From NCBI GenBank assembly GCA_944363635.1, contig CALVUP010000001.1, forward strand, positions 16,235-80,234: a DNA stretch of 64,000 nt, read 5' to 3'. The notes under the pieces were generated by a model that did no database searches, was not told the origin of the DNA, and saw only the letters and a program-made list of their open reading frames with translations. Below are positions 1 through 64,000 of this stretch, in pieces. The stretch is from an uncultured Bacilli bacterium (GTDB taxonomy: Bacteria > Bacillota_I > Bacilli_A > RF39 > UBA660). The first letter of the stretch is position 1. The number at the start of each line of letters is the position of its first letter. The position numbers and the translations under genes were made by a program.

Positions 1-1703
1 ATTTCATCTTAGATGAGTTTGCAAATATGCCACCTTTAAAAGATGTAACGACGATGATTACCGCTGCACGTTCTAGACAGATTCGTTTTACAATGATCAT
101 TCAAAACTTTGCCCAATTAAATCAAGTATATGGAAAAGAAAATGCGGAAACAATAAAAGGAAACTGTGGAAATATTATCTATTTAATTTCAACAGAACTT
201 GCTGCATTAGAAGAAATTAGTAAATTGTGTGGAGAAGTCAAAAGCAAAAAAGACGATAAAACAGCATCCACACCACTTGTTACAGTCAGTGACTTACAGC
301 GTATGAAACAATTTGATCAAATTGTACTTCGTATGCGTTCACAACCTTTTAAAACCCATTTTGTTCCTGATTTTCAAATCGATTGGGGAAAGAAATATGG
401 ACAAATTGGTTACCCAACAAGAGAAAAAAGACCAGTAGAAGTTTTTGATATAAGAGATTTTGTAAAAGAAAGAAAAAAACAAAAATTATTTGAAATGATG
501 AATTCAAACGATGAGAAGCCATCTGCATTACCAGGGAATAATACCTCTTCTGCACCAAATCCATTTAAACAGAGTTTGGGCAATGATCCTTTCAAGCAAC
601 CTGCACTTAATCATGCCCCAAAAAAGGATGAGGATGATTTTGATGTAGATGCTCTTGTAAGAAAAATCGACGCTAAAATAGCTCAATTAGAAGCTGAAGA
701 AAAAGCTGAAAAAGAAAAGAAAAATCCAATGACGAGTGCGTCTTTAGAACCAAAGCCAACTTTATTGAACTCTACATTTGAAAACGCTAAGTCACAAATA
801 GAGCATAAGGATAATTTAAAAACGTCACAAGAACAGAAACCTACATTATTAAATTCCACATTCAATAATGTAAAGCCAAGCGTAGATCATGAAACATCGC
901 CAGTACAAGAAGAAGAAAAACCAACCATTTTAGGATCTACCTTTACTAACGTAAATCAACAACAAAAAGAAGAAAAGAAGCCAGTAGATGTTGATTCTAT
1001 ACTTACAAAATTAGATGAGCAAATTTATGAGAAAAAGGAACCAACACCGATGCCAAAAGAGGATAAACCAACTATTTTAGGATCTACATTTACGAATACA
1101 AAGCAACCAGAAAGAAAAGACGAAAAAGAGGTTGATCTTGATACTTTATTAAATAAGGTAAATAAAAAATTACAAGAAGCAGAAGAAAAAGCAGAGCCTA
1201 AAAAAGAATCTCCAGTGGTTAAACCATCTTCTATTTACGAAGGAAAAGTAGAACCATCCGATATTCGAATTGATTATTCATCTCGTGATGAAGATACACT
1301 GGATACTTTTAAAGAAACAACAGTTCCAACAAAAGTAGAAACGAGTAAACAAGATCACGAATTACTAGATGAAATTAATACGGTTTTAAATCATAAACCA
1401 GAACCAAAAGCAAATACTTCTGATATGATGATTGAACCAAAAATATTTGAAGATACCATCGATGATAAGAAAGAGAATGTATATAATTTGGATAATACAA
1501 TGAATGATTTAAATCATAAGAAAGAAAAAAATACATATAGTAAAGAAACACCTGTTTCAAAGATTGATCAAACAAGTACACCTGAAAAAGAAACGTCAAA
1601 TTCTTCTGTTATGATCAATAATGACATTATTATTGATAAAGATTCTACCGAAGATGATGATAATTTCTTTGATGATTTCTTTGATGATGATGATTGGAGT
1701 TAG
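1..1703 (+). CDS. C-terminal part of a VirD4/TraG-family type IV coupling protein, 5' end outside the window, with a long K/E/P/T-rich repetitive tail
   Basis: Frame is open from nt 1 (FILDEFANMPPL...). Motifs ILDEFAN, AARSRQIRFTMIIQNFAQL and GNCGNIIYL match the T4CP C-terminal ATPase region. Residues from about 180 onward are low-complexity with four degenerate 'KPT(L/I)LNSTF' repeats. Confidence 0.6.
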   Translation, partial: FILDEFANMPPLKDVTTMITAARSRQIRFTMIIQNFAQLNQVYGKENAETIKGNCGNIIYLISTELAALEEISKLCGEVKSKKDDKTASTPLVTVSDLQRMKQFDQIVLRMRSQPFKTHFVPDFQIDWGKKYGQIGYPTREKRPVEVFDIRDFVKERKKQKLFEMMNSNDEKPSALPGNNTSSAPNPFKQSLGNDPFKQPALNHAPKKDEDDFDVDALVRKIDAKIAQLEAEEKAEKEKKNPMTSASLEPKPTLLNSTFENAKSQIEHKDNLKTSQEQKPTLLNSTFNNVKPSVDHETSPVQEEEKPTILGSTFTNVNQQQKEEKKPVDVDSILTKLDEQIYEKKEPTPMPKEDKPTILGSTFTNTKQPERKDEKEVDLDTLLNKVNKKLQEAEEKAEPKKESPVVKPSSIYEGKVEPSDIRIDYSSRDEDTLDTFKETTVPTKVETSKQDHELLDEINTVLNHKPEPKANTSDMMIEPKIFEDTIDDKKENVYNLDNTMNDLNHKKEKNTYSKETPVSKIDQTSTPEKETSNSSVMINNDIIIDKDSTEDDDNFFDDFFDDDDWS

Positions 1704-1708
1704 AAAGA

Positions 1709-2716
1709 ATGAAAGTTTTATTATATGCGGAAGGTGAAAAAATAATTGGGAAAAGTGGCTTAGGTAAGGCGATCAAGCACCAACAAAAAGCCTTAGAATC
1801 TTGTGGTGTAGAATATACTATGGATCCTAAAGATAATTATGATTTGATTCATATAAATACTTATGGGCCAAAGTCTTACCTTTTAGCAAAAAAAGCCAAA
1901 AAAGAAGGGAAAGTTGTTATTTATCATGCTCATTCTACTGAAGAAGATTTTAAAAATTCCTTTATTTTATCAAATAAGATATCTCCTTATTTTAAAAAAT
2001 GGATTATGAAATGTTATAATTTAGGAGATTATATTATTACACCAACACCTTATGCAAAAAAATTATTATCTTCTTATGGAATAAAAAAGCCAATCGAAGT
2101 AGTTTCCAATGGAATTGATTTATCTCTTTTTGATACGAAAAAAACCAATTGTTTTCGTCAAAAATTTAATTATACAAAGCAAGACAAAATCATTTTAGGA
2201 ATTGGTTTATATTTGGAGAGAAAAGGGATTTTGGATTTTGTGGAACTTGCGAAAAGAATGCCGGAATATAAATTTATTTGGTTTGGATATTCACCACTAA
2301 GTTTATCTCCAAAAAAGATTAAGGACGCAGTAAATACCAAACTTTCCAATTTACTTTTTGCAGGATATCAAGAGCCAGAAATGGTAAAAGCGGCTTTATC
2401 AGAGTGTGATTTATACTTATTTCCTACTTTAGAAGAGACAGAAGGAATTCCAATTATTGAAGCTTGTGCTATGAAATGTGATTCTTTAATTCGAGATATT
2501 CCTGTATTTGATCAATGGCTTATTAATGGGAAAAATGTATATAAAGCAAAAAATTTAGATGAGTTTGAAATAAAGATTAAAAAAATTTTAAATCACGAAT
2601 TACCATCTTTAACAGAAGAAGCTTATAAAGTAGCAAAACAAAGAGATTTAAAAGGAATAGGTAAAAAATTAAAAAGAATATATGAAAAAGCTTTAAAAGA
2701 AAAAGTGAATATCTAA
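1709..2716 (+). CDS. GT4-family glycosyltransferase
   Basis: Motif 'ETEGIPIIEACAMKCDSL' (EX7E) and overall glycosyltransferase pattern. Start moved to ATG 1709 (GGAG upstream), same frame as track ORF 1694. Confidence 0.65.
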   Translation: MKVLLYAEGEKIIGKSGLGKAIKHQQKALESCGVEYTMDPKDNYDLIHINTYGPKSYLLAKKAKKEGKVVIYHAHSTEEDFKNSFILSNKISPYFKKWIMKCYNLGDYIITPTPYAKKLLSSYGIKKPIEVVSNGIDLSLFDTKKTNCFRQKFNYTKQDKIILGIGLYLERKGILDFVELAKRMPEYKFIWFGYSPLSLSPKKIKDAVNTKLSNLLFAGYQEPEMVKAALSECDLYLFPTLEETEGIPIIEACAMKCDSLIRDIPVFDQWLINGKNVYKAKNLDEFEIKIKKILNHELPSLTEEAYKVAKQRDLKGIGKKLKRIYEKALKEKVNI

Positions 2717-2780
2717 AATATTCTTTTTTTTGTATAATTTTTTTATATTATTCCAAATTATAAATAAAGGAGGAATAATT

Positions 2781-3320
2781 ATGAAAAAAATAGCTGTGTT
2801 TTTAATGGGATTGTTTTTATTAACTGGTTGTACATCTTTAATGAATACACCCACAGATAAAGTAGAGGAATATTTAGATAAATATAAAACCACAGATGAA
2901 GATGTTTTAGACCAATTAGAAGATGTTGTGGATGAAGTAGGAACGATGAATGATGATAATAAAGAAAGATACAAAGAATTAATGAAAAAACAATATCAAA
3001 ATTTATCTTACAAAATTAAAGATGAAACCATTGATGGCGATAATGCTACAGTTGAAGCTGAAATAGAAGTTTATGATTATAAAAGTTCAACCGATGAATC
3101 GGATCGTTATTTGAGTGAACATAATGATGAGTTTGTAGATGATGAAAATAATATTGATAATGATAAATTTATGACTTATAAACTTGATGCTCTTGATAAA
3201 GTAACTGATAAAGTAACTTATACCATTACTTTCTCATTAACCAAAGATGCCGATGGAAATTGGAAGCTGGATGATATTTCAGATGAAGATCGATTAAAAT
3301 TACATGGATTATATTCTTAA
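2781..3320 (+). CDS. lipoprotein of unknown function
   Basis: GGAGG RBS then MKKIAVFLMGLFLLTGCTS (signal peptide plus lipobox LTGC). Start trimmed from track 2730, in frame. Confidence 0.6.
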   Translation: MKKIAVFLMGLFLLTGCTSLMNTPTDKVEEYLDKYKTTDEDVLDQLEDVVDEVGTMNDDNKERYKELMKKQYQNLSYKIKDETIDGDNATVEAEIEVYDYKSSTDESDRYLSEHNDEFVDDENNIDNDKFMTYKLDALDKVTDKVTYTITFSLTKDADGNWKLDDISDEDRLKLHGLYS

Positions 3321-3376
3321 GAAACTGGAATAGTTTCTTTTTTTTATGAATATATTTAATTGAAAGAGGGGAGATT

Positions 3377-4189
3377 ATGAAACAAATTATACCTTTTAAT
3401 AAAGATATTGCATTCAAAACCATGATTGGAGAAATACAATCTATATCTTTAGAACATACTTTAAAAATAGAGGAAGATAACAATATTAAAGGGGATTTTA
3501 TTGTTAGTGGTAGTTATAAAATGACAGAAGCTTCTACCATTGCCGAAGAATTTTCTTATAAAATACCAGTGGATATTTATATTGATGAACAATACAATTT
3601 AGAAGATGCTACGATAGATATTGATGATTTCAAATATAGCATAGTCAATGATGATACTTTAGAAGTAAAAATAGATGTTGTACTTGATCACATGCAAGTG
3701 ATTGAACCTATAAGTGATATTAGTACTGATGAAGAAGTCATTCGTACACATCTAGATAAAGAGTATTTAAAACGAAAAGAAGATCTTCAAGATGTTACCG
3801 AGCAAACACAAAATGAAGAAGAAAAAGAAGAACTACTAGAATCTAAGAAAGAAGAGGAAACTTCTATGCGAAATACGAGTGATAAACAGAATAGTTCAGA
3901 ACAAATTTATACAACAAAAAATAAAGAAATGGTAGATGAGATACAAATTCCAATAGAAACATCCGATACGAAAGAACAAGAACCTGTAGAATCTTTATTT
4001 AGTAAATTTAGTGATGAAGAAGATAGCTATGCCACTTACAAAGTATATATTGTAAGAGAAAATGATAATTTAGAATCGATTATGGAAAAATACAATGTTT
4101 CTGTAGATGAACTTAGAGAGTACAATAACATTGATGATTTAAAAATAAATGATAAGCTAATCATACCATCTCATAATGAACACGCTTAG
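3377..4189 (+). CDS. SpoVID-like protein (SPOCS-like N-terminus, C-terminal LysM)
   Basis: N-terminus resembles the SpoVID/SPOCS region and the C-terminus carries LysM ('YKVYIVRENDNLESIMEKYNVSVDELREYNNI'). Followed by a CotS/YsxE-like gene, as in Bacillus spoVID-ysxE. Confidence 0.45.
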   Translation: MKQIIPFNKDIAFKTMIGEIQSISLEHTLKIEEDNNIKGDFIVSGSYKMTEASTIAEEFSYKIPVDIYIDEQYNLEDATIDIDDFKYSIVNDDTLEVKIDVVLDHMQVIEPISDISTDEEVIRTHLDKEYLKRKEDLQDVTEQTQNEEEKEELLESKKEEETSMRNTSDKQNSSEQIYTTKNKEMVDEIQIPIETSDTKEQEPVESLFSKFSDEEDSYATYKVYIVRENDNLESIMEKYNVSVDELREYNNIDDLKINDKLIIPSHNEHA

Positions 4190-5060
4190 AAGTCTAGTTG
4201 AAAATATTGATAAAATAACTAAGCAAAAAAATAGAACCATCATACAAGCAAAGGATAAAAGGTATGTTGCAAAAGAAAACAAAAATAAAATGATTTATGA
4301 CTATTTAAGTAGTCGAGGTTTTATGTACTATTTAGAACCATTAAAAAGAAATGAAGATTATAATTTATATCAATATATCGAAGAAATAGATACTCCAAAT
4401 GAACAAAAAGCATTAGACATTATTCATATTATGGCCTTACTTCATAAAAAAACAACCTATTATAAAGAAATAAATTTAGATGAAATTAAAGAAATTTATG
4501 AAAACACCACAAATCAAATCTTATATTTATTTGAATACTATCATAATTTACAAGAAACTTTGGAACAAGAAGAATTTTTTTCTCCAAGTTCTTATATGTT
4601 GCTGCGTGAAATATCTTCAATTTATGGCAGTCTAAATTACTGTAAAGAAGAAATTGATCGTTGGTATGAAACAATAAAACAAAAAAAGGAGATACGTCTT
4701 TGTTTAGTGCATAACAACTTAGATATCTCTCATATACTAGAAAGTGAAAACAAGTATTTGATTAGTTGGTCTAAAGCGAAAAAAGATTTACCAATTTATG
4801 ATTTTTATCATTTTTTTAATAATTGTTTTGAAATGATGGATTTTTCTCTTTTATATAAGGAGTATATAGCAAATTATCCATTAACCAAAGAGGAAGAAGC
4901 GCTATTGTTTGTGTTTATTTCAATACCAGAAAAGGTTATATTAGATTTAGATGAATATACGAATTGTTTAAAAATTAAAAAATTATATACAAAATTATCC
5001 CGTGCGAATAATATTATTTTAAATCAAAGATCGAAACAACAAAAACAAGAACAACCATAA
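4176..5060 (+). CDS. CotS/YsxE-family spore-coat/phosphotransferase-like protein
   Basis: 'LCLVHNNLDISHIL...LISWSKAKKDLPIYDFYHFF' resembles the kinase-like CotS/YutH/YsxE core. 14-nt overlap with the upstream gene. Confidence 0.4.
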   Translation: MNTLRSLVENIDKITKQKNRTIIQAKDKRYVAKENKNKMIYDYLSSRGFMYYLEPLKRNEDYNLYQYIEEIDTPNEQKALDIIHIMALLHKKTTYYKEINLDEIKEIYENTTNQILYLFEYYHNLQETLEQEEFFSPSSYMLLREISSIYGSLNYCKEEIDRWYETIKQKKEIRLCLVHNNLDISHILESENKYLISWSKAKKDLPIYDFYHFFNNCFEMMDFSLLYKEYIANYPLTKEEEALLFVFISIPEKVILDLDEYTNCLKIKKLYTKLSRANNIILNQRSKQQKQEQP

Positions 5061-5231
5061 TTCTAAAACAAGGATAAATGCAACAGAACGACAAGGGTTA
5101 ATAAGACATAAAATGGATTGATACATTAAAATAATAAATAGAATAAGAATAAAAACAAGGTTTAGAAGAGAAAATCTTCTTTTTTTTCTACACATTTCAC
5201 AAAAGCAAAAGAAACCATGTTTTCGTCCCAT
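5019..5231 (-). CDS. possible small Cys-rich membrane peptide, 70 aa
   Basis: AGGTGA RBS 5 nt before ATG. 'CFCEMC' then two hydrophobic helices. Overlaps the 3' end of the YsxE-like gene. Confidence 0.25.
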   Translation of the reverse strand: MGRKHGFFCFCEMCRKKRRFSLLNLVFILILFIILMYQSILCLINPCRSVAFILVLELWLFLFLLFRSLI

Positions 5232-5367
5232 TTATATCACCTAGTATATTGTATGAAAAAAAGAAATTTGTGTTATAAGATAATTAAATAGGTATAAAAT
5301 ATTATTGTAATGACAATGTGCCCACAAAAATAAAAAAAGACATACAATAGAACTGTGAGGTGAGAAA

Positions 5368-5655
5368 ATGAATAGTATGCCAAAATCAACGAATCTAAAC
5401 ATTCGGTTAGATAAAGAATTGAAAGAACAAGCAGATAAGCTATTTAAAAAGCTAGGATTAAATATGTCAAGTGCAATTAATTTGTTTTTAACACAAAGTG
5501 TAAAAGAACAAGGAATACCATTTTTAATAACCGATAAAAAGCCAACTAAAAAGCTACAAAAAGCACTTCAAGAAGCTGATGCTATTGCTAGTGGTAAAAA
5601 AGAAACAAAAAGTTATACCAACTTTGAAGAGTTGCTTAAGGATTTGGATAAATGA
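5368..5655 (+). CDS. dinJ: type II antitoxin, RelB/DinJ family
   Basis: AGGTGA RBS. 'NLNIRLDKELKEQADKLFKKLGLNMSSAINLFLTQSVKEQGIPF' is the DinJ ribbon-helix-helix pattern. Overlaps the next gene by ATGA. Confidence 0.75.
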   Translation: MNSMPKSTNLNIRLDKELKEQADKLFKKLGLNMSSAINLFLTQSVKEQGIPFLITDKKPTKKLQKALQEADAIASGKKETKSYTNFEELLKDLDK

Positions 5656-5938
5656 ATTATCAATTAAAGCAAACTTCAATATTTAAAAAACAATTAAAAA
5701 AAATGATTAAACGAAAAAAAGACTTAAATAAAATGAGCAATATAGTAAATCGTTTACTTGCTGGTAAAACACTTGAAGAAAAATATAGAGATCATCAGTT
5801 GTTTGATGATAAAAAATATAAAAGTTGTAGGGAATGTCATGTTGAGCGGATTGGTTGTTAGTATATCAATATTTAGAAGATCAATTAATATTATTATTAA
5901 TACAGACGGGTAGTCATAGTGATTTATTTAAGAAATAA
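5652..5938 (+). pseudogene. yafQ: yafQ-family RelE-type toxin with a 1-nt deletion frameshift
   Basis: Frame 0 gives ...YRDHQLFDDKKYKSCRECHVE then RIGC*. The -1 frame continues ADWLLVYQYLEDQLILLIQTGSHSDLFKK*, matching the YafQ C-terminus (HVEPDWLLIY...RTGSHSDLF). The shift lies in 'gagcggattgg' near 5844-5852. Confidence 0.7.
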
Positions 5939-5941
5939 ATA

Positions 5942-6197
5942 TTTACAAAATTCAAATTATCCTGTATAATACGTTTATAAATGCGTTGGATTGAGGAGTA
6001 TATTTATAAGAGTTTAAGAGAGTTATCGTTTGGTGGGAGATAATACTTAAATAAATAGAAGGTAGCAATCAAGTAGAATTTTTGAGAAATCGAAAGTAGA
6101 AAATTCCGTATCTCGCGTTAAGAGAAAGAGGTTATTATAAATAATAAACTAAGGTGGTACCACGAAAGATTCGTCCTTATGATGAATCTTTTTTTAT
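5942..6197 (+). promoter_or_regulatory. T-box leader with promoter and terminator, upstream of the HD-domain gene and valS
   Basis: TTTACA (5942-5947), 17 nt, TGTATAAT (5963-5970). T-box core 'aactaaggtggtaccacg' at 6147-6164. Terminator stem aagattc (6166-6172) / gaatctt (6184-6190) plus T7 run. Specifier codon not resolved. Confidence 0.65.
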
Positions 6198-6211
6198 TGC
6201 TTGGAGGGATT

Positions 6212-6946
6212 ATGGATAAATATATAGAAGCATTTGAAAACTATGTAGCATCATTTGATCTCGAGGTTTCACAGTTAAAAAGAAAAAAAGAACATACTTA
6301 TCGGGTCATAAAACTTTGTATGGAGATTGCCAAGTCTCTACAAATGAATGATCATGATGTTTTCCTTATGAAATTAATTGGCTTGTATCATGATATAGGT
6401 CGTTTTGATCAATTCAAACAGTTTTCTAAATTCAATGATTCTGAAACATATGATCATGCTTCTAAAGGAGTAATAATTTTAAATACTTTACAAATATTAG
6501 ATGATTTAGAAGAAAAAGATTTAATTTTAAAAGCTATTGAAAATCATAATCAAATCAAATTAGAAGAAAATCTTTCTCCAAGAGAAAAGCAGTTCTGCGA
6601 GATCATAAGAGATGCAGATAAACTTGATATATTAAACTTAGTAATCGAAGGTAAAATTAAGATGAATCCTTATGATGAAAAATATAGTGAGAAAGCTGTC
6701 CAAACGATTTTGAATGGAGAATGCATCGATTTAAAAGAATATCCAAGAAAGGTCGATCAATCTTTAGTAAAAATAGGATTGATGAATGATATTGTATTTC
6801 CGTTTTCGAAACAATATATTCTAAAAAATAATATGATTGATGAGTTAATAGAAATTTATATAAAGAATAACCCAAAAGAAAAAGATACATTAGAAAAAAT
6901 AAAGAAGAAAGTAAAAGAAAGGATGAATGATACAAATGTTAGATAA
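6212..6946 (+). CDS. HD-domain phosphohydrolase
   Basis: 'LIGLYHDIGRFDQF' HD motif. Start moved from 6179, which lies inside the T-box terminator, to ATG 6212 with a GGAGGG RBS. Confidence 0.6.
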   Translation: MDKYIEAFENYVASFDLEVSQLKRKKEHTYRVIKLCMEIAKSLQMNDHDVFLMKLIGLYHDIGRFDQFKQFSKFNDSETYDHASKGVIILNTLQILDDLEEKDLILKAIENHNQIKLEENLSPREKQFCEIIRDADKLDILNLVIEGKIKMNPYDEKYSEKAVQTILNGECIDLKEYPRKVDQSLVKIGLMNDIVFPFSKQYILKNNMIDELIEIYIKNNPKEKDTLEKIKKKVKERMNDTNVR

Positions 6947-9365
6947 AAAATATAATTTTAAAGAAAAAGAAGAAAAATGGGAGAAATATTGGGAAGAGAA
7001 TAATATTTATGAATTTAAGCCTGATCATAGAAAGGTTTATTCTATCGATACCCCGCCACCAACTGTAAATGGAAAAATTCATATAGGACATATATTTTCT
7101 TATTCACAAGCTGAAATGATTGCAAGATATAAAAGAATGATGGGATACAATGTTTTTTATCCTTTTGGTTTTGATGATAATGGGCTTCCAAGTGAGCGAC
7201 TTGTCGAAAGAGAACAAGGAAAAAAGGCTCATGAAATAGGAAGAGAAGAATTCTCAAAACTTTGTTATGATACTACGAATAAATATGAAGCGGAGTTTAA
7301 AAAACTATTTAAACGTGCTGGATTTAGTGCAGATGTAGATCATGCTTATAAAACAGTAAGTCCATCTAGTTCTAAGATCAGTCAATTATCTTTTTTAGAA
7401 CTTGTAGAAAAGGGACATTGCTATCATAAAGAAAGTCCTGCTCTTTGGTGTAGTGAATGTTTAACTTCTATTGCTCAAGCCGAGTTAGAAACTAAAACGA
7501 TAAAAACAACATTTAATTACATTCATTTTTATACCAAAGAAGATCATGAAGAATTTACCATTGCGACCACTAGACCCGAACTTCTTCCAGCTATTGTTTG
7601 TGTATTTGTAAATCCAAGTGATGAAAAACATAAACATTTAATTGGTAAGACGGCTTGCATTCCGGTCGTAGAAGAAGAAGTACCAATTCTTGCCGATGAA
7701 AAAGTTGCCATTGATAAAGGTACAGGTGTCGTTATGTGTTGTACGTTTGGAGATCAAACCGATATTGAATGGTGGAAAAAATACAATTTGCCACTTAAGA
7801 ATATCTTTACAAAAGATGGGCATATTGTAGATACAGTAAAAAATTATGGTGGATTAACCATTAAACAAGCTAGAAAACAGATCATTGAGGATATTAAAGA
7901 AGCCGGATATTTAGTAAAAGTAGAAGATTTGGAGCATGAAGTACAAACGCATGAGCGATGCGGAAGAGAAGTAGAATATGCTGTTATGAATCAATGGTTT
8001 ATTGATATCATGAATCATAAAGAAGATTTCTTACGTATTGGGGATGAAATCAATTGGTATCCAAAACACATGCAAGCAAGATACAACGAATGGGTAGAAA
8101 ATATCATGTGGGATTGGTGTATTTCAAGACAAAGATATTTTGGTGTACCATTTCCTGTATGGTATTGTAAAGATTGTGGTGAACCTATTTTCGCAAGAAA
8201 AGAAGATTTACCAGTCAATCCACTTGTAGATAAACCTCCTGTAGAAAAGTGTCCAAAATGCGGATCTTCTGAATTCATAGGAGAAACAGATATTATGGAT
8301 ACATGGCAAACATCTTCTGTTACACCTTTAATTAATATGAAATATGGAGAAAAAGACAACCTAGAAGACATTTTAAAACCAATGTCCTTAAGATGCAATG
8401 CCCATGATATCATTCGTACTTGGGATTTCTATAGTATTGTAAAAAGTTATTATACCTTTCTTCAAAAACCTTGGGAAAATGTAATGATTTCCGGATTTGT
8501 AATGGCCGATAAAGGAGAAAAAATCTCTAAAAGTAAAAACAATTCTAAAATGGAACCATTTGAATTATTAGAACAGTATGGAGCGGATATTGTTCGTTAC
8601 TGGGCTGGATCTGGTAAATTAGGTACCGATATCATCTTTAATGATGAAACATTCTTAAGAGGAAAGAAATTGATCAATAAGATTTGGAATGTATCTAAAT
8701 TTATCGAAATGCATTTACAAGATTACAAAGACAAAGAAATTAAAAATTATGAATACATGGATCGTTTTATTTTAGCAAAATACAAAAAAATGGAAGAAGC
8801 TTTCTTAAAATATTTAGATGAATATGAAATTGGGCTTGCTTTAAATATTTTAGAAAAATTCTTCTGGGAATTCTGTGATAATTACATTGAAATTGTAAAA
8901 CATAGATTGTATAGGCCAGAAGAGTTTGGAGAAGAAGCACGTTATTCCGGACAAAAAACCATTTATACTTTGCTTTATAAATTGTTACAAGACTTCTCTA
9001 TTTTCTTCCCATTTATCACAGAAGAAATTTATCAAGATTTATATAAGAAAGAAAAATCTATTCATTTAACAACGATTGAGCCATTAGAAGTCTCTTACGA
9101 AGAAGAAAGAAAAAACGGTGATTTATTATTAGAAATCATCAGTGTTTGCAGAGGAGAAAAAACCAAAAACAATGTATCTTTAAAAACACCTATCAAAAAC
9201 CTTGAACTTGGTTTATCAAAAGAGTTAAATCAAGCTTTAGAAGAAGCCATAAAAGATATAAAAGCTACATTATTTATCGAAAATATGAGTCGAAAAGAAA
9301 TAGATTCTTCTTATGAAATTTATAAGATTGAATTAGATTTGGAAGAAAAAAATGGAGGAGAATAA
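6927..9365 (+). CDS. valS: valine--tRNA ligase
   Basis: 'PPPTVNGKIHIGH' (HIGH), 'KISKSKNN' (KMSKS) and valS-type editing/CP1 regions. Start ambiguous by about 9 nt (ATG 6927 or 6936). Confidence 0.9.
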   Translation: MIQMLDKKYNFKEKEEKWEKYWEENNIYEFKPDHRKVYSIDTPPPTVNGKIHIGHIFSYSQAEMIARYKRMMGYNVFYPFGFDDNGLPSERLVEREQGKKAHEIGREEFSKLCYDTTNKYEAEFKKLFKRAGFSADVDHAYKTVSPSSSKISQLSFLELVEKGHCYHKESPALWCSECLTSIAQAELETKTIKTTFNYIHFYTKEDHEEFTIATTRPELLPAIVCVFVNPSDEKHKHLIGKTACIPVVEEEVPILADEKVAIDKGTGVVMCCTFGDQTDIEWWKKYNLPLKNIFTKDGHIVDTVKNYGGLTIKQARKQIIEDIKEAGYLVKVEDLEHEVQTHERCGREVEYAVMNQWFIDIMNHKEDFLRIGDEINWYPKHMQARYNEWVENIMWDWCISRQRYFGVPFPVWYCKDCGEPIFARKEDLPVNPLVDKPPVEKCPKCGSSEFIGETDIMDTWQTSSVTPLINMKYGEKDNLEDILKPMSLRCNAHDIIRTWDFYSIVKSYYTFLQKPWENVMISGFVMADKGEKISKSKNNSKMEPFELLEQYGADIVRYWAGSGKLGTDIIFNDETFLRGKKLINKIWNVSKFIEMHLQDYKDKEIKNYEYMDRFILAKYKKMEEAFLKYLDEYEIGLALNILEKFFWEFCDNYIEIVKHRLYRPEEFGEEARYSGQKTIYTLLYKLLQDFSIFFPFITEEIYQDLYKKEKSIHLTTIEPLEVSYEEERKNGDLLLEIISVCRGEKTKNNVSLKTPIKNLELGLSKELNQALEEAIKDIKATLFIENMSRKEIDSSYEIYKIELDLEEKNGGE

Positions 9366-9813
9366 AATGCCAAAGAAAGAACAAGAGTAAGATCAAAGAA
9401 ATCGCAAAAGATCATAAAATGGTGTCTGCGGTTAAAAACATTAGTAAATTTTCCTTGGATAAAGATCAAGCAGAATTATTAAAAAATACAGTTTAAATAA
9501 GAATGTTTTACAAACTATGAGGGTGCTAGATCAAAAAGATTGTATACAAAGTTTACAAGAAGATACTTTTGATAATCAAAAATTAGAACAAGAGTATAAT
9601 AGGGCGATTGAAATAGGAACAAAACCTAAGAGTCTTAAAAAGACCATGACAGAAATGTATAGACAAAAATAAGAAAATATGCTATTCTGTATATAGATGA
9701 AGAAAACTTCATAAAATAAAAAAGGGAATGCTTAATTGGCGATTGAGCACTTACCTGTATATGGTTGCACTTAATCTAGGATTGAGTGCTGTTTTCTTTT
9801 ATAAGCTTACTTC

Positions 9814-9891
9814 TTACAAAGTAAAAAGTAAAGATATAAGTAAGAAGATAATAATGAATAACGTAAAGATTAAAAAATCTTTTTTAAACAT
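9814..9891 (-). CDS. candidate type I toxin-like small hydrophobic peptide, 25 aa (locus A)
   Basis: GGAGGTGG RBS 4 nt before ATG. MFKKDFLIFTLFIIIFLLISLLFTL. Minus-strand TGTATAAT at 9952-9959. Convergent plus promoter TAGACA-17-TATTCT at 9660-9688. Confidence 0.35.
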   Translation of the reverse strand: MFKKDFLIFTLFIIIFLLISLLFTL

Positions 9892-10051
9892 ATTACCACC
9901 TCCAATCGTTATGAATGAAGGCAAGCACTCTTATTAAACATTCCATGTTCTATTATACAATAAGTAAACCTTGATAACAATCGAACAAAAGAAAAATATA
10001 TTACCAAATAGAACTATAGACAAAAATAAGAAAATATGCTATTCTGTATAT

Positions 10052-10167
10052 AGATGAAGAAAACTTCATAAAATAAAAAAGGGAACATTCAGTTTTGCAA
10101 AGTTGAATGTCTACCCTAATTAAACTGAGATAGACATTTAAGTCAAGGACTTAAGTGTCATTTTTTT
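10052..10167 (+). ncRNA. candidate antisense RNA of TA-like locus B
   Basis: Promoter TAGACA (10017-10022), 17 nt, TATTCT (10040-10045). 5' hairpin 'aacattcag...ttgaatgt'. Terminator stem gacatttaagt/acttaagtgtc at 10133-10159 plus T7, overlapping the 3' end of the minus-strand peptide gene. Confidence 0.35.
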
Positions 10168-10250
10168 ATTACAATTATCATAATGATAAAAAGGAACAAA
10201 ATGATAGAAATGAATTTTAGAACTTTTATGATAAAAGTTTTAGTTTTCAT
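10158..10250 (-). CDS. candidate type I toxin-like peptide, 30 aa (locus B)
   Basis: GGAGG RBS. MKTKTFIIKVLKFISIILFLFIIMIIVIKK. Minus-strand TGTATAAT at 10317-10324. The paralogue at 20919-21011 conserves the peptide despite an indel in the 5' UTR. Confidence 0.55.
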   Translation of the reverse strand: MKTKTFIIKVLKFISIILFLFIIMIIVIKK

Positions 10251-10471
10251 TTTATCAAACCTCCTCTCTGTATGAGATTTGGTAGACACTCAACAACTGG
10301 TATTACCTTAATCTTTATTATACAATAAGTAAACTTTGTACACAATGAAATCAGAATGATTTGCGTTGTAAGATTTTACCAAATTTATTTTCAATTACAA
10401 ACTTTGAAAACCTTGTAAATTATATAAAAATGTGCGATAATATAAGGGATTTATGTATAAGGAGGGAGAAT

Positions 10472-12217
10472 ATGAACGATACGCAGAGTATGGATGTTAT
10501 TAATCAAATCCGAAGCAAAGTCGATATTGTTGATATCATATCGGAATATCTCCCTCTAATGCAAAGAGGAAAGAATTTTTTTGGCGTTTGTCCTTTTCAT
10601 GATGATACGCATCCTTCAATGAGTGTCTCTCGTGAAAAGCAAATTTATAAATGCTTCTCTTGTGGCGCAAGTGGTAACGTATTTAACTTTATTATGGATT
10701 ATGAACATGTATCTTTTAGAGAAGCTCTTGTGATACTAGCAAACAAAACGGGAATTGATATTGGAAATGTACATGTAAAAAAAGAAAATAATAAATATGA
10801 AGAATTTTATAAAATTTATGATCTTGCTTTAAAATTTTTTCAAAACAATATAAATACTGCCCAAGGTAGACAAGCCAAAGAATATTTAGAACAAAGACAA
10901 ATTGATGAATCCATTATTAAAGAGTTTTCAATAGGGCTTGCTTTATCTTCAAGAGATAGTCTTCTTACCTTATTAACAAAGAAAAAGTATAGCAACAAAT
11001 TATTAAATGAACTCGGATTAACAGTAAACAATTATGATAATTTTATTGATCGTATTATTTTCCCACTTTGGGACGCAAATGGAAGAGTTGTTGGATTTAG
11101 TGGAAGAATTTATCATCCAAATAGCAACCAAAATAAATATGTAAACACCAAAGAAACGCCTATTTTTAAAAAAGGGCAAACAATATATAATTACCATAGA
11201 GCACGTGATTATGCAAGACGGGATAAGAGTATCATTATTATGGAAGGTTTTATGGATGTAATTCGTGCTTATACGATTGGAGTAAAAAATGTAGTGGCTT
11301 TAATGGGGACCGCTATGACCAAAGAGCAAATTCAATTAATTAAGCGCTTATCCAATCAAGTCATTCTTTGTTTTGATGGAGATGATGCAGGGCGTAAGGC
11401 GACACTTACAAATGGTGAATTATTGGTAAAAGCAGGAGTAAAAAAAATTAAGGTAATTGCGCTTGAAAATAATGAAGATCCGGATACCTATATTATTAAA
11501 AACAAAGGGGAAAAGTTTAAAGCACTCATTGAAAATGCAATGAATTATAGTGATTATAAAATCAATTCTTTAAAAATAGGCATTAATTTTAATAGTGATA
11601 TTGAGAAAAGTAACTATATCAATCAAGTCATAAAAGAGGCTTCTATGATAAAAGATGAAATTCGTGTAGAGATTCTATTAAAAAACCTTGCAAAAGAGTT
11701 TGATTTGAGTTATAATACCCTAGAAAAAAGATTAATGGAATTCAAATCCGATGAAGAAAAAAAACAAGAAAAAATAGATATACCAAAAGTGGAAAAACCA
11801 AAGCATAATAAATATGAAAAAGCAACCTATGAATATCTATATTATATGTTGGTAAATGAAAAAGCCATTATTTATTATGATCAAGAAAATATCTTTTTTC
11901 CAATTGAAAAGGCAAGATTTTTAGCATCTGAAATATCCTATTATTATAAAAAATATGGTAGAATTACAATTGCTGATTTTTATACTTATTTACAAGATAA
12001 AAAAGATTTACTTGCTTTATTGAATATTGTATTAACTTATGATAAAAAAGAACAGATTAATCAAGAAGATATCGAAGCTTTAGCTAAAGTGATACGAGAG
12101 TATAATGTGGTCCAAGAAATAAAAAGATTAAAGGAAAAAATGAAAAATGTAATAGATCCTTTAGAAAAAGCCAAAATAGCAGATGAGATAAGAAAGTTAA
12201 AAATAGGGAGTGTGTGA
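10472..12217 (+). CDS. dnaG: DNA primase
   Basis: Zinc-ribbon '[34 protein letters not shown]' and a TOPRIM region. AAGGAGGG RBS at ATG 10472; the track's upstream TTG extension was rejected. Confidence 0.9.
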
Positions 12218-12219
12218 TC

Positions 12220-13305
12220 ATGGTACAAGAAATTAAAACTCTAGAAGAAAGAAAACAAAAACTAATTGCAAAAGGATTAGAACAAGGTTTTATTACATAT
12301 GAACAATTAGCGGAAGAATTAAAAGGGTTGGATGTAGATAGTGAAGGATTAGATGAACTTTATAACGCTTTTATGGAAAACAACATTGATGTAGTCAGTG
12401 AAAACGAAGATGAAGATCCTGATGAAGATCCTGCAAACATGAAAGTAGAGGATTTAACATTTAGTAAAGATATTAAAATTAATGATCCTGTTCGAATGTA
12501 TTTAAAAGAAATCGGTCGAATTAATTTGTTAACTTCTGATGAAGAATATGAATATGCACTACGTGCTGAACAAGGAGATGAATATGCAAAGCAAATGCTT
12601 GCAGAATCTAACTTACGTTTGGTTGTTAGTATTGCCAAAAGATATGTAGGACGTGGAATGTTGTTTTTGGATTTAATTCAAGAAGGGAACATTGGTCTAA
12701 TGAAAGCGGTAGACAAATTTGATCCATCAAAAGGATATAAATTTTCTACTTATGCAACATGGTGGATAAGACAAGCCATAACCAGAGCAATTGCGGATCA
12801 AGCAAGAACTATTCGTGTACCGGTGCATATGGTAGAAACGATTAATAAACTTGCAAGAACACAAAGACAATTAACGCAAGAGTTAAATAGAGAACCAACC
12901 GAAGAAGAGCTTGCTAAAAGATTAGGAATTACGATTGATAAAGTAAGAGAAGTCTATAAGATATCACAAGATCCTGTTTCTTTGGAAACACCAATTGGAG
13001 AAGAAGATGATTCACATTTAGGAGATTTTATCAAGGATGAAAGAACAATGTCTCCAGAAGAATACGCAACTGCAGAACTTTTAAAAGAAGAATTATCAGG
13101 TGTTTTATTAACATTAACGGATAGAGAGGAAAAAGTACTAAGACTTCGTTTTGGACTTGACGATGGACAGTGTAGAACTCTAGAAGAAGTAGGACAAATC
13201 TTTGGTGTAACGAGAGAGAGAATTAGACAAATTGAAGCCAAAGCCTTAAGGAAATTAAGACATCCATCTCGAAGTAGAAAACTAAAAGATTTCTTAACAG
13301 ACTAA
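12220..13305 (+). CDS. rpoD: primary sigma factor SigA/RpoD
   Basis: Near-identical to Bacillus SigA regions 2-4 ([27 protein letters not shown]...). Classic dnaG-rpoD order. Confidence 0.9.
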
Positions 13306-13943
13306 TGAAAATCAGTAAAAGATTACAAGCAATTGCAAGCTATGTAGAAGAAAATAGTAAAGTAATTGATGTTGGATGTGATCATGCTTTATTAGATCTT
13401 TATCTAGTAGAAAACAAGAAGAATGTTAAAGTCATTGCTTCAGATAACAAAGAAGGACCATTACAAAAAGCCAAAGAAAATATAAAAAAATACAACTTAG
13501 AAGATAAAATAGAAGTCATGCTTGCAGATGGCCTTGAAAAATTAGATACCAAAACAGATACTATAGTCATTGCAGGAATGGGGTATTTAACCATAAAAGA
13601 AATATTAACAAAAGGGGACTTATCTCATATAACTAATATGATTGTATCTACGAATGATGACTTTGATGATACAAAAGCATTCATTGAAAAAATTGGTTTT
13701 TCAATTCAAAAAGAAGAAATCGTAGAAGATCATAATAAATTTTATATCATCATAAAGGCTACAAAAGGTAGAAAAAAGTCTATAGATATAAAAAAAAGAA
13801 ATAAAGACTATCAAAAGTATTTAGAATATACTATAATAAAGAAAAGAGAGATTTTAAGTAAACTTCCAAGAAGCAAAATAAAAACTCGCTTTCAAATCTA
13901 TAAACAATTAAAAAAACTAGAAAAAGAATTAAAAAGCTTATAA
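13305..13943 (+). CDS. trmK: SAM-dependent tRNA (adenine22-N1)-methyltransferase-like, TrmK family
   Basis: 'VIDVGCDHALLDLYLVE' SAM-binding motif. Position after rpoD is conserved in Firmicutes. Confidence 0.65.
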   Translation: MKISKRLQAIASYVEENSKVIDVGCDHALLDLYLVENKKNVKVIASDNKEGPLQKAKENIKKYNLEDKIEVMLADGLEKLDTKTDTIVIAGMGYLTIKEILTKGDLSHITNMIVSTNDDFDDTKAFIEKIGFSIQKEEIVEDHNKFYIIIKATKGRKKSIDIKKRNKDYQKYLEYTIIKKREILSKLPRSKIKTRFQIYKQLKKLEKELKSL

Positions 13944-13957
13944 TTCTTTTCTAAATT

Positions 13958-14031
13958 GCCGCTTTAGTTAAATGGTATAACAAAGCCATGGTAAGGCTTA
14001 GTTACAAGTTCGATTCTTGTAAGTGGCACCA
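13958..14031 (+). tRNA. tRNA-Thr (anticodon GGU)
   Basis: Hand-folded. Acceptor gccgctt/aagtggc, D-arm gtt..aac, anticodon stem aagcc/ggctt with loop atGGTaa, T-arm acaag-ttcgatt-cttgt, encoded CCA. Confidence 0.8.
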
Positions 14032-14042
14032 CTTGTGTATTT

Positions 14043-14075
14043 AACCTTGAGAAATCAAGGTTTTTTATTTTTTAT
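14043..14075 (+). terminator. rho-independent terminator after tRNA-Thr
   Basis: aaccttga-gaaa-tcaaggtt followed by ttttttatttttt. Confidence 0.6.
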
Positions 14076-14145
14076 AAATGATTGAAATAATTGACAGATA
14101 AATTGGGTAGGAATATAATAATAATCATTTCTAGGGGGGGAAAAT

Positions 14146-14715
14146 ATGGAAAAACTAAATTTGAAAAACTGTTTATATCATGGCATTGTAGATTGGAATA
14201 ATTATACTTGTAAATTTTCAAATGATGATTTTTGTTTATCAAAGCTTTAATCTATTTTAAAAACTAGATATATTTTAAGGCCTTGTGATTTTAGAAAAAA
14301 TGGAATTACTCATGGGGATGTTGCAAATGTTTATACGCATTATTTTACTTTTGTGGCATGCCATCCAGATAGTGAATATGCTGTAAGATTTAAAAAAGAT
14401 ATAGAAGAAGATAATGGATATATGGTTGCAACAGAATATGCCCACTTTGGAATTCTACTTAGCCCTAAAATAATTAATGAGTTGCCCATATGGAATGAAC
14501 CTTTCTGTGATAAAGAAATACCGGTGGATGCAAATATATCATTGGATCAGTTTGGCCTAGGTATATATATAAATGCATCTTATTACACGTCAAAACTTTG
14601 TGAAAAAATAAGAATATTACTTGATCAATACAATTATGATTTTGATGTTATATGTTTGGATAATAAGGATAAAAAGGCCATTTCAAAATCAAACGAAAAA
14701 GTTTTAAAGAAATAA
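14146..14715 (+). pseudogene. gene under a consensus promoter interrupted by an in-frame TAA (nonsense pseudogene or possible readthrough)
   Basis: TTGACA (14091-14096), 17 nt, TATAAT (14114-14119). GGGGGGG RBS. ATG 14146 encodes MEKLNLKNCLYHGIVDWNNYTCKFSNDDFCLSKL then TAA at 14248-14250. The same frame stays open into track ORF 14353..14715, which has no RBS of its own and a GTG start. Confidence 0.45.
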
Positions 14716-14778
14716 AGGAAAATGATTAAATTTATATGTTATAATCAAACAAAAGAAATGTAAGGATGGTGAAGATAA

Positions 14779-15996
14779 ATGAGAGTATTTATCTGTGGAG
14801 GTGGATCTGGAAATGATACAACAGAAGCGACAAAAAGGTTAAACGATATCATTGATCACACAAAACCAATATTATATATTCCTTTAGCGATGGATGAAGT
14901 GAAACATCCTTATGATGGATGCTTTCAGTGGGTCACTAGTGAATTAGCTCATGTAGAAGTTCCATATATTGACATGGTTCTAAGTTTTGATGAATTAGAA
15001 ACCAAAAACTATCAAGATTATGCTGCTTTATTTATTGGTGGAGGCAATACTTTTAAATTATTAAAAGGCTTAAAAGAGACAAAATGTTTTGAAAAAATAC
15101 AGGAATATCTTCAGAATAATGGTATTGTATTCGGCGGAAGTGCTGGAGCTATTATTTTAGGAAACTATATTGATACGTGTAAATATGCAGATAAAAATGA
15201 AGTGAATCTAGAAGACTTAAGGGGATTTAATGTCATCAATAATTATTCTTTGTTGTGTCATTTTACCAATCAAGATCAAAATAAAACAGAGTTAAATCGA
15301 AAATATTTATTGGAACTATCTAAAGAAGAACAAATCATAGCTTTACCAGAAGAAGTAACCTTGTACATTGAAGATGGCAAATATAAAATTTTTGGGAATA
15401 AGCCATTTTATATTTTTGAAAAGGGAAATATAATTACATATAATTCTAGTTTTGATCGAGTAAATAAATATAATGAAATTAAAAGTGCAAATGAATTGTT
15501 AGAGTTTATGAATACCAATATTTCTTATGGATTTGTTGATGATAAAAACAATCTACATTTTAATAATTTAATCAATTTTAGAAAAGATTATAGAACCGGT
15601 TCGATTGAAGAAATATTACAAAGTGGTTTAGGAACTTGTATTGAACAAGTTAAATTAGAAAGAGATGTATTTAATAAATTGGGTGTAGAAAACAAATTGT
15701 ATTGCTATAGAGCCTATGAAAATGAAGATAATTTCGATCAAGAAGTAAGAATGCACTGTTTTGTTTTATTTCAGTTTCAAAACAATTGGTACCATTTTGA
15801 ACATTCTAACAGCAAAAACCGAGGTATACATGCTTATGGATCTATAGAGCAAGCACTCGATACAATTACAAGTCGATATGAAGAACAAGGAGATATCCGC
15901 ACATTAACAGAAATTGATTGTATACCTGATCATTTAACTTTTAAAGAATTTAATGAATATGTAAACCAGTTTGATAATAAAAAACGAACGAAATAA
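14779..15996 (+). CDS. fusion of peptidase S51 (PepE-like) with a transglutaminase-like cysteine peptidase domain
   Basis: N-terminus 'FIGGGNTFKLLKGL...GGSAGAIILG' fits S51. C-terminus 'GLGTCIEQVKLERDVFNKLGV...RMHCFVLFQFQNNWYHFEHSN' fits a TGase-like Cys-His-Asp core. Confidence 0.55.
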   Translation: MRVFICGGGSGNDTTEATKRLNDIIDHTKPILYIPLAMDEVKHPYDGCFQWVTSELAHVEVPYIDMVLSFDELETKNYQDYAALFIGGGNTFKLLKGLKETKCFEKIQEYLQNNGIVFGGSAGAIILGNYIDTCKYADKNEVNLEDLRGFNVINNYSLLCHFTNQDQNKTELNRKYLLELSKEEQIIALPEEVTLYIEDGKYKIFGNKPFYIFEKGNIITYNSSFDRVNKYNEIKSANELLEFMNTNISYGFVDDKNNLHFNNLINFRKDYRTGSIEEILQSGLGTCIEQVKLERDVFNKLGVENKLYCYRAYENEDNFDQEVRMHCFVLFQFQNNWYHFEHSNSKNRGIHAYGSIEQALDTITSRYEEQGDIRTLTEIDCIPDHLTFKEFNEYVNQFDNKKRTK

Positions 15997-16080
15997 ACCT
16001 TTTTTTCATAAAAATAGATAGACTATAAAAAAGGATAAATTATGTTATACTGTATTCAGTAAAATAAAAGGAGTGTAGAT

Positions 16081-17178
16081 ATGAATTTTTTAGAATTGAT
16101 GAATCAAGTAAATAATTTTGATGTAAAAAATAAAGAAGGAATGCTAGAAATTGTAAATAACATAAATATTAATAATGAGAATTTTAATGAATGGGTAGAA
16201 AATGTTTTTAGTGAAAAGATAAATGATTTTGATATGAATAAATTACCATATTTAATAGATACACTATATCAAACCAATGATAAAACGAAATTTATGTTGT
16301 GTTGTATGTTATTAGAATCCACTTGTGATAAATTAAGCTTTATAACTCATTTGGAAAACTATCCTTTATTTGAAGAAAAATTTAAGAGTTTAGTACCTAC
16401 GTTAGTAACCGTATATGAACAAGTTGATAATGGTGTCGCAAATTGCATGTCTTTAATCATAATGAATAAGGATCCAGAGTTTAAATATTTTAATCAAGAG
16501 TCAAAAGAAACATTAATTGAAGCAACCAAGAGAAAGCTAAACGATATTTTAGATTATTTAAAAACATCAAATATAAATCCGATCGTTTTTGATGATTTGG
16601 AAATAATTGTGGATATAGCTTGTTATTTAAAAGACAATGAGATTAGTAAAATTATAGATGAAATTGATCATCTTGGAAAAAATGGTAATGCAGATCTATT
16701 TATCATTAAGTATAAAATAATTAATAATTTGAATATTTCTAAAGAAAAAGTTCAGAAATTTATAAATGAAGATGAAAAATTATTTGTATTATATAATATA
16801 ATGGAAAAATTGCATGTAAATAATATATATTTAAAAGATGTATCCCAAGAACAAATTGCAAAATCAGATATGATTCGATGGTTAAGTTATCCTACTGAAC
16901 TTGGTTCTGCTCCTGATAAAATAGAATTGCTTGGAGAATTTATTTTTAATAATACAAGATGCTTTGCTTTTAAATTTTCAAAAGAAGACTTCCATATTAA
17001 GGGAGACTTACTAGGCGTATCAGGTGGCTATCCAATGGATAAGGTCAGTTCCATGACATCTGGTTATACTTTTTCCAAGTTTGAAGTATTATCTGAAAAT
17101 TGGCAAAAACAAGCAAAAGAGTTGGTTGAATTTATTTCTGAATATTGGAAAAATAGAGCAAACGATAATAAAAGATAA
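16081..17178 (+). CDS. hypothetical protein
   Basis: Long ORF with AAAGGAG RBS. No recognisable motif. Confidence 0.5.
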   Translation: MNFLELMNQVNNFDVKNKEGMLEIVNNININNENFNEWVENVFSEKINDFDMNKLPYLIDTLYQTNDKTKFMLCCMLLESTCDKLSFITHLENYPLFEEKFKSLVPTLVTVYEQVDNGVANCMSLIIMNKDPEFKYFNQESKETLIEATKRKLNDILDYLKTSNINPIVFDDLEIIVDIACYLKDNEISKIIDEIDHLGKNGNADLFIIKYKIINNLNISKEKVQKFINEDEKLFVLYNIMEKLHVNNIYLKDVSQEQIAKSDMIRWLSYPTELGSAPDKIELLGEFIFNNTRCFAFKFSKEDFHIKGDLLGVSGGYPMDKVSSMTSGYTFSKFEVLSENWQKQAKELVEFISEYWKNRANDNKR

Positions 17179-17337
17179 TTTTTAATATTACAAAGTTGAA
17201 CCTTTATAATTGACCTGCACTTAATCTTTCAAGTTTATATGCTTTTCTTTTCGTGATTTGCTATCTTTTCAATAATGAATAGAAAAAAACTAACCAATTT
17301 ATCATTTTGTTTACTATATAAGTGAAAGGTGATTGTT

Positions 17338-17811
17338 GTGGATAAAATTTACGATGAATATTATTACAAAATATATAATTGGGCAATCAAGAAAACAAAT
17401 AATAAAGAAGATGCGGAAGACTTAACCAATAGTGTTTTTCTTGCTATATTTGAATACTTAAATAAAAACATAAGCATCAAACAAGTGGAAAATTTAATAT
17501 GGAAAATTGCTTATAATTTATGGTGCACCAAAGCAAAAGACTATATAAAAGAAAAAAAGAATGTAACTTTTGATGAGGAATATCAACTTGGTTATGAAGA
17601 AAAAATGTTAGATAAAATTATATATAAAGAAATTGTGAATAATATAGATCATATCGGTTTGACAGGAAAAGAAAAAAATGCTTTTCAAATGTATTATCTA
17701 CAAGACCTTTCAATAAAAGAAATTAGTGAAAAACTGGGTACAAAAGAGGCAAATATAAAATATTATTTGTATAGTGCTAGAAATAAAATAAAGGAGAGAT
17801 ACCATGAATAA
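17338..17811 (+). CDS. sigma-70 family (ECF-like) RNA polymerase sigma factor
   Basis: Region 2-like 'DAEDLTNSVFLAIFEYL' and region 4 HTH 'LSIKEISEKLGTKEANIKYYLYSARNKIKE'. Start chosen at GTG 17338 after AAAGGTGA. Confidence 0.55.
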   Translation: MDKIYDEYYYKIYNWAIKKTNNKEDAEDLTNSVFLAIFEYLNKNISIKQVENLIWKIAYNLWCTKAKDYIKEKKNVTFDEEYQLGYEEKMLDKIIYKEIVNNIDHIGLTGKEKNAFQMYYLQDLSIKEISEKLGTKEANIKYYLYSARNKIKERYHE

Positions 17812-18493
17812 TTTAAATTTAGACAAATATTTAAACCTTGCAAACGAAGAAAAAAGAAAGAGGGGATTAGATACATATATTCCTTTATATCCTATGTTAA
17901 GAGTTGAAGATCACAAGATGTATATCGGTGTTTTACTTACCAAAGAAGAGGATAAAGTATGGGATATTGGGGGAAATGTAAAAGGAGAATACTGGATATT
18001 GATTGATATAGAAAGTAATAAAATTGTGGCATTCAATAAAACAGAGGAAAATGACTTTGTAGCAGGCTCTTTCATTCCTAAAAGTACTGATAACAAGCAA
18101 AAAGAAATTTCGAAATATACAGTTCAAAAGGCATTACAGTATAGAAATTACTTAATAGAAGATATTAAAAATGAGCAATTGCCATTACAGAAAAGATTGT
18201 CTGATCTATTAGGAACTGAAATGGAAATCGATGGAGAAAATGTGAATATAAATGATTATTTATTATCAAATTTAGAAGAAGAAATAAAATCTAAAGTTGA
18301 TGATTTAGTAAATATTTTGATTTATTCCAAATATGGAGCTATTACTTTCTATTATGATAAGTTATTTAGTCAAATTGTAAATAATTATAAAGAACACAGC
18401 ATTATAGATAAGGAAAAAATTAAATTATGTATTGAAATTATGAACAATTACTATGATGGTGTAATTGGAATTGATAATTTTTTTAATATTTAA
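17804..18493 (+). CDS. hypothetical protein, possible partner of the preceding sigma factor
   Basis: Translationally coupled (8-nt overlap) with the sigma gene. No TM segment or motif recognised. Confidence 0.45.
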   Translation: MNNLNLDKYLNLANEEKRKRGLDTYIPLYPMLRVEDHKMYIGVLLTKEEDKVWDIGGNVKGEYWILIDIESNKIVAFNKTEENDFVAGSFIPKSTDNKQKEISKYTVQKALQYRNYLIEDIKNEQLPLQKRLSDLLGTEMEIDGENVNINDYLLSNLEEEIKSKVDDLVNILIYSKYGAITFYYDKLFSQIVNNYKEHSIIDKEKIKLCIEIMNNYYDGVIGIDNFFNI

Positions 18494-18683
18494 TTCATCT
18501 TGAAAAATAATAAAAGATACACAAGAACATTTTAAAAATTCATGTGTATCTTTTTATTAAATTTATATTTTATTTGTTAAAAAATGCAATAGAAAGTATA
18601 AGTACCCTAAAAAATTGAACGTATATAGTAATATATGATATACTGTTAATAGTAATGTATAAAAGGATAAAGGATGTTATGCT

Positions 18684-19784
18684 ATGAATAAGTATATGAA
18701 AGTAATGTTTGGTACTACATCAGGTGCTAAAAACAATCTAAATTATAAGATTGATGAAATAAATATCGCAGACAATTGGAATCCTCGTGCAAATCATCCA
18801 TCCAAAATGGGAGGCTTTAATTTTAGTACAGAAGATAAAATATTTAGATGGCTTATTCGTGGCGATACAATTTATGACGTTATTATCCCAAGTGATTCTG
18901 AAGTAATCAATTGTCCTAGTGAGTCAGCACCTAATGGAGTCTTTAGAAGTAATAAAATAATCCTTCATAATCCTAGAGCTGTTACTGATGATTTGGCGAT
19001 GGATTTGTATATAAAATCAGATTTACCAGAAAAATCTTATTATAAAGCTTTAATAGGTTGCGCTATTAGAGGATATAGAAACACTTGTTTAAAAGTGATT
19101 CGTGATCGTGTAAACAAAAAGAATATTGATCTTGTTTTAAGTGAGGTTAATGATTTTATTACCCCATATAGAAGCAGTGGTGCTGCTAAAAGTGGTATTG
19201 AAGTTTACAATGAAGTTATGCAATATTTAGAGGAAATAAAATCTGATTTATTGATCAGTCGATTTATTGATAAAAATCCCTATATAAAAAAGATAACAGA
19301 TGATAAAGTGATTAATTTAACTGGAGAGTCTGGTAGTGGTAAATCCTATTTTAGTAAAAGATATTTAGAAGATGATCAATATATTGTTATTGATACAGAT
19401 GTTGTATTTGGAAAAGGAAAATCCAATAATAAAGAGAGTGTAGAGTTACGAGAAGTGTTTAAAGACAAACCAAAAGATGTCTTGATTTCTGACTTTGATT
19501 ACTGTTATTTGAAGATTCTCAATCATTTTAAAGGCTGTAAGAAAACAATAGTTATAGATTCTGCTCAATATAGAAATATAAAAGATTATTCTATTTTAAA
19601 AGGGAAAGTCATTGTAATAAGAACCAATATTGAAACTTGTTATGAAAGATGTCTAAATAGACGGAAAGCGATGACTAAAGATTATACGAAAGAAGACTTT
19701 CAAAATTATGCGAAGAGAAAGATGGCGATGTTTTCGTGGTATAAAAGATTAAATGAATTTTTGTTAAACGTTGATAAACGATAA
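18684..19784 (+). CDS. two-domain protein: unknown N-terminal domain plus P-loop kinase-like domain
   Basis: Walker A 'LTGESGSGKSYF' near residue 215. Downstream 'VIDTD...DSAQYRN' resembles AAA_33/zeta-toxin/PNK-like kinases. N-terminal 200 aa unrecognised. Confidence 0.5.
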   Translation: MNKYMKVMFGTTSGAKNNLNYKIDEINIADNWNPRANHPSKMGGFNFSTEDKIFRWLIRGDTIYDVIIPSDSEVINCPSESAPNGVFRSNKIILHNPRAVTDDLAMDLYIKSDLPEKSYYKALIGCAIRGYRNTCLKVIRDRVNKKNIDLVLSEVNDFITPYRSSGAAKSGIEVYNEVMQYLEEIKSDLLISRFIDKNPYIKKITDDKVINLTGESGSGKSYFSKRYLEDDQYIVIDTDVVFGKGKSNNKESVELREVFKDKPKDVLISDFDYCYLKILNHFKGCKKTIVIDSAQYRNIKDYSILKGKVIVIRTNIETCYERCLNRRKAMTKDYTKEDFQNYAKRKMAMFSWYKRLNEFLLNVDKR

Positions 19785-19942
19785 GTATTGAAAATATTTC
19801 AATAAAGTAAAATGCATATATTATGAATCAATAAAGAAAAAAATAGCAATACATAAAAAATAGTTTTCATAATTGTACTTGAATAAAATATAGTTTTCAT
19901 ATATAATGAATATACATGAGTCTAGAGATAGGAGGACATTGT

Positions 19943-20560
19943 ATGCAAAGTACAATTATTGCTTTATTAAATAAATATGGATATTTTGGAATTTTTTCTT
20001 TAATTGCGATTGAAAATATTTTTCCTCCAATTCCTTCCGAAGTTATATTAACTTTTGGTGGATTTATGACGACATATACGAGTATGAATTTATGGTTGGT
20101 TGTTTTATTTTCTACTTTAGGATCTTTAGTAGGGGCGATTGTTTTATACTATATAGGTAGAATTTTAAATAAAGAAAGATTAATTAAAATTGTAAGATCA
20201 AAAGTAGGAAAGATTTTATGTTTAAAAGAAGAAGACATTGAAAAAGCAGATCATTGGTTTGATACAAAGGGAAATAAAACAGTGTTTTTCTGTCGATTTG
20301 TACCTATTGTACGAAGTTTAATTTCTATTCCTGCGGGTATGAGTGAAATGAATATGTTTAAGTTTCTTGTTTATACAACTTTTGGTAGTTTGATTTGGAA
20401 TTTTGTATTGGTATTTTTGGGAAGTAAAGTTGGTAGTAACTTTGAAAAAATTGTGGATGTTATAGATAAATATTCTTATATTACTTTGACATTTCTTGTA
20501 ATTTTATGTATAGTATTTATAGTGTTCTTAATTCGTAGAAAGAAGAAAGAACAGAAATAG
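19943..20560 (+). CDS. DedA/SNARE-associated family membrane protein
   Basis: 'FGIFSLIAIENIFPPIPSEVILTFGGFM' DedA signature. AGGAGG RBS at ATG 19943. Confidence 0.7.
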   Translation: MQSTIIALLNKYGYFGIFSLIAIENIFPPIPSEVILTFGGFMTTYTSMNLWLVVLFSTLGSLVGAIVLYYIGRILNKERLIKIVRSKVGKILCLKEEDIEKADHWFDTKGNKTVFFCRFVPIVRSLISIPAGMSEMNMFKFLVYTTFGSLIWNFVLVFLGSKVGSNFEKIVDVIDKYSYITLTFLVILCIVFIVFLIRRKKKEQK

Positions 20561-20562
20561 TT

Positions 20563-20636
20563 TGCCCCATAGCCAAGCGGTAAGGCGCTGGACTCTGACT
20601 CCAGGAGCGTTAGTTCGAATCTAACTGGGGCAGCCA
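20563..20636 (+). tRNA. tRNA-Gln (anticodon CUG)
   Basis: Hand-folded. U1:A72 pair with G73 discriminator typical of tRNA-Gln. D-arm identical to B. subtilis tRNA-Gln. Anticodon loop cuCUGac. TTCGAAT T-loop. CCA encoded. Confidence 0.8.
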
Positions 20637-20639
20637 CAT

Positions 20640-20715
20640 GCCGAAATAGCTCAGTTGGTAGAGCAGCTGTCTCGTAATCAGCAGGTCGTAGGTTCAAGTC
20701 CTATTTTCGGCACCA
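20640..20715 (+). tRNA. tRNA-Thr (anticodon CGU)
   Basis: Cloverleaf gccgaaa...tttcggc-a-cca. D-arm gctcagttggtagagc. Anticodon loop ctCGTaa. Close to Bacillus tRNA-Thr. Confidence 0.85.
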
Positions 20716-20801
20716 GAAGAGTTTAATCTAAACATTTAGGTGTTTCGGATAATTTATAAATAGAACTTGTCAAAAGTTCTTTTTTATGCTATTATGAATA
20801 T

Positions 20802-20930
20802 GTCAAGGGAATTTGCATAAAATAAAAAAGGGAACATTCAGTTTCGTCAAGTTGAATGTCTACCTAATAAATTGCCTTATGGCACTTATTCAGCGACACT
20901 TATTCTAACGAATGAGTGTCATTTTTTTAT
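20802..20930 (+). ncRNA. candidate antisense RNA of TA-like locus C
   Basis: TTGTCA (20767-20772), 17 nt, TATTAT (20790-20795). Same 5' hairpin family as locus B. Terminator gacacttattc/gaatgagtgtc plus T7 at 20895-20930, with compensatory changes relative to locus B. Confidence 0.35.
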
Positions 20931-21011
20931 TACGACTATCATAATGATAAGGAGAAATAAAATGATAGTAATGAGCTTAAGAACTTTTATTATAAAAGCC
21001 TTAGTTTTCAT
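20919..21011 (-). CDS. candidate type I toxin-like peptide, 30 aa (locus C)
   Basis: GGAGG RBS. MKTKAFIIKVLKLITIILFLLIIMIVVIKK. 5' UTR 'accagttgttgagt' conserved with locus B. Confidence 0.55.
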   Translation of the reverse strand: MKTKAFIIKVLKLITIILFLLIIMIVVIKK

Positions 21012-21395
21012 CTTTATCAAACCTCCTCTCTATAAAGATTAGAGGTAGATACTCAACAACTGATATTCCCTATAAAAAGTATACTATTGAAGGCCTTAAA
21101 AAACAAGCAAACTACTATAATTTTAATAAAAATATTTTATAGCAAAATTTGTTATATTAGTGTTAGAATATTGCTGAAAATTATTCACTATTGTAAAAAT
21201 GTATGATATATTGTTACTGTACTAAGATGATGGTACTGATTTAATCTTGGGTTCAGTATCTAATCCCCTCAAGGCACCAGATTGATAATAAACTCGAACT
21301 TTACTACAGAAAACAATCTTTTGAGATTGTTTTTTTATGTTATAATTAAAAAAGAGAAGTATCCCATAAAACAATACATAGAGGATGTGATTTCT

Positions 21396-21989
21396 ATGTC
21401 TAAAATATCCAATGTAATTACAATGTTACAACTTTTAAGTACAGGAAAGAAATATAGTATTAAAGAATTATCGTACTCCTTAGAAGTAACCGAAAGAATG
21501 GTAAGAATTTATAAAAATGAATTAGAAAAAGCAGGGATTTATATTGATACTATTATGGGTCCATATGGTGGCTATGTACTTAGACAATCCATTAATCTTC
21601 CTATTATAAAATTACAAGAAAGTGATTATCAAGTATTGGATTCTTATATTCAAAAAGAAAAGGATAAAAAGAAAAAAGAACGCTTATTAGAGCTACAAGA
21701 TAAAATGAAAGGGATAGCATTTATTAACAAATCGAGTGTAAATTTAACCGGGGATACACTAGGTAAATACAATTGTTTAACTAGAGCGATTAAAGAAAAA
21801 AGAAAAGTAAAACTTTTATATACCTCTTATCAAAACGGTATCAACGAAAGAATTATTTGTCCTGCTTCTATGTTTTTGTTTCAAGATGGCTGGTATTGTG
21901 TTGCATTTTGTGAGCTAAGAGGGGATATGCGACAATTTGATCTAAAAAGAATTATTGAATACAAATTATTAGATGAAACGTTTATATAG
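21396..21989 (+). CDS. HTH plus WYL-domain transcriptional regulator (YafY/BrxR-like, short form)
   Basis: wHTH 'IKELSYSLEVTERMVRIYKNELEKAGIYID' then WYL-like core 'VKLLYTSYQNGINERIICPASMFLFQDGWYCVAFCELRGDMRQFDL'. Start trimmed to ATG 21396. Confidence 0.55.
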   Translation: MSKISNVITMLQLLSTGKKYSIKELSYSLEVTERMVRIYKNELEKAGIYIDTIMGPYGGYVLRQSINLPIIKLQESDYQVLDSYIQKEKDKKKKERLLELQDKMKGIAFINKSSVNLTGDTLGKYNCLTRAIKEKRKVKLLYTSYQNGINERIICPASMFLFQDGWYCVAFCELRGDMRQFDLKRIIEYKLLDETFI

Positions 21990-22041
21990 ACGATATATTA
22001 CCTACTTAAGTATTACTATATAGTTAAGAGGTGATTTTTTT

Positions 22042-22953
22042 ATGAGTGAAAAAAAAGAAGTTGTTTTTGAATTATTAATCGATAGAGTACTAGATGGACT
22101 AGAAAAAACCGATTCAGAAAGAATAAATTTTATTTTAAAAAATATAAAAGGTCCAACTCTTGTTACAGGAGTAGGGGGTTCCAGTGTAGTCAGTACTTAT
22201 CTAAGTAAGATTTTAGAAGAAAAAAATGGGATTGTTGCTATAAATAAGGAACCAAGAGATATACTTTATATGAATACAAAGCCTTATAAAAATATTATTT
22301 GTTGTAGTTATAGTGGAGAAAACTATGGTGTAGAGCTATCGTTTTCAAATAATTTAGAGCATTATTTATTTTCAAAAAAGCAAAGAGATGATGTTCATAA
22401 CTTAACCTATGTGTGTGATGAGGAAAAGAGTTTTATTTCCCTTTCTGCTACTTTATTACCTATGGCTATTGCCTTAAATTACCATTTAGATCATAATCCT
22501 AGTTTTATAAAAGAAATACTGATGTGTAAAGAGACTCCTTGCATTAAGAGCAATACTGTATTTGAAATTATGAGTGGATATGATACTTCCACAGCTTCTA
22601 CTTTTTTAGAAAGCACTTTAACAGAATCAGGAATTGCAATTCCCATCGTTCATGATAAATATGCTTATTGTCATGGAAGAAGTACAATAAGCTATAAAAA
22701 TAACCATTCTTTAATTTATTTAAATACGAATACCAAATTAGATCAACTTTTATTAGAACAATTAAAGCCGTATTATCAACAGATTATACCATTAAACTTA
22801 AAATATCAAGATCCACTGATCAATGATTTTTATTTTACATATCAAAGTATGTTATTAACGAAAGAACTAGCTGCCTTTGTACAAGAGGATTTAGCACATG
22901 TACAATATTCTCCTGTTGTAAAAAAATTATATAAATATAAAGGAGGAATGTAG
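22042..22953 (+). CDS. double-SIS-domain (sugar-phosphate isomerase/binding fold) protein
   Basis: SIS-1 'LVTGVGGSSVVSTYLSKIL...IICCSYSGEN'. SIS-2 'IMSGYDTSTASTFLESTLTESGIAIPIVHDKYAYCHGRSTI', comparable to the second SIS of GlmS. Confidence 0.55.
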   Translation: MSEKKEVVFELLIDRVLDGLEKTDSERINFILKNIKGPTLVTGVGGSSVVSTYLSKILEEKNGIVAINKEPRDILYMNTKPYKNIICCSYSGENYGVELSFSNNLEHYLFSKKQRDDVHNLTYVCDEEKSFISLSATLLPMAIALNYHLDHNPSFIKEILMCKETPCIKSNTVFEIMSGYDTSTASTFLESTLTESGIAIPIVHDKYAYCHGRSTISYKNNHSLIYLNTNTKLDQLLLEQLKPYYQQIIPLNLKYQDPLINDFYFTYQSMLLTKELAAFVQEDLAHVQYSPVVKKLYKYKGGM

Positions 22954-22954
22954 T

Positions 22955-23569
22955 ATGGAAAAAATTGTTTATGTTACTGGAAATTATGGAAAATATTATC
23001 AAGTAAAAAAACAATTTGAACAACACAATCTTGCCATTGGATTTTTTCACTGCGATTTAGAAGAACCTATGATAAATGATATAAAATACATTTCAAAAAG
23101 AAAAGTAGAACAAGCCTATCAACAATTAAATAGACCGTGTTTTGTTGCTGATTCTGGATTTTATATAGAAGATTACCCTAATCATCCAAACTATCCTGGG
23201 GCGTTTGTTAAAAGAAGTGGGGTAGCAAGTAATATAGATCAACTTTTAATGAATATGAAAGATGTCAAAAATAGAAGCTGCCATTTTGTTGATTGTCTAA
23301 CTTTTTATGATGGAATGACATATTATCAATTTTTTGGTGTTAGTGAAGGAACTTTATCTTATGAAAAAAGAGGGGATTTTCAAAAACAAGCCAAATCCAA
23401 TTTATGGTATGTGTTTATTCCAAAAAACGAGACGAAAACACTTGCAGAAATGACAGAAGAAGAAAGAGAACATCGAAAAGATGATCATACATCAGCAACA
23501 GAGCAATTTATAGAATGGTACAAAAGAGAATATAAAAAAAAGTATGTAAAAAGTAAATTTATGATATAA
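22955..23569 (+). CDS. Ham1/ITPase-family non-canonical NTP pyrophosphatase-like protein
   Basis: 'KIVYVTGNYGKYYQV' (GNxxK), 'FVADSGFYIEDYPNHPNYPGAFVKRS' and 'LAEMTEEEREHRKDDHTSA' align with ITPA/RdgB motifs. Starts 1 nt after the upstream stop. Confidence 0.6.
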   Translation: MEKIVYVTGNYGKYYQVKKQFEQHNLAIGFFHCDLEEPMINDIKYISKRKVEQAYQQLNRPCFVADSGFYIEDYPNHPNYPGAFVKRSGVASNIDQLLMNMKDVKNRSCHFVDCLTFYDGMTYYQFFGVSEGTLSYEKRGDFQKQAKSNLWYVFIPKNETKTLAEMTEEEREHRKDDHTSATEQFIEWYKREYKKKYVKSKFMI

Positions 23570-23600
23570 TTTTTTTAGTAATATATTTTAAGGAGATTGT

Positions 23601-23996
23601 ATGATTAAAGTTTATTTGAAAGATCTTGTGGCCAATGCTATCATTGAAGTGGCCAGTAGAACACAAAGGACTTATGTTACAGGACGAGAATTAAATAATT
23701 ATGGAAGAGAAGTCATAGCAAATTTAAAAACAAAAAACATTCGCGCAAAATTAGAATTGAGTAAAGAGGAAGTTTCTAAATTTAGAAACACATATCAAGA
23801 GTATTTTATTGTTTCTGGAGATGGGTTTCAATTAAATGAAAATAAAAGTATAGAGAATGTAATTGATTCCTTTAGAGGAAACATGTCTTATGAAGTTTTG
23901 CTTTCTTTAGTTGATGACCAAGTTGTAAATAAAAGTTTTAATTTATATTCTCCAAAACAAAAACACCGCATGTTAAGCCGGAAAAATAGATATTAA
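23601..23996 (+). CDS. hypothetical protein, 131 aa, third gene of the operon
   Basis: AAGGAG RBS. No motif recognised. Confidence 0.45.
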   Translation: MIKVYLKDLVANAIIEVASRTQRTYVTGRELNNYGREVIANLKTKNIRAKLELSKEEVSKFRNTYQEYFIVSGDGFQLNENKSIENVIDSFRGNMSYEVLLSLVDDQVVNKSFNLYSPKQKHRMLSRKNRY

Positions 23997-24038
23997 AAAG
24001 ATAGAGTTCTTGGTTCCAAGTTCTATCTTTTTTTTCAA
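23997..24038. terminator. bidirectional rho-independent terminator
   Basis: aaagataga...tctatcttt hairpin with T8 on the plus strand and an A/T run on the minus strand, between convergent genes. Confidence 0.6.
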
Positions 24039-26018
24039 TTAAAATTCTACATATTTCATTGTATTATAAAGTTTGCCATCAATTTCAAGATAAATAGAAT
24101 ATTTACCATGTAGTCCTTCTTCATTAATATATTTTGAAACAACAATGCCATTTTCATTTTCCTCATCTGTAAGAATATCTACACATAGAGCGGTATAAGG
24201 CTTTTTGCTGATTCGTATGTTATAGTATTTGGATATCATATTTTTATATAAAATCACATTTACAGATGTACCTTTTTTAAAACGGCCTTTTACAACGAGA
24301 CGATCAATTTCTTTTTGAATTGATATATCATGACTTGTATAATTTTGATCTATGGTTTGACTTTTCAATGTGGGAGTAAATTTTGTTTGATCTACATGTG
24401 TTTTTCCCAAACTTCCAAGCCTTTTAGCTTGTGTTGGCATAAATTTTTCACTATCTGTGTATAAATTCATTTTTTCAACACGATAGTTGTTTGTTGGTAA
24501 TTTTAATTCAAAAATTACTTGATCATTTAAAAGTTCTACTGTATCGGATAATAACGTTGTATTCTCACTAAATCCAGCAGGTTGATTGGAATTCTTTCCA
24601 TCAACATAAACAATCCCACCAGAGTGAACGATATAATGATTTTTATCTAAATAATCCACATCTGAAATATAAGGGGAATAAAAGGAACTACCTCTTTCTT
24701 TTCCATATTCCCATATTTGTTCAATAGTCATATTCTTGGTATCAATTTTATACATAACACCTCGAGTATAACTGTTTTCAGCGGAAACATAGTCTTCTTT
24801 ATTTTTTGATTTGTTGTTTCCATTATCTAATAAAAATACATAGCCTTCAGGGGTAATCATTGCAGCGTGCTGACTCCATTGCCATTCAAAATCTTTAACC
24901 AAAGAGGTAGGGGTAAAGAAATATTTTTGATATTCTTCGCTCCAATTGGTTGGATCTCCTAAAATCCAATTTAATTTTCCCGTGTTGTAATCAATATTAA
25001 TGACTGCATCTTGATGTCTTCCGGATAAAGTGATAGAATTGGTTTTTTCATCATACCAAACGGAATTATTATGAAACCAATCATAGCTAGACCAATTTTC
25101 ACTTTTTCCATCTTCCATATTTAAAATATCTTTTAAGTCAAAGGTTTTAACAATTTCTCCTGTATTGCGATCAAGTTCGACTACATAATCTTCAACTGTT
25201 CCATATTCATTATTAAAATCATCACTAGCCACTAGCAAATTTCCATTTTCCATTTCAAAATAATCATGATGGTATCCACCAGGCAGAGAGTATTCGGTAT
25301 AAATTTTTCCGAGCAAATCCATTTCATATAAACCACTCATATAATAAGGTTCATTCACTAATCTTTCGGTGCTGACAAGTAAGTGCCCATTTTTTAAACG
25401 ATTGATTTCCCATAATGCATTATTTGTAAAATACCAACGAACATCACCATTAATATCATAAGCACAAGTATAACCTTGACTTGAGGGTGTATAAAAATAT
25501 AATGGATTGTCTAATTCTTCTTTATCTGCATATACTTCACTAGGTAGAACCATATTCTCTGGTAGTGCTTCTGTTTTAATGGATATTTCTTTTTTTATGG
25601 TTTCATCATTTTCTTGATATTCAATGATGACTTTGTTTTCTTGATTAGCATAAAGTCCATAAATAGGTAAATAATGTTCTGTATTTTTTTCAAAAGTGTG
25701 TGTAAACGTCGTATGAGGATCTTTTCCTACAATAGTAACTTTTGGATTAACATCTTGCTTTGTTTCAAATAAAATAAGGGCCGTTAAAGGGGAATTCCCA
25801 TATGGATTTAAAAGAACATTTGGATTTTCAATTGTATATCCATTGATTTTAAAATTATTTTCTTTTTCTTTTTGTTCTTCAATCATACTAGATACTTGCT
25901 TTACTTGTTCATGGTTATTATTTTTTCTATTAAAAAATAAAAAGCAACCTCCTAGTATAATCAGAACAAAGAAAATTATTCCTATAAATATAAAAATTTT
26001 TTTCTTCTTTTTTGACAT
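24039..26018 (-). CDS. membrane-anchored arylsulfotransferase (ASST)-family protein
   Basis: N-terminal TM helix. 'YDWFHNNSVWYDEKTNSITLSGRHQDAVINIDYNTGKLNWILGDP' matches the ASST beta-propeller signature. GGAGG RBS. Confidence 0.6.
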   Translation of the reverse strand: MSKKKKKIFIFIGIIFFVLIILGGCFLFFNRKNNNHEQVKQVSSMIEEQKEKENNFKINGYTIENPNVLLNPYGNSPLTALILFETKQDVNPKVTIVGKDPHTTFTHTFEKNTEHYLPIYGLYANQENKVIIEYQENDETIKKEISIKTEALPENMVLPSEVYADKEELDNPLYFYTPSSQGYTCAYDINGDVRWYFTNNALWEINRLKNGHLLVSTERLVNEPYYMSGLYEMDLLGKIYTEYSLPGGYHHDYFEMENGNLLVASDDFNNEYGTVEDYVVELDRNTGEIVKTFDLKDILNMEDGKSENWSSYDWFHNNSVWYDEKTNSITLSGRHQDAVINIDYNTGKLNWILGDPTNWSEEYQKYFFTPTSLVKDFEWQWSQHAAMITPEGYVFLLDNGNNKSKNKEDYVSAENSYTRGVMYKIDTKNMTIEQIWEYGKERGSSFYSPYISDVDYLDKNHYIVHSGGIVYVDGKNSNQPAGFSENTTLLSDTVELLNDQVIFELKLPTNNYRVEKMNLYTDSEKFMPTQAKRLGSLGKTHVDQTKFTPTLKSQTIDQNYTSHDISIQKEIDRLVVKGRFKKGTSVNVILYKNMISKYYNIRISKKPYTALCVDILTDEENENGIVVSKYINEEGLHGKYSIYLEIDGKLYNTMKYVEF

Positions 26019-26094
26019 ATTTTTTCCTCCTTAATTTCATTTTAAAAAGAAAAAAGAAGAAAAACAATCAAGAAGAAGTTGAAAACTCTCAACT

Positions 26095-26811
26095 TTAGGT
26101 TGAGAGTTCATTGGTACAGCTTTCTTCTAAGGCAAGTGGAATTTTATAAGAAGTAATTTCAGAAGTGGAGTCAATAGCATCAATTTCTAAGTGTAAAGAA
26201 TTTTCTTTATAAATTTTACAAGATTTTTCATAATGATCGACTTTAAAATTAACATTTTTTAAGAATTCTTCTAAAGTGATTGATTTTTTATTTTCATAAT
26301 CATAACGACTGATTTCAATTTTATTTTTTCCACTTGTTTCATATAAAACACAATGAATGGTTTGATACTTATTATTATCATTCCCGCCACAATAAGTAAT
26401 ATTTGAAATATAAATAGAAGATTTTTTATTATCATATGCAAGGCTTCCATAGAGTTTAAAATCATCACATGTAGTGGATAAGGTTTTAAATTCAAATCCT
26501 TTTGATTCACGATTTTGCAAAAGAAAGAAAAGGCCAATCATAAGTACAATGAACAGAATAAGAAGAATTGATCCGAAAAGAATCTTTTTTTTATTTGTGG
26601 GTTTTTCTTTAGCATCTAAGAAGTCATCCAAATTCATATGATTGTCTTTACACATTTGTTTTAAAATAGAAAGATCGGGCATATTTTTTCCGTTTTCCCA
26701 TTTACTGACAGCTTGATAGGTCACTCCATATTTTTCTGCGAATTTCTGTTGGCTTAAATGTTGTTTGGTGCGGATGCTTTTAATAAACTGGGCAATTTTT
26801 TCTTGATTCAT
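26095..26811 (-). CDS. XRE-family HTH regulator with TM segment and extracytoplasmic domain
   Basis: 'LSQQKFAEKYGVTYQAVSKWENGKNMP' HTH_3, then hydrophobic 'ILFGSILLILFIVLMIGLFFLL'. Directly upstream of the ASST gene on the same strand. Confidence 0.6.
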   Translation of the reverse strand: MNQEKIAQFIKSIRTKQHLSQQKFAEKYGVTYQAVSKWENGKNMPDLSILKQMCKDNHMNLDDFLDAKEKPTNKKKILFGSILLILFIVLMIGLFFLLQNRESKGFEFKTLSTTCDDFKLYGSLAYDNKKSSIYISNITYCGGNDNNKYQTIHCVLYETSGKNKIEISRYDYENKKSITLEEFLKNVNFKVDHYEKSCKIYKENSLHLEIDAIDSTSEITSYKIPLALEESCTNELST

Positions 26812-26934
26812 ACTTCTCTTCCTTTCATCAATTTTCTTTCTTTTATTATAACATTCTTTGCTTTAGATAGTAAATAGATTAAAAAATTGGTAATTAAAGA
26901 AAAAATACGTTATAATGAAATTAGGAGGGTTTAT

Positions 26935-27696
26935 ATGTTAGAAAAAAAATATAATGTTTATAAAAACGAAGCATTCAAAGGATGGTTTTATAATCAACAA
27001 GCGCAAGGGTATCAAAGTATCGTTAATTTAGATGAGATTAATGAGTTAATTCTTAAGTTGTCACGTATAGGTATGATTAAATACCCTGATTACAATTATG
27101 ATCAAAAAAAGAAGCAGTTTAAAGTGACCAATGAAAAAGGACTACAGGGATATTTTAATTTTTTATTAGCGAGTGATAAAAAATTACTTCCTTTATTAAA
27201 AGGGTACTACCGTGCCAAAGAAACCATTTGTTTTCAAGAAGATCAAGAATATGACATTAAATTGTCTATAAGAGATCAATCCATTGATGATGAAGATTTT
27301 AATACTCGTGATATAATTGCCAATAGCAATACAGGTGTTATCTATAATTCCTCTTTTATTGGACTAGATGGATTTTATCCAAGTGGAATGACTTTAGATC
27401 AATTGTTGAAAAGGTTTCAAGAGGATGAAAACGGTAAATATGATTATCAAGATTTAAAAACTTGTGTAAAAAATCATGATTGTGATTTACAGTTAAGAAA
27501 ACAAATCTTTGATTTTGCAACTATGCGAATACTAGAAACACCTAAAAATCCGGAAATGGGATACCAAAGAGCAAAACTTTTTGTAGAAGATTTAAATAAA
27601 ATCATACCAAATTTGAAAATGTCTATTGAGGCAATAGGGGAAGAAGTACAAAAACCTATTTCCTTACAAAATAAAAAAAAGGTAAAATCAAAATAA
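26935..27696 (+). CDS. hypothetical protein
   Basis: AGGAGGG RBS before ATG 26935. The track's 26887 start is a TTG extension. Confidence 0.45.
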   Translation: MLEKKYNVYKNEAFKGWFYNQQAQGYQSIVNLDEINELILKLSRIGMIKYPDYNYDQKKKQFKVTNEKGLQGYFNFLLASDKKLLPLLKGYYRAKETICFQEDQEYDIKLSIRDQSIDDEDFNTRDIIANSNTGVIYNSSFIGLDGFYPSGMTLDQLLKRFQEDENGKYDYQDLKTCVKNHDCDLQLRKQIFDFATMRILETPKNPEMGYQRAKLFVEDLNKIIPNLKMSIEAIGEEVQKPISLQNKKKVKSK

Positions 27697-27726
27697 AAAA
27701 AGGTTATGTTTTAAGACATAGCCTTT

Positions 27727-29682
27727 TTAATTGTTTGAATTTGTCTGGGTGTCTTCTTGTTCTTCTTCTGTTTCATCAGAAGGAGGTGTTGGTGTAGTTT
27801 CTTCTTTGACGTTTGCTAAAATAATTTTTAAACTAGACATTGTTGTAATATCAGTTCCTGCCGAAACGTCTTGTGAGATTACCTGATCTTGTGTATAAGT
27901 GGAATCCACATCTTGATAAGTAAAACTTACATAAACATTATGGGCATTACACCAAGTTTCAACATCACTTTTACTTTGACCTACGAAATTAGGAAGAGTA
28001 ACTAAAGTATTTTGTGTTTCATCAGTCGTTTCATTTTCTTCTTTTTGGGAAGGCGTTGGTTGCTTATTGGTACTTGTTGTCTCTCCAGCATTAGAAGTAC
28101 TTCCACTGGTTATTTTGCCAATTGGAATGGATTCATAGTCTTCATCGATAGACCAAGAGAAAGTTTTAATCATTTCAGCATCTTGTTTTCCTAAGTTGGC
28201 ATTAATAGCATTACTTACGGCCTCAATACTTTCATCATATAATACATAGTTATATAAGTTAAGACCTGTTGCGGTATCATAAATGTATTTTCCTTCTCCA
28301 GATAAATAAAGTTGTCTGATTGTTAAACTATCGGTTACACTTTTATGAGATTGCTTAATGATGTTTTTACCTACATTATAGAAAGATAAAATCTGTTCCG
28401 TCGTAAAGTTGGTATCAATACTTCCAGATATGGTATCAAGCAAACTATACATAGTTGAAATACTTGTTATTTTTTCTCCAGCAGCATTTAAAATACCTTT
28501 GACGACTAATTGTTGATTTAATCCACGATCAATATCTCCATTGGCTAATTGTTTTCTGTTTCTTGCTAAAACCAAAGCTTCTTCACCATTTAAAGTTTGT
28601 TTTCCTTCTTTTATACAAACTTGTCCAGTTCGATTTGAATTATCTGTACATAAATCTTGTGGAACATCAACTTCAATACCACCAAGGGCATTTACAATGT
28701 TAACCAAAGCCTTAAAATTAACTTTTACATAATAATCAATATCAATATCTAAAAAATTCTCAATCGTCTCTTCCACACAAGCTTCTCCATACCATCCTGC
28801 ATGTGTAATTTTATTTTTCTTACTCATACAAGTAATATCTACATAAGAATCTCTTGGAATACTAAGCATTGTAGCACTTAGAGTATCTGGGTTAAATGAA
28901 ATAACCATTAAAGTATCGCTATTACCTGTCTCACTTGCTGAAAGTGTTTCACTCGTTGAATCGATTCCCATTAGAAGAACCGTAAAAGGTCCATCAATCG
29001 TAGAAGAGGAAGAATTCTTTTTTACTTTCTTTGCCTTTGTATAAATAATTCTTGTCTCTTTTTCAATGTTTTTATAATCATCAAGACTATCAAACATAGA
29101 AACATAACTTGTTGGTAAGAAAACAACATCTACTTCTTGACTATATAAAGCCTTAAGCAAAGCATGGTAATCATCATATTCTTTTATTTCATTATCATCT
29201 AGCAATTCTTCATCTTCTATAATTTCTAAAGCCAAAGTGTTTCCTTCATAAGAAGCAGGATCATCAATCATTCCTATAGCTGTATCTTTTACATCTTTTA
29301 TTTCTTCTAAAGAACTATCTTGTAAAACAACTAAACTGGTTGAATAATTTGTACTTGATTTATTAAATGTGTTTACTGAAGTATAAACAATAAAGATATA
29401 AATAGAAATCACTAAGAAAATGATTGTAAAGAGAATATGCAGCACACTAAACCAAACAATTTTTTTCTTTGTTCCACGTATAACTAACGTTCTGGAAATT
29501 AAGCACCTTAAAACCGCTAGAATTAAAATCGCAACAAGGATATATCGTAATATAGGTTCAATAGGTCCTAATAATAAAATATTATAAATTAAAAAAGCAC
29601 ATGTAATTGTAAATAAAATTGTAATGATATTACATAAAATTCTATTTTTTCTTATCTTGTCTTTTTGTTCGCTTCTTGACAT
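27727..29682 (-). CDS. LytR-CpsA-Psr (LCP) family protein with multi-TM N-terminus and C-terminal PASTA-like domain
   Basis: 'DTLMVISFNPDTLSATMLSIPRDSYVDI' LCP core. C-terminal 'TLPNFVGQSKSDVETWCNAHNV' PASTA-like. Start set at the GGAGGG-preceded ATG (MSRSEQ...). Confidence 0.65.
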   Translation of the reverse strand: MSRSEQKDKIRKNRILCNIITILFTITCAFLIYNILLLGPIEPILRYILVAILILAVLRCLISRTLVIRGTKKKIVWFSVLHILFTIIFLVISIYIFIVYTSVNTFNKSSTNYSTSLVVLQDSSLEEIKDVKDTAIGMIDDPASYEGNTLALEIIEDEELLDDNEIKEYDDYHALLKALYSQEVDVVFLPTSYVSMFDSLDDYKNIEKETRIIYTKAKKVKKNSSSSTIDGPFTVLLMGIDSTSETLSASETGNSDTLMVISFNPDTLSATMLSIPRDSYVDITCMSKKNKITHAGWYGEACVEETIENFLDIDIDYYVKVNFKALVNIVNALGGIEVDVPQDLCTDNSNRTGQVCIKEGKQTLNGEEALVLARNRKQLANGDIDRGLNQQLVVKGILNAAGEKITSISTMYSLLDTISGSIDTNFTTEQILSFYNVGKNIIKQSHKSVTDSLTIRQLYLSGEGKYIYDTATGLNLYNYVLYDESIEAVSNAINANLGKQDAEMIKTFSWSIDEDYESIPIGKITSGSTSNAGETTSTNKQPTPSQKEENETTDETQNTLVTLPNFVGQSKSDVETWCNAHNVYVSFTYQDVDSTYTQDQVISQDVSAGTDITTMSSLKIILANVKEETTPTPPSDETEEEQEDTQTNSNN

Positions 29683-29870
29683 GCTATCCCTCCATAAACT
29701 TATAGCAATATAATACATCATAAATTTGATAAAGTAATGAAATATTTTTAAAATCTAAGATCTTTTACAATATTTTACGGAATTTTTGTGAAAGATTTTA
29801 TCGAAATATGTACTAGACAAGGAAGAACTGTTATAATTATTATGAATAAAAATAGAAGAGGAGGGATATT

Positions 29871-31943
29871 ATGTATAAAAAAGTATTACTTGCATTGGTT
29901 TTTACATTTTTATTGTTAATTCCTTCTTCTGTTTATGCTGCCAATAAAACGGGTTATAACAACGCTGTGAATTTAACTGTACGAAAAACAGCAAGTACGA
30001 GTGGCAGCAAAGTAGGAGTATTACCAATTGGAACCAATATCGAAATTTTAGGTACTGCATCTGGAAATGGATGCAAAACGTGGTATAAATTTAAATACAA
30101 TGGATCGGATGCTTGGGCCTGTGGAATTACAACAGGTGGAGTAGAATATATAAAAACGTATACAACAACTACTTTACGTACGAACAACAGGAACCCATCA
30201 ACGGCTTATGAAAAAGAACTACAAGCTGCCGGTTTTCCATCCAGTTATTGGGATAAATTGTCAGCTTTACATGCAAAATATCCAAATTGGACTTTTGTTG
30301 CAAACAAAACAAATTTAGATTTTAATACAGCCGTTTCGAAAGAAGTAAGTGATGTAGAAACTAATTTAATTCAAGTAACCTCTTCAAATATGGATTATAT
30401 GGCTGGTTATTTATCAACAGCCAGTGGATCTTATAATTATAAAACCAATAAATTTACGGCATTAGACTCTAGTACTTGGTATTCTGCCCATAAAGATATG
30501 GTTGCTTATTATATGGATCCAAGAAATTTTTTAAATGAAAGTTTTATTTTCTATTTTGAACAATTGTCTTATAATTCTTCTTATCATACGGCAAGTGTGG
30601 TAGAAAAAACATTAGGAAGTTCTTTCTTAAAGTCTTATAAGACCAATTTCTATAATGCTGGAAAAAACAATAAAGTTTCTCCAATCCATTTAGCGACAAG
30701 AAGTATGTTGGAAATGGGAGATACGGCTTCTTTTTTAACAACAGGAGCAAGCTTTAAATATACAGCTAACTATTATAAAAATTATAGTAATATTTATAAT
30801 AAAATGTTTTCTAAATGTTTTAACTTTTATAATATTGGCGCTTATTCGGATTCAGTCTCTCCAGCTCAAAACGCTGCGATTTATGCATGTGGAGGTTCTA
30901 CTTTAAAAGAAACGAGTTATGGTAGACCATGGAATACGGCGGATAAGGCTATTAATGGAGGCGCTAATTTTTTAGGAGCAAGTTATATCAATAAAGGGCA
31001 AGATACCCTTTACTTCCAAAAATTTAATACAGCCTCTTATACAGAGACTACCAAATATTCTCATCAATACATGCAAAACATTCAAGCGCCATCTACAGAA
31101 GGATCCGATACCTTTGATGGCTATGAAGATATTGGTTTGATTAACAGTTCTCAATCATTTACTTTTGTAATTCCTGTTTATAACAACATGCCAGAAAAGA
31201 CCTCCATTCCAAATTCTAAAAACCCAAATAATTATTTATCAAAGATTACTGTTACAGCAGGAGGAAAAACGTTAACTGTATCTAATTTTGATGGTGCTAA
31301 AACAGATAATAATTATAGCGTTCAATTCTCAGGAAATGTAACAACAGCAACCATTAGTGCAACCAAGGTTGTATCTTCTGCAAGTGTTACTGTAAATAAT
31401 GGTAAAACCATTAGTTTAACAAGTACATCGACAAAAGTACCAATTAAAGTAACAGCTGCCAATGGAGCAACACGTACTTATTATGTAACTATAAAAAAAG
31501 AGTTATCAGGAATTGATGCTAAAGTAAGTAGTGCTGGTTATACTGTTAACGATTCTTATGTAAGTAAAATTAATCTATCTACAAAAGTATCGGCATTTAA
31601 TAGCAAGATTACCAAAGTAGATTCTGCTGCAAAAATTACAGTAAAAGATAAAAATAATAAAGCCAAATCAACAACTGCAACTTTAGTAACTGGAGATAAA
31701 ATTACCATTACTTCAGGAAGTTCATCAAAGACTTATACCGTTGTGATCTATGGAGATCTTAATGGTGATGGGGTTATTAATTCAGGTGATTTATTAAAAT
31801 TAAGACAGCATTTAATTGGAACGAATAAATTAAGTGGTGGTTATTCTAAATCTGGAGATATTAATAAAGACAATACAATTAATTCGGGAGATTTATTAAA
31901 ATTAAGACAACATTTGATTGGTACTAATAAAATTACCCAATAG
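29871..31943 (+). CDS. secreted surface protein: SH3b-like N-domain, large central domain, cadherin-like beta-sandwich, two C-terminal dockerin repeats
   Basis: Signal peptide. SH3_3-like 'VRKTASTSGSKVGVLPIGTNIEILG...WYKFKYNG'. Tandem 'D(L/I)NGDGVINSGDLLKLRQHLIGTNK' dockerin type I repeats. Confidence 0.55.
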   Translation: MYKKVLLALVFTFLLLIPSSVYAANKTGYNNAVNLTVRKTASTSGSKVGVLPIGTNIEILGTASGNGCKTWYKFKYNGSDAWACGITTGGVEYIKTYTTTTLRTNNRNPSTAYEKELQAAGFPSSYWDKLSALHAKYPNWTFVANKTNLDFNTAVSKEVSDVETNLIQVTSSNMDYMAGYLSTASGSYNYKTNKFTALDSSTWYSAHKDMVAYYMDPRNFLNESFIFYFEQLSYNSSYHTASVVEKTLGSSFLKSYKTNFYNAGKNNKVSPIHLATRSMLEMGDTASFLTTGASFKYTANYYKNYSNIYNKMFSKCFNFYNIGAYSDSVSPAQNAAIYACGGSTLKETSYGRPWNTADKAINGGANFLGASYINKGQDTLYFQKFNTASYTETTKYSHQYMQNIQAPSTEGSDTFDGYEDIGLINSSQSFTFVIPVYNNMPEKTSIPNSKNPNNYLSKITVTAGGKTLTVSNFDGAKTDNNYSVQFSGNVTTATISATKVVSSASVTVNNGKTISLTSTSTKVPIKVTAANGATRTYYVTIKKELSGIDAKVSSAGYTVNDSYVSKINLSTKVSAFNSKITKVDSAAKITVKDKNNKAKSTTATLVTGDKITITSGSSSKTYTVVIYGDLNGDGVINSGDLLKLRQHLIGTNKLSGGYSKSGDINKDNTINSGDLLKLRQHLIGTNKITQ

Positions 31944-31952
31944 GAGGAATTT

Positions 31953-33293
31953 ATGAGACAAATAAAATATTTTATATTTAGTTTATTGCTTTTGATGGGG
32001 ATTACTATACATCCTAATGCAGCCACAACTCTTTCTACAAGTAAATCGCAAGTAACAAAAGGAAGTAGTTTTACTGTTACTGTAAAAGCGTCTTCTGTTG
32101 CTGCGTGGAATTTGCATGTATCCGCATCAGGACCTGTAAAAGGGTGTTCACTTAATGTAGCAGATAGTACAGCAGACGCAAAAAATACAACAAAAACTTT
32201 TTCTGCCACTTGCACATCCACTGCTACAGGTACAATCACTATAAAATTAACAGGTGATACTACAAATGCAGCCGGTAGTACAAGTAATATTTCTACTTCT
32301 AAGACAGTAAAAGTTGTATCTAAATCTTCTGGAGGATCATCTTCTAGTAATTCTTATTCTGGAAATAATAGTACAAGCCAAAATACAAATTTAAGCAGTG
32401 AAAATGATCTAAAGAATTTAACAGTATCTGAAGGGAATTTATCTCCTAAGTTTGATGCGGATAAAACAGAATATAAAGTAGAAGTTGAAAATGAAGTTGA
32501 AAGCATTAAAATTAGTGCTACAGCAAGTGATTCTAATGCTACTGTAAAAGGAACTGGTGAAAAAGATTTAAAAGAAGGGAAAAACAGTTTTGGTATTGTT
32601 GTTGTAGCGGAAAATGGGAGAACGAAAACATATACAGTTGTTGTAACAAGGAAAGCAAAAGATCCAGTCTATGTTACAGTAGATGATGTAGAGTACCTAG
32701 TTATAACTGATTTTAAAGATTTGGAAGTACCTAAGAATTTTAAAGAAACAACCATTACAATTGATGATAAAGAAGTAAAAGCTTTATACGATGACATTAC
32801 TAAGTTTACTTTAGTTGCACTTCAGGATGAAAATAATAATATAAGCTGGTATATTTGTGATGTGGATACTAACACTTATACACCGTTTATAGAAGAACAA
32901 TTTACTTTAGCAAGAATTTTAATCTTAGATATGCCTTCTAAAATCATTCCAGAAGGTTATAAAAAATATACACAAGAAATTAATGGCAATGAATATGAAG
33001 TATATAAATTAAATAAAAATTCAGATTATGCTTTGTTTTATGCCTTAAATTTGGATACTGGTAATAAAAATCTTTATATGTATGATCAAGAAGAAAATAC
33101 CATTCAAAGATATACCAGCGAGAATAGTGATCGAATTCAAGAAAAATATGATCAATTGTTTTATTTAACAATTGGCTTATGTGGATTATCTGCTTTCCTT
33201 ATCCTTCTGTTATTTATTGTTATGATTAATAAAGGAAAGAAAAAGCATAAGAAAAAAGAAAAAACAGTCATAGAAAAAGAAGTAGAAAAATAA
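31953..33293 (+). CDS. surface protein with cadherin-like beta-sandwich domain and C-terminal TM anchor
   Basis: Signal peptide. 'NLTVSEGNLSPKFDADKTEYKVEV...KTYTVVVTR' cadherin-like domain. C-terminal hydrophobic helix plus KKHKKKE stop-transfer. Confidence 0.5.
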   Translation: MRQIKYFIFSLLLLMGITIHPNAATTLSTSKSQVTKGSSFTVTVKASSVAAWNLHVSASGPVKGCSLNVADSTADAKNTTKTFSATCTSTATGTITIKLTGDTTNAAGSTSNISTSKTVKVVSKSSGGSSSSNSYSGNNSTSQNTNLSSENDLKNLTVSEGNLSPKFDADKTEYKVEVENEVESIKISATASDSNATVKGTGEKDLKEGKNSFGIVVVAENGRTKTYTVVVTRKAKDPVYVTVDDVEYLVITDFKDLEVPKNFKETTITIDDKEVKALYDDITKFTLVALQDENNNISWYICDVDTNTYTPFIEEQFTLARILILDMPSKIIPEGYKKYTQEINGNEYEVYKLNKNSDYALFYALNLDTGNKNLYMYDQEENTIQRYTSENSDRIQEKYDQLFYLTIGLCGLSAFLILLLFIVMINKGKKKHKKKEKTVIEKEVEK

Positions 33294-33391
33294 AAAAATA
33301 GTATTGCAAATCAAAAAGAGTTATAGTATGATAATTCTTGCTTGCAATACTGTTTTTATTATGTAGAAAAGATAAGGAAGGGATTTGAAAG

Positions 33392-34045
33392 ATGGATTCA
33401 AGAAAAACAGAAATACTAAAACTTTCAAAACAAGCTTTAGAACTTAAAAAGAATAAGAAAAATGAAGATTTTACAATTAAAAAAATTGATGCCAATATTA
33501 AAAGTGTAGAGTCTCAATTGACACAGTTACAAGAACAAATAAAAACGAATAATGCTTATGTAGAAGAATATAATACATTAGAGATAAAAAAACAAAAGAA
33601 ACATATAAAATATTGGTGTATTTTAATGGTAGAGATTGCCATTGGTGCTTTATGGATCGCAACGACTTTATCAACACTTTCCATATGTGCAACATTAGGA
33701 ATTGTATTGACAACGGCAATATTTTATATTCATGATTTAAATGAAATTATGATCAAACAAAAAGAAGATATCTCAAGAATTCCAACGCAAAACAACGAAT
33801 TGGAAAAAAAGATGCAAAGTTTAGAAAACAAAAAAAAGCAACTTACGAAAGAAAGAAATAAGAATAGCACAATGAAACAACAAAACGAAGAAAGATATCA
33901 AGTTTTAACAGAGCAAATCATAAATTTAACGAAAGAAAGGCAAGAACTTGCTGATCAACTTTTAGAACAAGAAGAAAACCCGGTAATTCATGTGGATAAA
34001 CGTGCTAAAAGCAAGAGAATTATGGATCTTTCTAGTCGACATTAG
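33392..34045 (+). CDS. coiled-coil membrane protein (two TM helices)
   Basis: AAGGAAGGG RBS. Central hydrophobic hairpin flanked by K/E-rich coiled-coil. Confidence 0.45.
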   Translation: MDSRKTEILKLSKQALELKKNKKNEDFTIKKIDANIKSVESQLTQLQEQIKTNNAYVEEYNTLEIKKQKKHIKYWCILMVEIAIGALWIATTLSTLSICATLGIVLTTAIFYIHDLNEIMIKQKEDISRIPTQNNELEKKMQSLENKKKQLTKERNKNSTMKQQNEERYQVLTEQIINLTKERQELADQLLEQEENPVIHVDKRAKSKRIMDLSSRH

Positions 34046-34056
34046 CAGTAAAGAGT

Positions 34057-34231
34057 TTGACAGAAAAAGAAAACAGGACTATAATAAAATTGTAAGTGCG
34101 AAGACGGGATTGGACACCCCACCAGCAGTAACTTTAAAGAGATTCTTCTAGAATAAATAGGGTGGAACCGCGTATGAAAATGCGTCCCTATATTTTAGAA
34201 GTTTTTTTGTTAAAAAGAAGGAGTGAGAAAT
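34057..34231 (+). promoter_or_regulatory. promoter plus short T-box leader (likely Gly-type), upstream of orf277-glyQS
   Basis: TTGACA (34057-34062), 17 nt, TATAAT (34080-34085). T-box core 'aataaatagggtggaaccgcg' at 34152-34172, followed by gcgtccctat plus T-runs. Specifier not resolved; possible GGA at 34112. Confidence 0.5.
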
Positions 34232-35056
34232 ATGTTAAGAATGGATATGAATAGTATGAATCTTTTATTTGTAAGTGATTTTAAAAAAGTAGCTTTTAAA
34301 AGAAGAAAGGGAAAACAAATGATTTTCACTAAGAATATGAAATTAAATCCAAATATATCTACAAAAAACAATCCAATTCTACAATATTATAATCATTTGT
34401 TAGAAGAAGGATTTACGAAGAGTCATGCAGCTATTTTAGCGCTATTATTAAGACAAAAAGTAATAGGAATTAATCTAAGAGCAAAATCTGTCCGCGTTTT
34501 CTTTGAGGATAACAGTCATCTTAAAATTGATTTAACCTCTCCAGAACTTGTAGATGTTCAAGAGGAGTTGTTACATACAATTATAAATCATTATAAAAGT
34601 GAAAGAGAAAGAAGTATTCAAAAAGCGTTCCAAACGAAAAATCAAGATATTTGTTTCGAACGTAATATGCGTGATAATCGTAGTTTTAGTTACCAAAAAG
34701 AAAATCAATTGGTTTGTGAATTGATGTGTAATGAAAGGTCCCGTATGTTTCAATTCGGAGAAGAAAAAGTTGTAGAAGAAACAATTGAAAAATTTATCGA
34801 TGAAAATGATGGCCTTATCAATATCACAAAAGCAAGCAGGCAACCTACAGGCTTAAATGAAGGCATCTCTTCTTTAGAAGGCCCTATGCCAATAATTGAT
34901 GATTTTATGTTTTTACATGGAAAAGATCGTAATATAATTTTAGACGGATTGCCTTATAATATTTTAGAACAAACCGAAATAGCAGTGGATAGACACAATG
35001 ACCAAATTAAAGATTTAGAGAATACAAAGAGTTATGTAAAAACTAAAAAGGATTAA
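34232..35056 (+). CDS. hypothetical protein between the T-box leader and glyQS
   Basis: AAGGAG RBS at ATG 34232 (track 34223 is a GTG extension). No motif recognised. Confidence 0.45.
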   Translation: MLRMDMNSMNLLFVSDFKKVAFKRRKGKQMIFTKNMKLNPNISTKNNPILQYYNHLLEEGFTKSHAAILALLLRQKVIGINLRAKSVRVFFEDNSHLKIDLTSPELVDVQEELLHTIINHYKSERERSIQKAFQTKNQDICFERNMRDNRSFSYQKENQLVCELMCNERSRMFQFGEEKVVEETIEKFIDENDGLINITKASRQPTGLNEGISSLEGPMPIIDDFMFLHGKDRNIILDGLPYNILEQTEIAVDRHNDQIKDLENTKSYVKTKKD

Positions 35057-35091
35057 AAGACAAAAAAAGAATAGAAAAAGGAGAAGAACAC

Positions 35092-36462
35092 ATGAAAGAA
35101 ATAACAATGGAACAAATGGTAAATTATGCTAAACAATATGGTTTTATTTTTCAAGGAAGTGAAATTTATGGGGGCCTTGCAAATACTTGGGATTACGGTC
35201 CCCTTGGTGCACGATTAAAAAACAATGTAAAGGATGCTTGGCGCAAAAGATTTATTCAAGAAAGAAAAAATGCTTATGAAATGGATGCAGATATATTAAT
35301 GCATCCTAGAGTATGGGAAGCATCTGGACATGTAGGAAGCTTTTCTGACCCACTTGTGGATTGTAAGGAGTGTAAAACAAGACATCGTGCGGATAATTTA
35401 ATTAATGATTTTACGCATTCTTCAAAAGGAGATGCCATGAACGAAGAGGAAATGATGCAATTTATTAAAGAGAATAAAGTACCATGTCCAAATTGTGGGA
35501 AATCAAATTTTACTGATATTCGTCAGTTTAATTTAATGTTTGAAACCCAAAGAGGAGTAACGAAAGATAGTAAAAATATTGTTTACTTGCGACCAGAAAA
35601 TGCCCAAGGTGAATATGTTAACTTTTTAAATGTGCAAAGAAGTATGCGTGCTAAACTTCCATTTTCTATTGGTCAAATTGGGAAGGCATTCCGTAATGAA
35701 ATTACTCCAGGGAATTTTACTTTTCGAACGATTGAATTTGAGCAAATGGAATATCAAACCTTTTGTAAAAAAGGGAAAGATGAAAAGTTGTATGAATATT
35801 TTAAAGAATATGGAAAGAAGTTTTATATGGATTTAGGTCTTCCAGAAGAAAAGCTTCGATTTCATGATCATGAAAAATTAGCGCATTATGCAAAAGCAGC
35901 TTGTGATATTGAATATCAATTTCCTTTTGGTTGGGGAGAGATCAATGGTACCCATAATCGTACGGATTTTGATCTTTCTCGTCATCAAGAATATTCTAAA
36001 GTTTCTTTAGAATACTTAGATCCAGATACCAATGAAAAATATATACCATATATCATTGAATCCACTTATGGATTAGACCGAACGGTTTTAGCTCTATTAT
36101 TTGATGCTTATCAGGAAGAAGAATTAGAAGACCATACAAAAAGAGAAGTATTGAAATTACGTCCTTTTCTTGCGCCAATTAAAGTAACGGTACTTCCTTT
36201 GGTGAAAAAATATCATAAGGAAAAAGCTTTAGAAATTTGGGAAATGTTAAGTAAATCTTTTATGACCAATTATGATGAAACCGCATCGATTGGAAAACGT
36301 TATAGAAGAGCAGATGCAATTGGAACGCCATGGTGTATTACTGTAGACGATGAAACATTAAACAATAACACCGTTACAGTAAGAGACAGAGATACGATGG
36401 AACAAATTACTTTACCAGTGGATGAAGTAGTGGAATATATAGAAAAGAGAATTAAGTTTTAA
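35092..36462 (+). CDS. glyQS: glycine--tRNA ligase (dimeric GlyQS type)
   Basis: 'EIYGGLANTWDYGPLGARLKNN' and class II motifs. About 456 aa. Confidence 0.9.
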   Translation: MKEITMEQMVNYAKQYGFIFQGSEIYGGLANTWDYGPLGARLKNNVKDAWRKRFIQERKNAYEMDADILMHPRVWEASGHVGSFSDPLVDCKECKTRHRADNLINDFTHSSKGDAMNEEEMMQFIKENKVPCPNCGKSNFTDIRQFNLMFETQRGVTKDSKNIVYLRPENAQGEYVNFLNVQRSMRAKLPFSIGQIGKAFRNEITPGNFTFRTIEFEQMEYQTFCKKGKDEKLYEYFKEYGKKFYMDLGLPEEKLRFHDHEKLAHYAKAACDIEYQFPFGWGEINGTHNRTDFDLSRHQEYSKVSLEYLDPDTNEKYIPYIIESTYGLDRTVLALLFDAYQEEELEDHTKREVLKLRPFLAPIKVTVLPLVKKYHKEKALEIWEMLSKSFMTNYDETASIGKRYRRADAIGTPWCITVDDETLNNNTVTVRDRDTMEQITLPVDEVVEYIEKRIKF

Positions 36463-37736
36463 TGAAAGTTGGAATTTGTACTTTAGGTTGTAAAGTGAAT
36501 ACGTATGAGTCAGAGTATATAGAAAATCTCTTAAAACAGAACCATTATGAGATCAACAATTTTAATGATTATAATGATGTCTATATTATTAATACTTGTT
36601 CAGTAACCAATACAGCGGATCAAAAAAGTAGAAAAATGATTCATCGTGCCATTAAATTAAATAAAGATGCTATTATTATAGTCATGGGATGTTTTATAGA
36701 AGCCAATAAAGATTATAATATAGAAGGTGTGGATATTATACTCGGCAACAAAGATAAATCAAAAATCATTGATTTGATTGCAGAATACCAAAAAACAAAA
36801 AAACAAATTGTTCGTTTATATGATGATTTTGATGCTTGTTTTGAAGATATGCAAGTAACTACATTCGGATCTAGAAGTAGAGCTTTTGTAAAAATACAAG
36901 ACGGGTGTGAAAATTTTTGTAGTTATTGCATTATCCCTTATACAAGAGGAAAATGTAGAAGTAAAGAAAAAGATAAAGTAATTCAAGAAGTAAAGATGTT
37001 GGTTGATCATGGATACCAAGAAATTGTTCTAACTGGAATTCACACCGGCCATTATGGGGTAGATAAACATTACACTTTTTCTTCCTTATTAAAAGAATTA
37101 GAAAAGATAGAGGGCTTAAAAAGACTACGTATTTCTTCTATAGAAATTACGGAATTGGATGATGAATTTCTAGATACGTTAAAAAATTCAAAAGTTATTG
37201 TCGATCATATGCATATTCCTATGCAAAGTGGATGCGATGAAATACTAAAGGCGATGAACCGAAAATATGATACAACGTATTATAAAAAGAAAATCAAAGC
37301 CATTCGTAAAATAAGACCAAATATGGCAATTACAACTGATGTGATTGTAGGATTTCCTGGTGAAAGTGAAGAACTTTTTGAAAAAACTTATGCCTTTATA
37401 GAACAATTACAACTTGCTAAATTACATGTTTTTCCTTATTCGATGAGAAAAGGTACAAAAGCGACTACATTACCACAACAAATTGCAGAGCCTATAAAAA
37501 AACAACGTTGTAAAAAATTGATTGAACTATCCAAAGAATTAGAAAATAGGTATATGAATCGTTTTTTAAATTGTAAGCAAGACGTATTAATCGAATTATC
37601 AAAAGAAGACTATTCTCTTGGTCATACTTCTAACTTTTTACATGTAAAAATAAAAAGCAGAATACCAAAAGATAAAATGGTGCAAGTTAAAATTATAAGA
37701 AATGAATATCCTTATTTAATTGGAGAAGTTATTTAA
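36462..37736 (+). CDS. mtaB: radical-SAM methylthiotransferase, MtaB-like (MiaB family)
   Basis: N-terminal 'GCKVNTYESEYI', radical-SAM 'CENFCSYCIIPYTRG' and a TRAM-like end. Overlaps the glyQS stop. Confidence 0.7.
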   Translation: MKVGICTLGCKVNTYESEYIENLLKQNHYEINNFNDYNDVYIINTCSVTNTADQKSRKMIHRAIKLNKDAIIIVMGCFIEANKDYNIEGVDIILGNKDKSKIIDLIAEYQKTKKQIVRLYDDFDACFEDMQVTTFGSRSRAFVKIQDGCENFCSYCIIPYTRGKCRSKEKDKVIQEVKMLVDHGYQEIVLTGIHTGHYGVDKHYTFSSLLKELEKIEGLKRLRISSIEITELDDEFLDTLKNSKVIVDHMHIPMQSGCDEILKAMNRKYDTTYYKKKIKAIRKIRPNMAITTDVIVGFPGESEELFEKTYAFIEQLQLAKLHVFPYSMRKGTKATTLPQQIAEPIKKQRCKKLIELSKELENRYMNRFLNCKQDVLIELSKEDYSLGHTSNFLHVKIKSRIPKDKMVQVKIIRNEYPYLIGEVI

Positions 37737-37801
37737 CTTCTTCTTTTTCTTTACAAAGATCGGAAAAATTATTATAATGAGTATAGAATAGAAGGTGGAG
37801 C

Positions 37802-38398
37802 ATGGACAAGACAAAAGAAAATAAATCATTGAAAAAATTATCTTTATTGTTGCTTTTGCTTATTTTATTATTTGGAATTACATTTGCCATTTTTCAATAT
37901 TTGAAATTAGGAGAAAAAACAAGTAGTGTAAAAACCGGTACTTTAATTATCAATATTGATGACAGTATGGGAGATGCTATTCGTGTGGAAAACGCCTATC
38001 CGGTAACGGATGAAGTTGGAAAAGCAAGTGATCCTTATCGTTTTAAAATTACAAATAGTGGAACGGTGGATGCCAATTATGAATTACGATTGATTAGTGA
38101 TCAAGAGGCAATTAAAGAATGCGGTTGCGATCCAAAGAATACAATTGCAAAGAGTATTAAATATGAATACAAGAAAATAACAGACACTTCTTCTACCACC
38201 AGTGCTATAAAATTTTTATCATCTACTAACGATTGGACCACAACGACATTAGAAACAGGAAGAATTAATGCTGGAGATACCATTCGTTATGAAATCAGGC
38301 TTTGGATTGATGAGGATGCTACATCACAAGAAGCCAATAAACATCTACATGCGAAAGTAGAAGTAGAAGCTGTGCAATATACAGAAAATGTAAAATAA
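37802..38398 (+). CDS. secreted/membrane-anchored hypothetical protein
   Basis: N-terminal signal anchor 'LSLLLLLLILLFGITFAIF'. Confidence 0.45.
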   Translation: MDKTKENKSLKKLSLLLLLLILLFGITFAIFQYLKLGEKTSSVKTGTLIINIDDSMGDAIRVENAYPVTDEVGKASDPYRFKITNSGTVDANYELRLISDQEAIKECGCDPKNTIAKSIKYEYKKITDTSSTTSAIKFLSSTNDWTTTTLETGRINAGDTIRYEIRLWIDEDATSQEANKHLHAKVEVEAVQYTENVK

Positions 38399-38438
38399 TG
38401 AATAATATTTATTATTCATTTTTATTACGAGGAGGCCT

Positions 38439-39599
38439 ATGAAGAAGGAATTTAAATATTTAGATAAAACATTATTATTTACTACAATTCTATTATTCAT
38501 TGTAGGTTTAATCATGGTCTTTTCTTCTTCTAATATTACAGCGTATATGAAGCAAGGAGATAGTCCTTATACTTATTTTATCAGACAATTGCTCTTTTTA
38601 ATAGTTGGTGCTATTGGTTCTATAATTATTATTAAAATAGATACTAAATTTTATAAAAAAATATCCTTTCTAGTCTTAATTGTATTAACGATTGTATTAG
38701 GGATCATTTTAATCAATGGAAAAGTAACCAATGGAGCCAGTAGTTGGATTTATATAGGACCTTTTAGTTTTCAACCAAGTGAATTTATTAAAGCATTTGC
38801 TATTATATGGATGAGTTGTTATTATGAATTCAAATCCAAAAAATTAAATCGATGGGGAACTGTTATTTATCCTTTAGTGATTGTAGCTGTTGGCGTCCTA
38901 CTCATTTTTTTACAACCGGATTTGGGAACTTTAATTATTTATTTAGCTGGTATTGCTGTTGTTGTTTTACTCGCACCGATTCATAAGAAAATTAAAACCA
39001 TTTTAATTTTTGTTGCTCTTCTTGTAGTTCTTTTGGGAGGAATCGTTTTGTTTTCTTCTTCGGATAGTCTTTTAACGGCAGAACAAAGAGGAAGATTTGA
39101 TTATTTAAATCCTTGTAGTAAATTTTTGACAACGGGAAATCAAGTATGTAATGGATATATTGCTATCAATAATGGAAAATTATTTGGATTAGGGCTTGGA
39201 AAAAGCACACAAAAATATTTATATCTTCCAGAACCTTATACAGATTTTATTTTTGCTATTGTTATGGAGGAATTAGGACTTATTTTTTCCGTTTTGATTT
39301 TATTTGCTATGATGATTGTGATCTGGCGGATTTTATTAATTGGAAAGCGAAGTTTTACAATTCGTGGTGCCTTGATTTGTTATGGTTTTGCGACAATTAT
39401 ATTCATGCATATATTAGTGAATTTAGGAGGATTATTTGGATTAATTCCTCTAACAGGAGTACCTCTTCCATTTATTAGTTATGGAGGTAGTTTTACGCTT
39501 ACTTTGATTGGTATGATAAGCATCGTACAAAGGATTAACATTGAAACAAGGGAAAAAGAAGAAAAAATAAAAAAAATTAAGGAAAAAAGAGAAAACTAG
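38439..39599 (+). CDS. FtsW/RodA/SpoVE (SEDS) family protein
   Basis: Multi-TM. 'GASSWIYIGPFSFQPSEFIK', 'YLPEPYTDFIFAIVMEELG' and 'GVPLPFISYGGS' SEDS motifs. Confidence 0.8.
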   Translation: MKKEFKYLDKTLLFTTILLFIVGLIMVFSSSNITAYMKQGDSPYTYFIRQLLFLIVGAIGSIIIIKIDTKFYKKISFLVLIVLTIVLGIILINGKVTNGASSWIYIGPFSFQPSEFIKAFAIIWMSCYYEFKSKKLNRWGTVIYPLVIVAVGVLLIFLQPDLGTLIIYLAGIAVVVLLAPIHKKIKTILIFVALLVVLLGGIVLFSSSDSLLTAEQRGRFDYLNPCSKFLTTGNQVCNGYIAINNGKLFGLGLGKSTQKYLYLPEPYTDFIFAIVMEELGLIFSVLILFAMMIVIWRILLIGKRSFTIRGALICYGFATIIFMHILVNLGGLFGLIPLTGVPLPFISYGGSFTLTLIGMISIVQRINIETREKEEKIKKIKEKREN

Positions 39600-39629
39600 G
39601 AAATAATCTCTATAGGAGGTTATTTTTTT

Positions 39630-40316
39630 ATGGATGACAATTTATTGAAAAAGAAAATAATAGTTGGACTTGGTATTTTCATTGTATTATGTGTTGGTGT
39701 TTCTTTTTTCTATTCTTATTATAAGAATATGAAAGAAGAAACAAAAGAGATTATTGAGTCTCCTTTAGAAGAAATCAAAGTAGAAAAAACAGCAAAAAGT
39801 GAGGAGGAGACAATCAAGGTCGATATTAAGGGTGAAGTCAAAAAACCAAACATTTATAATGCAACAGCGGAGGAGAGAGTGATTGATATTATTGAAAAAG
39901 CAGGTGGTCTTACTAAAAATGCGGATACTTCTATATTAAATTTAAGCAAAAAAGTAAAAGATGAAATGGTTATTATTATCTATAGCAAAGAAGAAATCAA
40001 GGAATATGAAAAAACCAAAGAAAAACAAGAGCAAACTTTAGAAATATGCACGAATGATGAAATAAAAAATGATGCGTGTCTTGATTCTTCAGAAACCACC
40101 ACAGATCAAGAACAATCACCAACAGGATTAATCAATATTAATACCGCGACAAAAGAACAATTACAGACACTGCCTCGAATTGGACAAAGCAAAGCGGAAG
40201 AGATCATCCGTTATCGTGAAGAAAATGGTCCTTTTGAGAAAGTAGAAGATATTAAAAATGTAAGTGGAATAGGTGAGAGTATCTTTGATCAAATTAAGGA
40301 TTCTATTACTATCTAA
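39630..40316 (+). CDS. comEA: competence protein ComEA (HhH DNA-binding)
   Basis: N-terminal TM, SLBB-like region, C-terminal 'INTATKEQLQTLPRIGQSKAEEIIRYREENGPFEKVEDIKNVSGIG'. Confidence 0.75.
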   Translation: MDDNLLKKKIIVGLGIFIVLCVGVSFFYSYYKNMKEETKEIIESPLEEIKVEKTAKSEEETIKVDIKGEVKKPNIYNATAEERVIDIIEKAGGLTKNADTSILNLSKKVKDEMVIIIYSKEEIKEYEKTKEKQEQTLEICTNDEIKNDACLDSSETTTDQEQSPTGLININTATKEQLQTLPRIGQSKAEEIIRYREENGPFEKVEDIKNVSGIGESIFDQIKDSITI

Positions 40317-42345
40317 TTCATTTTACTTTTTTCTTTGTTTCTTAACTTGTATTTATGTTTGTATTCATATTTTTTGTCTTCAAAAAGAAACGCAAATCGA
40401 TCCAAAAACAACACAACTCTCTGGAACCATTCAATCCATTTCTTATAAAGAAGATCAAGTAAAATTAAAAATAAAAGTAAAAAAAGAATATGTAATTGGC
40501 TATATAAAAAAAGAACTTTTTCATTATGAATTACATGATTGTATTCAAGCCACTGGAACCCTAGAAATACCAAGTAACAATACAATGAAAAATTTATTTA
40601 ATTATAAAAAATATTTATATTACAATAATACTTTTTACACCATGGAAATAAAGAATTTAAAGTTAATTTCCAAAAATCAGAATCCATTTTATAAAATAAA
40701 AGCGTGGCTGATTCAAAAGATGGAAACTTACAAAAGTCGCGCTTATTTGAAATTGTTTTTATTAGGTACAACGGACGAGTTGGATAAAGATGTATATAAA
40801 TCTTTTCAAGAAAATGGGATTTCTCATTTGTTTAGCGTATCAGGAATGCATGTTTCTTTATTAGCAGGCGTTTTGCTTTTTTTCTTAAAAAAATTAAAAG
40901 TAAAAGAAGATAAGCGGTATATTGTTGTGTTTTTCTTTCTCCTTTTTTATTTGTTTTTAACAAATTATTTAGCGCCCATTTTAAGAAGTGTTGTCTTTTT
41001 TATTTTTGTGTGTATAAATAAACGATATGATTTCCATATAAAAGCCATTCATTTATTACTCATGACTTTATGTGTTTGTTTACTGATCGATCCTTATTAT
41101 TTATTTAATATTGGTTTTTTGTTTTCCTTTGTGATTACGTTTTATTTAATGTTTTTTTCTAAACAGCTCAATACTAAAAGTAAACTCAAAAATTTGCTTC
41201 TTGTTTCTTTTGTCTCTTTCTTTGCAGGACTTCCGATTAGTTTGTATAATTTTTTTAGTATCAATGTACTTAGTATATTGTATAATTTATTTTTTGTGCC
41301 TTTTGTATCTATTCTTGTTTTTCCATTTTCTCTACTTACCTTTGTTTTTCCTTTTTTAGATTCTATTCTTTTTGCTTTAACGAAACTATTGGAGGCGATC
41401 TCTCTTTTTGTAGATCAAATCGATCTTTTAAAACTTAGTTTTTCGAAACCGAGTTTGTGGATAGTCTTGTTCTATTATGCATGCATTTCTTTTTCTTTAT
41501 ATAAATTCTTTCTAAAAGATAGGAAATATTTATATCTTTTTCTTTTGGTTCTTACCTTTCATTATTATGATACTTTCTTTTTTAAAAACAAATATATGGT
41601 GCTGCTTGATGTAGGACAAGGAGATAGTATTTTGCTTCATGCGCACACAGAAAATATATTAGTTGATACTGGTGGAAAAATAACGACCAATAAAGATTCT
41701 TATTTAGCCAACAATTTGATTTCCTATTTTAAATCTTTAGGAATTAAACATTTGGATTATTTAATATTGACACATGGAGATTATGATCATATGGGAGAAG
41801 CTATGAATCTTGTCAATCGTTTTCCTGTCCATAACGTTTTATTTAATAACAATGCTTATAATAAAAACGAACAACAGTTAATAGAAGTATTAAAGAAAAA
41901 GAAAATATCATATGCAAAATTTAAGGAGGGAAGTCAACTTTCTTTAAAAGAAATGCAAATTTATTCTATTAATAAAGCATTTTCAAATGAAAATGAAAGT
42001 AGCTTGGTGCTTTATGTAAAAATAGGTTCTTATACAATTTTATTAACAGGAGACGCCTCTATTACAAGCGAGGACTATTTTGTGAATAACTATCAATTAT
42101 ACCCAGATATTTTAAAGCTAGGACATCATGGAGCAAGAACATCCACATCAACTTTTCTATTGGATTCAACAAAACCTCGCCTTGCATTAATATCTTGTGG
42201 ACTTGATAATAAGTATAAACATCCGCATAAAGAAGTACTTGATCGCCTGAAACAATATCAAATTCCTTATTTATCCACAAGTGAAGTTGGCAGTATCAAA
42301 ATCAATTTTACACAAGGAGGAACCATAGAAACTTCTCCTGCATAA
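40273..42345 (+). CDS. comEC: DNA internalization competence protein ComEC/Rec2
   Basis: Polytopic competence domain plus C-terminal metallo-beta-lactamase ('VGQGDSILL...HGDYDH...LGHHGA'). Exact start uncertain. Confidence 0.75.
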   Translation: MRVSLIKLRILLLSNSFYFFLCFLTCIYVCIHIFCLQKETQIDPKTTQLSGTIQSISYKEDQVKLKIKVKKEYVIGYIKKELFHYELHDCIQATGTLEIPSNNTMKNLFNYKKYLYYNNTFYTMEIKNLKLISKNQNPFYKIKAWLIQKMETYKSRAYLKLFLLGTTDELDKDVYKSFQENGISHLFSVSGMHVSLLAGVLLFFLKKLKVKEDKRYIVVFFFLLFYLFLTNYLAPILRSVVFFIFVCINKRYDFHIKAIHLLLMTLCVCLLIDPYYLFNIGFLFSFVITFYLMFFSKQLNTKSKLKNLLLVSFVSFFAGLPISLYNFFSINVLSILYNLFFVPFVSILVFPFSLLTFVFPFLDSILFALTKLLEAISLFVDQIDLLKLSFSKPSLWIVLFYYACISFSLYKFFLKDRKYLYLFLLVLTFHYYDTFFFKNKYMVLLDVGQGDSILLHAHTENILVDTGGKITTNKDSYLANNLISYFKSLGIKHLDYLILTHGDYDHMGEAMNLVNRFPVHNVLFNNNAYNKNEQQLIEVLKKKKISYAKFKEGSQLSLKEMQIYSINKAFSNENESSLVLYVKIGSYTILLTGDASITSEDYFVNNYQLYPDILKLGHHGARTSTSTFLLDSTKPRLALISCGLDNKYKHPHKEVLDRLKQYQIPYLSTSEVGSIKINFTQGGTIETSPA

Positions 42346-42458
42346 GATATAGTAACACTGATATTGGTGTTTAGAATAAATGGGAAGTAGGGGATCTACT
42401 TCCTTTTGTTTGCTTCTCTTTTTTATCTATGGTATACTTTTCTTAGGATGGTGATTCC

Positions 42459-44459
42459 ATGTTAGGATTTAATTTCAACAAACAAAAACCAGACGTATCA
42501 CAAGATATGAAGATTGTAAATAATATGAGAGCCTTAGGAATTGATATGATTCATGAGGCTAAAAGTGGGCATCCAGGAATTGTTTTAGGTGCGGCACCTA
42601 TTGTATATACGGTATATGCAAAGCATTTAAAATTTAATCCAAGTGATGAAAAATGGGTCAATCGTGATCGATTTGTTTTATCAGCTGGACATGGTTCGGC
42701 TTTATTATATGCGAATTTATATATGGCTGGATTTGATTTATCGATAGAGGACTTAAAACAATTTCGAAAAATTGATTCTAAAACGCCAGGGCATCCAGAA
42801 CTTGGTATGACGCCAGGAGTGGATTGTTCCACAGGTCCTTTAGGACAAGGAGTTGCAAATGCGGTAGGAATGGCAATAGGGGAAGCTTATTTAAATAAAT
42901 TGTATGCTAAAGAGAAATTAATTGATTTTTATACATACTGTTTATGTGGAGATGGGGATCTCATGGAAGGGATTAGTTATGAAGCAACTTCACTAGCAGG
43001 TAAATTAAAATTAAATAAATTGATTCTGCTTTACGATTGCAATCAAGTTTGTTTAGACGGATATACTAAAGATACTTTTATAGATGATATCAAGATGCGT
43101 TTTTCATCAATCAACTTTAATGTTTTGGAAAGTGATGATGATGTTTCTAATATTGATGCCGCTATTACAAAAGCAAAAGAGCAAACGGAAAAACCTTCGA
43201 TTATTATTGTTCATACAACCATTGGAAAGTATTCAAAATATGAAGGAACCAATAAAGTGCATGGTAGTGACTTAGAAGAAGAGGATATTAAGCAAATTGA
43301 TGAAAAATTAAATGTAAGAAATACACCATTTAGTGTATCAGATGAGGCCGTTCATTTATATAGAGAGCAAATTGAAACTAGAAATAAACCGTTGTATAAA
43401 GATTATATGAATAAAATCAAAAAATTAAGTGACGAAGAACAAGAAGAGTTAGAAGCACTAAAGAATGGGGATACAAAAATCATATTTAAAGATTTTGGAT
43501 ATGATTATCCAGAAGAAAAAATGGAATCTACAAGAGAAGCTTCTGGAAAAGTTTTAAATGGCTTAGCTTCTACTTCAAAATTTTTAATTGGAGGAAGTGC
43601 CGATTTATCAAGTTCTAATAAAACCTATTTAAAAGAGTTTGATAAATTTAATCGAGAAAATTATTTAGGAAAAAATATTTTTTATGGTGTTCGAGAACAC
43701 GCTATGGGAGCAATCAGTAATGGCCTTGCTTTGGTTGGATTAAAACCTTTTGCTTCTACTTTTTTATCCTTTAGTGATTATTTAAAACCAGCTATTCGTA
43801 TGAGTGCTATGATGCATCTTCCTGTTACTTATATCTTTACTCATGATTCAATTACAGTAGGAGAAGACGGAAAAACACATCAACCTGTGGAACAATTGAT
43901 CTCTTTAAGATCCATTCCTGATTTTGAAGTCTTTCGACCAGCGGATAGCAATGAAGTAATTGGTACTTATAAAACCATATTTCAAAATCCAAGTGCTATT
44001 GTCTTAAGTAGAAATAAAACAGCAATACTAGAAAACACAAGTATTAATGAAGTTCGTAAAGGCGCTTATATTTTAGAAAAGGAAGTTGCCCCTTTGCAAG
44101 GAATTATCATTGCATCAGGAGAAGAAGTAGAACTAGCAACAAAAGTTGTAGAATACTTCAAAAATAAAAACATTGGAATGCGCTTAGTTAGTATGCCTTG
44201 TATAGAACGTTTCTTAAAAAATGACCAAACCTATCAAGAACAAATATTACCACCAGAGGTAAACCGATTTATCATCGAAAGAAGTTCTTCTTATTCTTGG
44301 TATCGATTTGAAAACAAGCAGGAGCATTTATTTACTGTAGATCATTTTGGATATTCAGGAAGTAAAGAAGAAATTGATAAAAAAACGCATTTTGAAGTGG
44401 AAGAGATTACAAGTAAAATTGAGATGATGTTAAAGGAAGAATCAAATTCTAAAAAATAA
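42459..44459 (+). CDS. tkt: transketolase
   Basis: 'AKSGHPGIVLGAAPIVYTVY', 'GDGDLMEGISYEA' and 'THDSITVGEDGKTHQPVE'. Confidence 0.9.
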   Translation: MLGFNFNKQKPDVSQDMKIVNNMRALGIDMIHEAKSGHPGIVLGAAPIVYTVYAKHLKFNPSDEKWVNRDRFVLSAGHGSALLYANLYMAGFDLSIEDLKQFRKIDSKTPGHPELGMTPGVDCSTGPLGQGVANAVGMAIGEAYLNKLYAKEKLIDFYTYCLCGDGDLMEGISYEATSLAGKLKLNKLILLYDCNQVCLDGYTKDTFIDDIKMRFSSINFNVLESDDDVSNIDAAITKAKEQTEKPSIIIVHTTIGKYSKYEGTNKVHGSDLEEEDIKQIDEKLNVRNTPFSVSDEAVHLYREQIETRNKPLYKDYMNKIKKLSDEEQEELEALKNGDTKIIFKDFGYDYPEEKMESTREASGKVLNGLASTSKFLIGGSADLSSSNKTYLKEFDKFNRENYLGKNIFYGVREHAMGAISNGLALVGLKPFASTFLSFSDYLKPAIRMSAMMHLPVTYIFTHDSITVGEDGKTHQPVEQLISLRSIPDFEVFRPADSNEVIGTYKTIFQNPSAIVLSRNKTAILENTSINEVRKGAYILEKEVAPLQGIIIASGEEVELATKVVEYFKNKNIGMRLVSMPCIERFLKNDQTYQEQILPPEVNRFIIERSSSYSWYRFENKQEHLFTVDHFGYSGSKEEIDKKTHFEVEEITSKIEMMLKEESNSKK

Positions 44460-44514
44460 GAATTGACATAAAATAAAAAGAAAGATAAACTAAGAATAGA
44501 ATAGGAGTGAAAAT

Positions 44515-45393
44515 ATGAATTGTCCAAATTGTGGAACCCAAAATAGCGAAGGAGCTAAGTTTTGTATTGGATGTGGAAGTCCATTAGAACAAACACAAAC
44601 AAACAATCAAAACATGAACCAAATGGCACAAACAACGATGCCAAACCAAAATCAAAACATGCAAACAACTATGTCAAATCAAAATCAACAACCTATATAT
44701 AATAATACGGGAATGTATAACAATGGTAGAATTACAGGCTATATACAAGGATTTAATCCATTTTTGTTTTTAGTACAAGCATTTTTAAAACCAGTAAAAT
44801 GTTTTAAAGAAAAGGCCAGTGATATCATCGAACCTAAAAATTCTCTTGTATTAGGTGCGATTGTTACAGTTCTTTCTGTAATTTTATCATTGATTAGTAA
44901 AATACTTTCTACAGTTCATGTAAGTAGCATTTATAGTGAAACTTCTTGGAACTGGGAAGCACTCAATGATTTTCCATGGTTTAAAACCATTGGTAAAGAT
45001 TTTCTATTAATTGCTGGAATTATTTTCGGAGTTGCCTTGATTTTCTATTTAGCAGGATTGATTTTAAAGAAGGATACCAATTATTTAAAGATGGTTTCTA
45101 TAGCATCTGTTGCTTTTATTCCAACATCCTTAGGTTTATATCTATTAGGGCCAATTTTAGGTATGCTATGGTACCAATTTGAAATTATTTTTCCAATCAT
45201 CGGTATATGTTATAGTATTGTTATTCTATCAATTTTAGTAAATACAGAAATACAATTAGAAAAAGATCAAAAGATTTATTTCAACTTTATATGTTATGCA
45301 ATTATCTTTGTAATTTTATATTTCGTTATTTATCAAATGACAATAGGATCAGCTATAAATCAAATAAACAGTTCTTATTCGAGTATGTTTTAG
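44515..45393 (+). CDS. zinc-ribbon protein with Q/N-rich linker and polytopic membrane domain
   Basis: 'CPNCGTQNSEGAKFCIGCGSPL', then a Q/N/M-rich segment, then about four TM helices. Confidence 0.5.
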   Translation: MNCPNCGTQNSEGAKFCIGCGSPLEQTQTNNQNMNQMAQTTMPNQNQNMQTTMSNQNQQPIYNNTGMYNNGRITGYIQGFNPFLFLVQAFLKPVKCFKEKASDIIEPKNSLVLGAIVTVLSVILSLISKILSTVHVSSIYSETSWNWEALNDFPWFKTIGKDFLLIAGIIFGVALIFYLAGLILKKDTNYLKMVSIASVAFIPTSLGLYLLGPILGMLWYQFEIIFPIIGICYSIVILSILVNTEIQLEKDQKIYFNFICYAIIFVILYFVIYQMTIGSAINQINSSYSSMF

Positions 45394-45478
45394 AAAAAGA
45401 AAAGAAAATATTTCTTTCTTTTTTTTGTATTTTTAAATAATCAAAGAAGAAAAAACATAAGATAAATTGGTGATCCTT

Positions 45479-47401
45479 ATGTTTTTTAAACGAATTGATG
45501 CAAGAATTAAAGTGATTTTATTAATTTTAATTTTACTTTTTATTTTTATTATTGCTCGCGTTTTTTATGTACAAGTTTTTGAGTATGATAAACTGAGTGA
45601 GCTCGCAAGTGATCTATGGAGTAGGGAGTTACCGATTGCGGCCGATCGTGGAAAAATTTTAGATCGCAATGGGAAAGTACTTGCGGATAATTTAACAACG
45701 ACTTCCCTTGTTTTAATTCCAAATCAAATCAAAGATAAAGATTCCACCTCCCAAAAACTAGCGGATATTTTAGGTGTGAGTAAAGAGGAAATGGATAAAC
45801 ATGTCTTTAAAGAGACTTCTATTGAAAGAGTGCACCCAGAAGGAAGAAGATTATCTTATGAAATCGCAGACAAAATCAGTGATTTAAATTTAGATGGGGT
45901 TTATTTAGTAAAAGAATCGCAAAGATATTATCCGTATGGAGATTTTTTGTCACATGTTCTGGGATATGTAGGAATTGATAATCAAGGGTTATCTGGTATT
46001 GAGCTTGAATATGATGATTTATTAACAGGGGAAGATGGTGCGATTCAATATTTTTCCGACGCAAAGGGAAATAAGTTAGAACTTTCAGATATTTATGAAG
46101 CACCGACACCTGGTATGGATATTCAGTTAACCATTGATTATGATATTCAAAAATCATTAGAAAGAGAAATGGATAATATTGAAGAAATGTTTTCGCCAGA
46201 TATGGCTCTTGCTGTAGTCATTGATCCTAATAATGGAGAAATTTTGGGTATGAGTTCTACACCAGATTATGATCCAAATAATTATCAAGACTATGATATG
46301 GAAACATTAAGTCGAAACTTACCTATTTGGGCAAGTTATGAACCTGGATCGACTTTCAAAATTATTACAACGGCCTCTGCTGTAAATGAAGGAGTAGTTG
46401 ATTTAGCAAAAGATACATTTTATGACAGTGGAAAAGTCAAAGTATCAGGAGCAACAATTAAATGTTGGAAAGCAGGAGGACATGGACAACAGACTTTCTT
46501 GCAAGTGTTACAAAACTCTTGTAATCCAGGATTTGTAAAATTAGGACAATTGTTAGGAAAAGAAACTCTGTTTGGTTATATTGATAAATTTGGTTTTGGT
46601 GAAAAAACAGGTATTGATTTAAATGGAGAAGGGAAAGGAATTATCTTTGATTTAGACGATGTAAAAGATTTAGAACTTGTAACGACAGCTTTTGGTCAAG
46701 GTGTAAGTGTTACTCCAATTCAACAAGTGGCTGCTGTATCAGCTGTTGTGAATGGAGGAACATTATATCAACCTTATATTGTAAAAAACATCATTGAATC
46801 TTCTTCCAATTCGGTTGTTTATACCAAACAACCAACAATTAAAAACGAAAATATTATTAGTGAAGAGACCTCTGCAACGATGCGTTATGCGTTAGAAACA
46901 GTTGTTGCTCTGGGTGGAGGAAGAAGTGCCTATATTGATGGGTATCGAATAGGTGGAAAAACAGGAACAGCTCAAAAAGTAAAAGACGGTGAATATTTAG
47001 TAAATAACTATATTATGTCTTTTGTAGGAATTGTTCCTTCCAATGATCCTGAAGCTATATTATATATTGCTATTGATAACCCTAAAAAAACAGCTTTACT
47101 ATCTAGTTATACAACGACACCAATTGCTAGAAGGATTCTCTTAGATATTATTGATGCCTTAGACATTGAAAAGCAAGAAGGCGCTATTGAAAAAGACTAC
47201 GAATGGAATGATGATGTTTATGTTGAAGTACCAAATGTAATAGGTAAGAAAGTAGATGAGGCAAAAAAGATTTTAGAAGATTTTGAAATTGAATATAGTG
47301 GTAATGGAGATTATGTTGTTGAACAATCGCCATCGGCTAAAGAAAGAATTCCAAAAGGAGCTACTGTACGACTCATGTTAGGCAGTAAACAAAAAGAATA
47401 A
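45479..47401 (+). CDS. class B penicillin-binding protein (PBP2B/SpoVD-like) with C-terminal PASTA
   Basis: 'SxxK' (STFK), SxN and KTGT motifs. PASTA 'VPNVIGKKVDEAKKILEDFEIEY'. Start ATG 45479; the track's TTG extension was rejected. Confidence 0.85.
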   Translation: MFFKRIDARIKVILLILILLFIFIIARVFYVQVFEYDKLSELASDLWSRELPIAADRGKILDRNGKVLADNLTTTSLVLIPNQIKDKDSTSQKLADILGVSKEEMDKHVFKETSIERVHPEGRRLSYEIADKISDLNLDGVYLVKESQRYYPYGDFLSHVLGYVGIDNQGLSGIELEYDDLLTGEDGAIQYFSDAKGNKLELSDIYEAPTPGMDIQLTIDYDIQKSLEREMDNIEEMFSPDMALAVVIDPNNGEILGMSSTPDYDPNNYQDYDMETLSRNLPIWASYEPGSTFKIITTASAVNEGVVDLAKDTFYDSGKVKVSGATIKCWKAGGHGQQTFLQVLQNSCNPGFVKLGQLLGKETLFGYIDKFGFGEKTGIDLNGEGKGIIFDLDDVKDLELVTTAFGQGVSVTPIQQVAAVSAVVNGGTLYQPYIVKNIIESSSNSVVYTKQPTIKNENIISEETSATMRYALETVVALGGGRSAYIDGYRIGGKTGTAQKVKDGEYLVNNYIMSFVGIVPSNDPEAILYIAIDNPKKTALLSSYTTTPIARRILLDIIDALDIEKQEGAIEKDYEWNDDVYVEVPNVIGKKVDEAKKILEDFEIEYSGNGDYVVEQSPSAKERIPKGATVRLMLGSKQKE

Positions 47402-47505
47402 TGTAAATGAATTGTAAAATTTTATAAATTAAATGTTTTAAAGTTGATAAAGAGAAATATCTTTGATAAGCTTATATTATAAATAGAGAGTTAGAGGAGA
47501 GTTAT

Positions 47506-48423
47506 ATGAATAATAATGAAAATAACAATTTTATGAATATTCAACCACAAGATAATAACAACGGAGGATCTGTGCCTCCAGTAGATCCAAATGCAGGTAT
47601 GCCACAAATGGAGCAACCAACAAACCCAGTTCCAGACATGAATCAAAATATGGGAATGCCACAAATGGAGCAATCAACAAACCCAGTTCCAGACATGAAT
47701 CAAAATATGGGAATGCCACAAATGGAGCAACCAACAAACCCAGTTCCAGACATGAATCAAAATATGGGAATGCCACAAATGGAACAACCAGCAAATCCAG
47801 TTCCAGACATGAATCAAAACATGGGAATGCCACAGATGGAACAACCAGCAAATCCAGTTCCAGATATGAATCAGAACATGGGAACGGTTCCACCAATGGG
47901 CCAACCAATGAATCAAATGCCAAATATGAATCAAAATATGGGAACGGTTCCACCTCTTGGTGGGGGATTTAATAAGAAACCAAGTTTTATGAGTAAATAT
48001 GGAAAATTTATCTTTATAGGTTTAATTATAATTGCTATTGCAGCTATTGCTTATTTAGTATTTGGTGGAAAAAAGTTAACTTGTACAATGTCAGATAGTT
48101 CTTTAGGAATTGAAATATCAGGTACAGCAACATTTAAATTTTCTGGAAACACTGCAAAATCTGTTTCTATGGTTATGAAAATGGAACTTCCAGAATTATA
48201 TCAAGATCAAATGGATGCCTTAGTTGAAGAATTAGAATCTCAATATGAAGAAGCAAGAGAAGAAGGTGTCGATGTAAAAGTAACTTCAACCGATTCAACC
48301 ATTACTGTAACAGCAAATGCTAAAAATGATCAATTTAGTTTGATTGATATGGGTAATAGTAGTGATAATTCTTATGATGCTGTAAAAAAGGCTATGGAAG
48401 CAGAAGGATTTACATGTGAATAA
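47506..48423 (+). CDS. membrane protein with N-terminal 19-aa tandem repeats (P/M/Q/N-rich), one TM helix and a C-terminal extracytoplasmic domain
   Basis: Five copies of 'MPQMEQPTNPVPDMNQNMG' plus a degenerate sixth, then TM 'FIFIGLIIIAIAAIAYLVFGG'. Confidence 0.55.
   Translation: MNNNENNNFMNIQPQDNNNGGSVPPVDPNAGMPQMEQPTNPVPDMNQNMGMPQMEQSTNPVPDMNQNMGMPQMEQPTNPVPDMNQNMGMPQMEQPANPVPDMNQNMGMPQMEQPANPVPDMNQNMGTVPPMGQPMNQMPNMNQNMGTVPPLGGGFNKKPSFMSKYGKFIFIGLIIIAIAAIAYLVFGGKKLTCTMSDSSLGIEISGTATFKFSGNTAKSVSMVMKMELPELYQDQMDALVEELESQYEEAREEGVDVKVTSTDSTITVTANAKNDQFSLIDMGNSSDNSYDAVKKAMEAEGFTCE
47601..47885 (+). repeat. 5 x 57-bp near-perfect tandem repeat inside CDS 47506-48423
   Basis: Unit 'gccacaaatggagcaaccaacaaacccagttccagacatgaatcaaaatatgggaat'. 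Units 1-3 near-identical, 4-5 with a few substitutions, then a degenerate copy to about 47960. Confidence 0.85.
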
Positions 48424-48486
48424 GGAGAGTAAAATCTCCTTTTTTTAATACTTGATTTATGTTATAATGAATATGGAGGATAGAAA

Positions 48487-48960
48487 ATGAATACAGATAG
48501 AAAAGTAGAAAGTGTTAGAAAGATTGATCAAGCCAAAGCAGAAAGTTTTAAAAACAATCAATCTTTATTTAGAAATTATATGAAGGGGCTTTCTAAAAAA
48601 GTGAATAAACCACTTGTTAAAATTGCTAATGTATACGTACCATTTTCTTTAGGTACGATTGCAACAGCAGCAGGTTGCAGTTTTCTTGCTTATAATAATG
48701 ATGAAATGACATTACATGAAATGCTAAATATGATTGGTCAGACCGTAGCCATCAATGCAGCGGGTGCTTTAGGATTGACACTTGCTACCATAACAGCTGT
48801 AAGTGCTACAGAAAGTATTAAGTTTATAAACGGCTATACAAAATATCCAAAAAATATAGAGCAATTAAAACGTTTAGGTGTTTATAATCAATTGCAAGAA
48901 AAGAAAGCTTCCTTAGAAACAAAACAAGAAGTCAGTCATTCTAAGGGAGGTCATAAATAA
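48487..48960 (+). CDS. hypothetical protein
   Basis: GGAGG RBS. One hydrophobic segment. No motif. Confidence 0.4.
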   Translation: MNTDRKVESVRKIDQAKAESFKNNQSLFRNYMKGLSKKVNKPLVKIANVYVPFSLGTIATAAGCSFLAYNNDEMTLHEMLNMIGQTVAINAAGALGLTLATITAVSATESIKFINGYTKYPKNIEQLKRLGVYNQLQEKKASLETKQEVSHSKGGHK

Positions 48961-49196
48961 TGAAATATGAAGGACTCGTTTTTACTTTAGATGACGGTAA
49001 GGATTATATGGTTATTGAAACGGTTGAAATCGATGGAGATATTTATGCATATTTTACAAACGAGCACAATGAAGTTGATTCTTTTTTTGGAAAAATAACC
49101 AATAAGGATTATGATTTGCATATTGAAAATATTTCTTCTGAAGAATTTAGTGATAAAGTATTACCTGGTTTTATTGCAAAAAATTATGGTAATTAG
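48960..49196 (+). CDS. small hypothetical protein
   Basis: GGAGG RBS, overlapping the upstream stop. 78 aa. Confidence 0.35.
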   Translation: MKYEGLVFTLDDGKDYMVIETVEIDGDIYAYFTNEHNEVDSFFGKITNKDYDLHIENISSEEFSDKVLPGFIAKNYGN

Positions 49197-49339
49197 AATT
49201 ATGAAAAACAAAGAATTTTTTCTTTGCTTTTTTTTGACCAAAAATGTAAATGTTTGTATAATTTTGACAAATTAAAAGAAATTAATATTAAAATTATAGA
49301 ATTTATAGTATAATTTATTAACAGAAAAGAGGTTTTTAT

Positions 49340-50320
49340 ATGCTGACATTAACAAAAGCCGTATTTACAGTTATGATAGGTTTTTTATCCTCTATATTTT
49401 TAGGATTGATTTTAATTCCTTTATTAAAAAAATTAAATATTGGACAAAGAATCAGTATTTTTGTAGGAGAGAATCATAGAGAAAAACAAGGTACACCTAC
49501 TATGGGAGGATTAATATTTATTATTCCAACCGTGGTTATTACTTTATTGTTGGTGGCTATGCATAAATTAACTTGGCATTGGTCATTGTATTTGACTTTG
49601 CTGGTTTTTGTTTGTTATGGGATTATAGGATTCTTGGATGATTTTTTAAGTATAAAAAAGAAAGATAATGAAGGTTTAAATACTTATCAAAAGTTGTTTT
49701 TACAATTATTAGTAGCAATTGCCTTTTTCTATATTTATATCAAAAATGGTGGCTCTACTGCCTTAGTGGTTAGTACACTTCATATCAATATAGAAATGGG
49801 ATGGTTATATGGATTGTTTATTCTTTTCATTTTAATAGGGTGTTCAAATGCTGTAAACTTAACAGATGGGCTTGATGGTCTAGCTGGAAGTCTATCCGCT
49901 GTTGCTTTAGTTGCTTTTGCACTTATTTCTTTAATGGTAGGATTTGAAGATATTGGATATTTTACTTTAATTCTTACAGGAGCTGTTACTGGATTTTTGA
50001 TCTTTAATATGCATCCAGCCAAAGTTTTTATGGGTGATACAGGATCGTTGGCGCTAGGTGCTGTAATGGCTTGTATTGCTATTATTGTGCATAGAGAAAT
50101 TACTTTATTAGTTGTAGCCGGTGTTTTTGTTATTGAAACATTAAGTGTTATTCTTCAAGTCATTTGGTTGTTTGTATTTAAAAAGAAATTATTCTTAATG
50201 ACACCACTTCATCATCACTTTGAAAAATTAGGATGGAGTGAAGTGGATATTGTAAAAGCTTTCTTAGTGGTAGGCATTACTTTAGCTATGGCGGGTATTT
50301 TCTTTGGTGTTTGGTTATAG
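49340..50320 (+). CDS. mraY: phospho-N-acetylmuramoyl-pentapeptide transferase
   Basis: 'GTPTMGGLIFI', 'NAVNLTDGLDGLA' and 'MGDTGSLALG' MraY motifs. Confidence 0.9.
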   Translation: MLTLTKAVFTVMIGFLSSIFLGLILIPLLKKLNIGQRISIFVGENHREKQGTPTMGGLIFIIPTVVITLLLVAMHKLTWHWSLYLTLLVFVCYGIIGFLDDFLSIKKKDNEGLNTYQKLFLQLLVAIAFFYIYIKNGGSTALVVSTLHINIEMGWLYGLFILFILIGCSNAVNLTDGLDGLAGSLSAVALVAFALISLMVGFEDIGYFTLILTGAVTGFLIFNMHPAKVFMGDTGSLALGAVMACIAIIVHREITLLVVAGVFVIETLSVILQVIWLFVFKKKLFLMTPLHHHFEKLGWSEVDIVKAFLVVGITLAMAGIFFGVWL

Positions 50321-50425
50321 GAACTTGTTTAAGTTCTTTTTTTGTAAATAAGTGTCAAACCTTAGTTTATTTTCTTTGCGAATATCTATTTCTTATATTA
50401 TGCTATTACTATAGAGGGTGATAAT

Positions 50426-51601
50426 ATGGATAATGAAGAAATAGAAACTCTAGAACTAGAAACAAAACGAATTCGAACGATTGATCCCAGTTCAAAAGTA
50501 GAAGTCAGAACTTATAATGATGATGAAGATTATACAGTGCATAGTGAAACAACAAAAGACATTGAAGAAGGAGAATATATTCGAGTAGAAAAAGATGCCA
50601 CTACAGACGAAGATAAAATTGTTCCACATAGTGAAATTGCAATATGGAGCTATAATGATGAAAGTACGGGCTTAAATATATCCACAATTGGAGATAAAAG
50701 TGGGCCTCCGAAAGAAGGAAGTTATGTTAAGGTAAACTATGAAGATGTAGTTGTAATCAAAGAAGAGGATACGCTTAAAGCACCAGAAGTGCAAACTACG
50801 AATGCAAACGGAGTAGTAGCACAACAACAACAACCAGTACCAACAGGAAAAACAAGAGAGCAAAAAAGAAAAGAGATTCAAAAGAAAGTAAAACAAGCCA
50901 TTGCAGCAATTATTATTCCAATTGTAATTGTTACAGGTGCAAAGGCCTGTGGACCAGTAAAAGACATAGAACCAGATACAAATACACAAATTGTAAGCAT
51001 TACAGATCAAGATATTTATGCACTTATCGATGAGATGGATAATTCCGTAAGTGGCATTCGAGATGTAGTAAGAAATAGTGAAATGCAACCAGCTGCCATA
51101 GAAGATGATCAAACTTTATTAGGGCAGCCAGTAACACATACAGTTCAAGAAGGAAATCAGTTAATTATGGAAGGCAATGAACTAGCAAATGATTATGAAG
51201 GCTTTGTAGAAAAAACAAGCTCAGATCCGCAAATTACTTATGGTGAAGCCGTTGCCTATGTAGATGAAGGAATTCAAATATTAGATCGTGTAGAGGATTT
51301 CTATGAATACGATAGAGAGTTGATGGAAATTCATGCCAAGACAAATAAAGAAATTGAAGAAAAAGGGTTGCGTACGGAGGCAACCCATCATGAAGGAGAA
51401 AATACAGAAGGACAAATTGCACTCAGAACCGATCAGCTAGAACAAATCGCACAAGTTAAACAAACTTTTATTGAAGCACAACAAACATTATTAGATACAG
51501 ATCAAAAAGATTTTGATGCAATGACACAGTCATCTACTACAACACAAACACAAGTTGTACAAAATGTAGAACAAGAATCTGATGGAAAAGGGGCTAAATA
51601 A
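50426..51601 (+). CDS. hypothetical bitopic protein in the division/cell-wall cluster
   Basis: GAGGGTGA RBS. Acidic N-half, central TM 'AIAAIIIPIVIVTGA', Q/E-rich C-half. Confidence 0.45.
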   Translation: MDNEEIETLELETKRIRTIDPSSKVEVRTYNDDEDYTVHSETTKDIEEGEYIRVEKDATTDEDKIVPHSEIAIWSYNDESTGLNISTIGDKSGPPKEGSYVKVNYEDVVVIKEEDTLKAPEVQTTNANGVVAQQQQPVPTGKTREQKRKEIQKKVKQAIAAIIIPIVIVTGAKACGPVKDIEPDTNTQIVSITDQDIYALIDEMDNSVSGIRDVVRNSEMQPAAIEDDQTLLGQPVTHTVQEGNQLIMEGNELANDYEGFVEKTSSDPQITYGEAVAYVDEGIQILDRVEDFYEYDRELMEIHAKTNKEIEEKGLRTEATHHEGENTEGQIALRTDQLEQIAQVKQTFIEAQQTLLDTDQKDFDAMTQSSTTTQTQVVQNVEQESDGKGAK

Positions 51602-51825
51602 TGCAGTTAAGTAGATATGATACAGTTCGAATGAACAATAAGGAATATTATGTAATGGATATTATAAAATGTAACAATAAGCAATATGTATATATGGTTA
51701 ATTCTGAAAGTGATGAAGTTTTACTATTACGTATGGAAAAAGATGGTTTTGTAGGAGTAACCAAAGAAGAAGCCGAGAAAGTAGGGCTACAATTTAAAGA
51801 AAAATATTATCCGGAAAATAATTAA
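51601..51825 (+). CDS. small hypothetical protein
   Basis: Overlaps the upstream stop (TAATG). 74 aa. Confidence 0.35.
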   Translation: MQLSRYDTVRMNNKEYYVMDIIKCNNKQYVYMVNSESDEVLLLRMEKDGFVGVTKEEAEKVGLQFKEKYYPENN

Positions 51826-51880
51826 GAATTTATAAGTAATATTATAAATTTTTTTTTATACAATTAAATAGGTGGTATCG

Positions 51881-52969
51881 ATGAAAAAAAGATATGATAT
51901 TCTATTATTTCTTGCTACAATTGTAATTACTATTTTCGGTATTGTTATGATTTATTCAGCATCTTCTATATGGTCGGCTTATAAATTTGGAGATGCTTTT
52001 AAGTATGTCAAAAATCAAGCCTTATTTGGTATAATTGGTGTTATAGTCATGCTGTTGTTAAGAAAAGTGGATTATAAAATTTATTATAAGAAAACCAATT
52101 TCATTTTAATTGCCTGTTTTATTTTACTTATTTTAGTTTTAATCCCGGGCATTGGTAGTATTCGTAATGGCAGCCGAAGTTGGTTTGGAATTGGTGGATT
52201 TGGTATTCAACCTAGTGAAGCAGCCAAAATAGGTTTAATTATGTTTACTGCTAAATACTTAGAAAAAAGCAATAAATTTATTAAAAATTTAAAAAAAGGA
52301 GTTTTTCCTATTTTAATAATTCTTTTTTTAATTTTTGGACTTATTATGTTACAACCGGATTTTGGGACAGGTATGATCATTGTGATTAGTATTATTGCTA
52401 TGCTCTTTATTGCTGGTGTGAATATGAAATTTTTTATAGCGGGTGGCGTAATAGGTATTATAGGAATCGTTGCTTTAATTTTAATTGCACCTTATCGAAT
52501 GGATCGCATTACTTCTTTTTTAAATCCATGGAGCGATCCGCTAGGTACTGGGTTTCAAATCATTCAATCTTTATATGCCATAGGGCCAGGAGGACTACTT
52601 GGTGTTGGTTTTTTAAATTCAAGACAGAAACAATTCTATTTACCAGAACCACAAACCGATTTTATTTTTTCAATTATTAGTGAAGAATTAGGAATCTTAG
52701 GTGTTTTGCTTGTTTCTTTTCTTTTCATAACCATTTTATGGTGTGGATTTAAAATTGCATTAAATAGTAAAAATTTATTTGCCAAATACTTAGCTTTTGG
52801 TCTTACTTTTCAAATGCTTGTCCAAGCAATTCTAAATTTAATGGTCGTTATTGGAATGATCCCGGTAACTGGTGTTACATTGCCCTTTTTATCTTATGGA
52901 GGTTCTTCCTTGCTTGTTAGTATGGCTAGTATTGGAATTCTTTTAAATATTGCAAAACAACAAGAATAA
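51881..52969 (+). CDS. FtsW/RodA/SpoVE (SEDS) family protein, second paralogue
   Basis: 'GSRSWFGIGGFGIQPSEAAK', 'YLPEPQTDFIFSIISEELG' and 'GVTLPFLSYGGSS'. AGGTGG RBS at ATG 51881. Confidence 0.8.
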   Translation: MKKRYDILLFLATIVITIFGIVMIYSASSIWSAYKFGDAFKYVKNQALFGIIGVIVMLLLRKVDYKIYYKKTNFILIACFILLILVLIPGIGSIRNGSRSWFGIGGFGIQPSEAAKIGLIMFTAKYLEKSNKFIKNLKKGVFPILIILFLIFGLIMLQPDFGTGMIIVISIIAMLFIAGVNMKFFIAGGVIGIIGIVALILIAPYRMDRITSFLNPWSDPLGTGFQIIQSLYAIGPGGLLGVGFLNSRQKQFYLPEPQTDFIFSIISEELGILGVLLVSFLFITILWCGFKIALNSKNLFAKYLAFGLTFQMLVQAILNLMVVIGMIPVTGVTLPFLSYGGSSLLVSMASIGILLNIAKQQE

Positions 52970-52991
52970 TGTTTATAGAAAGAGGGACAAA

Positions 52992-53999
52992 ATGACATTA
53001 TGGGATTATTTACAAGATAGACAGGCAAAAGAAATAACATCAGTCAATGAAATCGATGCTTTAATATTCAATAAACTTACTTATCTTTCTTTTGAGGCAT
53101 TTATGAATGAAGAAGATACTCTAACTCTCCAAGAAGCGTATCAAAGAAAACAACAGAAAAACATTTTTTTTAGCGATGAAGAAGAAAGATTCTTTTCTCT
53201 TTTGTCACAACATCCTCGTTATCAAAATTTACTTCTTGAAAAAATTATCAGCAAATTGGATTATGAAAAAGAAGAACAGTTTATGGCTATGTGTATTGTT
53301 TTACCAAACAAGTCGCTTTATATTGCATACCGAGGAACCACAGAAGAGCTTGTCGCATGGAAAGAAGACTTAAATATGTCTTATATGACGATTCCTGCAC
53401 AAAAAGATGCACTGGCATATTTAAATCAATTTAAAGAAGCCAAAAAGATTTACATTGGCGGACATTCTAAAGGTGGGAATCTGGCCATGTATGCAGCGGT
53501 ATATGCAGAAAATCAGATTAAAGAGAGCATTGTTTGTGTTTATAATTATGATGGTCCTGGTTTTTTAGAATTAGATCAAAACTACGTAAAAATGAAAAAT
53601 AAAATTGTTTCTTATATTCCGAGTGATTCCATTGTCGGAAGATTATTTAAAAAAACGCATAAGACAATTGTTGTAAAAAGTACTTATCGAGGGTTAAAAC
53701 AACATGATTTAGTGAACTGGCAGATAAAAAACAATACTTTGGTACTAAGCAATTTAAGTAAGGAGAGTCATTTTATAACCGTAGCGATTGATTTATTTTT
53801 AAAAACGATTGACCAACAAGAATGGATTGCCCTTATAAATTCTATATATATAATTTTAGTAGAAATGGGAATTACAAATATAAAACAAATACGTTTTAGC
53901 GATATAAAAGAAAGGATTATTTCTTATTCTCAAATGGAAAGAAGTAAGAAAGAGTTATTGATTGCTATTATACAATACTTATTAAATTTTAATCTATAG
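52992..53999 (+). CDS. DUF2974/Mbeg1-like alpha/beta-hydrolase (lipase class 3-like)
   Basis: 'IYIGGHSKGGNLAMYAA' nucleophile-elbow motif. AGAGGGA RBS at ATG 52992. Confidence 0.5.
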   Translation: MTLWDYLQDRQAKEITSVNEIDALIFNKLTYLSFEAFMNEEDTLTLQEAYQRKQQKNIFFSDEEERFFSLLSQHPRYQNLLLEKIISKLDYEKEEQFMAMCIVLPNKSLYIAYRGTTEELVAWKEDLNMSYMTIPAQKDALAYLNQFKEAKKIYIGGHSKGGNLAMYAAVYAENQIKESIVCVYNYDGPGFLELDQNYVKMKNKIVSYIPSDSIVGRLFKKTHKTIVVKSTYRGLKQHDLVNWQIKNNTLVLSNLSKESHFITVAIDLFLKTIDQQEWIALINSIYIILVEMGITNIKQIRFSDIKERIISYSQMERSKKELLIAIIQYLLNFNL

Positions 54000-54214
54000 G
54001 ATTCATTTATTACCGTAAAAACATGAAAAGAATGCTTCTATATGTTTTTATAGAACAGGGAGTAGCCATGTTTACAACCGTTTTAAGAACAATGGAAATA
54101 GAAAAGATCAATATAAAAACAATAAACGAATAAATTTATCAGAAGATAAAATAGTAAAAGAATTATTATTAGGAAATATAAAGGATATGGTATAATTGTT
54201 TTGAGGTGAATTTT

Positions 54215-54682
54215 ATGAAAATCCTTTATGTTCATCATGCGGATAGAGATAAAAATAAAAACATCATGCAACAAGAACAAGATATAACAAAAAATGGTAT
54301 AAAAGAAGCTTCTTTATTAGCTGAAAAATTAAAACAAATAAAAGTAACAGCTATTTATACATCCCCTTATTTAAGATGTAAGCACACGGCTGAAATTTTA
54401 AATCAATATATAAAGGTTCCGATTTATGAGGAAGAACGCTTTAATGAAATGAAAAAAGAGGAGTCTTGGAAAGAACTACAAGAAAGGAACATGCAAGCCA
54501 TTGATGATTTAGTAAATAAATACAAAGAAGATGATGATTTTGTTATTTGTGTAACCAGTGGAGTGAATTTATCTGCTTTTATTTATTATTTTACAAAAAT
54601 AAAACCAAGTAATGAAAATCCATGGATACAAGCTGTGGCATGTTCTCCTGTATTGTTTTCCACAAATAACAAAATATTTTAA
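54215..54682 (+). CDS. histidine phosphatase (phosphoglycerate mutase-like) family protein
   Basis: N-terminal 'ILYVHHADR' resembles the RHG-type catalytic start. Small alpha/beta pattern. Start moved to ATG 54215 after GAGGTG. Confidence 0.4.
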   Translation: MKILYVHHADRDKNKNIMQQEQDITKNGIKEASLLAEKLKQIKVTAIYTSPYLRCKHTAEILNQYIKVPIYEEERFNEMKKEESWKELQERNMQAIDDLVNKYKEDDDFVICVTSGVNLSAFIYYFTKIKPSNENPWIQAVACSPVLFSTNNKIF

Positions 54683-54693
54683 TGAGGTGTTTT

Positions 54694-55908
54694 ATGAGCA
54701 AAGTAGTTATTGTAGGTGGAGGTGCATCTGGATTAGTCGCAGCCATCTATGCAAGAAAAAACAAGAATGAAGTACTCGTTTTAGAAAAAGAAGCAAAAGT
54801 AGGGAAAAAGATTTTAGCAACTGGAAATGGAAGATGTAATTATTGGAATAAATATCAGGACGTATCACACTATCATTCTAGAAATAAAGAACTTTTAGAC
54901 AAAATCATTACAAAAGAAAATCAAGAAGAAATACTTTCTTTTTTTTCTCATATTGGTATTCTTCCTAAAATAAAAAACGGTTATTATTATCCAAATAGCA
55001 ATCAAGCAAGTAGTGTCCGAGATGCTTTATTTTTACAGGCAAAGTTAGTAGGGGTTCAGTTTTTAACGAATGGTATGGTTTTAGATGTTGAAAAAAAAGA
55101 GGATCAGTTTATCATTACCACCCAAGATAACCAAATTTTAGCAGATAAAGTCGTTATAGCTACAGGATCTTATGCAGGAGTAAAAGAAGAAGTAAATGGT
55201 TATGCTATAGCGCAAAAGTTTCATCATACGATTATTGATGTTGTCCCAGCTTTGGTGCAATTAAAAGCCGAAGGTTCTTTCTTAAAAGCATGGTCAGGTA
55301 TTCGTTGTGATGCTTCTATTCGATTATATGAAAATAATGAGTTTGTGAAAGAAGAATTCGGAGAAATTCAATTAACCGATTATGGTATTAGTGGTATTTG
55401 TACTTTTAACTTAAGTCATATTGTAGCAAGAGGATTAAAAGAAAAGAAAGAGGAACATGTTGTTATTGACTTTTTACCACTCATAAAAACCAGTTCTATA
55501 GAAGCATTTATAAAGTGGATTGATGAAAGAAATACTTTTGTAAAGAATCGCAATTTGCTCGAACTTTTCGAAGGAATTTTAAATTATAAATTGATGATGG
55601 TTCTTTTAAAACAAAGTCAGTTGAATCCAACAAAACACTGGGAACATTTAAATAAAAATGAAAAATTTGCATTAGCAAAAGCTATAAAATATTTTCATTT
55701 AGATATCATTGGAACAAATCCATATATAAAAGCCCAAGTATGTAGTGGCGGAGTGAAGTTGGATGAATTTTATCTAGATACTTTTGAATCGAAAAAAGAA
55801 AAAGGATTGTACTTTGTTGGCGAAATTTTAGATGTCGATGGAGATTGTGGCGGATATAATTTATCTTTTGCCTGGATCAGTGGAATGAAATGTGGTAAGA
55901 GTTTATGA
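54694..55908 (+). CDS. HI0933-like FAD-dependent flavoprotein (aminoacetone oxidase family)
   Basis: 'VVIVGGGASGLVAAIYA' dinucleotide fold. C-terminal 'GGYNLSFAWISG'. Confidence 0.65.
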   Translation: MSKVVIVGGGASGLVAAIYARKNKNEVLVLEKEAKVGKKILATGNGRCNYWNKYQDVSHYHSRNKELLDKIITKENQEEILSFFSHIGILPKIKNGYYYPNSNQASSVRDALFLQAKLVGVQFLTNGMVLDVEKKEDQFIITTQDNQILADKVVIATGSYAGVKEEVNGYAIAQKFHHTIIDVVPALVQLKAEGSFLKAWSGIRCDASIRLYENNEFVKEEFGEIQLTDYGISGICTFNLSHIVARGLKEKKEEHVVIDFLPLIKTSSIEAFIKWIDERNTFVKNRNLLELFEGILNYKLMMVLLKQSQLNPTKHWEHLNKNEKFALAKAIKYFHLDIIGTNPYIKAQVCSGGVKLDEFYLDTFESKKEKGLYFVGEILDVDGDCGGYNLSFAWISGMKCGKSL

Positions 55909-57494
55909 TTCGTGTAAAACAAATAAAAGTAAGTATTGATAAAAATACTAAAGAAGAAATCAAAGAAAAAGTTATTAAAAAATTACATATTCCTCCAGCT
56001 GACGTTTTAGATATAAAAATAAAAAAACAATCCTTGGACGCTAGAGAAAAACCAAATTTATTTTTTGTTTATGATCTTTTAGTAACGATAAAACATGAAC
56101 AAAAATATTTAAAGAAGAACAGGAATAAAGATATAGTGCTTTATCAAGAAGAAACATTTGAAGTAAAAGAAATTGGATCTAAAAAAATGAATACGAGACC
56201 AATTGTGGTAGGTAGTGGCCCAGCAGGATTATTCTGCGCTTATTTACTTGCCTTTTATGGATATAAACCAATCATTATTGAACGTGGAGAGGATATAGAA
56301 AAAAGAGTGAAAGCAATAGAACAATTTTGGCAAACGAATCGATTAAATGAAAATAATAATGTCCAGTTTGGTCTAGGAGGTGCGGGTACATTTTCAGATG
56401 GAAAATTAAATACTTTAGTAAAAGACAAAAGGCATATTGGAAGGAAGGTTTTCGAAATTTTTGTAGAGTGTGGTGCCCCAAAAGAAATTATGTATGTCAA
56501 TAAACCCCATATTGGAACCGATCTTTTACGAAAGGTAATATCCACTTTAAAAGAAAAAATTGAAAGTATGGGAGGAGAATTTTATTTTCATACCTGTCTT
56601 ACTGATATTTCTATCAAAAACCACAAATTAGAAAAGATTGAAATAAATAATAAGCAATGGTTTGAATGCGAAAATTTAATTTTAGCGATTGGACATAGTG
56701 CGAGAGATACTTTTGAAATGTTATTGAAGCGAAACGTTTCTATACAACAAAAACCTTTCGCAGTAGGAATTCGTATTCAACATCCTCAAGAAATGATTAA
56801 TCGTGCACAATATGGTAAAACGGATTCTAAAGAACTAGGACCAGCAAGTTATAAGCTAACTTATAAGACAAAATCTGGTAAAGGGGTTTATTCTTTTTGC
56901 ATGTGCCCAGGAGGATATGTTATAAATGCCTCTAGTGAGCAAAATCACTTAGCCATTAATGGTATGAGTAACCATGCTCGAGACACCAAGAATGCCAATA
57001 GTGCAATTTTGGTTACTGTAGATAAAAGTGATTTTGGTATAGGAATACTTGATGGAATGTATTTCCAAAGAGCTTTAGAAGAAAAAGCTTATCAAGTAGG
57101 TAAGGGAAATATTCCTATACAAACCTATAAAGATTTTAAATCCAATCAAAAAAGTACAAATTTAGGAAAAGTAGAAGCCATTTATAAAGGATCTTATACC
57201 TTAACCAATCTACAAGAAATATTCCCAGAAAATATCAATCAGTCTTTAATAGAAGCAATCGATTATTTTGATACCAAAATAAAAGGATTTGCTAGAGAAG
57301 ATGCTCTTTTAGCCGCTGTAGAATCTAGAAGTTCTTCTCCTGTACGAATAAAGCGTGATGAAAACTATCTTTCCAATATCCAAGGTATTTATCCTTGTGG
57401 AGAAGGGGCCGGATATGCTGGAGGTATTACAACTTCTGCTATGGATGGAATAAAAATTGCTGAACAAATCATAAAAACATATCAAAAACCATAA
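55905..57494 (+). CDS. FAD-dependent protein, COG2509-like
   Basis: 'IVVGSGPAGLFCAYLLAFYG' FAD-binding. Overlaps the upstream stop. Confidence 0.6.
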   Translation: MIRVKQIKVSIDKNTKEEIKEKVIKKLHIPPADVLDIKIKKQSLDAREKPNLFFVYDLLVTIKHEQKYLKKNRNKDIVLYQEETFEVKEIGSKKMNTRPIVVGSGPAGLFCAYLLAFYGYKPIIIERGEDIEKRVKAIEQFWQTNRLNENNNVQFGLGGAGTFSDGKLNTLVKDKRHIGRKVFEIFVECGAPKEIMYVNKPHIGTDLLRKVISTLKEKIESMGGEFYFHTCLTDISIKNHKLEKIEINNKQWFECENLILAIGHSARDTFEMLLKRNVSIQQKPFAVGIRIQHPQEMINRAQYGKTDSKELGPASYKLTYKTKSGKGVYSFCMCPGGYVINASSEQNHLAINGMSNHARDTKNANSAILVTVDKSDFGIGILDGMYFQRALEEKAYQVGKGNIPIQTYKDFKSNQKSTNLGKVEAIYKGSYTLTNLQEIFPENINQSLIEAIDYFDTKIKGFAREDALLAAVESRSSSPVRIKRDENYLSNIQGIYPCGEGAGYAGGITTSAMDGIKIAEQIIKTYQKP

Positions 57495-57505
57495 AAATAA
57501 GGATA

Positions 57506-58201
57506 CTATTTGGTATCCTTATTATAGTCTACAGGAGTATTGTCAAATTCTTTTCCAATAATAAATTCGTGTAAAATTTCTTCTTCGTTTTCAACAGCAA
57601 TTTCTTCAATTCGATCCACACGACATTTTTCAGCAATTAAAATGGATTCTACTTTCAATATTGCTTCTTCAAGTTCATCATTGACAACAACATAATTGTA
57701 TTTGTTAATTTCATTAATTTCTTTATAAGCTGTTTTAAATCGGTCAATAATTTGTTCATTATTTTCAAGCCCACGAGCCTTTATTCTTTTCTTTAATTCT
57801 TCAAAAGAAGGTGCTAAGATAAAAATTAAAATGGTTTCTGGAAATAGTTCTTTGACTTGTTGTGCGCCTTGAACATCAATTTCTAAAATAACATCTTTTC
57901 CAGATTCTAAAGTCTCTTCAATTTCTTGCTTTGGTGTACCAAAATATTCTCCATAACGAACTTTCGCATATTCTAAGAAATCATTGTTTTTAATTTTTTC
58001 TTCAAATTGTTCTCTGGATACAAAATAATAATCAACGCCATCTACTTCGCCACCACGCATAGGACGTGAAGTATAAGAAATGGATAAAGTCATTTCATCA
58101 TGTTTTTTAAGTAAATGACGAATAATCGTTCCTTTTCCTGCACAAGTAGGACCTGAAATAATAATTAATTCTCCTCGTTTTCGATGTTTAATATTTGACA
58201 T
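57506..58201 (-). CDS. gmk: guanylate kinase
   Basis: 'IIISGPTCAGKGTI' P-loop and 'TSRPMRGGEVDGVDYYFVSREQFE' GMP-binding. GGGAGG RBS. Confidence 0.85.
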   Translation of the reverse strand: MSNIKHRKRGELIIISGPTCAGKGTIIRHLLKKHDEMTLSISYTSRPMRGGEVDGVDYYFVSREQFEEKIKNNDFLEYAKVRYGEYFGTPKQEIEETLESGKDVILEIDVQGAQQVKELFPETILIFILAPSFEELKKRIKARGLENNEQIIDRFKTAYKEINEINKYNYVVVNDELEEAILKVESILIAEKCRVDRIEEIAVENEEEILHEFIIGKEFDNTPVDYNKDTK

Positions 58202-58281
58202 AAGAACCTCCCTTGATTGATTAATTATAACTTTTTATCAAAAAATATTCAAGTAAAACATGAAAATATGTTACAATTCAA

Positions 58282-59208
58282 ATGGTGAGGAGTATGCTAA
58301 AAGAGGAAAGACTAGAACAAATCAAATATGTTGTAACTAAGAGTACATATGTAACAATAAATCACAAAAAGATAGAAGAGTTTGTAAATACCATGGATTT
58401 TAATTTTCATACGCACCATTTTTTAGAGGATGTTTATGATCAATATACTGAAAAGCAAAGGATTTTACTTGCCTTTTTGCTTGAATCTATAAACTTTTGC
58501 TTTTACAAGGATCCTCATTTTCAGTACAAAGATGAAAAAAACAGTAGTGCAATGTTTCAAATGTTTGTGGATAAAACATTAGAAGATAATAGACTCTTAG
58601 ATATAATGTATTTAAAAGGAATGACATATGAAGATTTTATAGCTATATTTGGTATAGAAGAAGGAAATTTAAAAAAGAGATTTCAAACCTTTATGGAAAC
58701 AGTAAACTCTATTTCTAATCATAATTTTTATGAAGAATTGTTTTCTTTAAAAAATACAGGAGAATTCTATAATTATATTGTTACCAATTTCAAATCTTTT
58801 AATGATGTAGCTATTTATAAAGGAAAAGAAATCAAGTTTTATAAACGTGCCACTTTATTAATTCATGATTTGTTTTTTGTAAGCGATACAATCAAAAAGA
58901 ATATAAAAAATGTAGATGATCTTTTAGGATGTGCCGATTATGTGATTCCAAAAGGGATGCATGCTTATGGAATGTTAGAATATACTGAAAAACTAGAAGA
59001 TAAAATCAATCGTTATGTGAAAATAGAACCATTTAGTGAAGAAGAAGTTGAAATAAGAGCGAATATGTTATGGGTACTTGAACTCATAAAGAAAAAATTA
59101 AAAGAAAAAGAAATTGTAATCAATTCTATTACATTGGATAATATACTTTGGGCGAATCTAAGAGGAAATAAAGGTATTAATCACCGTTGTGATACCATTT
59201 ATTACTAG
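58282..59208 (+). CDS. queuosine salvage protein Qng1 (DUF2419)
   Basis: Matches recalled human C9orf64/Qng1: 'GKEIKFYKRATLLIHDL', 'CADYVIPKGMHAYGMLEY', C-terminal 'LWANLRGN...HRCDTIYY'. Confidence 0.55.
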   Translation: MVRSMLKEERLEQIKYVVTKSTYVTINHKKIEEFVNTMDFNFHTHHFLEDVYDQYTEKQRILLAFLLESINFCFYKDPHFQYKDEKNSSAMFQMFVDKTLEDNRLLDIMYLKGMTYEDFIAIFGIEEGNLKKRFQTFMETVNSISNHNFYEELFSLKNTGEFYNYIVTNFKSFNDVAIYKGKEIKFYKRATLLIHDLFFVSDTIKKNIKNVDDLLGCADYVIPKGMHAYGMLEYTEKLEDKINRYVKIEPFSEEEVEIRANMLWVLELIKKKLKEKEIVINSITLDNILWANLRGNKGINHRCDTIYY

Positions 59209-59216
59209 GAGGTTAT

Positions 59217-59912
59217 ATGAAAAATTATAATGATGGGACTGTTAAAAATTTAGAAGAAATAGAAAATCCAGAACAAGCAATACATGATTTTGCAGAAGGT
59301 AGTGAAGCTTTGGAAGATTTATTAAAATTTTGTTATGAAAATGGCATTAAAACCAAAGCTTGTTGTAGAGGACACGAAAAAGATTTTTCACATCCTTATA
59401 TTTTATTTGAAGATACGGCACTCAATTATTTAAGCAATTTAGAAGAAGTAGTTGCTGTTATTGATGCCGAAATAACCTATACACCTAAAATATCTGCTTC
59501 TTGGCCTGCTCGATGTGGTGTTCACTGTAAACATAACAACCCAGAAAGTTCAGATTTATTCTTTAAAAATATAAAGGGCATTTTAGAATATACGATTGAA
59601 CAAAACGAAATACATTTACCAAAATCTTTTGAGCTCGTTGATAGAATTAATGACAATATAAATCGTTCTTTTTTCTTAAGTGGAAAAATTGCTCCACACA
59701 TTCAAAAAAATATAAAAGGGACGGATCAATATACCTATACTTTAACCACTCCTTGGGCAGCGATTGTCAATGGTAAAGATAGTACAACTTTATCTCATGA
59801 ATTAGAAGAAATAGATAACAATCGTATAAATCCTTGTCAAATGACTCTGGATATAAACGGATTAAGTCGATATGCAGAAAAAATAGAACAACTCTTTTCT
59901 AAGAAGAAGTAG
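59217..59912 (+). CDS. Cys/His-rich hypothetical protein
   Basis: AGGAGG RBS. 'KACCRGHEKDFSHP' and 'ARCGVHCKHNNPE' clusters. Confidence 0.45.
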   Translation: MKNYNDGTVKNLEEIENPEQAIHDFAEGSEALEDLLKFCYENGIKTKACCRGHEKDFSHPYILFEDTALNYLSNLEEVVAVIDAEITYTPKISASWPARCGVHCKHNNPESSDLFFKNIKGILEYTIEQNEIHLPKSFELVDRINDNINRSFFLSGKIAPHIQKNIKGTDQYTYTLTTPWAAIVNGKDSTTLSHELEEIDNNRINPCQMTLDINGLSRYAEKIEQLFSKKK

Positions 59913-59988
59913 TTCTTTTTTTTATTCAAAAAAATATTCTTTACTAAGGTATGAATACTTCATTTTTGATAATAATAGAAGGTGAAAT

Positions 59989-60210
59989 ATGTTCAATAGA
60001 TTGGCATTGTTTTTAATAGGATTTGGCCTTGTAATTATAGGTTTTACATATATGATCATGTATTTAAATTTAATGGCTATAGGCTATACTTTTATTGATT
60101 ATTTATGTTTTATTTTAAAAAGAATTGAATGTTTATTAAGTTTTATTGGACTTGGTTTTATTCTACTATCGTTTTATGGAAAGGGAGATAAATATGCTTT
60201 ACATATATGA
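59989..60210 (+). CDS. small membrane protein, 73 aa
   Basis: AGGTGA RBS. Two hydrophobic helices. Overlaps the next gene's start. Confidence 0.3.
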   Translation: MFNRLALFLIGFGLVIIGFTYMIMYLNLMAIGYTFIDYLCFILKRIECLLSFIGLGFILLSFYGKGDKYALHI

Positions 60211-60832
60211 TATATTATTAAATTTTTCGAAAGAAAAACTACTTGAATTTTATGAATGGGAAAAAGATGATAAAATCGATCATGTAAAAAAAATAAAGCT
60301 TTTAAAAATCGATTCAAAAGTTATGGATGATTTTATAGATTATACTGTAACAATTCTAGATGAAAAAAAAGAAGAAATAAAAAATGGAATGGAACTGTTT
60401 AAAAACAAACAAATTAAATCAGCTATGTTATTTACGGATGGTTATCGTGTATTAGCGATTCTTTTTAATGAACAGTACAAAAGCATAGCCAAATCCAAAT
60501 TGCTATTAGAAGAAGAACTCGATGTACTTGATATTGCTGAGAAATTAAATACTGTAAATATGGTATATAAAAAAACAGCCAAAAAAAATCTATTGTTTTT
60601 AACTAGGCGTGAATTTGAAATCAAATGTTATTTAGAAAAAGAGTTAAAAAAAGCCTATAAAAAACAAGATATCAATAAATTAACCTATATCTATATGGAA
60701 TATTTTGATGGAGAAGAAAAAGATTTTGAAAAGATGTATATTCAACTGAAAAACAGTTTACAGGAAATCAATGAAAAACATATCAAAATTTTTGATATGC
60801 TTACTTGTAATCGAAACAAACAGATTAACTAA
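60194..60832 (+). CDS. hypothetical protein
   Basis: AGGGAG RBS before ATG 60194 (track 60146 extension rejected). Confidence 0.4.
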   Translation: MLYIYDILLNFSKEKLLEFYEWEKDDKIDHVKKIKLLKIDSKVMDDFIDYTVTILDEKKEEIKNGMELFKNKQIKSAMLFTDGYRVLAILFNEQYKSIAKSKLLLEEELDVLDIAEKLNTVNMVYKKTAKKNLLFLTRREFEIKCYLEKELKKAYKKQDINKLTYIYMEYFDGEEKDFEKMYIQLKNSLQEINEKHIKIFDMLTCNRNKQIN

Positions 60833-61098
60833 AAGAAGAAGTTGTTATTATTTGGCATACCCCAGAAAAAAGGACTGGGTGCAGGGAAAAATGGTCCACA
60901 ACAAGGTCTAAAATTATTATTGTTATTGTTGTTATTTCCTATAGCATAACCAACAGCTCCACCGACCAAAAGAGGAACCCATGTACTTCCACCAAAACGA
61001 TCTTCTCTTTTTACCCATTGAATGTTGTCATTTGAAAAGTTTGGATTTGGGTTTTGAAATCTCGTATTATTTGATACAACATATGAATTAGGATACAT
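60829..61098 (-). CDS. small Asn/Gly/Pro/Phe-rich protein with poly-N tract
   Basis: AAAGGAG RBS. 'GGAVGYAIGNNNNNNNNFRPCCGPFFPAPSPFFWGMPNNNN'. Convergent with the upstream gene. Confidence 0.4.
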   Translation of the reverse strand: MYPNSYVVSNNTRFQNPNPNFSNDNIQWVKREDRFGGSTWVPLLVGGAVGYAIGNNNNNNNNFRPCCGPFFPAPSPFFWGMPNNNNFFF

Positions 61099-61152
61099 AA
61101 AAATACTCCTTTCTATTTTATTTTATGTTATAATGATAAAAGAGGTGATAAC

Positions 61153-62265
61153 ATGAAAGATGCCGTTTATACATTAGCCCATACCATTGCCAATTATTCT
61201 TTAGCTTTAAAAGAAAATGAAAAAGTTTTATTAGTAACAACTTCCCTAGAAACAAGAGATCTTTTAGAAGCTTTGATCGATGAAATAACAAAGTTAAAAG
61301 CTATTGTTTCCATTCGTATTTCCGATCAAGCCCTAGCGGCACAAATCATCGAAAAATCTTCAGAAAAAAGAATTGAACTCATAAAAAAACAAGACGCTTT
61401 TGATGTGGAAAACTTTGATGCTTTTATTAGTATTGTTTATTCGATTAATGATTATGAAGGAAAAAACATTTCTAAAGAAATAAGAAGAAAACAAGGAGAA
61501 GCTTTAAAAGAAAGTCATGAAAAGAAAATAAATGAAAGAAAATGGGTATTATTAAATTATCCATCTCCACTGGATGCTTATAAAGCAAAAATGGAATATC
61601 GTGATTTTAAAAAATATGCATTTGAAGTTATGAATGTCGATTATCAGGCTATGCATGAAAAAATGAAACCATTAAAAGAATTAATGGATAAAACCGATAA
61701 AGTACGAATTGTTGCGAAGGATACCGATCTTACATTTTCAATTAAAGGAATGCCATCTATTCCTTGTGTAGGCGATAAAAATATTCCAGATGGCGAACTT
61801 TACTCCGCGCCTATTAAAGACAGTGTAAATGGTAAAATTACATACAATACACCGAGTCCATACAACGGGAATGTATATACCAATGTTTCTTTAACTTTTA
61901 AAGATGGAAAAATTATAGAAGCCACTTGTAATGAAGACAATGATAAATTAAATGAAATTTTTAACACGGATGAAGGAGCAAGATATGTTGGAGAATTTTC
62001 GTTAGGATTTAATCCAAAAATTATAAACCCTATGGGAGATATCTTATACGATGAAAAAATATTCGGTTCTCTACACTTTACTCCAGGTTGTTGCTATGAT
62101 GATTGTGATAATAAGAACAAATCCTCAATTCACTGGGATATGGTTTTAATTCAAAGAAAAGAATATGGTGGTGGAGAAATCTATTTTGATGATGTGTTGA
62201 TTCGAAAAGATGGACTATTTGTACTTCCAGAATTAAAAGAATTAAATTTTGGTTATGAGAAATAA
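61153..62265 (+). CDS. M29-family aminopeptidase (AmpS/PepS-like)
   Basis: Thermophilic-metalloprotease pattern including 'GEFSLGFNP' and 'HWDMV'. GAGGTGA RBS. Confidence 0.75.
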   Translation: MKDAVYTLAHTIANYSLALKENEKVLLVTTSLETRDLLEALIDEITKLKAIVSIRISDQALAAQIIEKSSEKRIELIKKQDAFDVENFDAFISIVYSINDYEGKNISKEIRRKQGEALKESHEKKINERKWVLLNYPSPLDAYKAKMEYRDFKKYAFEVMNVDYQAMHEKMKPLKELMDKTDKVRIVAKDTDLTFSIKGMPSIPCVGDKNIPDGELYSAPIKDSVNGKITYNTPSPYNGNVYTNVSLTFKDGKIIEATCNEDNDKLNEIFNTDEGARYVGEFSLGFNPKIINPMGDILYDEKIFGSLHFTPGCCYDDCDNKNKSSIHWDMVLIQRKEYGGGEIYFDDVLIRKDGLFVLPELKELNFGYEK

Positions 62266-62326
62266 AATATAAGTTGCGAAATCATAAAAAAAATGATACG
62301 ATAAAGACATAGTAGGAGGGATAAAA

Positions 62327-62626
62327 ATGGCAGAAGAAAAGAAAACCAAAACAACAACGAAAAAAACAACGACAAAAAAACCAGCATCCAAAAAGACTAC
62401 AGCAACAAAAACAACAAAAAAGACAACAAGTACAAAAAAACCATCTACTCAATCTACCAAAAAACAAACAAGACCTATTGAAGAAAATAAAACAAGTGTA
62501 GTAGAAAAGAAAGTAGAAACAAAAGAAAACGATTTTGTAGAAGCAAGTGAAAGAACAAAAAATTTAGCTTACGCTTTAATTTTTATCTTACTTGCGGTTG
62601 TAGTCCTTTTATTAGCAGTTGAATAA
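62327..62626 (+). CDS. Lys/Thr-rich basic protein with C-terminal tail-anchor TM
   Basis: AGGAGGG RBS. N-terminal (K/T)n low complexity. C-terminal 'LAYALIFILLAVVVLLLAVE'. Confidence 0.5.
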   Translation: MAEEKKTKTTTKKTTTKKPASKKTTATKTTKKTTSTKKPSTQSTKKQTRPIEENKTSVVEKKVETKENDFVEASERTKNLAYALIFILLAVVVLLLAVE

Positions 62627-62686
62627 ACTGCTTTTTTTGTTTGTGTTTTTGCTTTTTATATAATACAATAAATATAGGTGGTATCC

Positions 62687-63601
62687 ATGAAAGAAATAAC
62701 ACAAATTGTGACATTGAAAGAAGAAGACGAAACGAATTTAAAAATAAATTATAAAAAAGCTTTAGAAGATTCTACGTTTAAAGAATGGATTCAAACATAT
62801 TCTATCCCATCTTCCTTAGCTATGAAATATACTTCTAGATTGCAAGAGGCTAAAGAAGAACAAGCACATTGTAAAAATTGTAAGAGTTTACTAGAGTGTA
62901 AGAATAAAATTCAAGGATTTTGTTATACGCCTAAAGTAAATAAGGAAACTATAGATTTTTCTTATGTTTCATGTCGTTATGAAAACCGTTTCTTAGAAGA
63001 TACGAAGTATCAACAGTATGTTACTTTATTTGATATTCCTAAAGAAATTAAAAACGCATCATTAAAAGAAATCTATACCGATGATAAAAACCGCTTGCCT
63101 ATTATTAAATTTATTAAAAAGTTTATAGATGAATATAAAAAAGGAAATAAGCAAAAAGGACTTTATTTATCTGGAAGTTTCGGTTCAGGAAAAACCTATT
63201 TACTTGCTGCCCTTTTTAATGAACTCGCAAAACAAAAAGTAAATAGCATTATTGTTTATTTTCCAGAATTTTTAAGAAAGTTAAAATCTTCTTTTAATGA
63301 GAATAATTATGAAGAAAGATTTGATTTAATTAAAAAAGTAGATCTTTTACTTATTGATGATATTGGGGCAGAAAACTTAACACCTTGGGGTAGAGATGAA
63401 GTTTTAGGTGTTATTTTACAATATCGAATGGATGAAAATTTACCAACTTTTTTTACATCTAATTTAACCATAGAAGAATTAGAAAAGCACTTAAGTTGTA
63501 CAAGTAGTGGTATTGATAAAGTAAAAGCAAGAAGAATTGTCGAAAGAATTAAACAGTTAACTATACCCCTTGAATTAGTAAGCAAGAATAGAAGAAAATA
63601 A
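62687..63601 (+). CDS. dnaI: primosomal helicase loader DnaI/DnaC-family ATPase
   Basis: N-terminal Cys cluster 'CKNCKSLLECKN'. Walker A 'GSFGSGKTYLLAAL'. Walker B 'LLLIDDIGAE'. Start ATG 62687 after AGGTGG. Confidence 0.75.
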   Translation: MKEITQIVTLKEEDETNLKINYKKALEDSTFKEWIQTYSIPSSLAMKYTSRLQEAKEEQAHCKNCKSLLECKNKIQGFCYTPKVNKETIDFSYVSCRYENRFLEDTKYQQYVTLFDIPKEIKNASLKEIYTDDKNRLPIIKFIKKFIDEYKKGNKQKGLYLSGSFGSGKTYLLAALFNELAKQKVNSIIVYFPEFLRKLKSSFNENNYEERFDLIKKVDLLLIDDIGAENLTPWGRDEVLGVILQYRMDENLPTFFTSNLTIEELEKHLSCTSSGIDKVKARRIVERIKQLTIPLELVSKNRRK

Positions 63602-63724
63602 TTTCAATAAATATAGATGTAACCATAGTTTACGTAAAGTGAAAAATACGTAAACTTTTTTATATAAAATTCTCGATTCGAAAGGGATAGATAGTATAAT
63701 GAAAATAGAGAGAGGAGAGTAAAA

Positions 63725-64000
63725 ATGGAAGAAAAAAAGAAAAGTAGTAAAGAAAAAACAGTTGTTATTGTAATATTGATTTTAATTATTTTAGGACTTG
63801 CAGGCTATATTGTTTATGACAAAGATTTATTAGGATTAAAAGAGAAAGCAGCTTCTGAAGAACAAAAAGAAGATAATTCAGAAACGCAAGAAGAACAAGG
63901 AACAGCGTTATCAGTAACGGATACAACAGTAACGGATTTAATGAATCAAATGAATATTTCTACAACAACAGATACGAAAAAAATGGATGGATATTTTTAT
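63725..64000 (+). CDS. membrane protein, 3' end outside the window
   Basis: GAGAGGAG RBS. MEEKKKSSKEK... then TM 'VVIVILILIILGLAGYIV'. ORF runs off the window. Confidence 0.4.
   Translation, partial: MEEKKKSSKEKTVVIVILILIILGLAGYIVYDKDLLGLKEKAASEEQKEDNSETQEEQGTALSVTDTTVTDLMNQMNISTTTDTKKMDGYFY

What the first reader, a model, noticed from the sequence alone, without database searches (positions are those of the whole stretch)
5368..5938. Intact DinJ antitoxin paired with a YafQ toxin inactivated by a 1-nt deletion
The toxin frame stops at 5861 after '...CHVERIGC'. The -1 frame restores 'ADWLLVYQYLEDQLILLIQTGSHSDLFKK', the conserved YafQ C-terminus that carries catalytic His and Phe residues (established for E. 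coli YafQ). Either the toxin is decaying while the antitoxin is retained, or this is a sequencing error. The site is not a homopolymer, which favours a real mutation.
Basis: seen in the sequence. Interest (0 to 1): 0.5.

Follow-up and report, generated by a model that had tools for sequence, protein, structure and literature searches.

The report
Eroding DinJ–YafQ toxin–antitoxin module
A chromosomal toxin–antitoxin gene pair in an uncultured gut Bacilli bacterium has lost its toxin to a genuine, population-wide 1-base deletion and has also lost the −35 box of its main promoter, which is the ordinary way such modules decay.

Summary
A RelB/DinJ antitoxin ORF (5368-5655) overlaps a YafQ-family toxin ORF that stops at 5861. 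Restoring one C (GAG CCG GAT) gives a 95-aa protein that matches the whole Pfam YafQ model (57 to 101 bits).

The deletion is not a sequencing error. Eighteen of 19 independent metagenome contigs carry it, on at least 7 haplotypes. No intact allele more than 75% identical exists among 5.8 billion protein clusters.

A 98%-identical variant (L008) and a sister lineage at the same chromosomal site keep the ancestral CCG (Pro66, invariant in 118 homologues). The sister has both genes intact.

The frameshift removes Asp67, Trp68, His89 and Phe93, the equivalents of E. coli YafQ D67, W68, H87 and F91. dN/dS against the sister is about 0.12 for both genes, so the inactivation is recent.

Later lesions are present in some strains (His63Tyr, a second frameshift).

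The antitoxin ORF is intact. Selection for keeping it is only weakly suggested (4 synonymous : 1 non-synonymous polymorphisms, P≈0.06).

Verdict: ordinary toxin-first erosion of a chromosomal TA module. Low novelty.

The parts
5368..5655 (+). dinJ-like antitoxin CDS (95 aa, RelB/DinJ ribbon-helix-helix family), intact. Its TGA stop overlaps the yafQ ATG (ATGA, 5652-5655).
   Evidence: PF04221 E 7.4e-11 and TIGR02384 80 bits against a 45.65 cutoff. Best solved relative is E. coli DinJ 4ML0_A, E 5e-5. Only two protein variants (A74V) exist in a 15-billion-protein collection.
5652..5938 (+). yafQ-family toxin pseudogene, whole former CDS. Repaired it encodes 95 aa.
   Evidence: HP0892 E 1.5e-14 and E. 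coli YafQ E 2e-12.
5652..5861 (+). Remaining 5' ORF of yafQ (69 aa). Residues 1-65 are native, followed by the out-of-frame tail RIGC and a stop.
   Evidence: PF15738 positions 1-61/88 only.
5847..5848 (+). Site of the 1-nt deletion. The remnant 'CG' comes from the ancestral CCG codon (Pro66, invariant in 118 homologues).
   Evidence: Alignment with L008 and the sister lineage. Conservation table.
5849..5938 (+). Out-of-frame 3' part of yafQ. It encodes D67 to K95, including D67, W68, H89 and F93, plus the TAA stop.
5321..5326 (+). Ablated −35 hexamer of the module's promoter. It reads CCCACA here and TTGACA in L008 and the sister lineage (TTG>CCC at 5321-5323).
   Evidence: The promoter scan finds the 11/12 site in L020 and L008 but not in the window.
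5343..5348 (+). −10 hexamer TACAAT of the same promoter, conserved. Spacer to the −35 is 16 nt.
   Evidence: The same TTGACT-17-TACAAT arrangement precedes a 36%-identical dinJ homologue in L026.
5304..5317 (+). Candidate operator O1, palindrome ATTGT-aatg-ACAAT just upstream of the −35. This is an inference.
   Evidence: Read from the sequence. The block TGTAATGACAATGTG is invariant between the window and the sister lineage, whereas the surrounding intergenic region is not. ACAATGT repeats also lie upstream of dinJ in L024.
5344..5356 (+). Candidate operator O2 overlapping the −10. It reads ACAAT-aga-ACTGT here and is a perfect palindrome ACAAT-atg-ATTGT in the sister. This is an inference.
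5357..5363 (+). Ribosome-binding site GAGGTGA of dinJ.
   Evidence: Read from the sequence. Invariant.
5164..5187 (+). Terminator-like hairpin plus T8 of the upstream ysxE-like gene (AGAAGA gaaaa TCTTCT TTTTTTT). It marks the 5' limit of the module.
   Evidence: Read from the sequence. Conserved block. Not called by the scan because it has fewer than 3 G-C pairs.
5942..6181 (+). 3' limit of the module: promoter TTTACA-17-TATAAT (5942-5970) and T-box leader (5977-6181) of the downstream HD-domain gene and valS.

Best explanation
This is a vertically inherited chromosomal type II toxin-antitoxin operon. It has an autoregulated promoter, then a dinJ-like ribbon-helix-helix antitoxin, then a translationally coupled yafQ-like toxin (a ribosome-dependent mRNA endonuclease). 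It sits between a ysxE-like sporulation gene and the T-box/HD/valS operon of an uncultured Bacilli bacterium.

In the lineage sampled by the window the module is dead and eroding, toxin first. One C of the invariant Pro66 codon (CCG) was deleted. Translation therefore ends four codons later, and the segment carrying Asp67, Trp68, His89 and Phe93 is lost. By homology with E. coli YafQ these are the pKa-tuning Asp, the general acid His and the base-stacking Phe.

The −35 box of the module's consensus promoter was changed from TTGACA to CCCACA on the same branch. I infer that this came after the toxin loss, because silencing an operon that still encodes a stable toxin and a labile antitoxin would be harmful.

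Both lesions are fixed in all main-lineage strains sampled. Further damage is now accumulating in the toxin remnant (His63Tyr and a second frameshift). The dinJ ORF is still intact, mainly because little time has passed; weak purifying selection is possible but not shown.

Shown: the deletion, its ancestral state, its fixation, the loss of conserved residues, the promoter change and the synteny. Inferred: loss of toxicity, the order of events, the operator sites and the expression level of DinJ.
For: (1) Family assignment and the gain from 57.3 to 100.6 bits on restoring one base.

(2) Ancestral CCG is seen in L008 (98% identical) and in sister-lineage contigs L020-L023. These have an intact 95-aa dinJ and 95-aa yafQ at the same site: ysxE-like gene upstream, T-box downstream, 78-82% nucleotide identity.

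(3) The deletion is present in 18 of 19 independent contigs and 7 haplotypes. No intact protein more than 75% identical exists in 5.8e9 clusters. The JGI pattern scan returned only one contig, which duplicates L014 and carries the deletion allele.

(4) In 118 homologues, Pro66, Trp68 and His89 are 100% conserved, Asp67 99% and Phe93 96%. The catalytic roles of the E. coli equivalents are given in PMC4652777.

(5) dN/dS between the window and the sister is 0.12 for dinJ and 0.11-0.14 for repaired yafQ, with dS above 1. The toxin was therefore constrained for nearly all of the divergence and the loss is recent.

(6) Promoter: the 11/12 match TTGACA-16/17-TACAAT is present in L020 and L008 and absent in the window. 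CCC and the deletion are perfectly linked.

(7) Post-inactivation changes in yafQ are all non-silent: H63Y in L002/L009, I64V, and an A-run deletion in L006.

(8) Toxin-only pseudogenization is the common erosion route in chromosomal TA systems: 185 toxin-only, 186 both and 8 antitoxin-only copies in Photorhabdus (PMC13617665).
Against: No expression or toxicity data exist, so loss of function is inferred from homology.

A possible second promoter with an extended −10 (TGtTATAAG, 5271-5279) could still transcribe dinJ, so 'silenced' is not proven.

The dinJ polymorphism pattern (4 synonymous: 1 conservative non-synonymous) leans towards continued constraint. That fits 'retained' rather than 'merely not yet decayed', but P is only about 0.06.

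The three adjacent −35 substitutions could be one neutral multi-nucleotide event.

The rest of the genome could not be scanned for a partner toxin.
Confidence: 0.85

Rival explanations
1. The antitoxin is actively retained. After toxin loss, DinJ is kept by selection as an orphan antitoxin. It would serve either as an anti-addiction factor against incoming YafQ-bearing mobile elements or other genomic YafQ/RelE toxins, or as a transcription factor. The −35 change would then be an adaptive re-tuning of its expression rather than decay.
For: The dinJ ORF is intact in all 19 contigs. Only 2 protein variants are known. Polymorphisms since the deletion are 4 synonymous: 1 conservative A74V, with binomial P≈0.06. 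Toxin loss may have happened twice, because L008 has a different frameshift. Orphan antitoxins are abundant and have been proposed as anti-addiction modules (PMC7192599).
Against: The numbers are too small for significance. Fisher's test for dinJ against yafQ gives P = 0.14-0.24. Within-lineage diversity is only about 0.5%, so an intact 288-nt ORF is expected by time alone. The consensus −35 was destroyed, which lowers rather than preserves expression. No second YafQ or RelE gene lies in the 64-kb window.
Confidence: 0.2
2. The frameshift is a sequencing or assembly artefact and the toxin is really intact.
For: None beyond the a priori possibility for a MAG-derived contig.
Against: The same deletion occurs in 18 independently assembled contigs from many runs and projects, on 7 different SNP haplotypes. 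The site is a CC dinucleotide, not an error-prone run. No intact allele exists in the protein collection.
Confidence: 0.01
3. Programmed −1 ribosomal frameshifting, or a split toxin re-initiated at TTG 5855, still yields active YafQ. The interruption would then be regulatory.
For: The two frames overlap over 5846-5861. CGG is a rare codon in this AT-rich genome. A TTG lies 4 nt before the stop.
Against: There is no X XXY YYZ slippery heptamer and no homopolymer in the overlap GCGGATTGGTTGTTAG. A −1 product would carry Arg in place of the 100%-invariant Pro66. A TTG-5855 fragment would lack Asp67 and Trp68. The sister lineage and 118 homologues encode an uninterrupted ORF. Some strains add H63Y or a second frameshift. 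The promoter is damaged as well.
Confidence: 0.02

Closest known systems
E. coli DinJ–YafQ type II toxin–antitoxin system (PDB 4ML0/4Q2U; YafQ mechanism in PMC4652777)
   Same: The gene order is antitoxin then toxin with overlapping stop and start codons. The antitoxin is a RelB/DinJ ribbon-helix-helix protein (E 5e-5 to DinJ).
   Different: The toxin here is frameshifted and the promoter −35 is mutated. The repaired toxin scores only 62 bits against the 87.25 cutoff of NCBIfam TIGR00053 'YafQ family'. The host is a low-GC Bacilli bacterium. No LexA box was looked for or seen.
Helicobacter pylori HP0892/HP0894 YafQ-family toxins (PDB 4NRN, 2OTR, 1Z8M)
   Same: These are the closest solved relatives of the repaired toxin (E 1.5e-14). 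They share the RECH..PD.LLVYQ and GSHS.LF motifs.
   Different: Those are intact, active toxins. Here the C-terminal third is out of frame.
Toxin-first erosion of chromosomal TA modules and orphan antitoxins (Photorhabdus survey PMC13617665; Klebsiella survey PMC7192599)
   Same: The toxin is pseudogenized while the antitoxin ORF persists in an otherwise conserved neighbourhood. The module is absent from the closest genome representative (L025) and intact in a sister lineage.
   Different: Here the ancestral state, the exact mutation, its fixation across strains and a linked promoter lesion can all be read directly from population data.

Membership tests
YafQ-type RelE/ParE-superfamily toxin (Pfam PF15738) | Full-length sequence match above the curated threshold | tested here: met
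   The repaired ORF scores 100.6 bits against a GA of 30 and covers 1-88/88. The native 69-aa ORF covers only 1-61/88.
YafQ-type RelE/ParE-superfamily toxin (Pfam PF15738) | NCBIfam TIGR00053 'YafQ family addiction module toxin' cutoff | tested here: not met
   62.1 bits against a cutoff of 87.25. The broader TIGR02385 RelE_StbE is met (84.5 against 27.9). It is therefore YafQ-like by Pfam and by solved structures, but not a strict NCBIfam YafQ.
YafQ-type RelE/ParE-superfamily toxin (Pfam PF15738) | Catalytic set equivalent to E. coli H50, H63, D67, H87, F91 | tested here: met
In the native reading frame only H48 and H63 remain.
YafQ-type RelE/ParE-superfamily toxin (Pfam PF15738) | Intact ORF encoding an active ribosome-dependent mRNase | tested here: not met
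   A frameshift at codon 66 gives a stop at 5859-5861. Enzymatic activity itself cannot be tested with these tools.
RelB/DinJ antitoxin | N-terminal ribbon-helix-helix domain matching RelB/DinJ models | tested here: met
   PF04221 scores 42.3 bits against 22.4. TIGR02384 scores 80 against 45.65. E. coli DinJ E 5e-5 over residues 8-56.
RelB/DinJ antitoxin | Neutralizes the cognate toxin and represses its own promoter | not testable with these tools
   There is only indirect support: conserved palindromes flank the promoter, and gene order and coupling are typical of the family.
Type II TA operon | Adjacent, co-oriented, overlapping antitoxin and toxin genes behind one promoter | tested here: met
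   ATGA overlap at 5652-5655. A single consensus promoter is present in the sister lineage and L008. In the window the −35 is mutated.
Programmed −1 frameshift site | Slippery heptamer X XXY YYZ in the frame overlap, conserved among relatives | tested here: not met
   The overlap 5846-5861 contains none. Relatives have an uninterrupted ORF.

The most novel reading that the evidence does not exclude
Toxin loss was selected rather than neutral. Two sublineages of one species would have inactivated yafQ independently: the C deletion at codon 66 in the main lineage and an A7-to-A8 insertion at codons 21-23 in L008. The main lineage would then have re-tuned the now toxin-free dinJ by a three-base rewrite of its −35 box, keeping DinJ as an orphan antitoxin or regulator, for example as immunity against YafQ-carrying mobile elements.
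Probability: 0.15. Interest if true: 0.35.

Novelty: new member of a known kind. Interest (0 to 1): 0.15.

Why it matters
Mostly this matters for annotation. The 69-aa 'YafQ toxin' that gene callers report here is a pseudogene fragment. The locus should not be counted as a functional TA or defence system.

It is also a clean, datable example of toxin-first TA erosion in an uncultured gut Bacilli lineage. The ancestral allele, the sister-lineage intact module and the population haplotypes are all available. A linked promoter knock-out is also visible, which surveys based on ORFs alone would miss. It does not open a new question.

Tried and rejected
(1) Sequencing error. Rejected by 18 independent contigs on 7 haplotypes.

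(2) Programmed frameshift or split toxin. There is no slippery motif, the invariant Pro66 would become Arg, and a re-initiated fragment would lack D67 and W68.

(3) Search for any intact allele of this lineage. The protein search found nothing above 75% identity. The exact-pattern scan of JGI metagenomes allowing either allele returned only one contig, which carries the deletion allele and duplicates L014.

(4) Search for a second YafQ/DinJ pair in the 64-kb window that the antitoxin might serve. None was found.

(5) Template or donor for the TTG>CCC change. The 10-mer TGTGCCCACA occurs nowhere else in the window.

(6) Generic inverted-repeat finder on the promoter region. It returned only AT-rich chance palindromes. 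The operator candidates come from reading the sequence and the cross-lineage alignment, and they remain inferences. A search for the perfect ACAAT-N(2-5)-ATTGT palindrome found no match in the window.

(7) Selection tests on polymorphism. The direction fits constraint on dinJ and relaxation on yafQ, but the results are not significant.

(8) Genome-collection scan with the ysxE-like neighbour. The window's own species is not among the representatives. The closest one (78% aa) lacks both the TA module and the HD gene.

Full report
**1. The observation**

The window carries a 95-aa ORF at 5368..5655 and a 69-aa ORF at 5652..5861. They overlap by ATGA.
- The first ORF is a RelB/DinJ-family antitoxin: PF04221 E 7.4e-11; TIGR02384 80 bits against a cutoff of 45.65; E. 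coli DinJ 4ML0_A E 5e-5.
- The second ORF matches positions 1-61 of the 88-position Pfam YafQ_toxin model (57.3 bits) and then stops after ...CHVERIGC.
- The neighbouring frame continues with DWLLVYQYLEDQLILLLIQTGSHSDLFKK* to 5938.
- Inserting one C (GAG CCG GAT) gives a 95-aa protein that matches the model end to end (100.6 bits, E 5.9e-29). It also matches solved YafQ-family toxins: H. pylori HP0892 at E 1.5e-14 and E. coli YafQ at E 2e-12.

There are two trivial slips: one L is missing in the quoted peptide, and the repaired length is 95 aa, not 94.

**2. Real mutation or error**

An exact-sequence look-up of the antitoxin, of the toxin fragment and of the only other antitoxin variant (A74V) returned 19 contigs, L001-L019. 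They were assembled independently from different sequencing runs.
- Over 4176-6178 they are 98-100% identical to the window.
- Eighteen of them carry the same deletion. They fall into at least seven SNP haplotypes.
- A pattern scan of JGI metagenomes that allowed either allele found one contig. It carries the deletion allele and is the same ENA contig as L014, so it adds no independent sample.
- A search of 5.8 billion protein clusters with the repaired toxin found no intact protein more than 75% identical.

A sequencing or assembly artefact is excluded.

**3. The ancestral state**

The one exception, L008 (98% identical), reads GAGCCGGATTGG. Contigs L020-L023 have the same reading. Their toxins are the 75%-identical best hits (P0001 and P0125).
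- L020-L023 align with the window at 78-82% nucleotide identity through the end of the ysxE-like gene, the intergenic region, both TA genes and the downstream T-box leader.
- They therefore represent a sister lineage with an intact 95-aa dinJ and 95-aa yafQ at the orthologous site.
- The deleted base is one C of the CCG codon for Pro66.
- In an alignment of 118 full-length homologues, Pro66 is 100% conserved. Among the residues now out of frame, Asp67 is 99% conserved, Trp68 100%, Gly87 and His89 100%, and Phe93 96%.
- In the alignment with E. coli YafQ, H48/H63/D67/H89/F93 correspond to H50/H63/D67/H87/F91.
- In the proposed E. coli mechanism, His50 or His63 is the general base, His87 is the general acid, Asp67 tunes His87, and Phe91 stacks on the mRNA base (PMC4652777).

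The native product keeps the two N-terminal histidines. It loses the acid, its partner and the stacking residue, and roughly the last third of the fold.

**4. Timing**

Nei-Gojobori dN/dS between the window and the sister lineage is 0.12 for dinJ and 0.11-0.14 for the repaired yafQ, with dS above 1. The toxin was under the same purifying selection as the antitoxin for nearly all of the time since the split. The deletion is recent on that scale, although it is older than the diversification of the seven haplotypes.

All changes in the toxin remnant since the deletion are non-silent:
- I64V in the window's haplotype.
- His63Tyr in L002 and L009, at a catalytic histidine.
- A further A-run deletion in L006.

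L008 keeps CCG but has an extra A in the A7 run at codons 21-23, which also breaks the frame. This is a single contig, and I could not check whether that insertion is real.

**5.

Aligning the upstream intergenic region shows that L008 and the sister lineage have a near-consensus promoter, TTGACA-16/17-TACAAT, ending about 20 nt before the dinJ start codon.
- The promoter scan ranks it first in both, at 11 of 12 matches.
- The same architecture (TTGACT-17-TACAAT, then GAGGTGA, then ATG) precedes a 36%-identical dinJ homologue in L026.
- In the window the −35 reads CCCACA (5321-5326; TTG>CCC at 5321-5323), and the scan no longer reports a promoter there.
- All 17 main-lineage contigs that cover the site have CCC. 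CCC and the C deletion are perfectly linked.
- Two short palindromes flank the promoter: ATTGTaatgACAAT (5304-5317) and ACAATagaACTGT (5344-5356; a perfect palindrome in the sister). The first sits in an invariant block. These are plausible operators for the ribbon-helix-helix antitoxin, but that is an inference.
- A weaker promoter with an extended −10 (TGtTATAAG, 5271-5279) may remain, so I cannot say that dinJ is silent.

**6. Context**

The module lies in a core chromosomal region. In order:
- a spoVID-like LysM gene;
- a ysxE-like gene;
- the TA module;
- a T-box leader with a GUA (Val) specifier;
- an HD-domain gene;
- valS, dnaG, sigA and trmK.

The closest genome representatives are uncultured Bacilli MAGs.
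- The closest (L025, ysxE-like protein 78% identical) has neither the TA module nor the HD gene between ysxE and valS.
- A more distant one (L026) has the HD gene but carries a different DinJ/YafQ pair upstream of spoVID.

The module therefore occupies a variable slot. It was present in the common ancestor of the window lineage and its sister, and it is now decaying in one of them. No second YafQ or DinJ gene is present in the 64-kb window.

**7. Is the antitoxin retained by selection?**

The ORF is intact everywhere, and only two protein variants exist in the collection. Polymorphisms in dinJ are four synonymous and one conservative A74V.
- Counting only transitions, the probability of at most one non-synonymous change in five is 0.06.
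- Comparison with yafQ (4 non-synonymous : 2 synonymous, or 2:0 within the main lineage) is not significant (P = 0.14-0.24).
- With about 0.5% diversity in the lineage, an intact 288-nt ORF is expected from lack of time alone.
- The loss of the −35 argues against strong selection for expression.

I rate selected retention, as an orphan antitoxin, anti-addiction factor or regulator, at about 0.2.

**8. Rivals rejected**
- Programmed −1 frameshifting. The 16-nt frame overlap has no slippery heptamer or homopolymer. The product would carry Arg for the invariant Pro66. All relatives have an uninterrupted ORF.
- A split toxin re-initiated at TTG 5855. It would lack Asp67 and Trp68.

**9. Comparison with what is known, and verdict**

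Toxin-only pseudogenization is the usual first step of TA erosion in chromosomes. In Photorhabdus, 185 copies had only the toxin pseudogenized, 186 had both genes pseudogenized and 8 had only the antitoxin pseudogenized (PMC13617665). Orphan antitoxins are abundant in Klebsiella (PMC7192599).

This locus is a well-resolved new example of that known process in a YafQ-like/DinJ-like module. By Pfam and by solved structures it belongs with YafQ. It falls below NCBIfam's strict YafQ cutoff but above the RelE/StbE cutoff.

The practical consequence is that the called 69-aa 'YafQ toxin' is a pseudogene fragment. Interest is low (0.15). The most novel reading still open is selected, possibly parallel, toxin loss with re-tuning of an orphan DinJ, with probability about 0.15.

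Noticed in passing
L008:340-920 (equivalent to window 5707-5713 and 5847): The one contig that keeps the ancestral CCG and the TTGACA promoter has an extra A in the A7 run at toxin codons 21-23. Its yafQ is therefore frameshifted at a different place. This is either an independent second knock-out of the toxin or a homopolymer error in a single assembly.
   Followed up: partly
L002 and L009 (equivalent to window 5838); L006 (equivalent to window 5696): Secondary lesions sit on top of the shared deletion. CAT>TAT changes the catalytic His63 to Tyr in two contigs from one project. An A8>A7 deletion occurs at about codon 15 in another contig.
   Followed up: yes
window 5977-6946 and 6927-9365: The T-box leader (110.7 bits, apparent GUA/Val specifier) sits in front of an HD-domain gene that overlaps valS, so the HD protein appears to be co-regulated with valS by tRNA-Val charging. 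The closest related genome (L025) has no match to the HD protein, only a ~500-nt gap (not examined) between ysxE and valS. L026 has the HD gene.
   Followed up: partly
L026:8685-9264: A related MAG carries a different DinJ/YafQ-like pair (36% and 48% identical) upstream of the spoVID-like gene instead of downstream of ysxE. Its promoter layout is very similar (TTGACT-17-TACAAT...GAGGTGA). The record is titled 'uncultured Muribaculaceae bacterium' although the contig carries Bacilli-type sporulation genes (spoVID/ysxE-like). This suggests a mislabelled or mis-binned MAG. L032 has the same problem.
   Followed up: no
window 27-1703 (974 aa in L001:1-2337): A TraG/VirD4-type type IV secretion coupling protein domain (TraG-D_C, T4SS-DNA_transf, TrwB_AAD_bind) is followed by about 470 residues with no Pfam hit. 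It lies next to a glycosyltransferase and sporulation genes in what otherwise looks like core chromosome. No other conjugation genes were seen nearby.
   Followed up: no
window 9366-10360: About 1 kb between valS and dnaG has no ORF of 90 aa or more, only 51-aa and 69-aa ORFs on the + strand. Rfam found nothing there at gathering threshold.
   Followed up: no
window 5954: A main-lineage-derived substitution (C>A relative to L008 and the sister lineage) lies in the spacer of the valS/T-box promoter, immediately after the yafQ stop codon. No terminator is predicted between yafQ and that promoter.
   Followed up: no

Follow-up and report, generated by a model that had tools for sequence, protein, structure and literature searches.

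Module B, at about positions 10017-10345 of the 64,000-nt stretch of DNA that we analysed (the window), is best explained as a chromosomal type I toxin-antitoxin-like cassette whose family is absent from curated libraries, a reading that we put at roughly three chances in four. Judged from its sequence, it appears to be a new family of a known kind, built like bsrG/SR4, in which a small hydrophobic peptide encoded on the minus strand is the candidate toxin. A preliminary description of this DNA had proposed a type I-like module with a convergent small RNA (sRNA) overlapping the 3' end of the peptide's mRNA, and all of the features that we computed support that proposal. We infer, further, that both RNAs are produced, that the peptide is toxic, and that it is controlled by RNase III or by a block of translation.

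The peptide is encoded by an ORF at 10250-10158 of the minus strand (30 aa, MKTKTFIIKVLKFISIILFLFIIMIIVIKK, followed by a TGA stop). Its ATG is preceded, at a distance of 9 nt, by the Shine-Dalgarno (SD) sequence GGAGG at 10264-10260, which is at least 90% conserved in the family, and both elements are present as they were first described. The peptide has a GRAVY of 1.81 and a net charge of +6. With a lysine-rich N-terminus, some 17 residues of hydrophobic sequence and KK at the C-terminus, it is predicted to be a single-pass membrane peptide. Conservation was judged from an alignment of about 98 modules from different species-representative genomes, and many positions of the peptide are at least 90% conserved. 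Among single-base codon differences the synonymous fraction is 0.49, versus 0.22 by random expectation and 0.11-0.30 in the other five frames, and the entropies of the three codon positions are 0.56, 0.33 and 0.77. The stop falls at the identical codon in all 98 aligned modules (TGA in 70, TAA or TAG in 28), and the length of the peptide is kept despite the differing stop codons. These patterns support a small hydrophobic ORF that is under purifying selection and truly coding. The possibility that TGA is read here as tryptophan (genetic code 4) was rejected because of those 28 homologues; code 4 is further disfavoured by the long genes of the window, which are intact under table 11. Gene callers get the locus wrong, reporting either upstream-extended ORFs or ORFs in which TGA is read as tryptophan.

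The minus-strand promoter that had been proposed for this ORF was recovered, with a TATAAT -10 hexamer at 10322-10317 inside the string TGTATAAT. This hexamer is mostly at least 90% conserved across the 98 modules (columns 26-31 of the family alignment, A3). A putative -35, TTGTGT, can be read from the sequence at 10345-10340, with a 17-nt spacer; the -35 is poorly conserved in the family, and in module B it matches at only 3/6 positions, which is why the promoter is absent from the list produced by our promoter scan. With its ends placed by promoter and terminator, the predicted toxin mRNA runs from 10312 to 10072 and is ~241 nt long, and the family's mRNAs average 240 nt. Its predicted minimum free energy (MFE) is -60.9 kcal/mol (z = -5.4; 0/200 shuffles were as good). 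At its 3' end, at 10116-10070, lies the mRNA's own terminator, a conserved hairpin followed by TTTTTTATTTT. This element (GGGUAGACAUUCAAC...ACUGAAUGUUCCC, then UUUUUUAUUUU) can form either a local terminator hairpin, at -11.4 kcal/mol, or the 3' strand of a long-range helix that closes the mRNA upon itself, the same nucleotides serving both structures. Its T-run is at least 90% conserved; family-wide, the local hairpin reaches 91% pairing, yet is mostly invariant in sequence.

Ribosome access to this mRNA is predicted to be poor. The SD is mostly paired, with a mean unpaired probability of 0.13 in the free mRNA (96 homologues), and this falls to 0.07 in a mimic of the sRNA-bound state, a small change despite its significance (Wilcoxon p = 1.4e-8). 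The anti-SD stem is 84% paired across the family; specified by hand on the family alignment, this hairpin draws no covariation support. We considered a strong switch, in which a 3'UTR pseudo-SD would leave the real SD free as long as no sRNA is bound, and set it aside as weakly supported, the SD being predicted to be paired in both states. What the folding models do predict is extensive structure in the toxin mRNA and sequestration of its ribosome-binding site.

In both the MFE and the centroid structures, the extreme 5' end of the mRNA (10309-10281, AAGGUAAUACCAGUUGUUGAGUGUCUACC) pairs with its extreme 3' end (10116-10081), forming the closing helix of ~27 bp. The helix is present in the predicted ensembles of 91/96 homologues, with ~24 expected pairs. 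On alignment A3, 85.5% of cells are paired, versus 32-52% when the helix is slid, and cells in which both partners have changed number 181, versus 71 +/- 10 in shuffles (0/500). Compensatory pairs include UA:50/GC:33, UA:55/GC:20, CG:44/UA:25, AU:64/GC:20 and GC:53/AU:23. These covariation counts rest on a MAFFT alignment that mis-registers one subfamily, and related sequences can beat shuffles without structure. RNAalifold recovered hardly any consensus structure from the MAFFT alignments of either RNA, since these are disrupted by indels and by subfamilies that stand one column out of register. We replaced it with hand-specified helices and with alignment-free tests of per-sequence and cognate versus non-cognate energies. 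By the latter, cognate helix duplexes average -33.7 kcal/mol, versus -11.5 for shuffled partners, and are ~10 kcal/mol better than duplexes formed across subfamilies. A G.U pair at columns 69:301 is retained in 87/98 modules, which accords with selection at the level of the mRNA strand and not of the DNA. Sequence covariation thus appears to support the long-range closing helix, and not its local hairpin alternative.

The convergent RNA has, by prediction, a promoter of its own on the plus strand, TAGACA-17-TATTCT with a TG before the -10, which the promoter scan placed at 10017-10045, where it had been reported. The family consensus of this promoter is CTTGAaa-17-TGTTATTAT, at a fixed position; the TTG of the -35 and the extended -10 TG are at least 90% conserved, and the other hexamer positions mostly 60-99%, so that conservation of the promoter as a whole is mostly 80-99%. 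The RNA that we predict, our candidate antitoxin, extends from about 10052 to 10167 by promoter and terminator, and its length of ~116 nt accords with the earlier estimate of roughly 115 nt. It folds into three hairpins at -32.8 kcal/mol (z = -5.5; 0/200 shuffles were as good), arranged as a 5' hairpin, an A-rich linker, a middle hairpin and a terminator hairpin. The 5' hairpin, AUGAAG-AAAA-CUUCAU at 10054-10069, lies outside the overlap with the mRNA. Of the family's sRNAs, 87% have a 5' segment of 24 nt that folds at -3 kcal/mol or below, versus 4% of shuffles, and the hairpin is kept through 50 distinct sequences (e.g. GCAAG/CUUGC, AUGAGA/UCUCAU and AUGGA/UCCAU). The middle hairpin is the exact complement of the mRNA 3' strand of the closing helix.

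The third hairpin, with a 12-bp stem at 10133-10159, spans the toxin's stop codon and reads differently on the two strands. On the plus strand it is followed by ATTTTTTT (T7 at 10161-10167) and forms the sRNA's intrinsic terminator; on the minus strand it leads into UAUCUCAGUUU, with no U-run, and forms an internal hairpin of the mRNA. The preliminary description had called it a bidirectional terminator overlapping the peptide's 3' end. It does overlap the stop codon and does terminate the plus-strand RNA by prediction, but it is not bidirectional. The mRNA runs on to its own terminator, and the convergent RNAs therefore overlap beyond this hairpin, by ~96 nt (10072-10167). A terminator scan found two terminators in the region versus 0.3 expected. 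Across the family, the sRNA terminator regions average -15.1 kcal/mol, versus -5.1 for shuffles, and the arms vary while the stem stays, 59 distinct 3' arms occurring among the homologues. Like the antisense promoter and the 5' hairpin, this terminator is conserved across the about 98 aligned modules. The sRNA is perfectly complementary to the mRNA over 10072-10167, its terminator hairpin being the complement of the mRNA hairpin at the stop codon. Cofolding the two gives -189.5 kcal/mol, versus -93.7 when they are folded apart (ddG = -95.8 kcal/mol), a computation showing that the modelled intermolecular duplex is thermodynamically preferred. Module B thus has a predicted gene for an antisense RNA to the toxin mRNA, equipped with a promoter and a terminator of its own.

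How such a module might work can be sketched as follows. The minus strand would yield the ~240-nt mRNA for the 30-aa peptide, closed by the 5'-3' helix and with its SD largely paired, and so a compact, poorly translated transcript; what closure might do for the stability of the mRNA we judge by analogy with bsrG alone. The plus strand would yield the ~116-nt antisense RNA from its own conserved promoter, and this RNA, by analogy with bsrG/SR4, would pair with the 3' 96 nt of the mRNA. Pairing would melt the 5'-3' helix and create a long perfect duplex, possibly a substrate for RNase III. It would also free a 5' segment carrying an anti-SD-like CCUCY/ACC tract, leaving the SD slightly more sequestered. 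Duplex formation and SD sequestration would then jointly keep synthesis of the peptide off.

Of the known systems to which the locus had been likened, bsrG/SR4 matches in detail, txpA/RatA in general layout, and par/Fst not at all well. The bsrG mRNA is closed by a helix, P1, between nucleotides 1-35 and 232-262, and SR4 has complementarity to SL3, to the terminator and to the 3' half of P1; once SR4 is bound, the bsrG SD is held in 8 bp instead of 4, and decay is RNase III-dependent (PMC3834814). Module B shares with this system the convergent genes and an antisense RNA that overlaps the 3' end of the mRNA, including the end of the ORF. It shares the 5'-3' mRNA helix and its coverage by the antitoxin, which takes in the 3' half of the helix, the terminator and the stop-codon hairpin. 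It shares, too, a partly sequestered SD that becomes more so after binding (predicted, for module B), and a small hydrophobic peptide with a basic C-terminus. Module B is smaller, with a peptide of 30 rather than 38 aa, an mRNA of ~240 rather than 294 nt, and an sRNA of ~116 rather than 180 nt. The 3' strand of its helix is the terminator region itself, whereas that of bsrG is a separate segment upstream of the terminator. The hosts are uncultured gut bacteria, known from metagenome-assembled genomes (MAGs) labelled Bacilli or Tenericutes, rather than the SPbeta prophage of Bacillus subtilis. No sequence homology to BsrG, bsrG or SR4 was detected in Pfam, NCBIfam, PADLOC or Rfam, libraries that may lack BsrG or SR4 models, so that a relationship too distant to detect is conceivable. 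Coverage of the closing helix by the antitoxin is, then, a likeness in how the two would work, and does not in itself imply homology.

In txpA/RatA, bsrE/SR5, yonT/SR6 and sprG/SprF of Firmicutes, the antisense RNA lies on the 3' side and partly overlaps the mRNA and the end of the ORF (PMC8594479). Module B has this same general layout, and differs in its peptide family, which is distinct and without a match in Pfam, NCBIfam or Rfam. Fold-back locking occurs elsewhere as well. In aapA1/IsoA1 of Helicobacter, a long-distance 5'-3' interaction locks the full-length toxin mRNA and its SD is sequestered; there and in hok/Sok of Proteobacteria the antisense RNA is directed at the 5' or ORF region, and the mRNA has to be trimmed at its 3' end for activation. 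The full-length toxin mRNA of hok/Sok, too, is locked by 5'-3' pairing (fbi-tac), with its SD sequestered (PMC8309996). Covariation and ensemble prediction suggest such a lock in module B, but its antisense RNA sits at the 3' end and targets the 3' strand of the lock. No mok-like leader ORF was seen at module B, and the peptide has no Hok/Gef match in Pfam. With par/Fst (RNA I and RNA II) of Enterococcus pAD1, finally, module B shares convergent transcription, facing 3' hairpins, an intramolecular stem that sequesters the SD, and a peptide of ~30 aa. It lacks the direct repeats that give 5' complementarity between the two RNAs, and its terminator is not shared bidirectionally; its repeat is inverted and so gives pairing within the mRNA rather than between sRNA and mRNA. 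The peptide matches no Fst/Ldr-type model in Pfam or NCBIfam at E-values up to 10.

Searching other genomes for the peptide, as had been suggested, revealed a large family. By nhmmer, at least 139 full-length homologous modules occur in 115 fetched stretches, mostly from gut and rumen MAGs labelled Bacilli or Tenericutes. A degenerate peptide pattern found at least 120 loci in species-representative genomes, all with the same peptide, nearly always of 30 aa; two complete MAG chromosomes among the matches listed measure 1.26 and 1.52 Mb. A profile search of 1.84 billion representative proteins returned 42 representatives. Conservation spans the module from the toxin -10 to the antisense -35, and the flanks are unrelated. 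Modules often occur in two or more tandem copies, with divergent paralogues, and in variable genomic contexts, as is typical of type I loci; the window itself carries two further copies, of which A is divergent and in tandem with module B and C is the third.

The peptide family was at first simply one that the preliminary description did not recognise, and the libraries agree. Pfam, NCBIfam and PADLOC, searched with four peptides at E-values up to 10, gave nothing beyond noise, as did Rfam, against which the window was scanned at gathering thresholds and 9600-10420 by E-value, no hit coming near a gathering score; a resemblance to MgtR is weak and non-significant (E = 0.13). Exact look-up of the 30-aa peptide found no record. 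An exact 28-mer from the 5' region of the sRNA matched two metagenome contigs, and none of the genome or viral contigs searched; the 5'UTR 24-mer and the degenerate peptide pattern likewise had no match in viral contigs. Neither blastn nor tblastn found a match in plasmid and phage records, the tblastn query being possibly masked by the low-complexity filter. A literature search for the peptide strings, and for type I systems in these taxa, found no description. The family is, apparently, large and undescribed in uncultured low-GC gut bacteria.

A small, conserved membrane peptide may have an antisense RNA without being a toxin, and the alternative that survives best is a conserved membrane protein with no toxicity, perhaps a regulator or part of a membrane complex, whose level is adjusted by a cis-antisense RNA. 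Very strong conservation in very many small-genome species suits a housekeeping role, and the faint MgtR resemblance points the same way. Housekeeping small proteins are usually single-copy and syntenic, however, whereas these modules sit in unrelated contexts, often as tandem copies with divergent paralogues. One copy (L026) is split by an ISL3 transposase, with no obvious replacement in the region examined. Closure of the mRNA, sequestration of the SD and a dedicated antisense RNA together make up a pattern of type I toxins (PMC3834814, PMC8594479). We consider a non-toxic role unlikely.

If module B is a toxin-antitoxin cassette, it might also be wired to tRNA transcription, read-through from tRNA promoters topping up the antitoxin and reduced synthesis of stable RNA releasing the toxin. 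A tRNA or tmRNA gene lies within 150 nt of 25/139 copies, in all 25 of them on the antisense strand and immediately 5' of the promoter for the antisense RNA, and in many copies the antisense -35 sits in the loop of a terminator-like hairpin. Growth-rate-controlled tRNA promoters would be the source of read-through, and starvation or the stringent response an example of release; the module would then be a growth-rate sensor in reduced-genome gut bacteria. The fixed orientation could instead arise if a self-contained mobile RNA-toxin cassette inserts site-specifically in the 3' flanks of tRNA genes, and we regard the wiring as a rather improbable addition to the toxin-antitoxin reading.

Very improbable is the suggestion that the unit is a miniature mobile or repeat element, its inverted repeat a terminal repeat of DNA and its ORF and promoters incidental. 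It is multi-copy, found in many insertion contexts including the tRNA and tmRNA flanks just described, and bears an inverted repeat of ~27 bp with arms ~170 nt apart. Conservation exceeds the inverted repeat on both sides, however, taking in two promoters and the sRNA 5' hairpin; the G.U pairs that are kept, as at 69:301, would serve only an RNA with the sense of the mRNA; the ORF bears a clear signature of coding, and its length is fixed; and plasmid and phage collections and viral contigs yielded no match. A functional product of the plus strand, from the antisense ORF at 10183-10275 (30 aa), is scarcely credible: one antisense frame is stop-free across the 90-nt span in 95/98 modules, but codon-table reasoning shows that a sense ORF without Tyr, His or Gln codons keeps this frame open automatically, the synonymous fraction in it is 0.30 versus 0.49 in the sense frame, and the ORF lies downstream of the conserved plus-strand terminator with no SD seen before it. 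Just as implausible is control of the par/Fst kind, with the sRNA binding the mRNA 5' region through repeats to block the start codon and the terminators making first contact: genes converge, 3' hairpins overlap and the SD is sequestered as in par RNA I (PMC8309996), but mRNA GUUGAGUGUCUACC matches sRNA GUUGAAUGUCUACC in the same sense, so that the two cannot pair at the repeat, the complementarity is intramolecular, from 5'UTR to 3'UTR, and the overlap is a perfect duplex of 96 nt.

Type I systems have been catalogued in few lineages; T1TAdb holds 1894 loci of 24 families from 218 species (PMC8594479). Read as a toxin-antitoxin cassette, the family brings in well over a hundred uncultured species, bacteria of gut and rumen with small genomes and labelled Bacilli or Tenericutes, in which a type I system appears to have been undescribed until now. 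Its peptide is a compact candidate for a membrane-active toxin. Natural covariation supports an RNA mechanism like that of bsrG/SR4, in which the 3' strand of a 5'-3' closing helix is the antitoxin's target, and therefore suggests that this design is a recurrent solution rather than a peculiarity of Bacillus.

Two minor observations concern the surroundings of the modules. A frameshifted aminoacyl-tRNA synthetase (aaRS) gene upstream was considered and rejected, the first ORF there being a separate HD-domain protein. And the module, where it is repeated, breaks assemblies.

Module B combines a predicted minus-strand mRNA for a 30-aa peptide, the candidate toxin, with a predicted convergent plus-strand antisense RNA (sRNA), the candidate antitoxin, the transcript ends being placed here from consensus elements. 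On the minus strand, a putative toxin-mRNA promoter (TTGTGT, 10345-10340; 17-nt spacer; TATAAT, 10322-10317) and a 5'UTR of ~60 nt, between TATAAT and GGAGG, lead to this GGAGG (the SD; 10264-10260, 9 nt before the ATG) and to an ORF of 30 codons ending in TGA (10250-10158; translation MKTKTFIIKVLKFISIILFLFIIMIIVIKK). On the plus strand, a promoter scan found TAGACA-17-TATTCT with a TG upstream (10017-10045), and a terminator scan found a 12-bp hairpin (10133-10159) followed by T7, the predicted sRNA terminator; the latter scan found two terminators in 9300-10600 vs 0.3 expected from shuffles. These positions predict an sRNA of 116 nt, from about 10052 to 10167, that folds into three hairpins (-32.8 kcal/mol, z = -5.5). 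Both promoters, the ribosome-binding site, the peptide and an RNA of ~115 nt had been proposed in the preliminary description, and all are borne out at the level of sequence. Its bidirectional terminator over the 3' end of the peptide holds for the plus strand only: UAUCUCAGUUU is what comes after the stop-codon hairpin when the minus strand is read, so the hairpin is not a terminator in that direction. The mRNA has a 3' element of its own, GGGUAGACAUUCAAC-UUUGCAAA-ACUGAAUGUUCCC plus UUUUUUAUUUU (10116-10070, minus strand); since it runs on to this element, mRNA and sRNA overlap by ~96 nt.

In an alignment of 98 homologous modules (A3), conservation starts at the toxin -10 and stops at the sRNA -35, and the flanks are unrelated; the conserved unit is thus exactly promoter, mRNA, antisense RNA and promoter. 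The peptide ORF behaves as coding. Within its frame, 49% of single-base codon differences are synonymous, vs 22% from random mutation, 25% and 11% in the other two sense frames, and 16-30% in the antisense frames. Entropy by codon position is 0.56/0.33/0.77, and the stop falls at the same codon throughout (TGA in 70 modules, TAA or TAG in 28). An antisense frame without stops crosses the peptide ORF in 95 of the 98 modules (window 10161-10250, plus strand); it is no argument for a plus-strand product, being open because the sense peptide lacks Tyr, His and Gln codons and having a synonymous fraction of 0.30 vs 0.49 in sense. The sRNA promoter is fixed in position, with the consensus CTTGAaa, a 17-nt spacer and TGTTATTAT; conservation is 90% or more for TTG in the -35 and for TG in the extended -10, and mostly 60-99% at other positions of the two hexamers. 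In 87% of homologues, vs 4% of shuffles, the first 24 nt of the sRNA fold into a hairpin at least as stable as -3 kcal/mol, which persists across 50 different sequences. The terminator regions average -15.1 kcal/mol, compared with -5.1 in shuffles, and their 3' arms come in 59 distinct forms.

The mRNA is predicted to be closed end to end. For module B (-60.9 kcal/mol, z = -5.4), AGUUGUUGAGUGUCUACC, close to the 5' end, is paired with GGGUAGACAUUCAACU, close to the 3' end, in both the MFE and centroid structures, with an outer segment in addition; module A, the tandem neighbour, makes the same pairing from other sequences (GGAAUGUUUAAU with AUUAAGCAUUCC). About 24 such pairs are expected in the ensemble, and at least 15 in 91 of 96 mRNAs. 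Cognate 5' and 3' segments pair at -33.7 kcal/mol vs -11.5 +/- 3.2 for shuffled partners, and at -34.5 and -31.6 within subfamilies vs -24 and -23 across them. When this closing helix (helix 1) was specified by hand on A3, 85.5% of cells were standard pairs vs 32-52% with the partner slid, and double-side changes numbered 181 vs 71 +/- 10 in shuffles (0/500), counts that rest on a MAFFT alignment in which part of helix 1 is mis-registered for one subfamily and a small third subfamily is misaligned. The covariation score was 0.227 vs 0.129 for shuffles and 0.079 or less when slid; pairs are swapped outright (for instance UA:50/GC:33, UA:55/GC:20, CG:44/UA:25, AU:64/GC:20, GC:53/AU:23). Of the 98 sequences, 87 retain one particular G.U pair, which argues for selection on the RNA of the mRNA strand rather than on inverted repeats in the DNA. 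A local terminator hairpin (91% paired, nearly invariant) is a second fold open to the same 3' nucleotides; its top two pairs are lost in 24 and 30 of the 98 modules, most of which belong to the subfamily whose 5' end covaries with those positions. We infer that the two structures are probably sequential, the local terminator first and the closing helix later. Predictions leave little of the SD unpaired, its partner being an upstream CCUCY tract or else a CUCCUU tract within the ORF; this anti-SD stem is 84% paired, and covariation sought in it on A3 was absent.

The sRNA divides into four parts. Its 5' hairpin lies beyond the overlap, the A-rich linker is complementary to the U-run of the mRNA, the middle hairpin exactly complements the closing helix's 3' strand, and the terminator is complementary to the stop-codon hairpin. 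Interaction of the sRNA with the mRNA 3' end, a check suggested earlier, is predicted by cofolding as a 96-bp duplex (-189.5 kcal/mol vs -93.7 folded apart), with the mRNA 5' segment refolding locally. Forcing the sRNA-covered region to be single-stranded lowered SD accessibility from 0.13 to 0.07 (p = 1.4e-8), a small effect, and in the same mimic of the bound state SD pairing with the upstream anti-SD rose from 3.0 to 4.0 of 5 nt. Experiments have shown this arrangement for bsrG/SR4: helix P1 joins mRNA nt 1-35 and 232-262, binding extends SD pairing from 4 to 8 bp, and decay is RNase III-dependent (PMC3834814). By analogy, we propose the same dual mechanism here: the duplex would trigger decay, and binding would modestly tighten SD sequestration.

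Of the three geometries suggested at the outset, bsrG-SR4 is matched by the 5'-3' closed mRNA with an antitoxin over its 3' strand, experimental there and predicted here, and txpA-RatA by a layout common to the Gram-positive 3'-overlap families of T1TAdb (TxpA/RatA, BsrE-G-H, YonT and SprG/SprF; PMC8594479). The par/Fst comparison fails: the sequence common to the sRNA and the 5' region of the mRNA is same-sense in both, so that the two cannot pair, and no terminator is shared. Like hok and aapA1, the mRNA has a predicted 5'-3' lock, although in those systems the antisense RNA binds the 5' side. The peptide family, unfamiliar from the start, has no significant match in Pfam, NCBIfam or PADLOC, nor the module in Rfam or in plasmid, phage and viral collections; full-text literature searches found neither the peptide nor toxin-antitoxin systems of type I from these taxa described, and the catalogues consulted of small proteins and structured RNAs from human microbiomes do not discuss the family. 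We therefore file it as new within a known kind, one that would work like bsrG/SR4, the likeness being of arrangement rather than demonstrated homology. That the ORF instead encodes a small membrane protein that is not toxic and is controlled by the antisense RNA strikes us as unlikely.

An exact look-up of the 30-aa peptide returned no record; a 43-aa extended ORF retrieved P0001, a 30-aa relative, and a 28-mer from the sRNA 5' region retrieved two metagenome contigs, each with a whole module beside tmRNA. A profile of two peptides, searched against 1.84 billion representatives (E up to 1e-3), gave 42 matches, many of them mis-called ORFs. Public gene calls for the family are often wrong (P0002-P0043): some start too far upstream and take in the conserved 5'UTR (...VECLP...ERRFDK-MKTKTF), some run past the TGA stop, translating it as Trp (...IKKWHL...), as would be expected if genes on low-GC contigs had been called with code 4, and some (P0017) fuse two tandem copies. 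The wider search advised for other genomes succeeded: in a species-representative genome collection, a degenerate nucleotide pattern encoding M-[KR]-x-[KR]-x-F-[IVM]-x-K-x-L... matched at least 120 loci, with the same peptide in all those listed, nearly always exactly 30 aa, and nhmmer found at least 139 full-length modules in 115 sources. Almost all records are gut or rumen MAGs (labelled uncultured Bacilli, Tenericutes, Bacillales, Erysipelotrichaceae, Mycoplasma sp. CAG:877, Candidatus Ventrenecus and Candidatus Onthousia, among others); two of the records, 1.26 and 1.52 Mb long, are complete chromosomes. A few members lie in MAGs labelled as unrelated taxa (L014, L052 and L058, Muribaculaceae; L037, Cyanobacteria UBA6446; L030, Roseburia; L039, Clostridia); contamination during binning, wrong labels or horizontal transfer may be behind this. 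Among the stretches examined, of up to 8 kb each, 20 have two copies and two have three, copy numbers being lower bounds. Tandem arrays exist; L098 has four module matches side by side, three of them full-length. The peptide ORF of the L026 copy (1266-1408 and 3307-3475) is interrupted by an insertion of ~1.9 kb encoding a 604-aa ISL3-family transposase (Pfam DDE_Tnp_ISL3, Zn_ribbon_ISL3), and this module is a natural case of an inactivated copy.

A tRNA or tmRNA gene lies within 150 nt of 25 of the 139 full-length modules, in all 25 on the sRNA-promoter side and on the sRNA strand (e.g. L013, L018, L023, L032, L035, L073, L123; tmRNA in L003/L004; window 20640-20800). Flanking protein-coding ORFs lean to the same strand, 74 vs 32 on one side and 75 vs 39 on the other. 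Often, a covarying hairpin and T-run sit just upstream of the sRNA -10 (window 20763-20795; many loci; A3 columns about 380-400), as in AGAACTTGTCAAAAGTTCTTTTTT, with the -35 (TTGTCA/TTGACA) in the loop. The element, absent from module B, resembles an sRNA promoter fused to a terminator that would stop read-through from upstream.

The locus (G+C ~29%) lies between a plus-strand operon and dnaG-sigA. The operon has a T-box leader (5977-6181, plus, 110.7 bits) directly 5' of a 255-aa HD-domain protein (6179-6946, plus), the first ORF, which overlaps by 20 nt the start of an 812-aa class I aminoacyl-tRNA synthetase (6927-9365, plus); an HD protein is an unusual leading gene for a T-box-controlled operon. 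The family profile finds three modules in the window: A (9662-9956, E = 8e-14 over full length), B (10019-10310, E = 8e-64) and the near-consensus C (20766-21083, E = 7e-78). Modules A (9658-10014) and B form a tandem pair, B coming second, and have in common a 71-nt stretch of 100% identity, made up of the sRNA promoter and the first 33 nt of the sRNA (9658-9728 vs 10015-10085). The module A peptide (25 aa, MFKKDFLIFTLFIIIFLLISLLFTL; 9891-9814, minus) differs from that of B and belongs to a second subfamily (M-x-KKD[FL]LI...), members of which also adjoin B-type copies in L098, L122, L081, L036 and L089. Module C, with minus-strand peptide MKTKAFIIKVLKLITIILFLLIIMIVVIKK and an sRNA at about 20801-20932 (plus), lies 51 nt downstream of tRNA-Gln and tRNA-Thr (20563-20715). 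By computation, the B and C sRNAs could pair with each other's mRNAs (-87 and -94 kcal/mol), A being more distinct. Metagenome assemblies match the window, and independent assemblies of the same organism break here: an ENA contig (L001; ERZ28615057 scaffold_210) begins inside module A and a Logan contig (L002; ERR4096549_115133) inside the 71-nt repeat common to A and B, so that the repeated cassette appears to fragment short-read assemblies.

Follow-up and report, generated by a model that had tools for sequence, protein, structure and literature searches.

The window analysed here, a stretch of 64,000 nucleotides from an uncultured Bacilli bacterium, contains a compact unit of ~335 bp, module C, in which a 30-aa membrane-type peptide is encoded opposite a small structured antisense RNA (Table 1). 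The unit lies downstream of a tRNA-Gln/tRNA-Thr pair and carries a hairpin that is probably the terminator of that pair, and similar hairpins are seen in most homologues with other stems (CGACTT/AAGTCG, GCACTT/AAGTGC, GGACTT/AAGTCC). Two further copies, modules A and B, likewise carry a peptide on the minus strand, with module A encoding another peptide type but having the same plus promoter and 19-mer as B and C. The terms 'toxin' and 'antitoxin' are used throughout for putative roles suggested by sequence features.

Table 1. Features of module C and of its two paralogues, in window coordinates; ends of both RNAs are predicted.
Feature	Position	Strand	Remarks
tRNA-Gln/tRNA-Thr pair	20563-20715	+	Upstream of module C
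Module C	20755-21110		Unit of ~335 bp
Hairpin AGAACTT/AAGTTCT and T-run	20762-20785	+	Probable terminator of the tRNA pair; loop contains the plus-strand -35 box
Antisense promoter TTGTCA-17-TATTAT	20767-20795	+	TG at -15/-14; consensus score 10/12
Predicted antisense RNA, ~125 nt	20802-20930	+	H0, A-rich linker, H1, H2, U7
H0, 5' hairpin	20801-20817	+	GGAA loop; within predicted antisense RNA
19-mer CATAAAATAAAAAAGGGAA	20816-20834	+	Identical in modules A, B and C
H1 hairpin	20834-20859	+	Within predicted antisense RNA
H2 hairpin	20895-20920	+	With the U7 that follows, intrinsic terminator (terminator scan)
U7	20922-20928	+
Predicted toxin mRNA, ~250 nt	21070-20820	-	Starts GGGAA at 21070; ends in U-tract
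Toxin promoter TTGTTT-17-TATACT	21078-21106	-	Read from the sequence; below family norm in strength
Long-range helix, 5' arm GGGAAUAUCAGUUGUUGAGUAUCUACC	21044-21070	-	First 27 nt of toxin mRNA
Shine-Dalgarno (SD) site GAGAGGAGG	21022-21030	-	10 nt 5' of AUG
Peptide ORF, 30 aa, MKTKAFIIKVLKLITIILFLLIIMIVVIKK	20919-21011	-	Basic N-terminus, hydrophobic stretch, KK tail
Long-range helix, 3' arm GGUAGACAUUCAAC...CUGAAUGUUCCC	20830-20866	-	Complement of antisense H1, just 5' of U-tract
Module B	10015-10345		Peptide on minus strand
Module B, plus promoter	10017-10045	+
Module B, plus-RNA terminator	10133-10159	+
Module B, peptide ORF	10158-10250	-
Module A	9658-9985		Peptide on minus strand
Module A, plus-RNA terminator	9767-9789	+
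Module A, peptide MFKKDFLIFTLFIIIFLLISLLFTL	9814-9891	-	Other peptide type

A preliminary description of this DNA had presented module C as a paralogue of module B and both as type I toxin-antitoxin-like, a view borne out by the copies within the window and by homologues elsewhere. Searching the window with a profile of the family (nhmmer) returned exactly three copies (E = 1e-17 to 3e-26) and no fourth; B and C align with a mean column identity of 84%, and a chance origin of the likeness of module C is excluded. The peptide of module C is strongly hydrophobic, with a GRAVY score of 1.95, a best 17-aa window of 3.25 and an uninterrupted hydrophobic run of 16 residues. It differs from that of B at five of its 30 residues (A5T, L13F, T15S, L21F, V26I), substitutions rightly called conservative at the outset: the two ORFs differ at 13 nucleotides, five of them at codon position 1, none at position 2 and eight at position 3, and seven codons carry synonymous changes. 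The same pattern extends to the wider family. Among 27 distinct 30-codon coding sequences of type 1 peptides, pN/pS is 0.38, internal stops are absent, and entropies of 0.40, 0.19 and 0.49 at codon positions 1, 2 and 3 mark position 2 as the most conserved. An SD site and an ATG are found in all 80 complete modules, at a fixed distance from the TATAAT promoter and in all three peptide types. The minus-strand ORF is thus confirmed as the coding frame under purifying selection, the strand that had been proposed from the start, and the plus-strand frame is not conserved. Part of the original case had been a single 1-nt indel between B and C, placed in the minus-strand 5' UTR and said to break the ORF on the opposite strand; the location and the consequence both hold, but there are two 1-nt indels rather than one, the first after CUACC and the second between SD and AUG. 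It is the second that shifts the plus-strand shadow ORF (...VFIFIKPPLYKD in C against ...VFILSNLLSV in B).

On the plus strand, an extended -10 promoter is conserved across the three peptide types (80 modules) and, as previously reported, lies closer to consensus in module C (10/12, with the upstream TG) than in module B (9/12). A TAAAAT within the 19-mer was considered as the plus-strand -10 box and rejected, having no accompanying -35, while the extended -10 promoter upstream is conserved. The predicted antisense RNA of module C has a fold z-score of -3.6. Its 5' hairpin, H0, is found in 94% of modules, with GAAA (45) and GGAA (11) among its loops, and the 19-mer corresponds on this RNA to the 3' arm of H0, the A-rich linker and GGGAA; the conservation of the 19-mer is partly an artefact, because the loci were found by exact match to it. 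Nothing in the module is more conserved than the 5' hairpin and its flank. Neither falls within the predicted overlap with the mRNA, and a simple antisense model leaves this unexplained.

Hairpins H1 and H2 vary in sequence and retain their pairing. Across both, 97.4% of cells are paired, whereas shuffles reach 88.4% and slid partners 32-41%; of the 22 pairs, 16 have changed on both sides, above both controls. G.U pairs make up ~206 of 1696 paired cells (~12%, from a tally of per-pair counts), which argues that selection for the structure acts on the plus strand; the mean local fold of H1 is likewise more stable on that strand (-11.6 kcal/mol) than on the minus strand (-8.7 kcal/mol). The preliminary description had read H2 as a terminator shared by both transcripts, with stems that differ between the copies and keep their pairing. 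The compensation is real: stems GACATTTAAGT/ACTTAAGTGTC in B and GACACTTATTC/GAATGAGTGTC in C pair fully, with three positions changed on both sides, and two-sided changes affect 11 of the 12 pairs of the H2 helix across 78 homologues. The sharing had to be given up, as H2 terminates the plus RNA only. The U-run 3' of H2 comprises 5-8 U on the plus strand (at least 7 in 70/78) and only 0-4 U on the toxin strand.

The toxin mRNA is predicted to span ~250 nt in module C (family median 237 nt), from a promoter whose -10 box, at a fixed distance, is TATAAT in 65 of 80 modules and TATACT in module C. It is predicted to read through the antisense terminator and to stop at a separate hairpin and U-tract of its own within the 19-mer, which on this transcript reads as UUCCC followed by the terminator U-tract (7/8 U in 78/78, after the complement of H1). 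Over ~110 nt (20820-20930), including the last four codons, the predicted mRNA would overlap the antisense RNA, and the overlap stops well before the SD site.

The ends of the toxin mRNA are predicted to be joined by a conserved helix, the most distinctive feature of the module and one that the preliminary description overlooked. In module C, the first 27 nt are predicted to pair with the 3' UTR at -32.4 kcal/mol, within an mRNA whose fold z-score is -7.1 (B -5.1, A -7.1), and the helix is present in 63 of 65 minimum-energy folds of family mRNAs. Cognate 5' and 3' arms form duplexes of -36 kcal/mol, compared to -21 to -22 kcal/mol across hairpin classes and -10.8 kcal/mol with shuffled 5' arms; the mRNA 5' arm varies with the class of H1, and the long-range helix covaries, as judged by duplex and fold energies. 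It is also strand-specific, with the toxin strand giving the lower energy in 64 of 65 modules (-35.7 vs -26.8 kcal/mol on the opposite strand). The SD site has a predicted unpaired probability of ~0.2. With the 3' UTR masked as if the antisense RNA were bound, SD accessibilities were 0.20 vs 0.22, with 14 modules more open and 8 less; with no consistent change, folding lends no support to a translational switch and reveals no obvious translatable state. Between the antisense RNA and the mRNA 5' region, RNAduplex returned -31 kcal/mol against -25 +/- 4.5 kcal/mol for shuffles, a value that does not stand out clearly from background, by a method that is crude for long RNAs.

Module C belongs to a family that extends well beyond the window. 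An exact 19-mer scan of species-representative genomes collected at least ~100 related modules in at least 120 loci, all in metagenome-assembled genomes of uncultured gut 'Bacilli/Tenericutes'. The hosts are Bacilli with small genomes, from the gut of rabbits, ruminants, chickens, mice and humans. The peptides fall into three related types, 24-31 aa long (33, 19 and 26 copies). Tandem arrays occur at five loci in addition to the window, some copies are frameshifted or truncated, and DNA homology across species is limited to the module itself, at 80-89% identity. Being multi-copy, tandem, partly decayed and confined in its homology to the module, the family shows behaviour typical of selfish or accessory elements.

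Reference collections returned little that resembles the family. Pfam (E up to 10) and NCBIfam assigned peptides A, B and C to no type I toxin family, Fst_toxin included, and a Pfam scan of two plus-strand ORFs produced only noise. Rfam searches of the module with E up to 10 gave chance matches alone, the best at E = 0.024 and far below gathering scores, with no toxin-antitoxin RNA amongst them; at the gathering score, Rfam reported only a T-box and tRNAs in the window, and only tRNAs and one tmRNA in 18 module-bearing loci. A protein homology search with a 43-aa extended ORF recovered a single 30-aa relative, and exact look-up of ten peptides from the window and family in a collection of 15 billion proteins found none. 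Searches of the published literature turned up no description of this module family.

Taken together, we consider it probable that module C is a copy of an undescribed chromosomal family of type I toxin-antitoxin-like modules of the Gram-positive, 3'-overlapping kind. The reading builds on features established by computation alone: an ORF under purifying selection, promoters and terminators for both RNAs, covarying strand-specific helices, and a multi-copy, tandem and in places decayed distribution.

Several other explanations must be weighed against it. The first, which we regard as unlikely, is that the module is a gene for a non-toxic small membrane protein with a cis-antisense tuner, and has no role in addiction, stress or defence. 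Toxicity of the peptide is, after all, something we infer from its sequence, and in none of the predicted states is the SD site free. Moreover, the family is conserved across many species and resides on chromosomes. It has no representative in the phage, plasmid or viral collections: the module had no blastn match among plasmids or phages, and the 11 matches of the 19-mer in viral contigs were all unrelated terminators. Such a gene is nevertheless hard to reconcile with variable copy number, tandem and decayed copies and unrelated genomic contexts, whilst the combination of 24-31 aa, a single hydrophobic helix, charged ends, a 5'-3'-locked mRNA and a hidden SD is the signature of type I toxins (T1TAdb descriptors, PMC8594479).

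It is distinctly unlikely, secondly, that the plus RNA acts mainly in trans or by binding a protein through H0 and the A-rich linker, with the mRNA overlap of secondary importance. This would suit the placing of H0 outside the predicted overlap, as well as the conservation of H0, its GNRA-type loop and the linker above all else, in modules that differ in both peptide and H1/H2. On the other hand, changes in H1 and H2 are by construction matched in the cognate toxin 3' UTR, the mRNA 5' arm follows the H1 class, and the plus RNA is always found beside a peptide ORF, visibly truncated copies excepted; additional pairing of the plus RNA with the mRNA 5' region did not clearly exceed that of shuffles (-31 vs -25 +/- 4.5 kcal/mol, by the crude method above).

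Thirdly, a unit of ~335 bp that occurs in multiple copies within unrelated flanking DNA, lies directly 3' of tRNA genes and in the same orientation in 22 of 80 copies, and has an inverted repeat bracketing its ORF might be taken for a non-coding intergenic repeat, either a miniature mobile element bounded by terminal inverted repeats or a reiterated tRNA-operon terminator cassette. This is highly improbable, given that the inverted repeat sits inside the conserved unit with both promoters outside it, that the ORF retains its SD, ATG and length under synonymous-biased change, and that every helix has G.U pairs able to form on one strand only, with H1/H2 favouring the plus strand and the 5'-3' helix the minus strand (64/65), a pattern indicative of selection acting on RNA. 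On account of the strand-specific G.U pairs and of the promoters outside the repeat, a transposon-like element bearing terminal inverted repeats was rejected.

Finally, that the plus strand carries the real gene, as a 32-56-aa ORF (20872-21042) or the short ORF of the plus RNA (20813-20908), and that the minus ORF is its shadow, is barely credible: the frame opposite the peptide is open in 27/27 type 1 sequences with a pN/pS of 0.50, but it is open only because the peptide contains no Tyr, His or Gln, third codon positions being common to both frames; its most conserved codon position is 1 and not 2, it varies in length between 24 and 101 aa and has two alternative C-terminal frames, the plus-RNA terminator precedes its first ATG in 22 of 29 cases and, in module C, TTATTACGACTATCATA just 5' of the ATG shows no Shine-Dalgarno motif, whilst the short ORF of the plus RNA varies from 9 to 97 codons and lacks a start codon in 14 of 80 modules. 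Comparison of both ORFs amongst family modules revealed no conserved plus-strand ORF.

Returning to the type I-like reading, the arrangement of parts suggests how such a module may work, provided that both RNAs are made and that the antisense RNA represses a peptide which is toxic. The minus-strand mRNA of ~250 nt would encode a peptide of 30 aa that spans the membrane once, and pairing of its 5' and 3' ends, together with a paired SD site, would give a compact full-length mRNA with both ends shielded and little translation. From the strong extended -10 promoter would come an RNA of ~125 nt with three hairpins, perfectly complementary to the last ~110 nt of the mRNA. This antisense RNA may meet the 3' UTR first, via complementary hairpin loops, after which the long duplex would oust the 5' end of the mRNA from its pairing. 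By analogy with txpA/RatA and bsrG/SR4, the duplex and the ends so released could then be degraded, presumably by RNase III and by 5' or 3' exonucleases, and no peptide would be made.

Two observations invite a more tentative extension. The GGGAA-H1-CUACC segment of the antisense RNA is nearly identical to the opening 27 nt of the toxin mRNA; and, because more than a quarter of modules lie behind a co-oriented tRNA gene and the -35 box sits in the terminator loop, extra antisense RNA could arise by read-through from tRNA transcription. Speculatively, and with considerable doubt, the antisense RNA may mimic the mRNA 5' end and compete for the 3' UTR, deciding between two states, a closed mRNA protected at both ends and an open, antisense-bound one that is degradable, with tRNA read-through adding antisense RNA and starvation freeing the peptide. 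If true, repression of the toxin would be tied to growth-rate-dependent tRNA transcription.

The family is invisible to gene callers and has no Pfam, NCBIfam or Rfam model, yet it is present in at least ~100 species-level genomes. For these genomes, the 19-mer in combination with an SD and ORF on the opposite strand supplies an annotation rule. The collected modules also form a natural covariation set for a toxin mRNA whose 5'-3' locking helix is the antisense target, and the three peptide subtypes can be used for tests of toxicity and specificity. The understanding of type I systems would be left unchanged unless the ideas of mimicry or tRNA coupling hold.

Amongst known systems, the layout of module C most readily recalls those of Gram-positive bacteria, all of which, when reviewed, overlapped at their 3' ends (PMC4147584). 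In bsrG/SR4, txpA/RatA, bsrE/SR5, yonT/SR6 and sprG/SprF, convergent genes overlap 3' by ~75-120 nt, complementarity ends well before the ribosome-binding site and the toxin is a small hydrophobic peptide (PMC4147584). RatA acts via RNase III-dependent decay, and SR4 via decay and a structural change near the ribosome-binding site, the SD site of bsrG being partly sequestered (PMC4147584). Like bsrG/SR4 and txpA/RatA of B. subtilis, and sprG/SprF of S. aureus, module C is convergent, with a predicted 3' overlap of ~110 nt and a small hydrophobic peptide. Unlike bsrG/SR4 and txpA/RatA, with which the family shares no similarity of peptide or RNA sequence, its peptide is shorter (30 aa vs 38-59 in bsrG/txpA-type systems), its loci lie beside tRNA genes in small uncultured genomes rather than in prophage or skin elements, and its mRNA has a predicted 27-bp helix between the 5' end and the very segment of the 3' UTR targeted by the antisense RNA. 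To our knowledge, an end-to-end mRNA helix overlapping the antisense target has not been described for bsrG/txpA-type systems.

With par (fst RNA I/RNA II of Enterococcus faecalis pAD1) and the Fst/Ldr group, the module has in common a Gram-positive setting, convergent genes, a peptide of ~30 aa and a 5' stem-loop hiding the SD. Its peptide is without the Ala-Pro motif typical of Fst, and the Fst_toxin profile is not matched by peptides A, B and C (Pfam, E up to 10). The par locus has one bidirectional terminator, whereas the module has two separate one-direction terminators (U-runs, 78/78); and where 5' direct repeats give par its complementarity near the ribosome-binding site, the pairing of module antisense RNA with the mRNA 5' region is -31 kcal/mol against -25 +/- 4.5 kcal/mol for shuffles.

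In the architecture of its mRNA, the module is closest to hok/Sok of plasmid R1 and aapA1/IsoA1 of Helicobacter pylori, in which the full-length mRNA is closed from 5' to 3' and the SD is sequestered, as predicted here. A 5'-3' long-range interaction and SD sequestration are included in the search descriptors of T1TAdb (PMC8594479), and end pairing and SD sequestration have been dissected genetically in the aapA1 mRNA (PMC6733600). Those systems belong to Proteobacteria or Campylobacterota and the module family to Bacilli-like lineages, and the peptides are not homologous. In hok/Sok and aapA1/IsoA1, the mRNA is processed at its 3' end and bound by the antisense RNA in its 5' region, whereas the predicted antisense RNA of the module is complementary to the 3' partner of the helix.

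The modules constitute a real, well-supported new family of the type I toxin-antitoxin kind, 'toxin' and 'antitoxin' being names given by architecture to two predicted RNAs: a minus-strand mRNA with a small peptide ORF, and the plus-strand antisense RNA opposite it. The window derives from scaffold_210 of a gut metagenome (ENA ERZ28615057) and contains exactly three copies: A (9658-9985), B (10015-10345) and C, the layout of which is tabulated below. Module C was described at the outset as a paralogue of B and aligns with it over ~360 nt at 84% mean column identity; that preliminary description is confirmed as an observation, and the interpretation given with it holds once two details are corrected. 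Immediately upstream of dnaG (window 9658-10345), A and B form a tandem pair; although they differ in peptide type, they are identical over 71 nt (9658-9728 = 10015-10085) that take in the plus promoter and the first part of the plus RNA. This identity suggests that the 5' part of the antisense gene was recently converted or duplicated.

Window coordinates of the features of module C and the adjoining tRNA genes
Feature	Position	Strand	Remark
tRNA-Gln	20563-20636		just upstream of module C
tRNA-Thr	20640-20715		just upstream of module C
Module C	20755-21110		directly 3' of tRNA-Gln/tRNA-Thr
Promoter TTGTCA-17-TATTAT	20767-20795	plus	TG upstream
Intrinsic terminator of plus RNA	stem 20895-20920	plus	stem followed by seven T
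Peptide ORF, ATG start	21011-20919	minus	product MKTKAFIIKVLKLITIILFLLIIMIVVIKK
Shine-Dalgarno (SD) site GAGAGGAGG	21030-21022	minus	10 nt before ATG
Predicted toxin mRNA start	near 21070	minus	
Toxin -10 box TATACT	21083-21078	minus	

A single scan of species-representative genomes with the 19-mer CATAAAATAAAAAAGGGAA, common to A, B and C, returned at least 120 loci, about 100 of them true modules. Among the matches listed, hosts are nearly all metagenome-assembled genomes (one is a complete chromosome, 1.52-Mb), labelled as uncultured Bacilli, Tenericutes, Mycoplasma, Erysipelotrichaceae or Bacillales (e.g. Firmicutes bacterium CAG:822, Ca. Ventrenecus, Ca. Onthousia and Ca. Coprosoma) and originating from the gut of rabbit, goat, deer, chicken, mouse and human. 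Interspecies DNA similarity to the window covers the module only, at 80-89% identity. On the opposite strand, all 80 complete modules analysed from these listed matches have an ATG-initiated ORF of 24-31 aa with an SD site, the ORF being longer in two outliers. Their peptides fall into three related types: type 1, MKTKTFIIKVLKLIAIILFLLIIMIVVIKK-like (33 modules, including B and C); type 2, MKKKDLLISFLILIIILLIVSLMILCIKK-like (19 modules); and type 3, M.KKDFLI..LI.IIFLLIALLFTLV-like (26 modules, including A). Tandem arrays, frameshifted ORFs and truncated copies also occur. Two copies (L019 near 6427, L020 near 3733) look like decaying pseudogenes, since their type-1 ORFs are frameshifted (MKTKTFFKKSSQARYYHF...). 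Three others (L011 near 1919, L049 near 2301, L110 near 4421) are broken inside H2, the last hairpin of the plus RNA, by identical foreign sequence (CCCCATTTCTTGG...AAATGAGGTTTTTTAATG, then an ORF), which may represent site-specific insertion into the module. Three true modules (L015, L079, L121) lie on contigs of genomes labelled Muribaculaceae (Bacteroidota); because the module sequence is of Bacilli type, mis-binned contigs are more likely than real spread.

The claim that the minus strand codes was examined in 27 distinct type-1 coding sequences. Here the peptide frame has a pN/pS of 0.38, with entropies of 0.40, 0.19 and 0.49 at codon positions 1, 2 and 3. One antisense frame is likewise open in 27/27 (pN/pS 0.50); it shares its third codon positions with the peptide frame, and a stop within it would need a Tyr, His or Gln codon in a peptide that has none of the three. 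The ORF in this frame varies from 24 to 101 aa, can end in either of two C-terminal frames and usually has its ATG past the plus-RNA terminator; the short ORF within the plus RNA ranges between 9 and 97 codons. Coding thus falls to the minus strand, as first argued. Between B and C, 13 nt of the ORF differ, none at codon position 2, with seven codons changed synonymously and five replacements, all conservative as originally stated. The single indel first reported in the minus-strand 5' UTR proves to be two 1-nt indels, of which the one between SD and AUG does shift the plus-strand ORF.

All three peptide types share a conserved plus promoter, cTTGtCA-17-TGnTATTAT, which is, as had been noted, nearer consensus in C (10/12) than in B (9/12). 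The predicted plus RNA of ~125 nt comprises a 5' hairpin (H0), an A-rich linker, a second hairpin (H1), and H2 with a U-run as predicted terminator. H0 occurs in 94% of modules, with loops GAAA (45) and GGAA (11), and its stems vary yet stay paired. The H2 stems of B and C also differ and still pair fully, three positions being altered on both sides, which bears out the compensatory change proposed earlier. Across 78 distinct sequences, H1 and H2 show 97.4% pairing, versus 88.4% in shuffles and 32-41% with slid partners, and both-side changes in 16 of 22 pairs. By a tally of per-pair counts, G.U pairs, which would be A.C mismatches on the other strand, make up about 206 of the 1696 paired cells, and the local fold of H1 averages -11.6 kcal/mol on the plus strand versus -8.7 on the minus; selection on the structure therefore acts on the plus-strand transcript. 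Module C shares with L014, L027, L045 and L094 an additional segment between H1 and H2 (20870-20893), a partial duplicate of the H2 5' arm (GCACTTATTCAG vs GACACTTATTCTA) that could pair alternatively with the terminator 3' arm.

On the toxin strand, the -10 box TATAAT (65/80 modules) is fixed ~63-66 nt from the ATG, with a predicted start at GG(G)AA. H2 had been read as a terminator for both strands, and this is rejected: only 0-4 U follow it on the toxin strand, and the complement of H1 is followed by 7/8 U in 78/78 sequences, so the toxin mRNA reads through to ~20820. Its predicted length is ~250 nt in C (family median 237 nt), overlapping the plus RNA by ~110 nt. The first 27 nt (GGGAAUAUCAGUUGUUGAGUAUCUACC) are predicted to pair with both arms of the 3' hairpin region, at -32.4 kcal/mol in module C, and whole-mRNA folds give z-scores of -7.1 (C), -5.1 (B) and -7.1 (A). 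When the family was folded, 63/65 mRNAs had 15 or more of their first 25 nt paired with the final 62 nt; mean duplex energies are -36 kcal/mol for cognate arms, -21 to -22 across two H1 classes and -10.8 for shuffled 5' arms. The helix has 2.5 G.U pairs on average and is stabler on the toxin strand in 64/65 modules (-35.7 vs -26.8 kcal/mol), a property of the RNA rather than of an inverted repeat in the DNA. Folding predicts a largely paired SD site (unpaired probability ~0.2), and masking the 3' UTR hardly alters this value.

Most likely, the plus RNA would form a long duplex with the toxin mRNA 3' UTR, dislodging the 5' end of the mRNA and bringing about decay through RNase III and exonucleases. 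An SR4-like translational effect is possible, with no support from our own folding tests. We infer throughout that the peptide is toxic, expressed and repressed by the plus RNA. What sets the module apart is that the sequence targeted by the antisense RNA also serves as the 3' partner in the long-range helix, and thus the antisense RNA resembles the mRNA's own 5' end.

As to genomic setting, a tRNA gene precedes 22/80 modules by no more than 200 nt, each time in plus-RNA orientation, and none has a tRNA gene on the toxin-promoter side. Loci so arranged include window 20563-20785 and L028, L035, L063, L084, L086, L087, L090, L093, L096, L097 and L103. A hairpin and T-run with the plus-strand -35 box in its loop covaries across loci, and is probably the tRNA terminator. 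The interval 21184-21340, beyond the toxin promoter of C, has a site resembling a promoter (TTCACT-17-TATATT with TG) and, ~115 nt past it, a hairpin resembling a terminator (AAAACAATCT...AGATTGTTTTTTT). L012 and L014 are similar in sequence up to ~21279, no Rfam family matched this interval, and the element may be another small RNA or leader. Elsewhere, the window has a T-box leader at 5977-6181 (Rfam RF00230, 110.7 bits), upstream of ORFs 6179-6946 and 6927-9365, and an ORF (47506-48423) with five to six tandem 57-nt repeats (47528-47949; unit CCACAAATGGAGCAACCAACAAACCCAGTTCCAGACATGAATCAAAATATGGGAATG).

Searches of Pfam, NCBIfam, Rfam, phages, plasmids and viral contigs gave no match, none of ten peptide sequences was present in a 15-billion-protein collection, and the searched literature held no description of the family. 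For uncultured gut Bacilli, the family is of use in annotation and in the study of type I toxin-antitoxin biology; a functional role for 5'-end mimicry or for coupling to tRNA transcription would make it more notable. In its predicted anatomy, with RNAs that converge and overlap at their 3' ends, it follows the pattern of Gram-positive type I systems (PMC4147584). Membership of the Fst family is rejected, as the module differs in having no Fst profile match, unidirectional rather than bidirectional terminators and no clear 5' complementarity. The closest known systems are bsrG/SR4 and txpA/RatA by architecture, and hok/Sok and aapA1/IsoA1 by mRNA locking.
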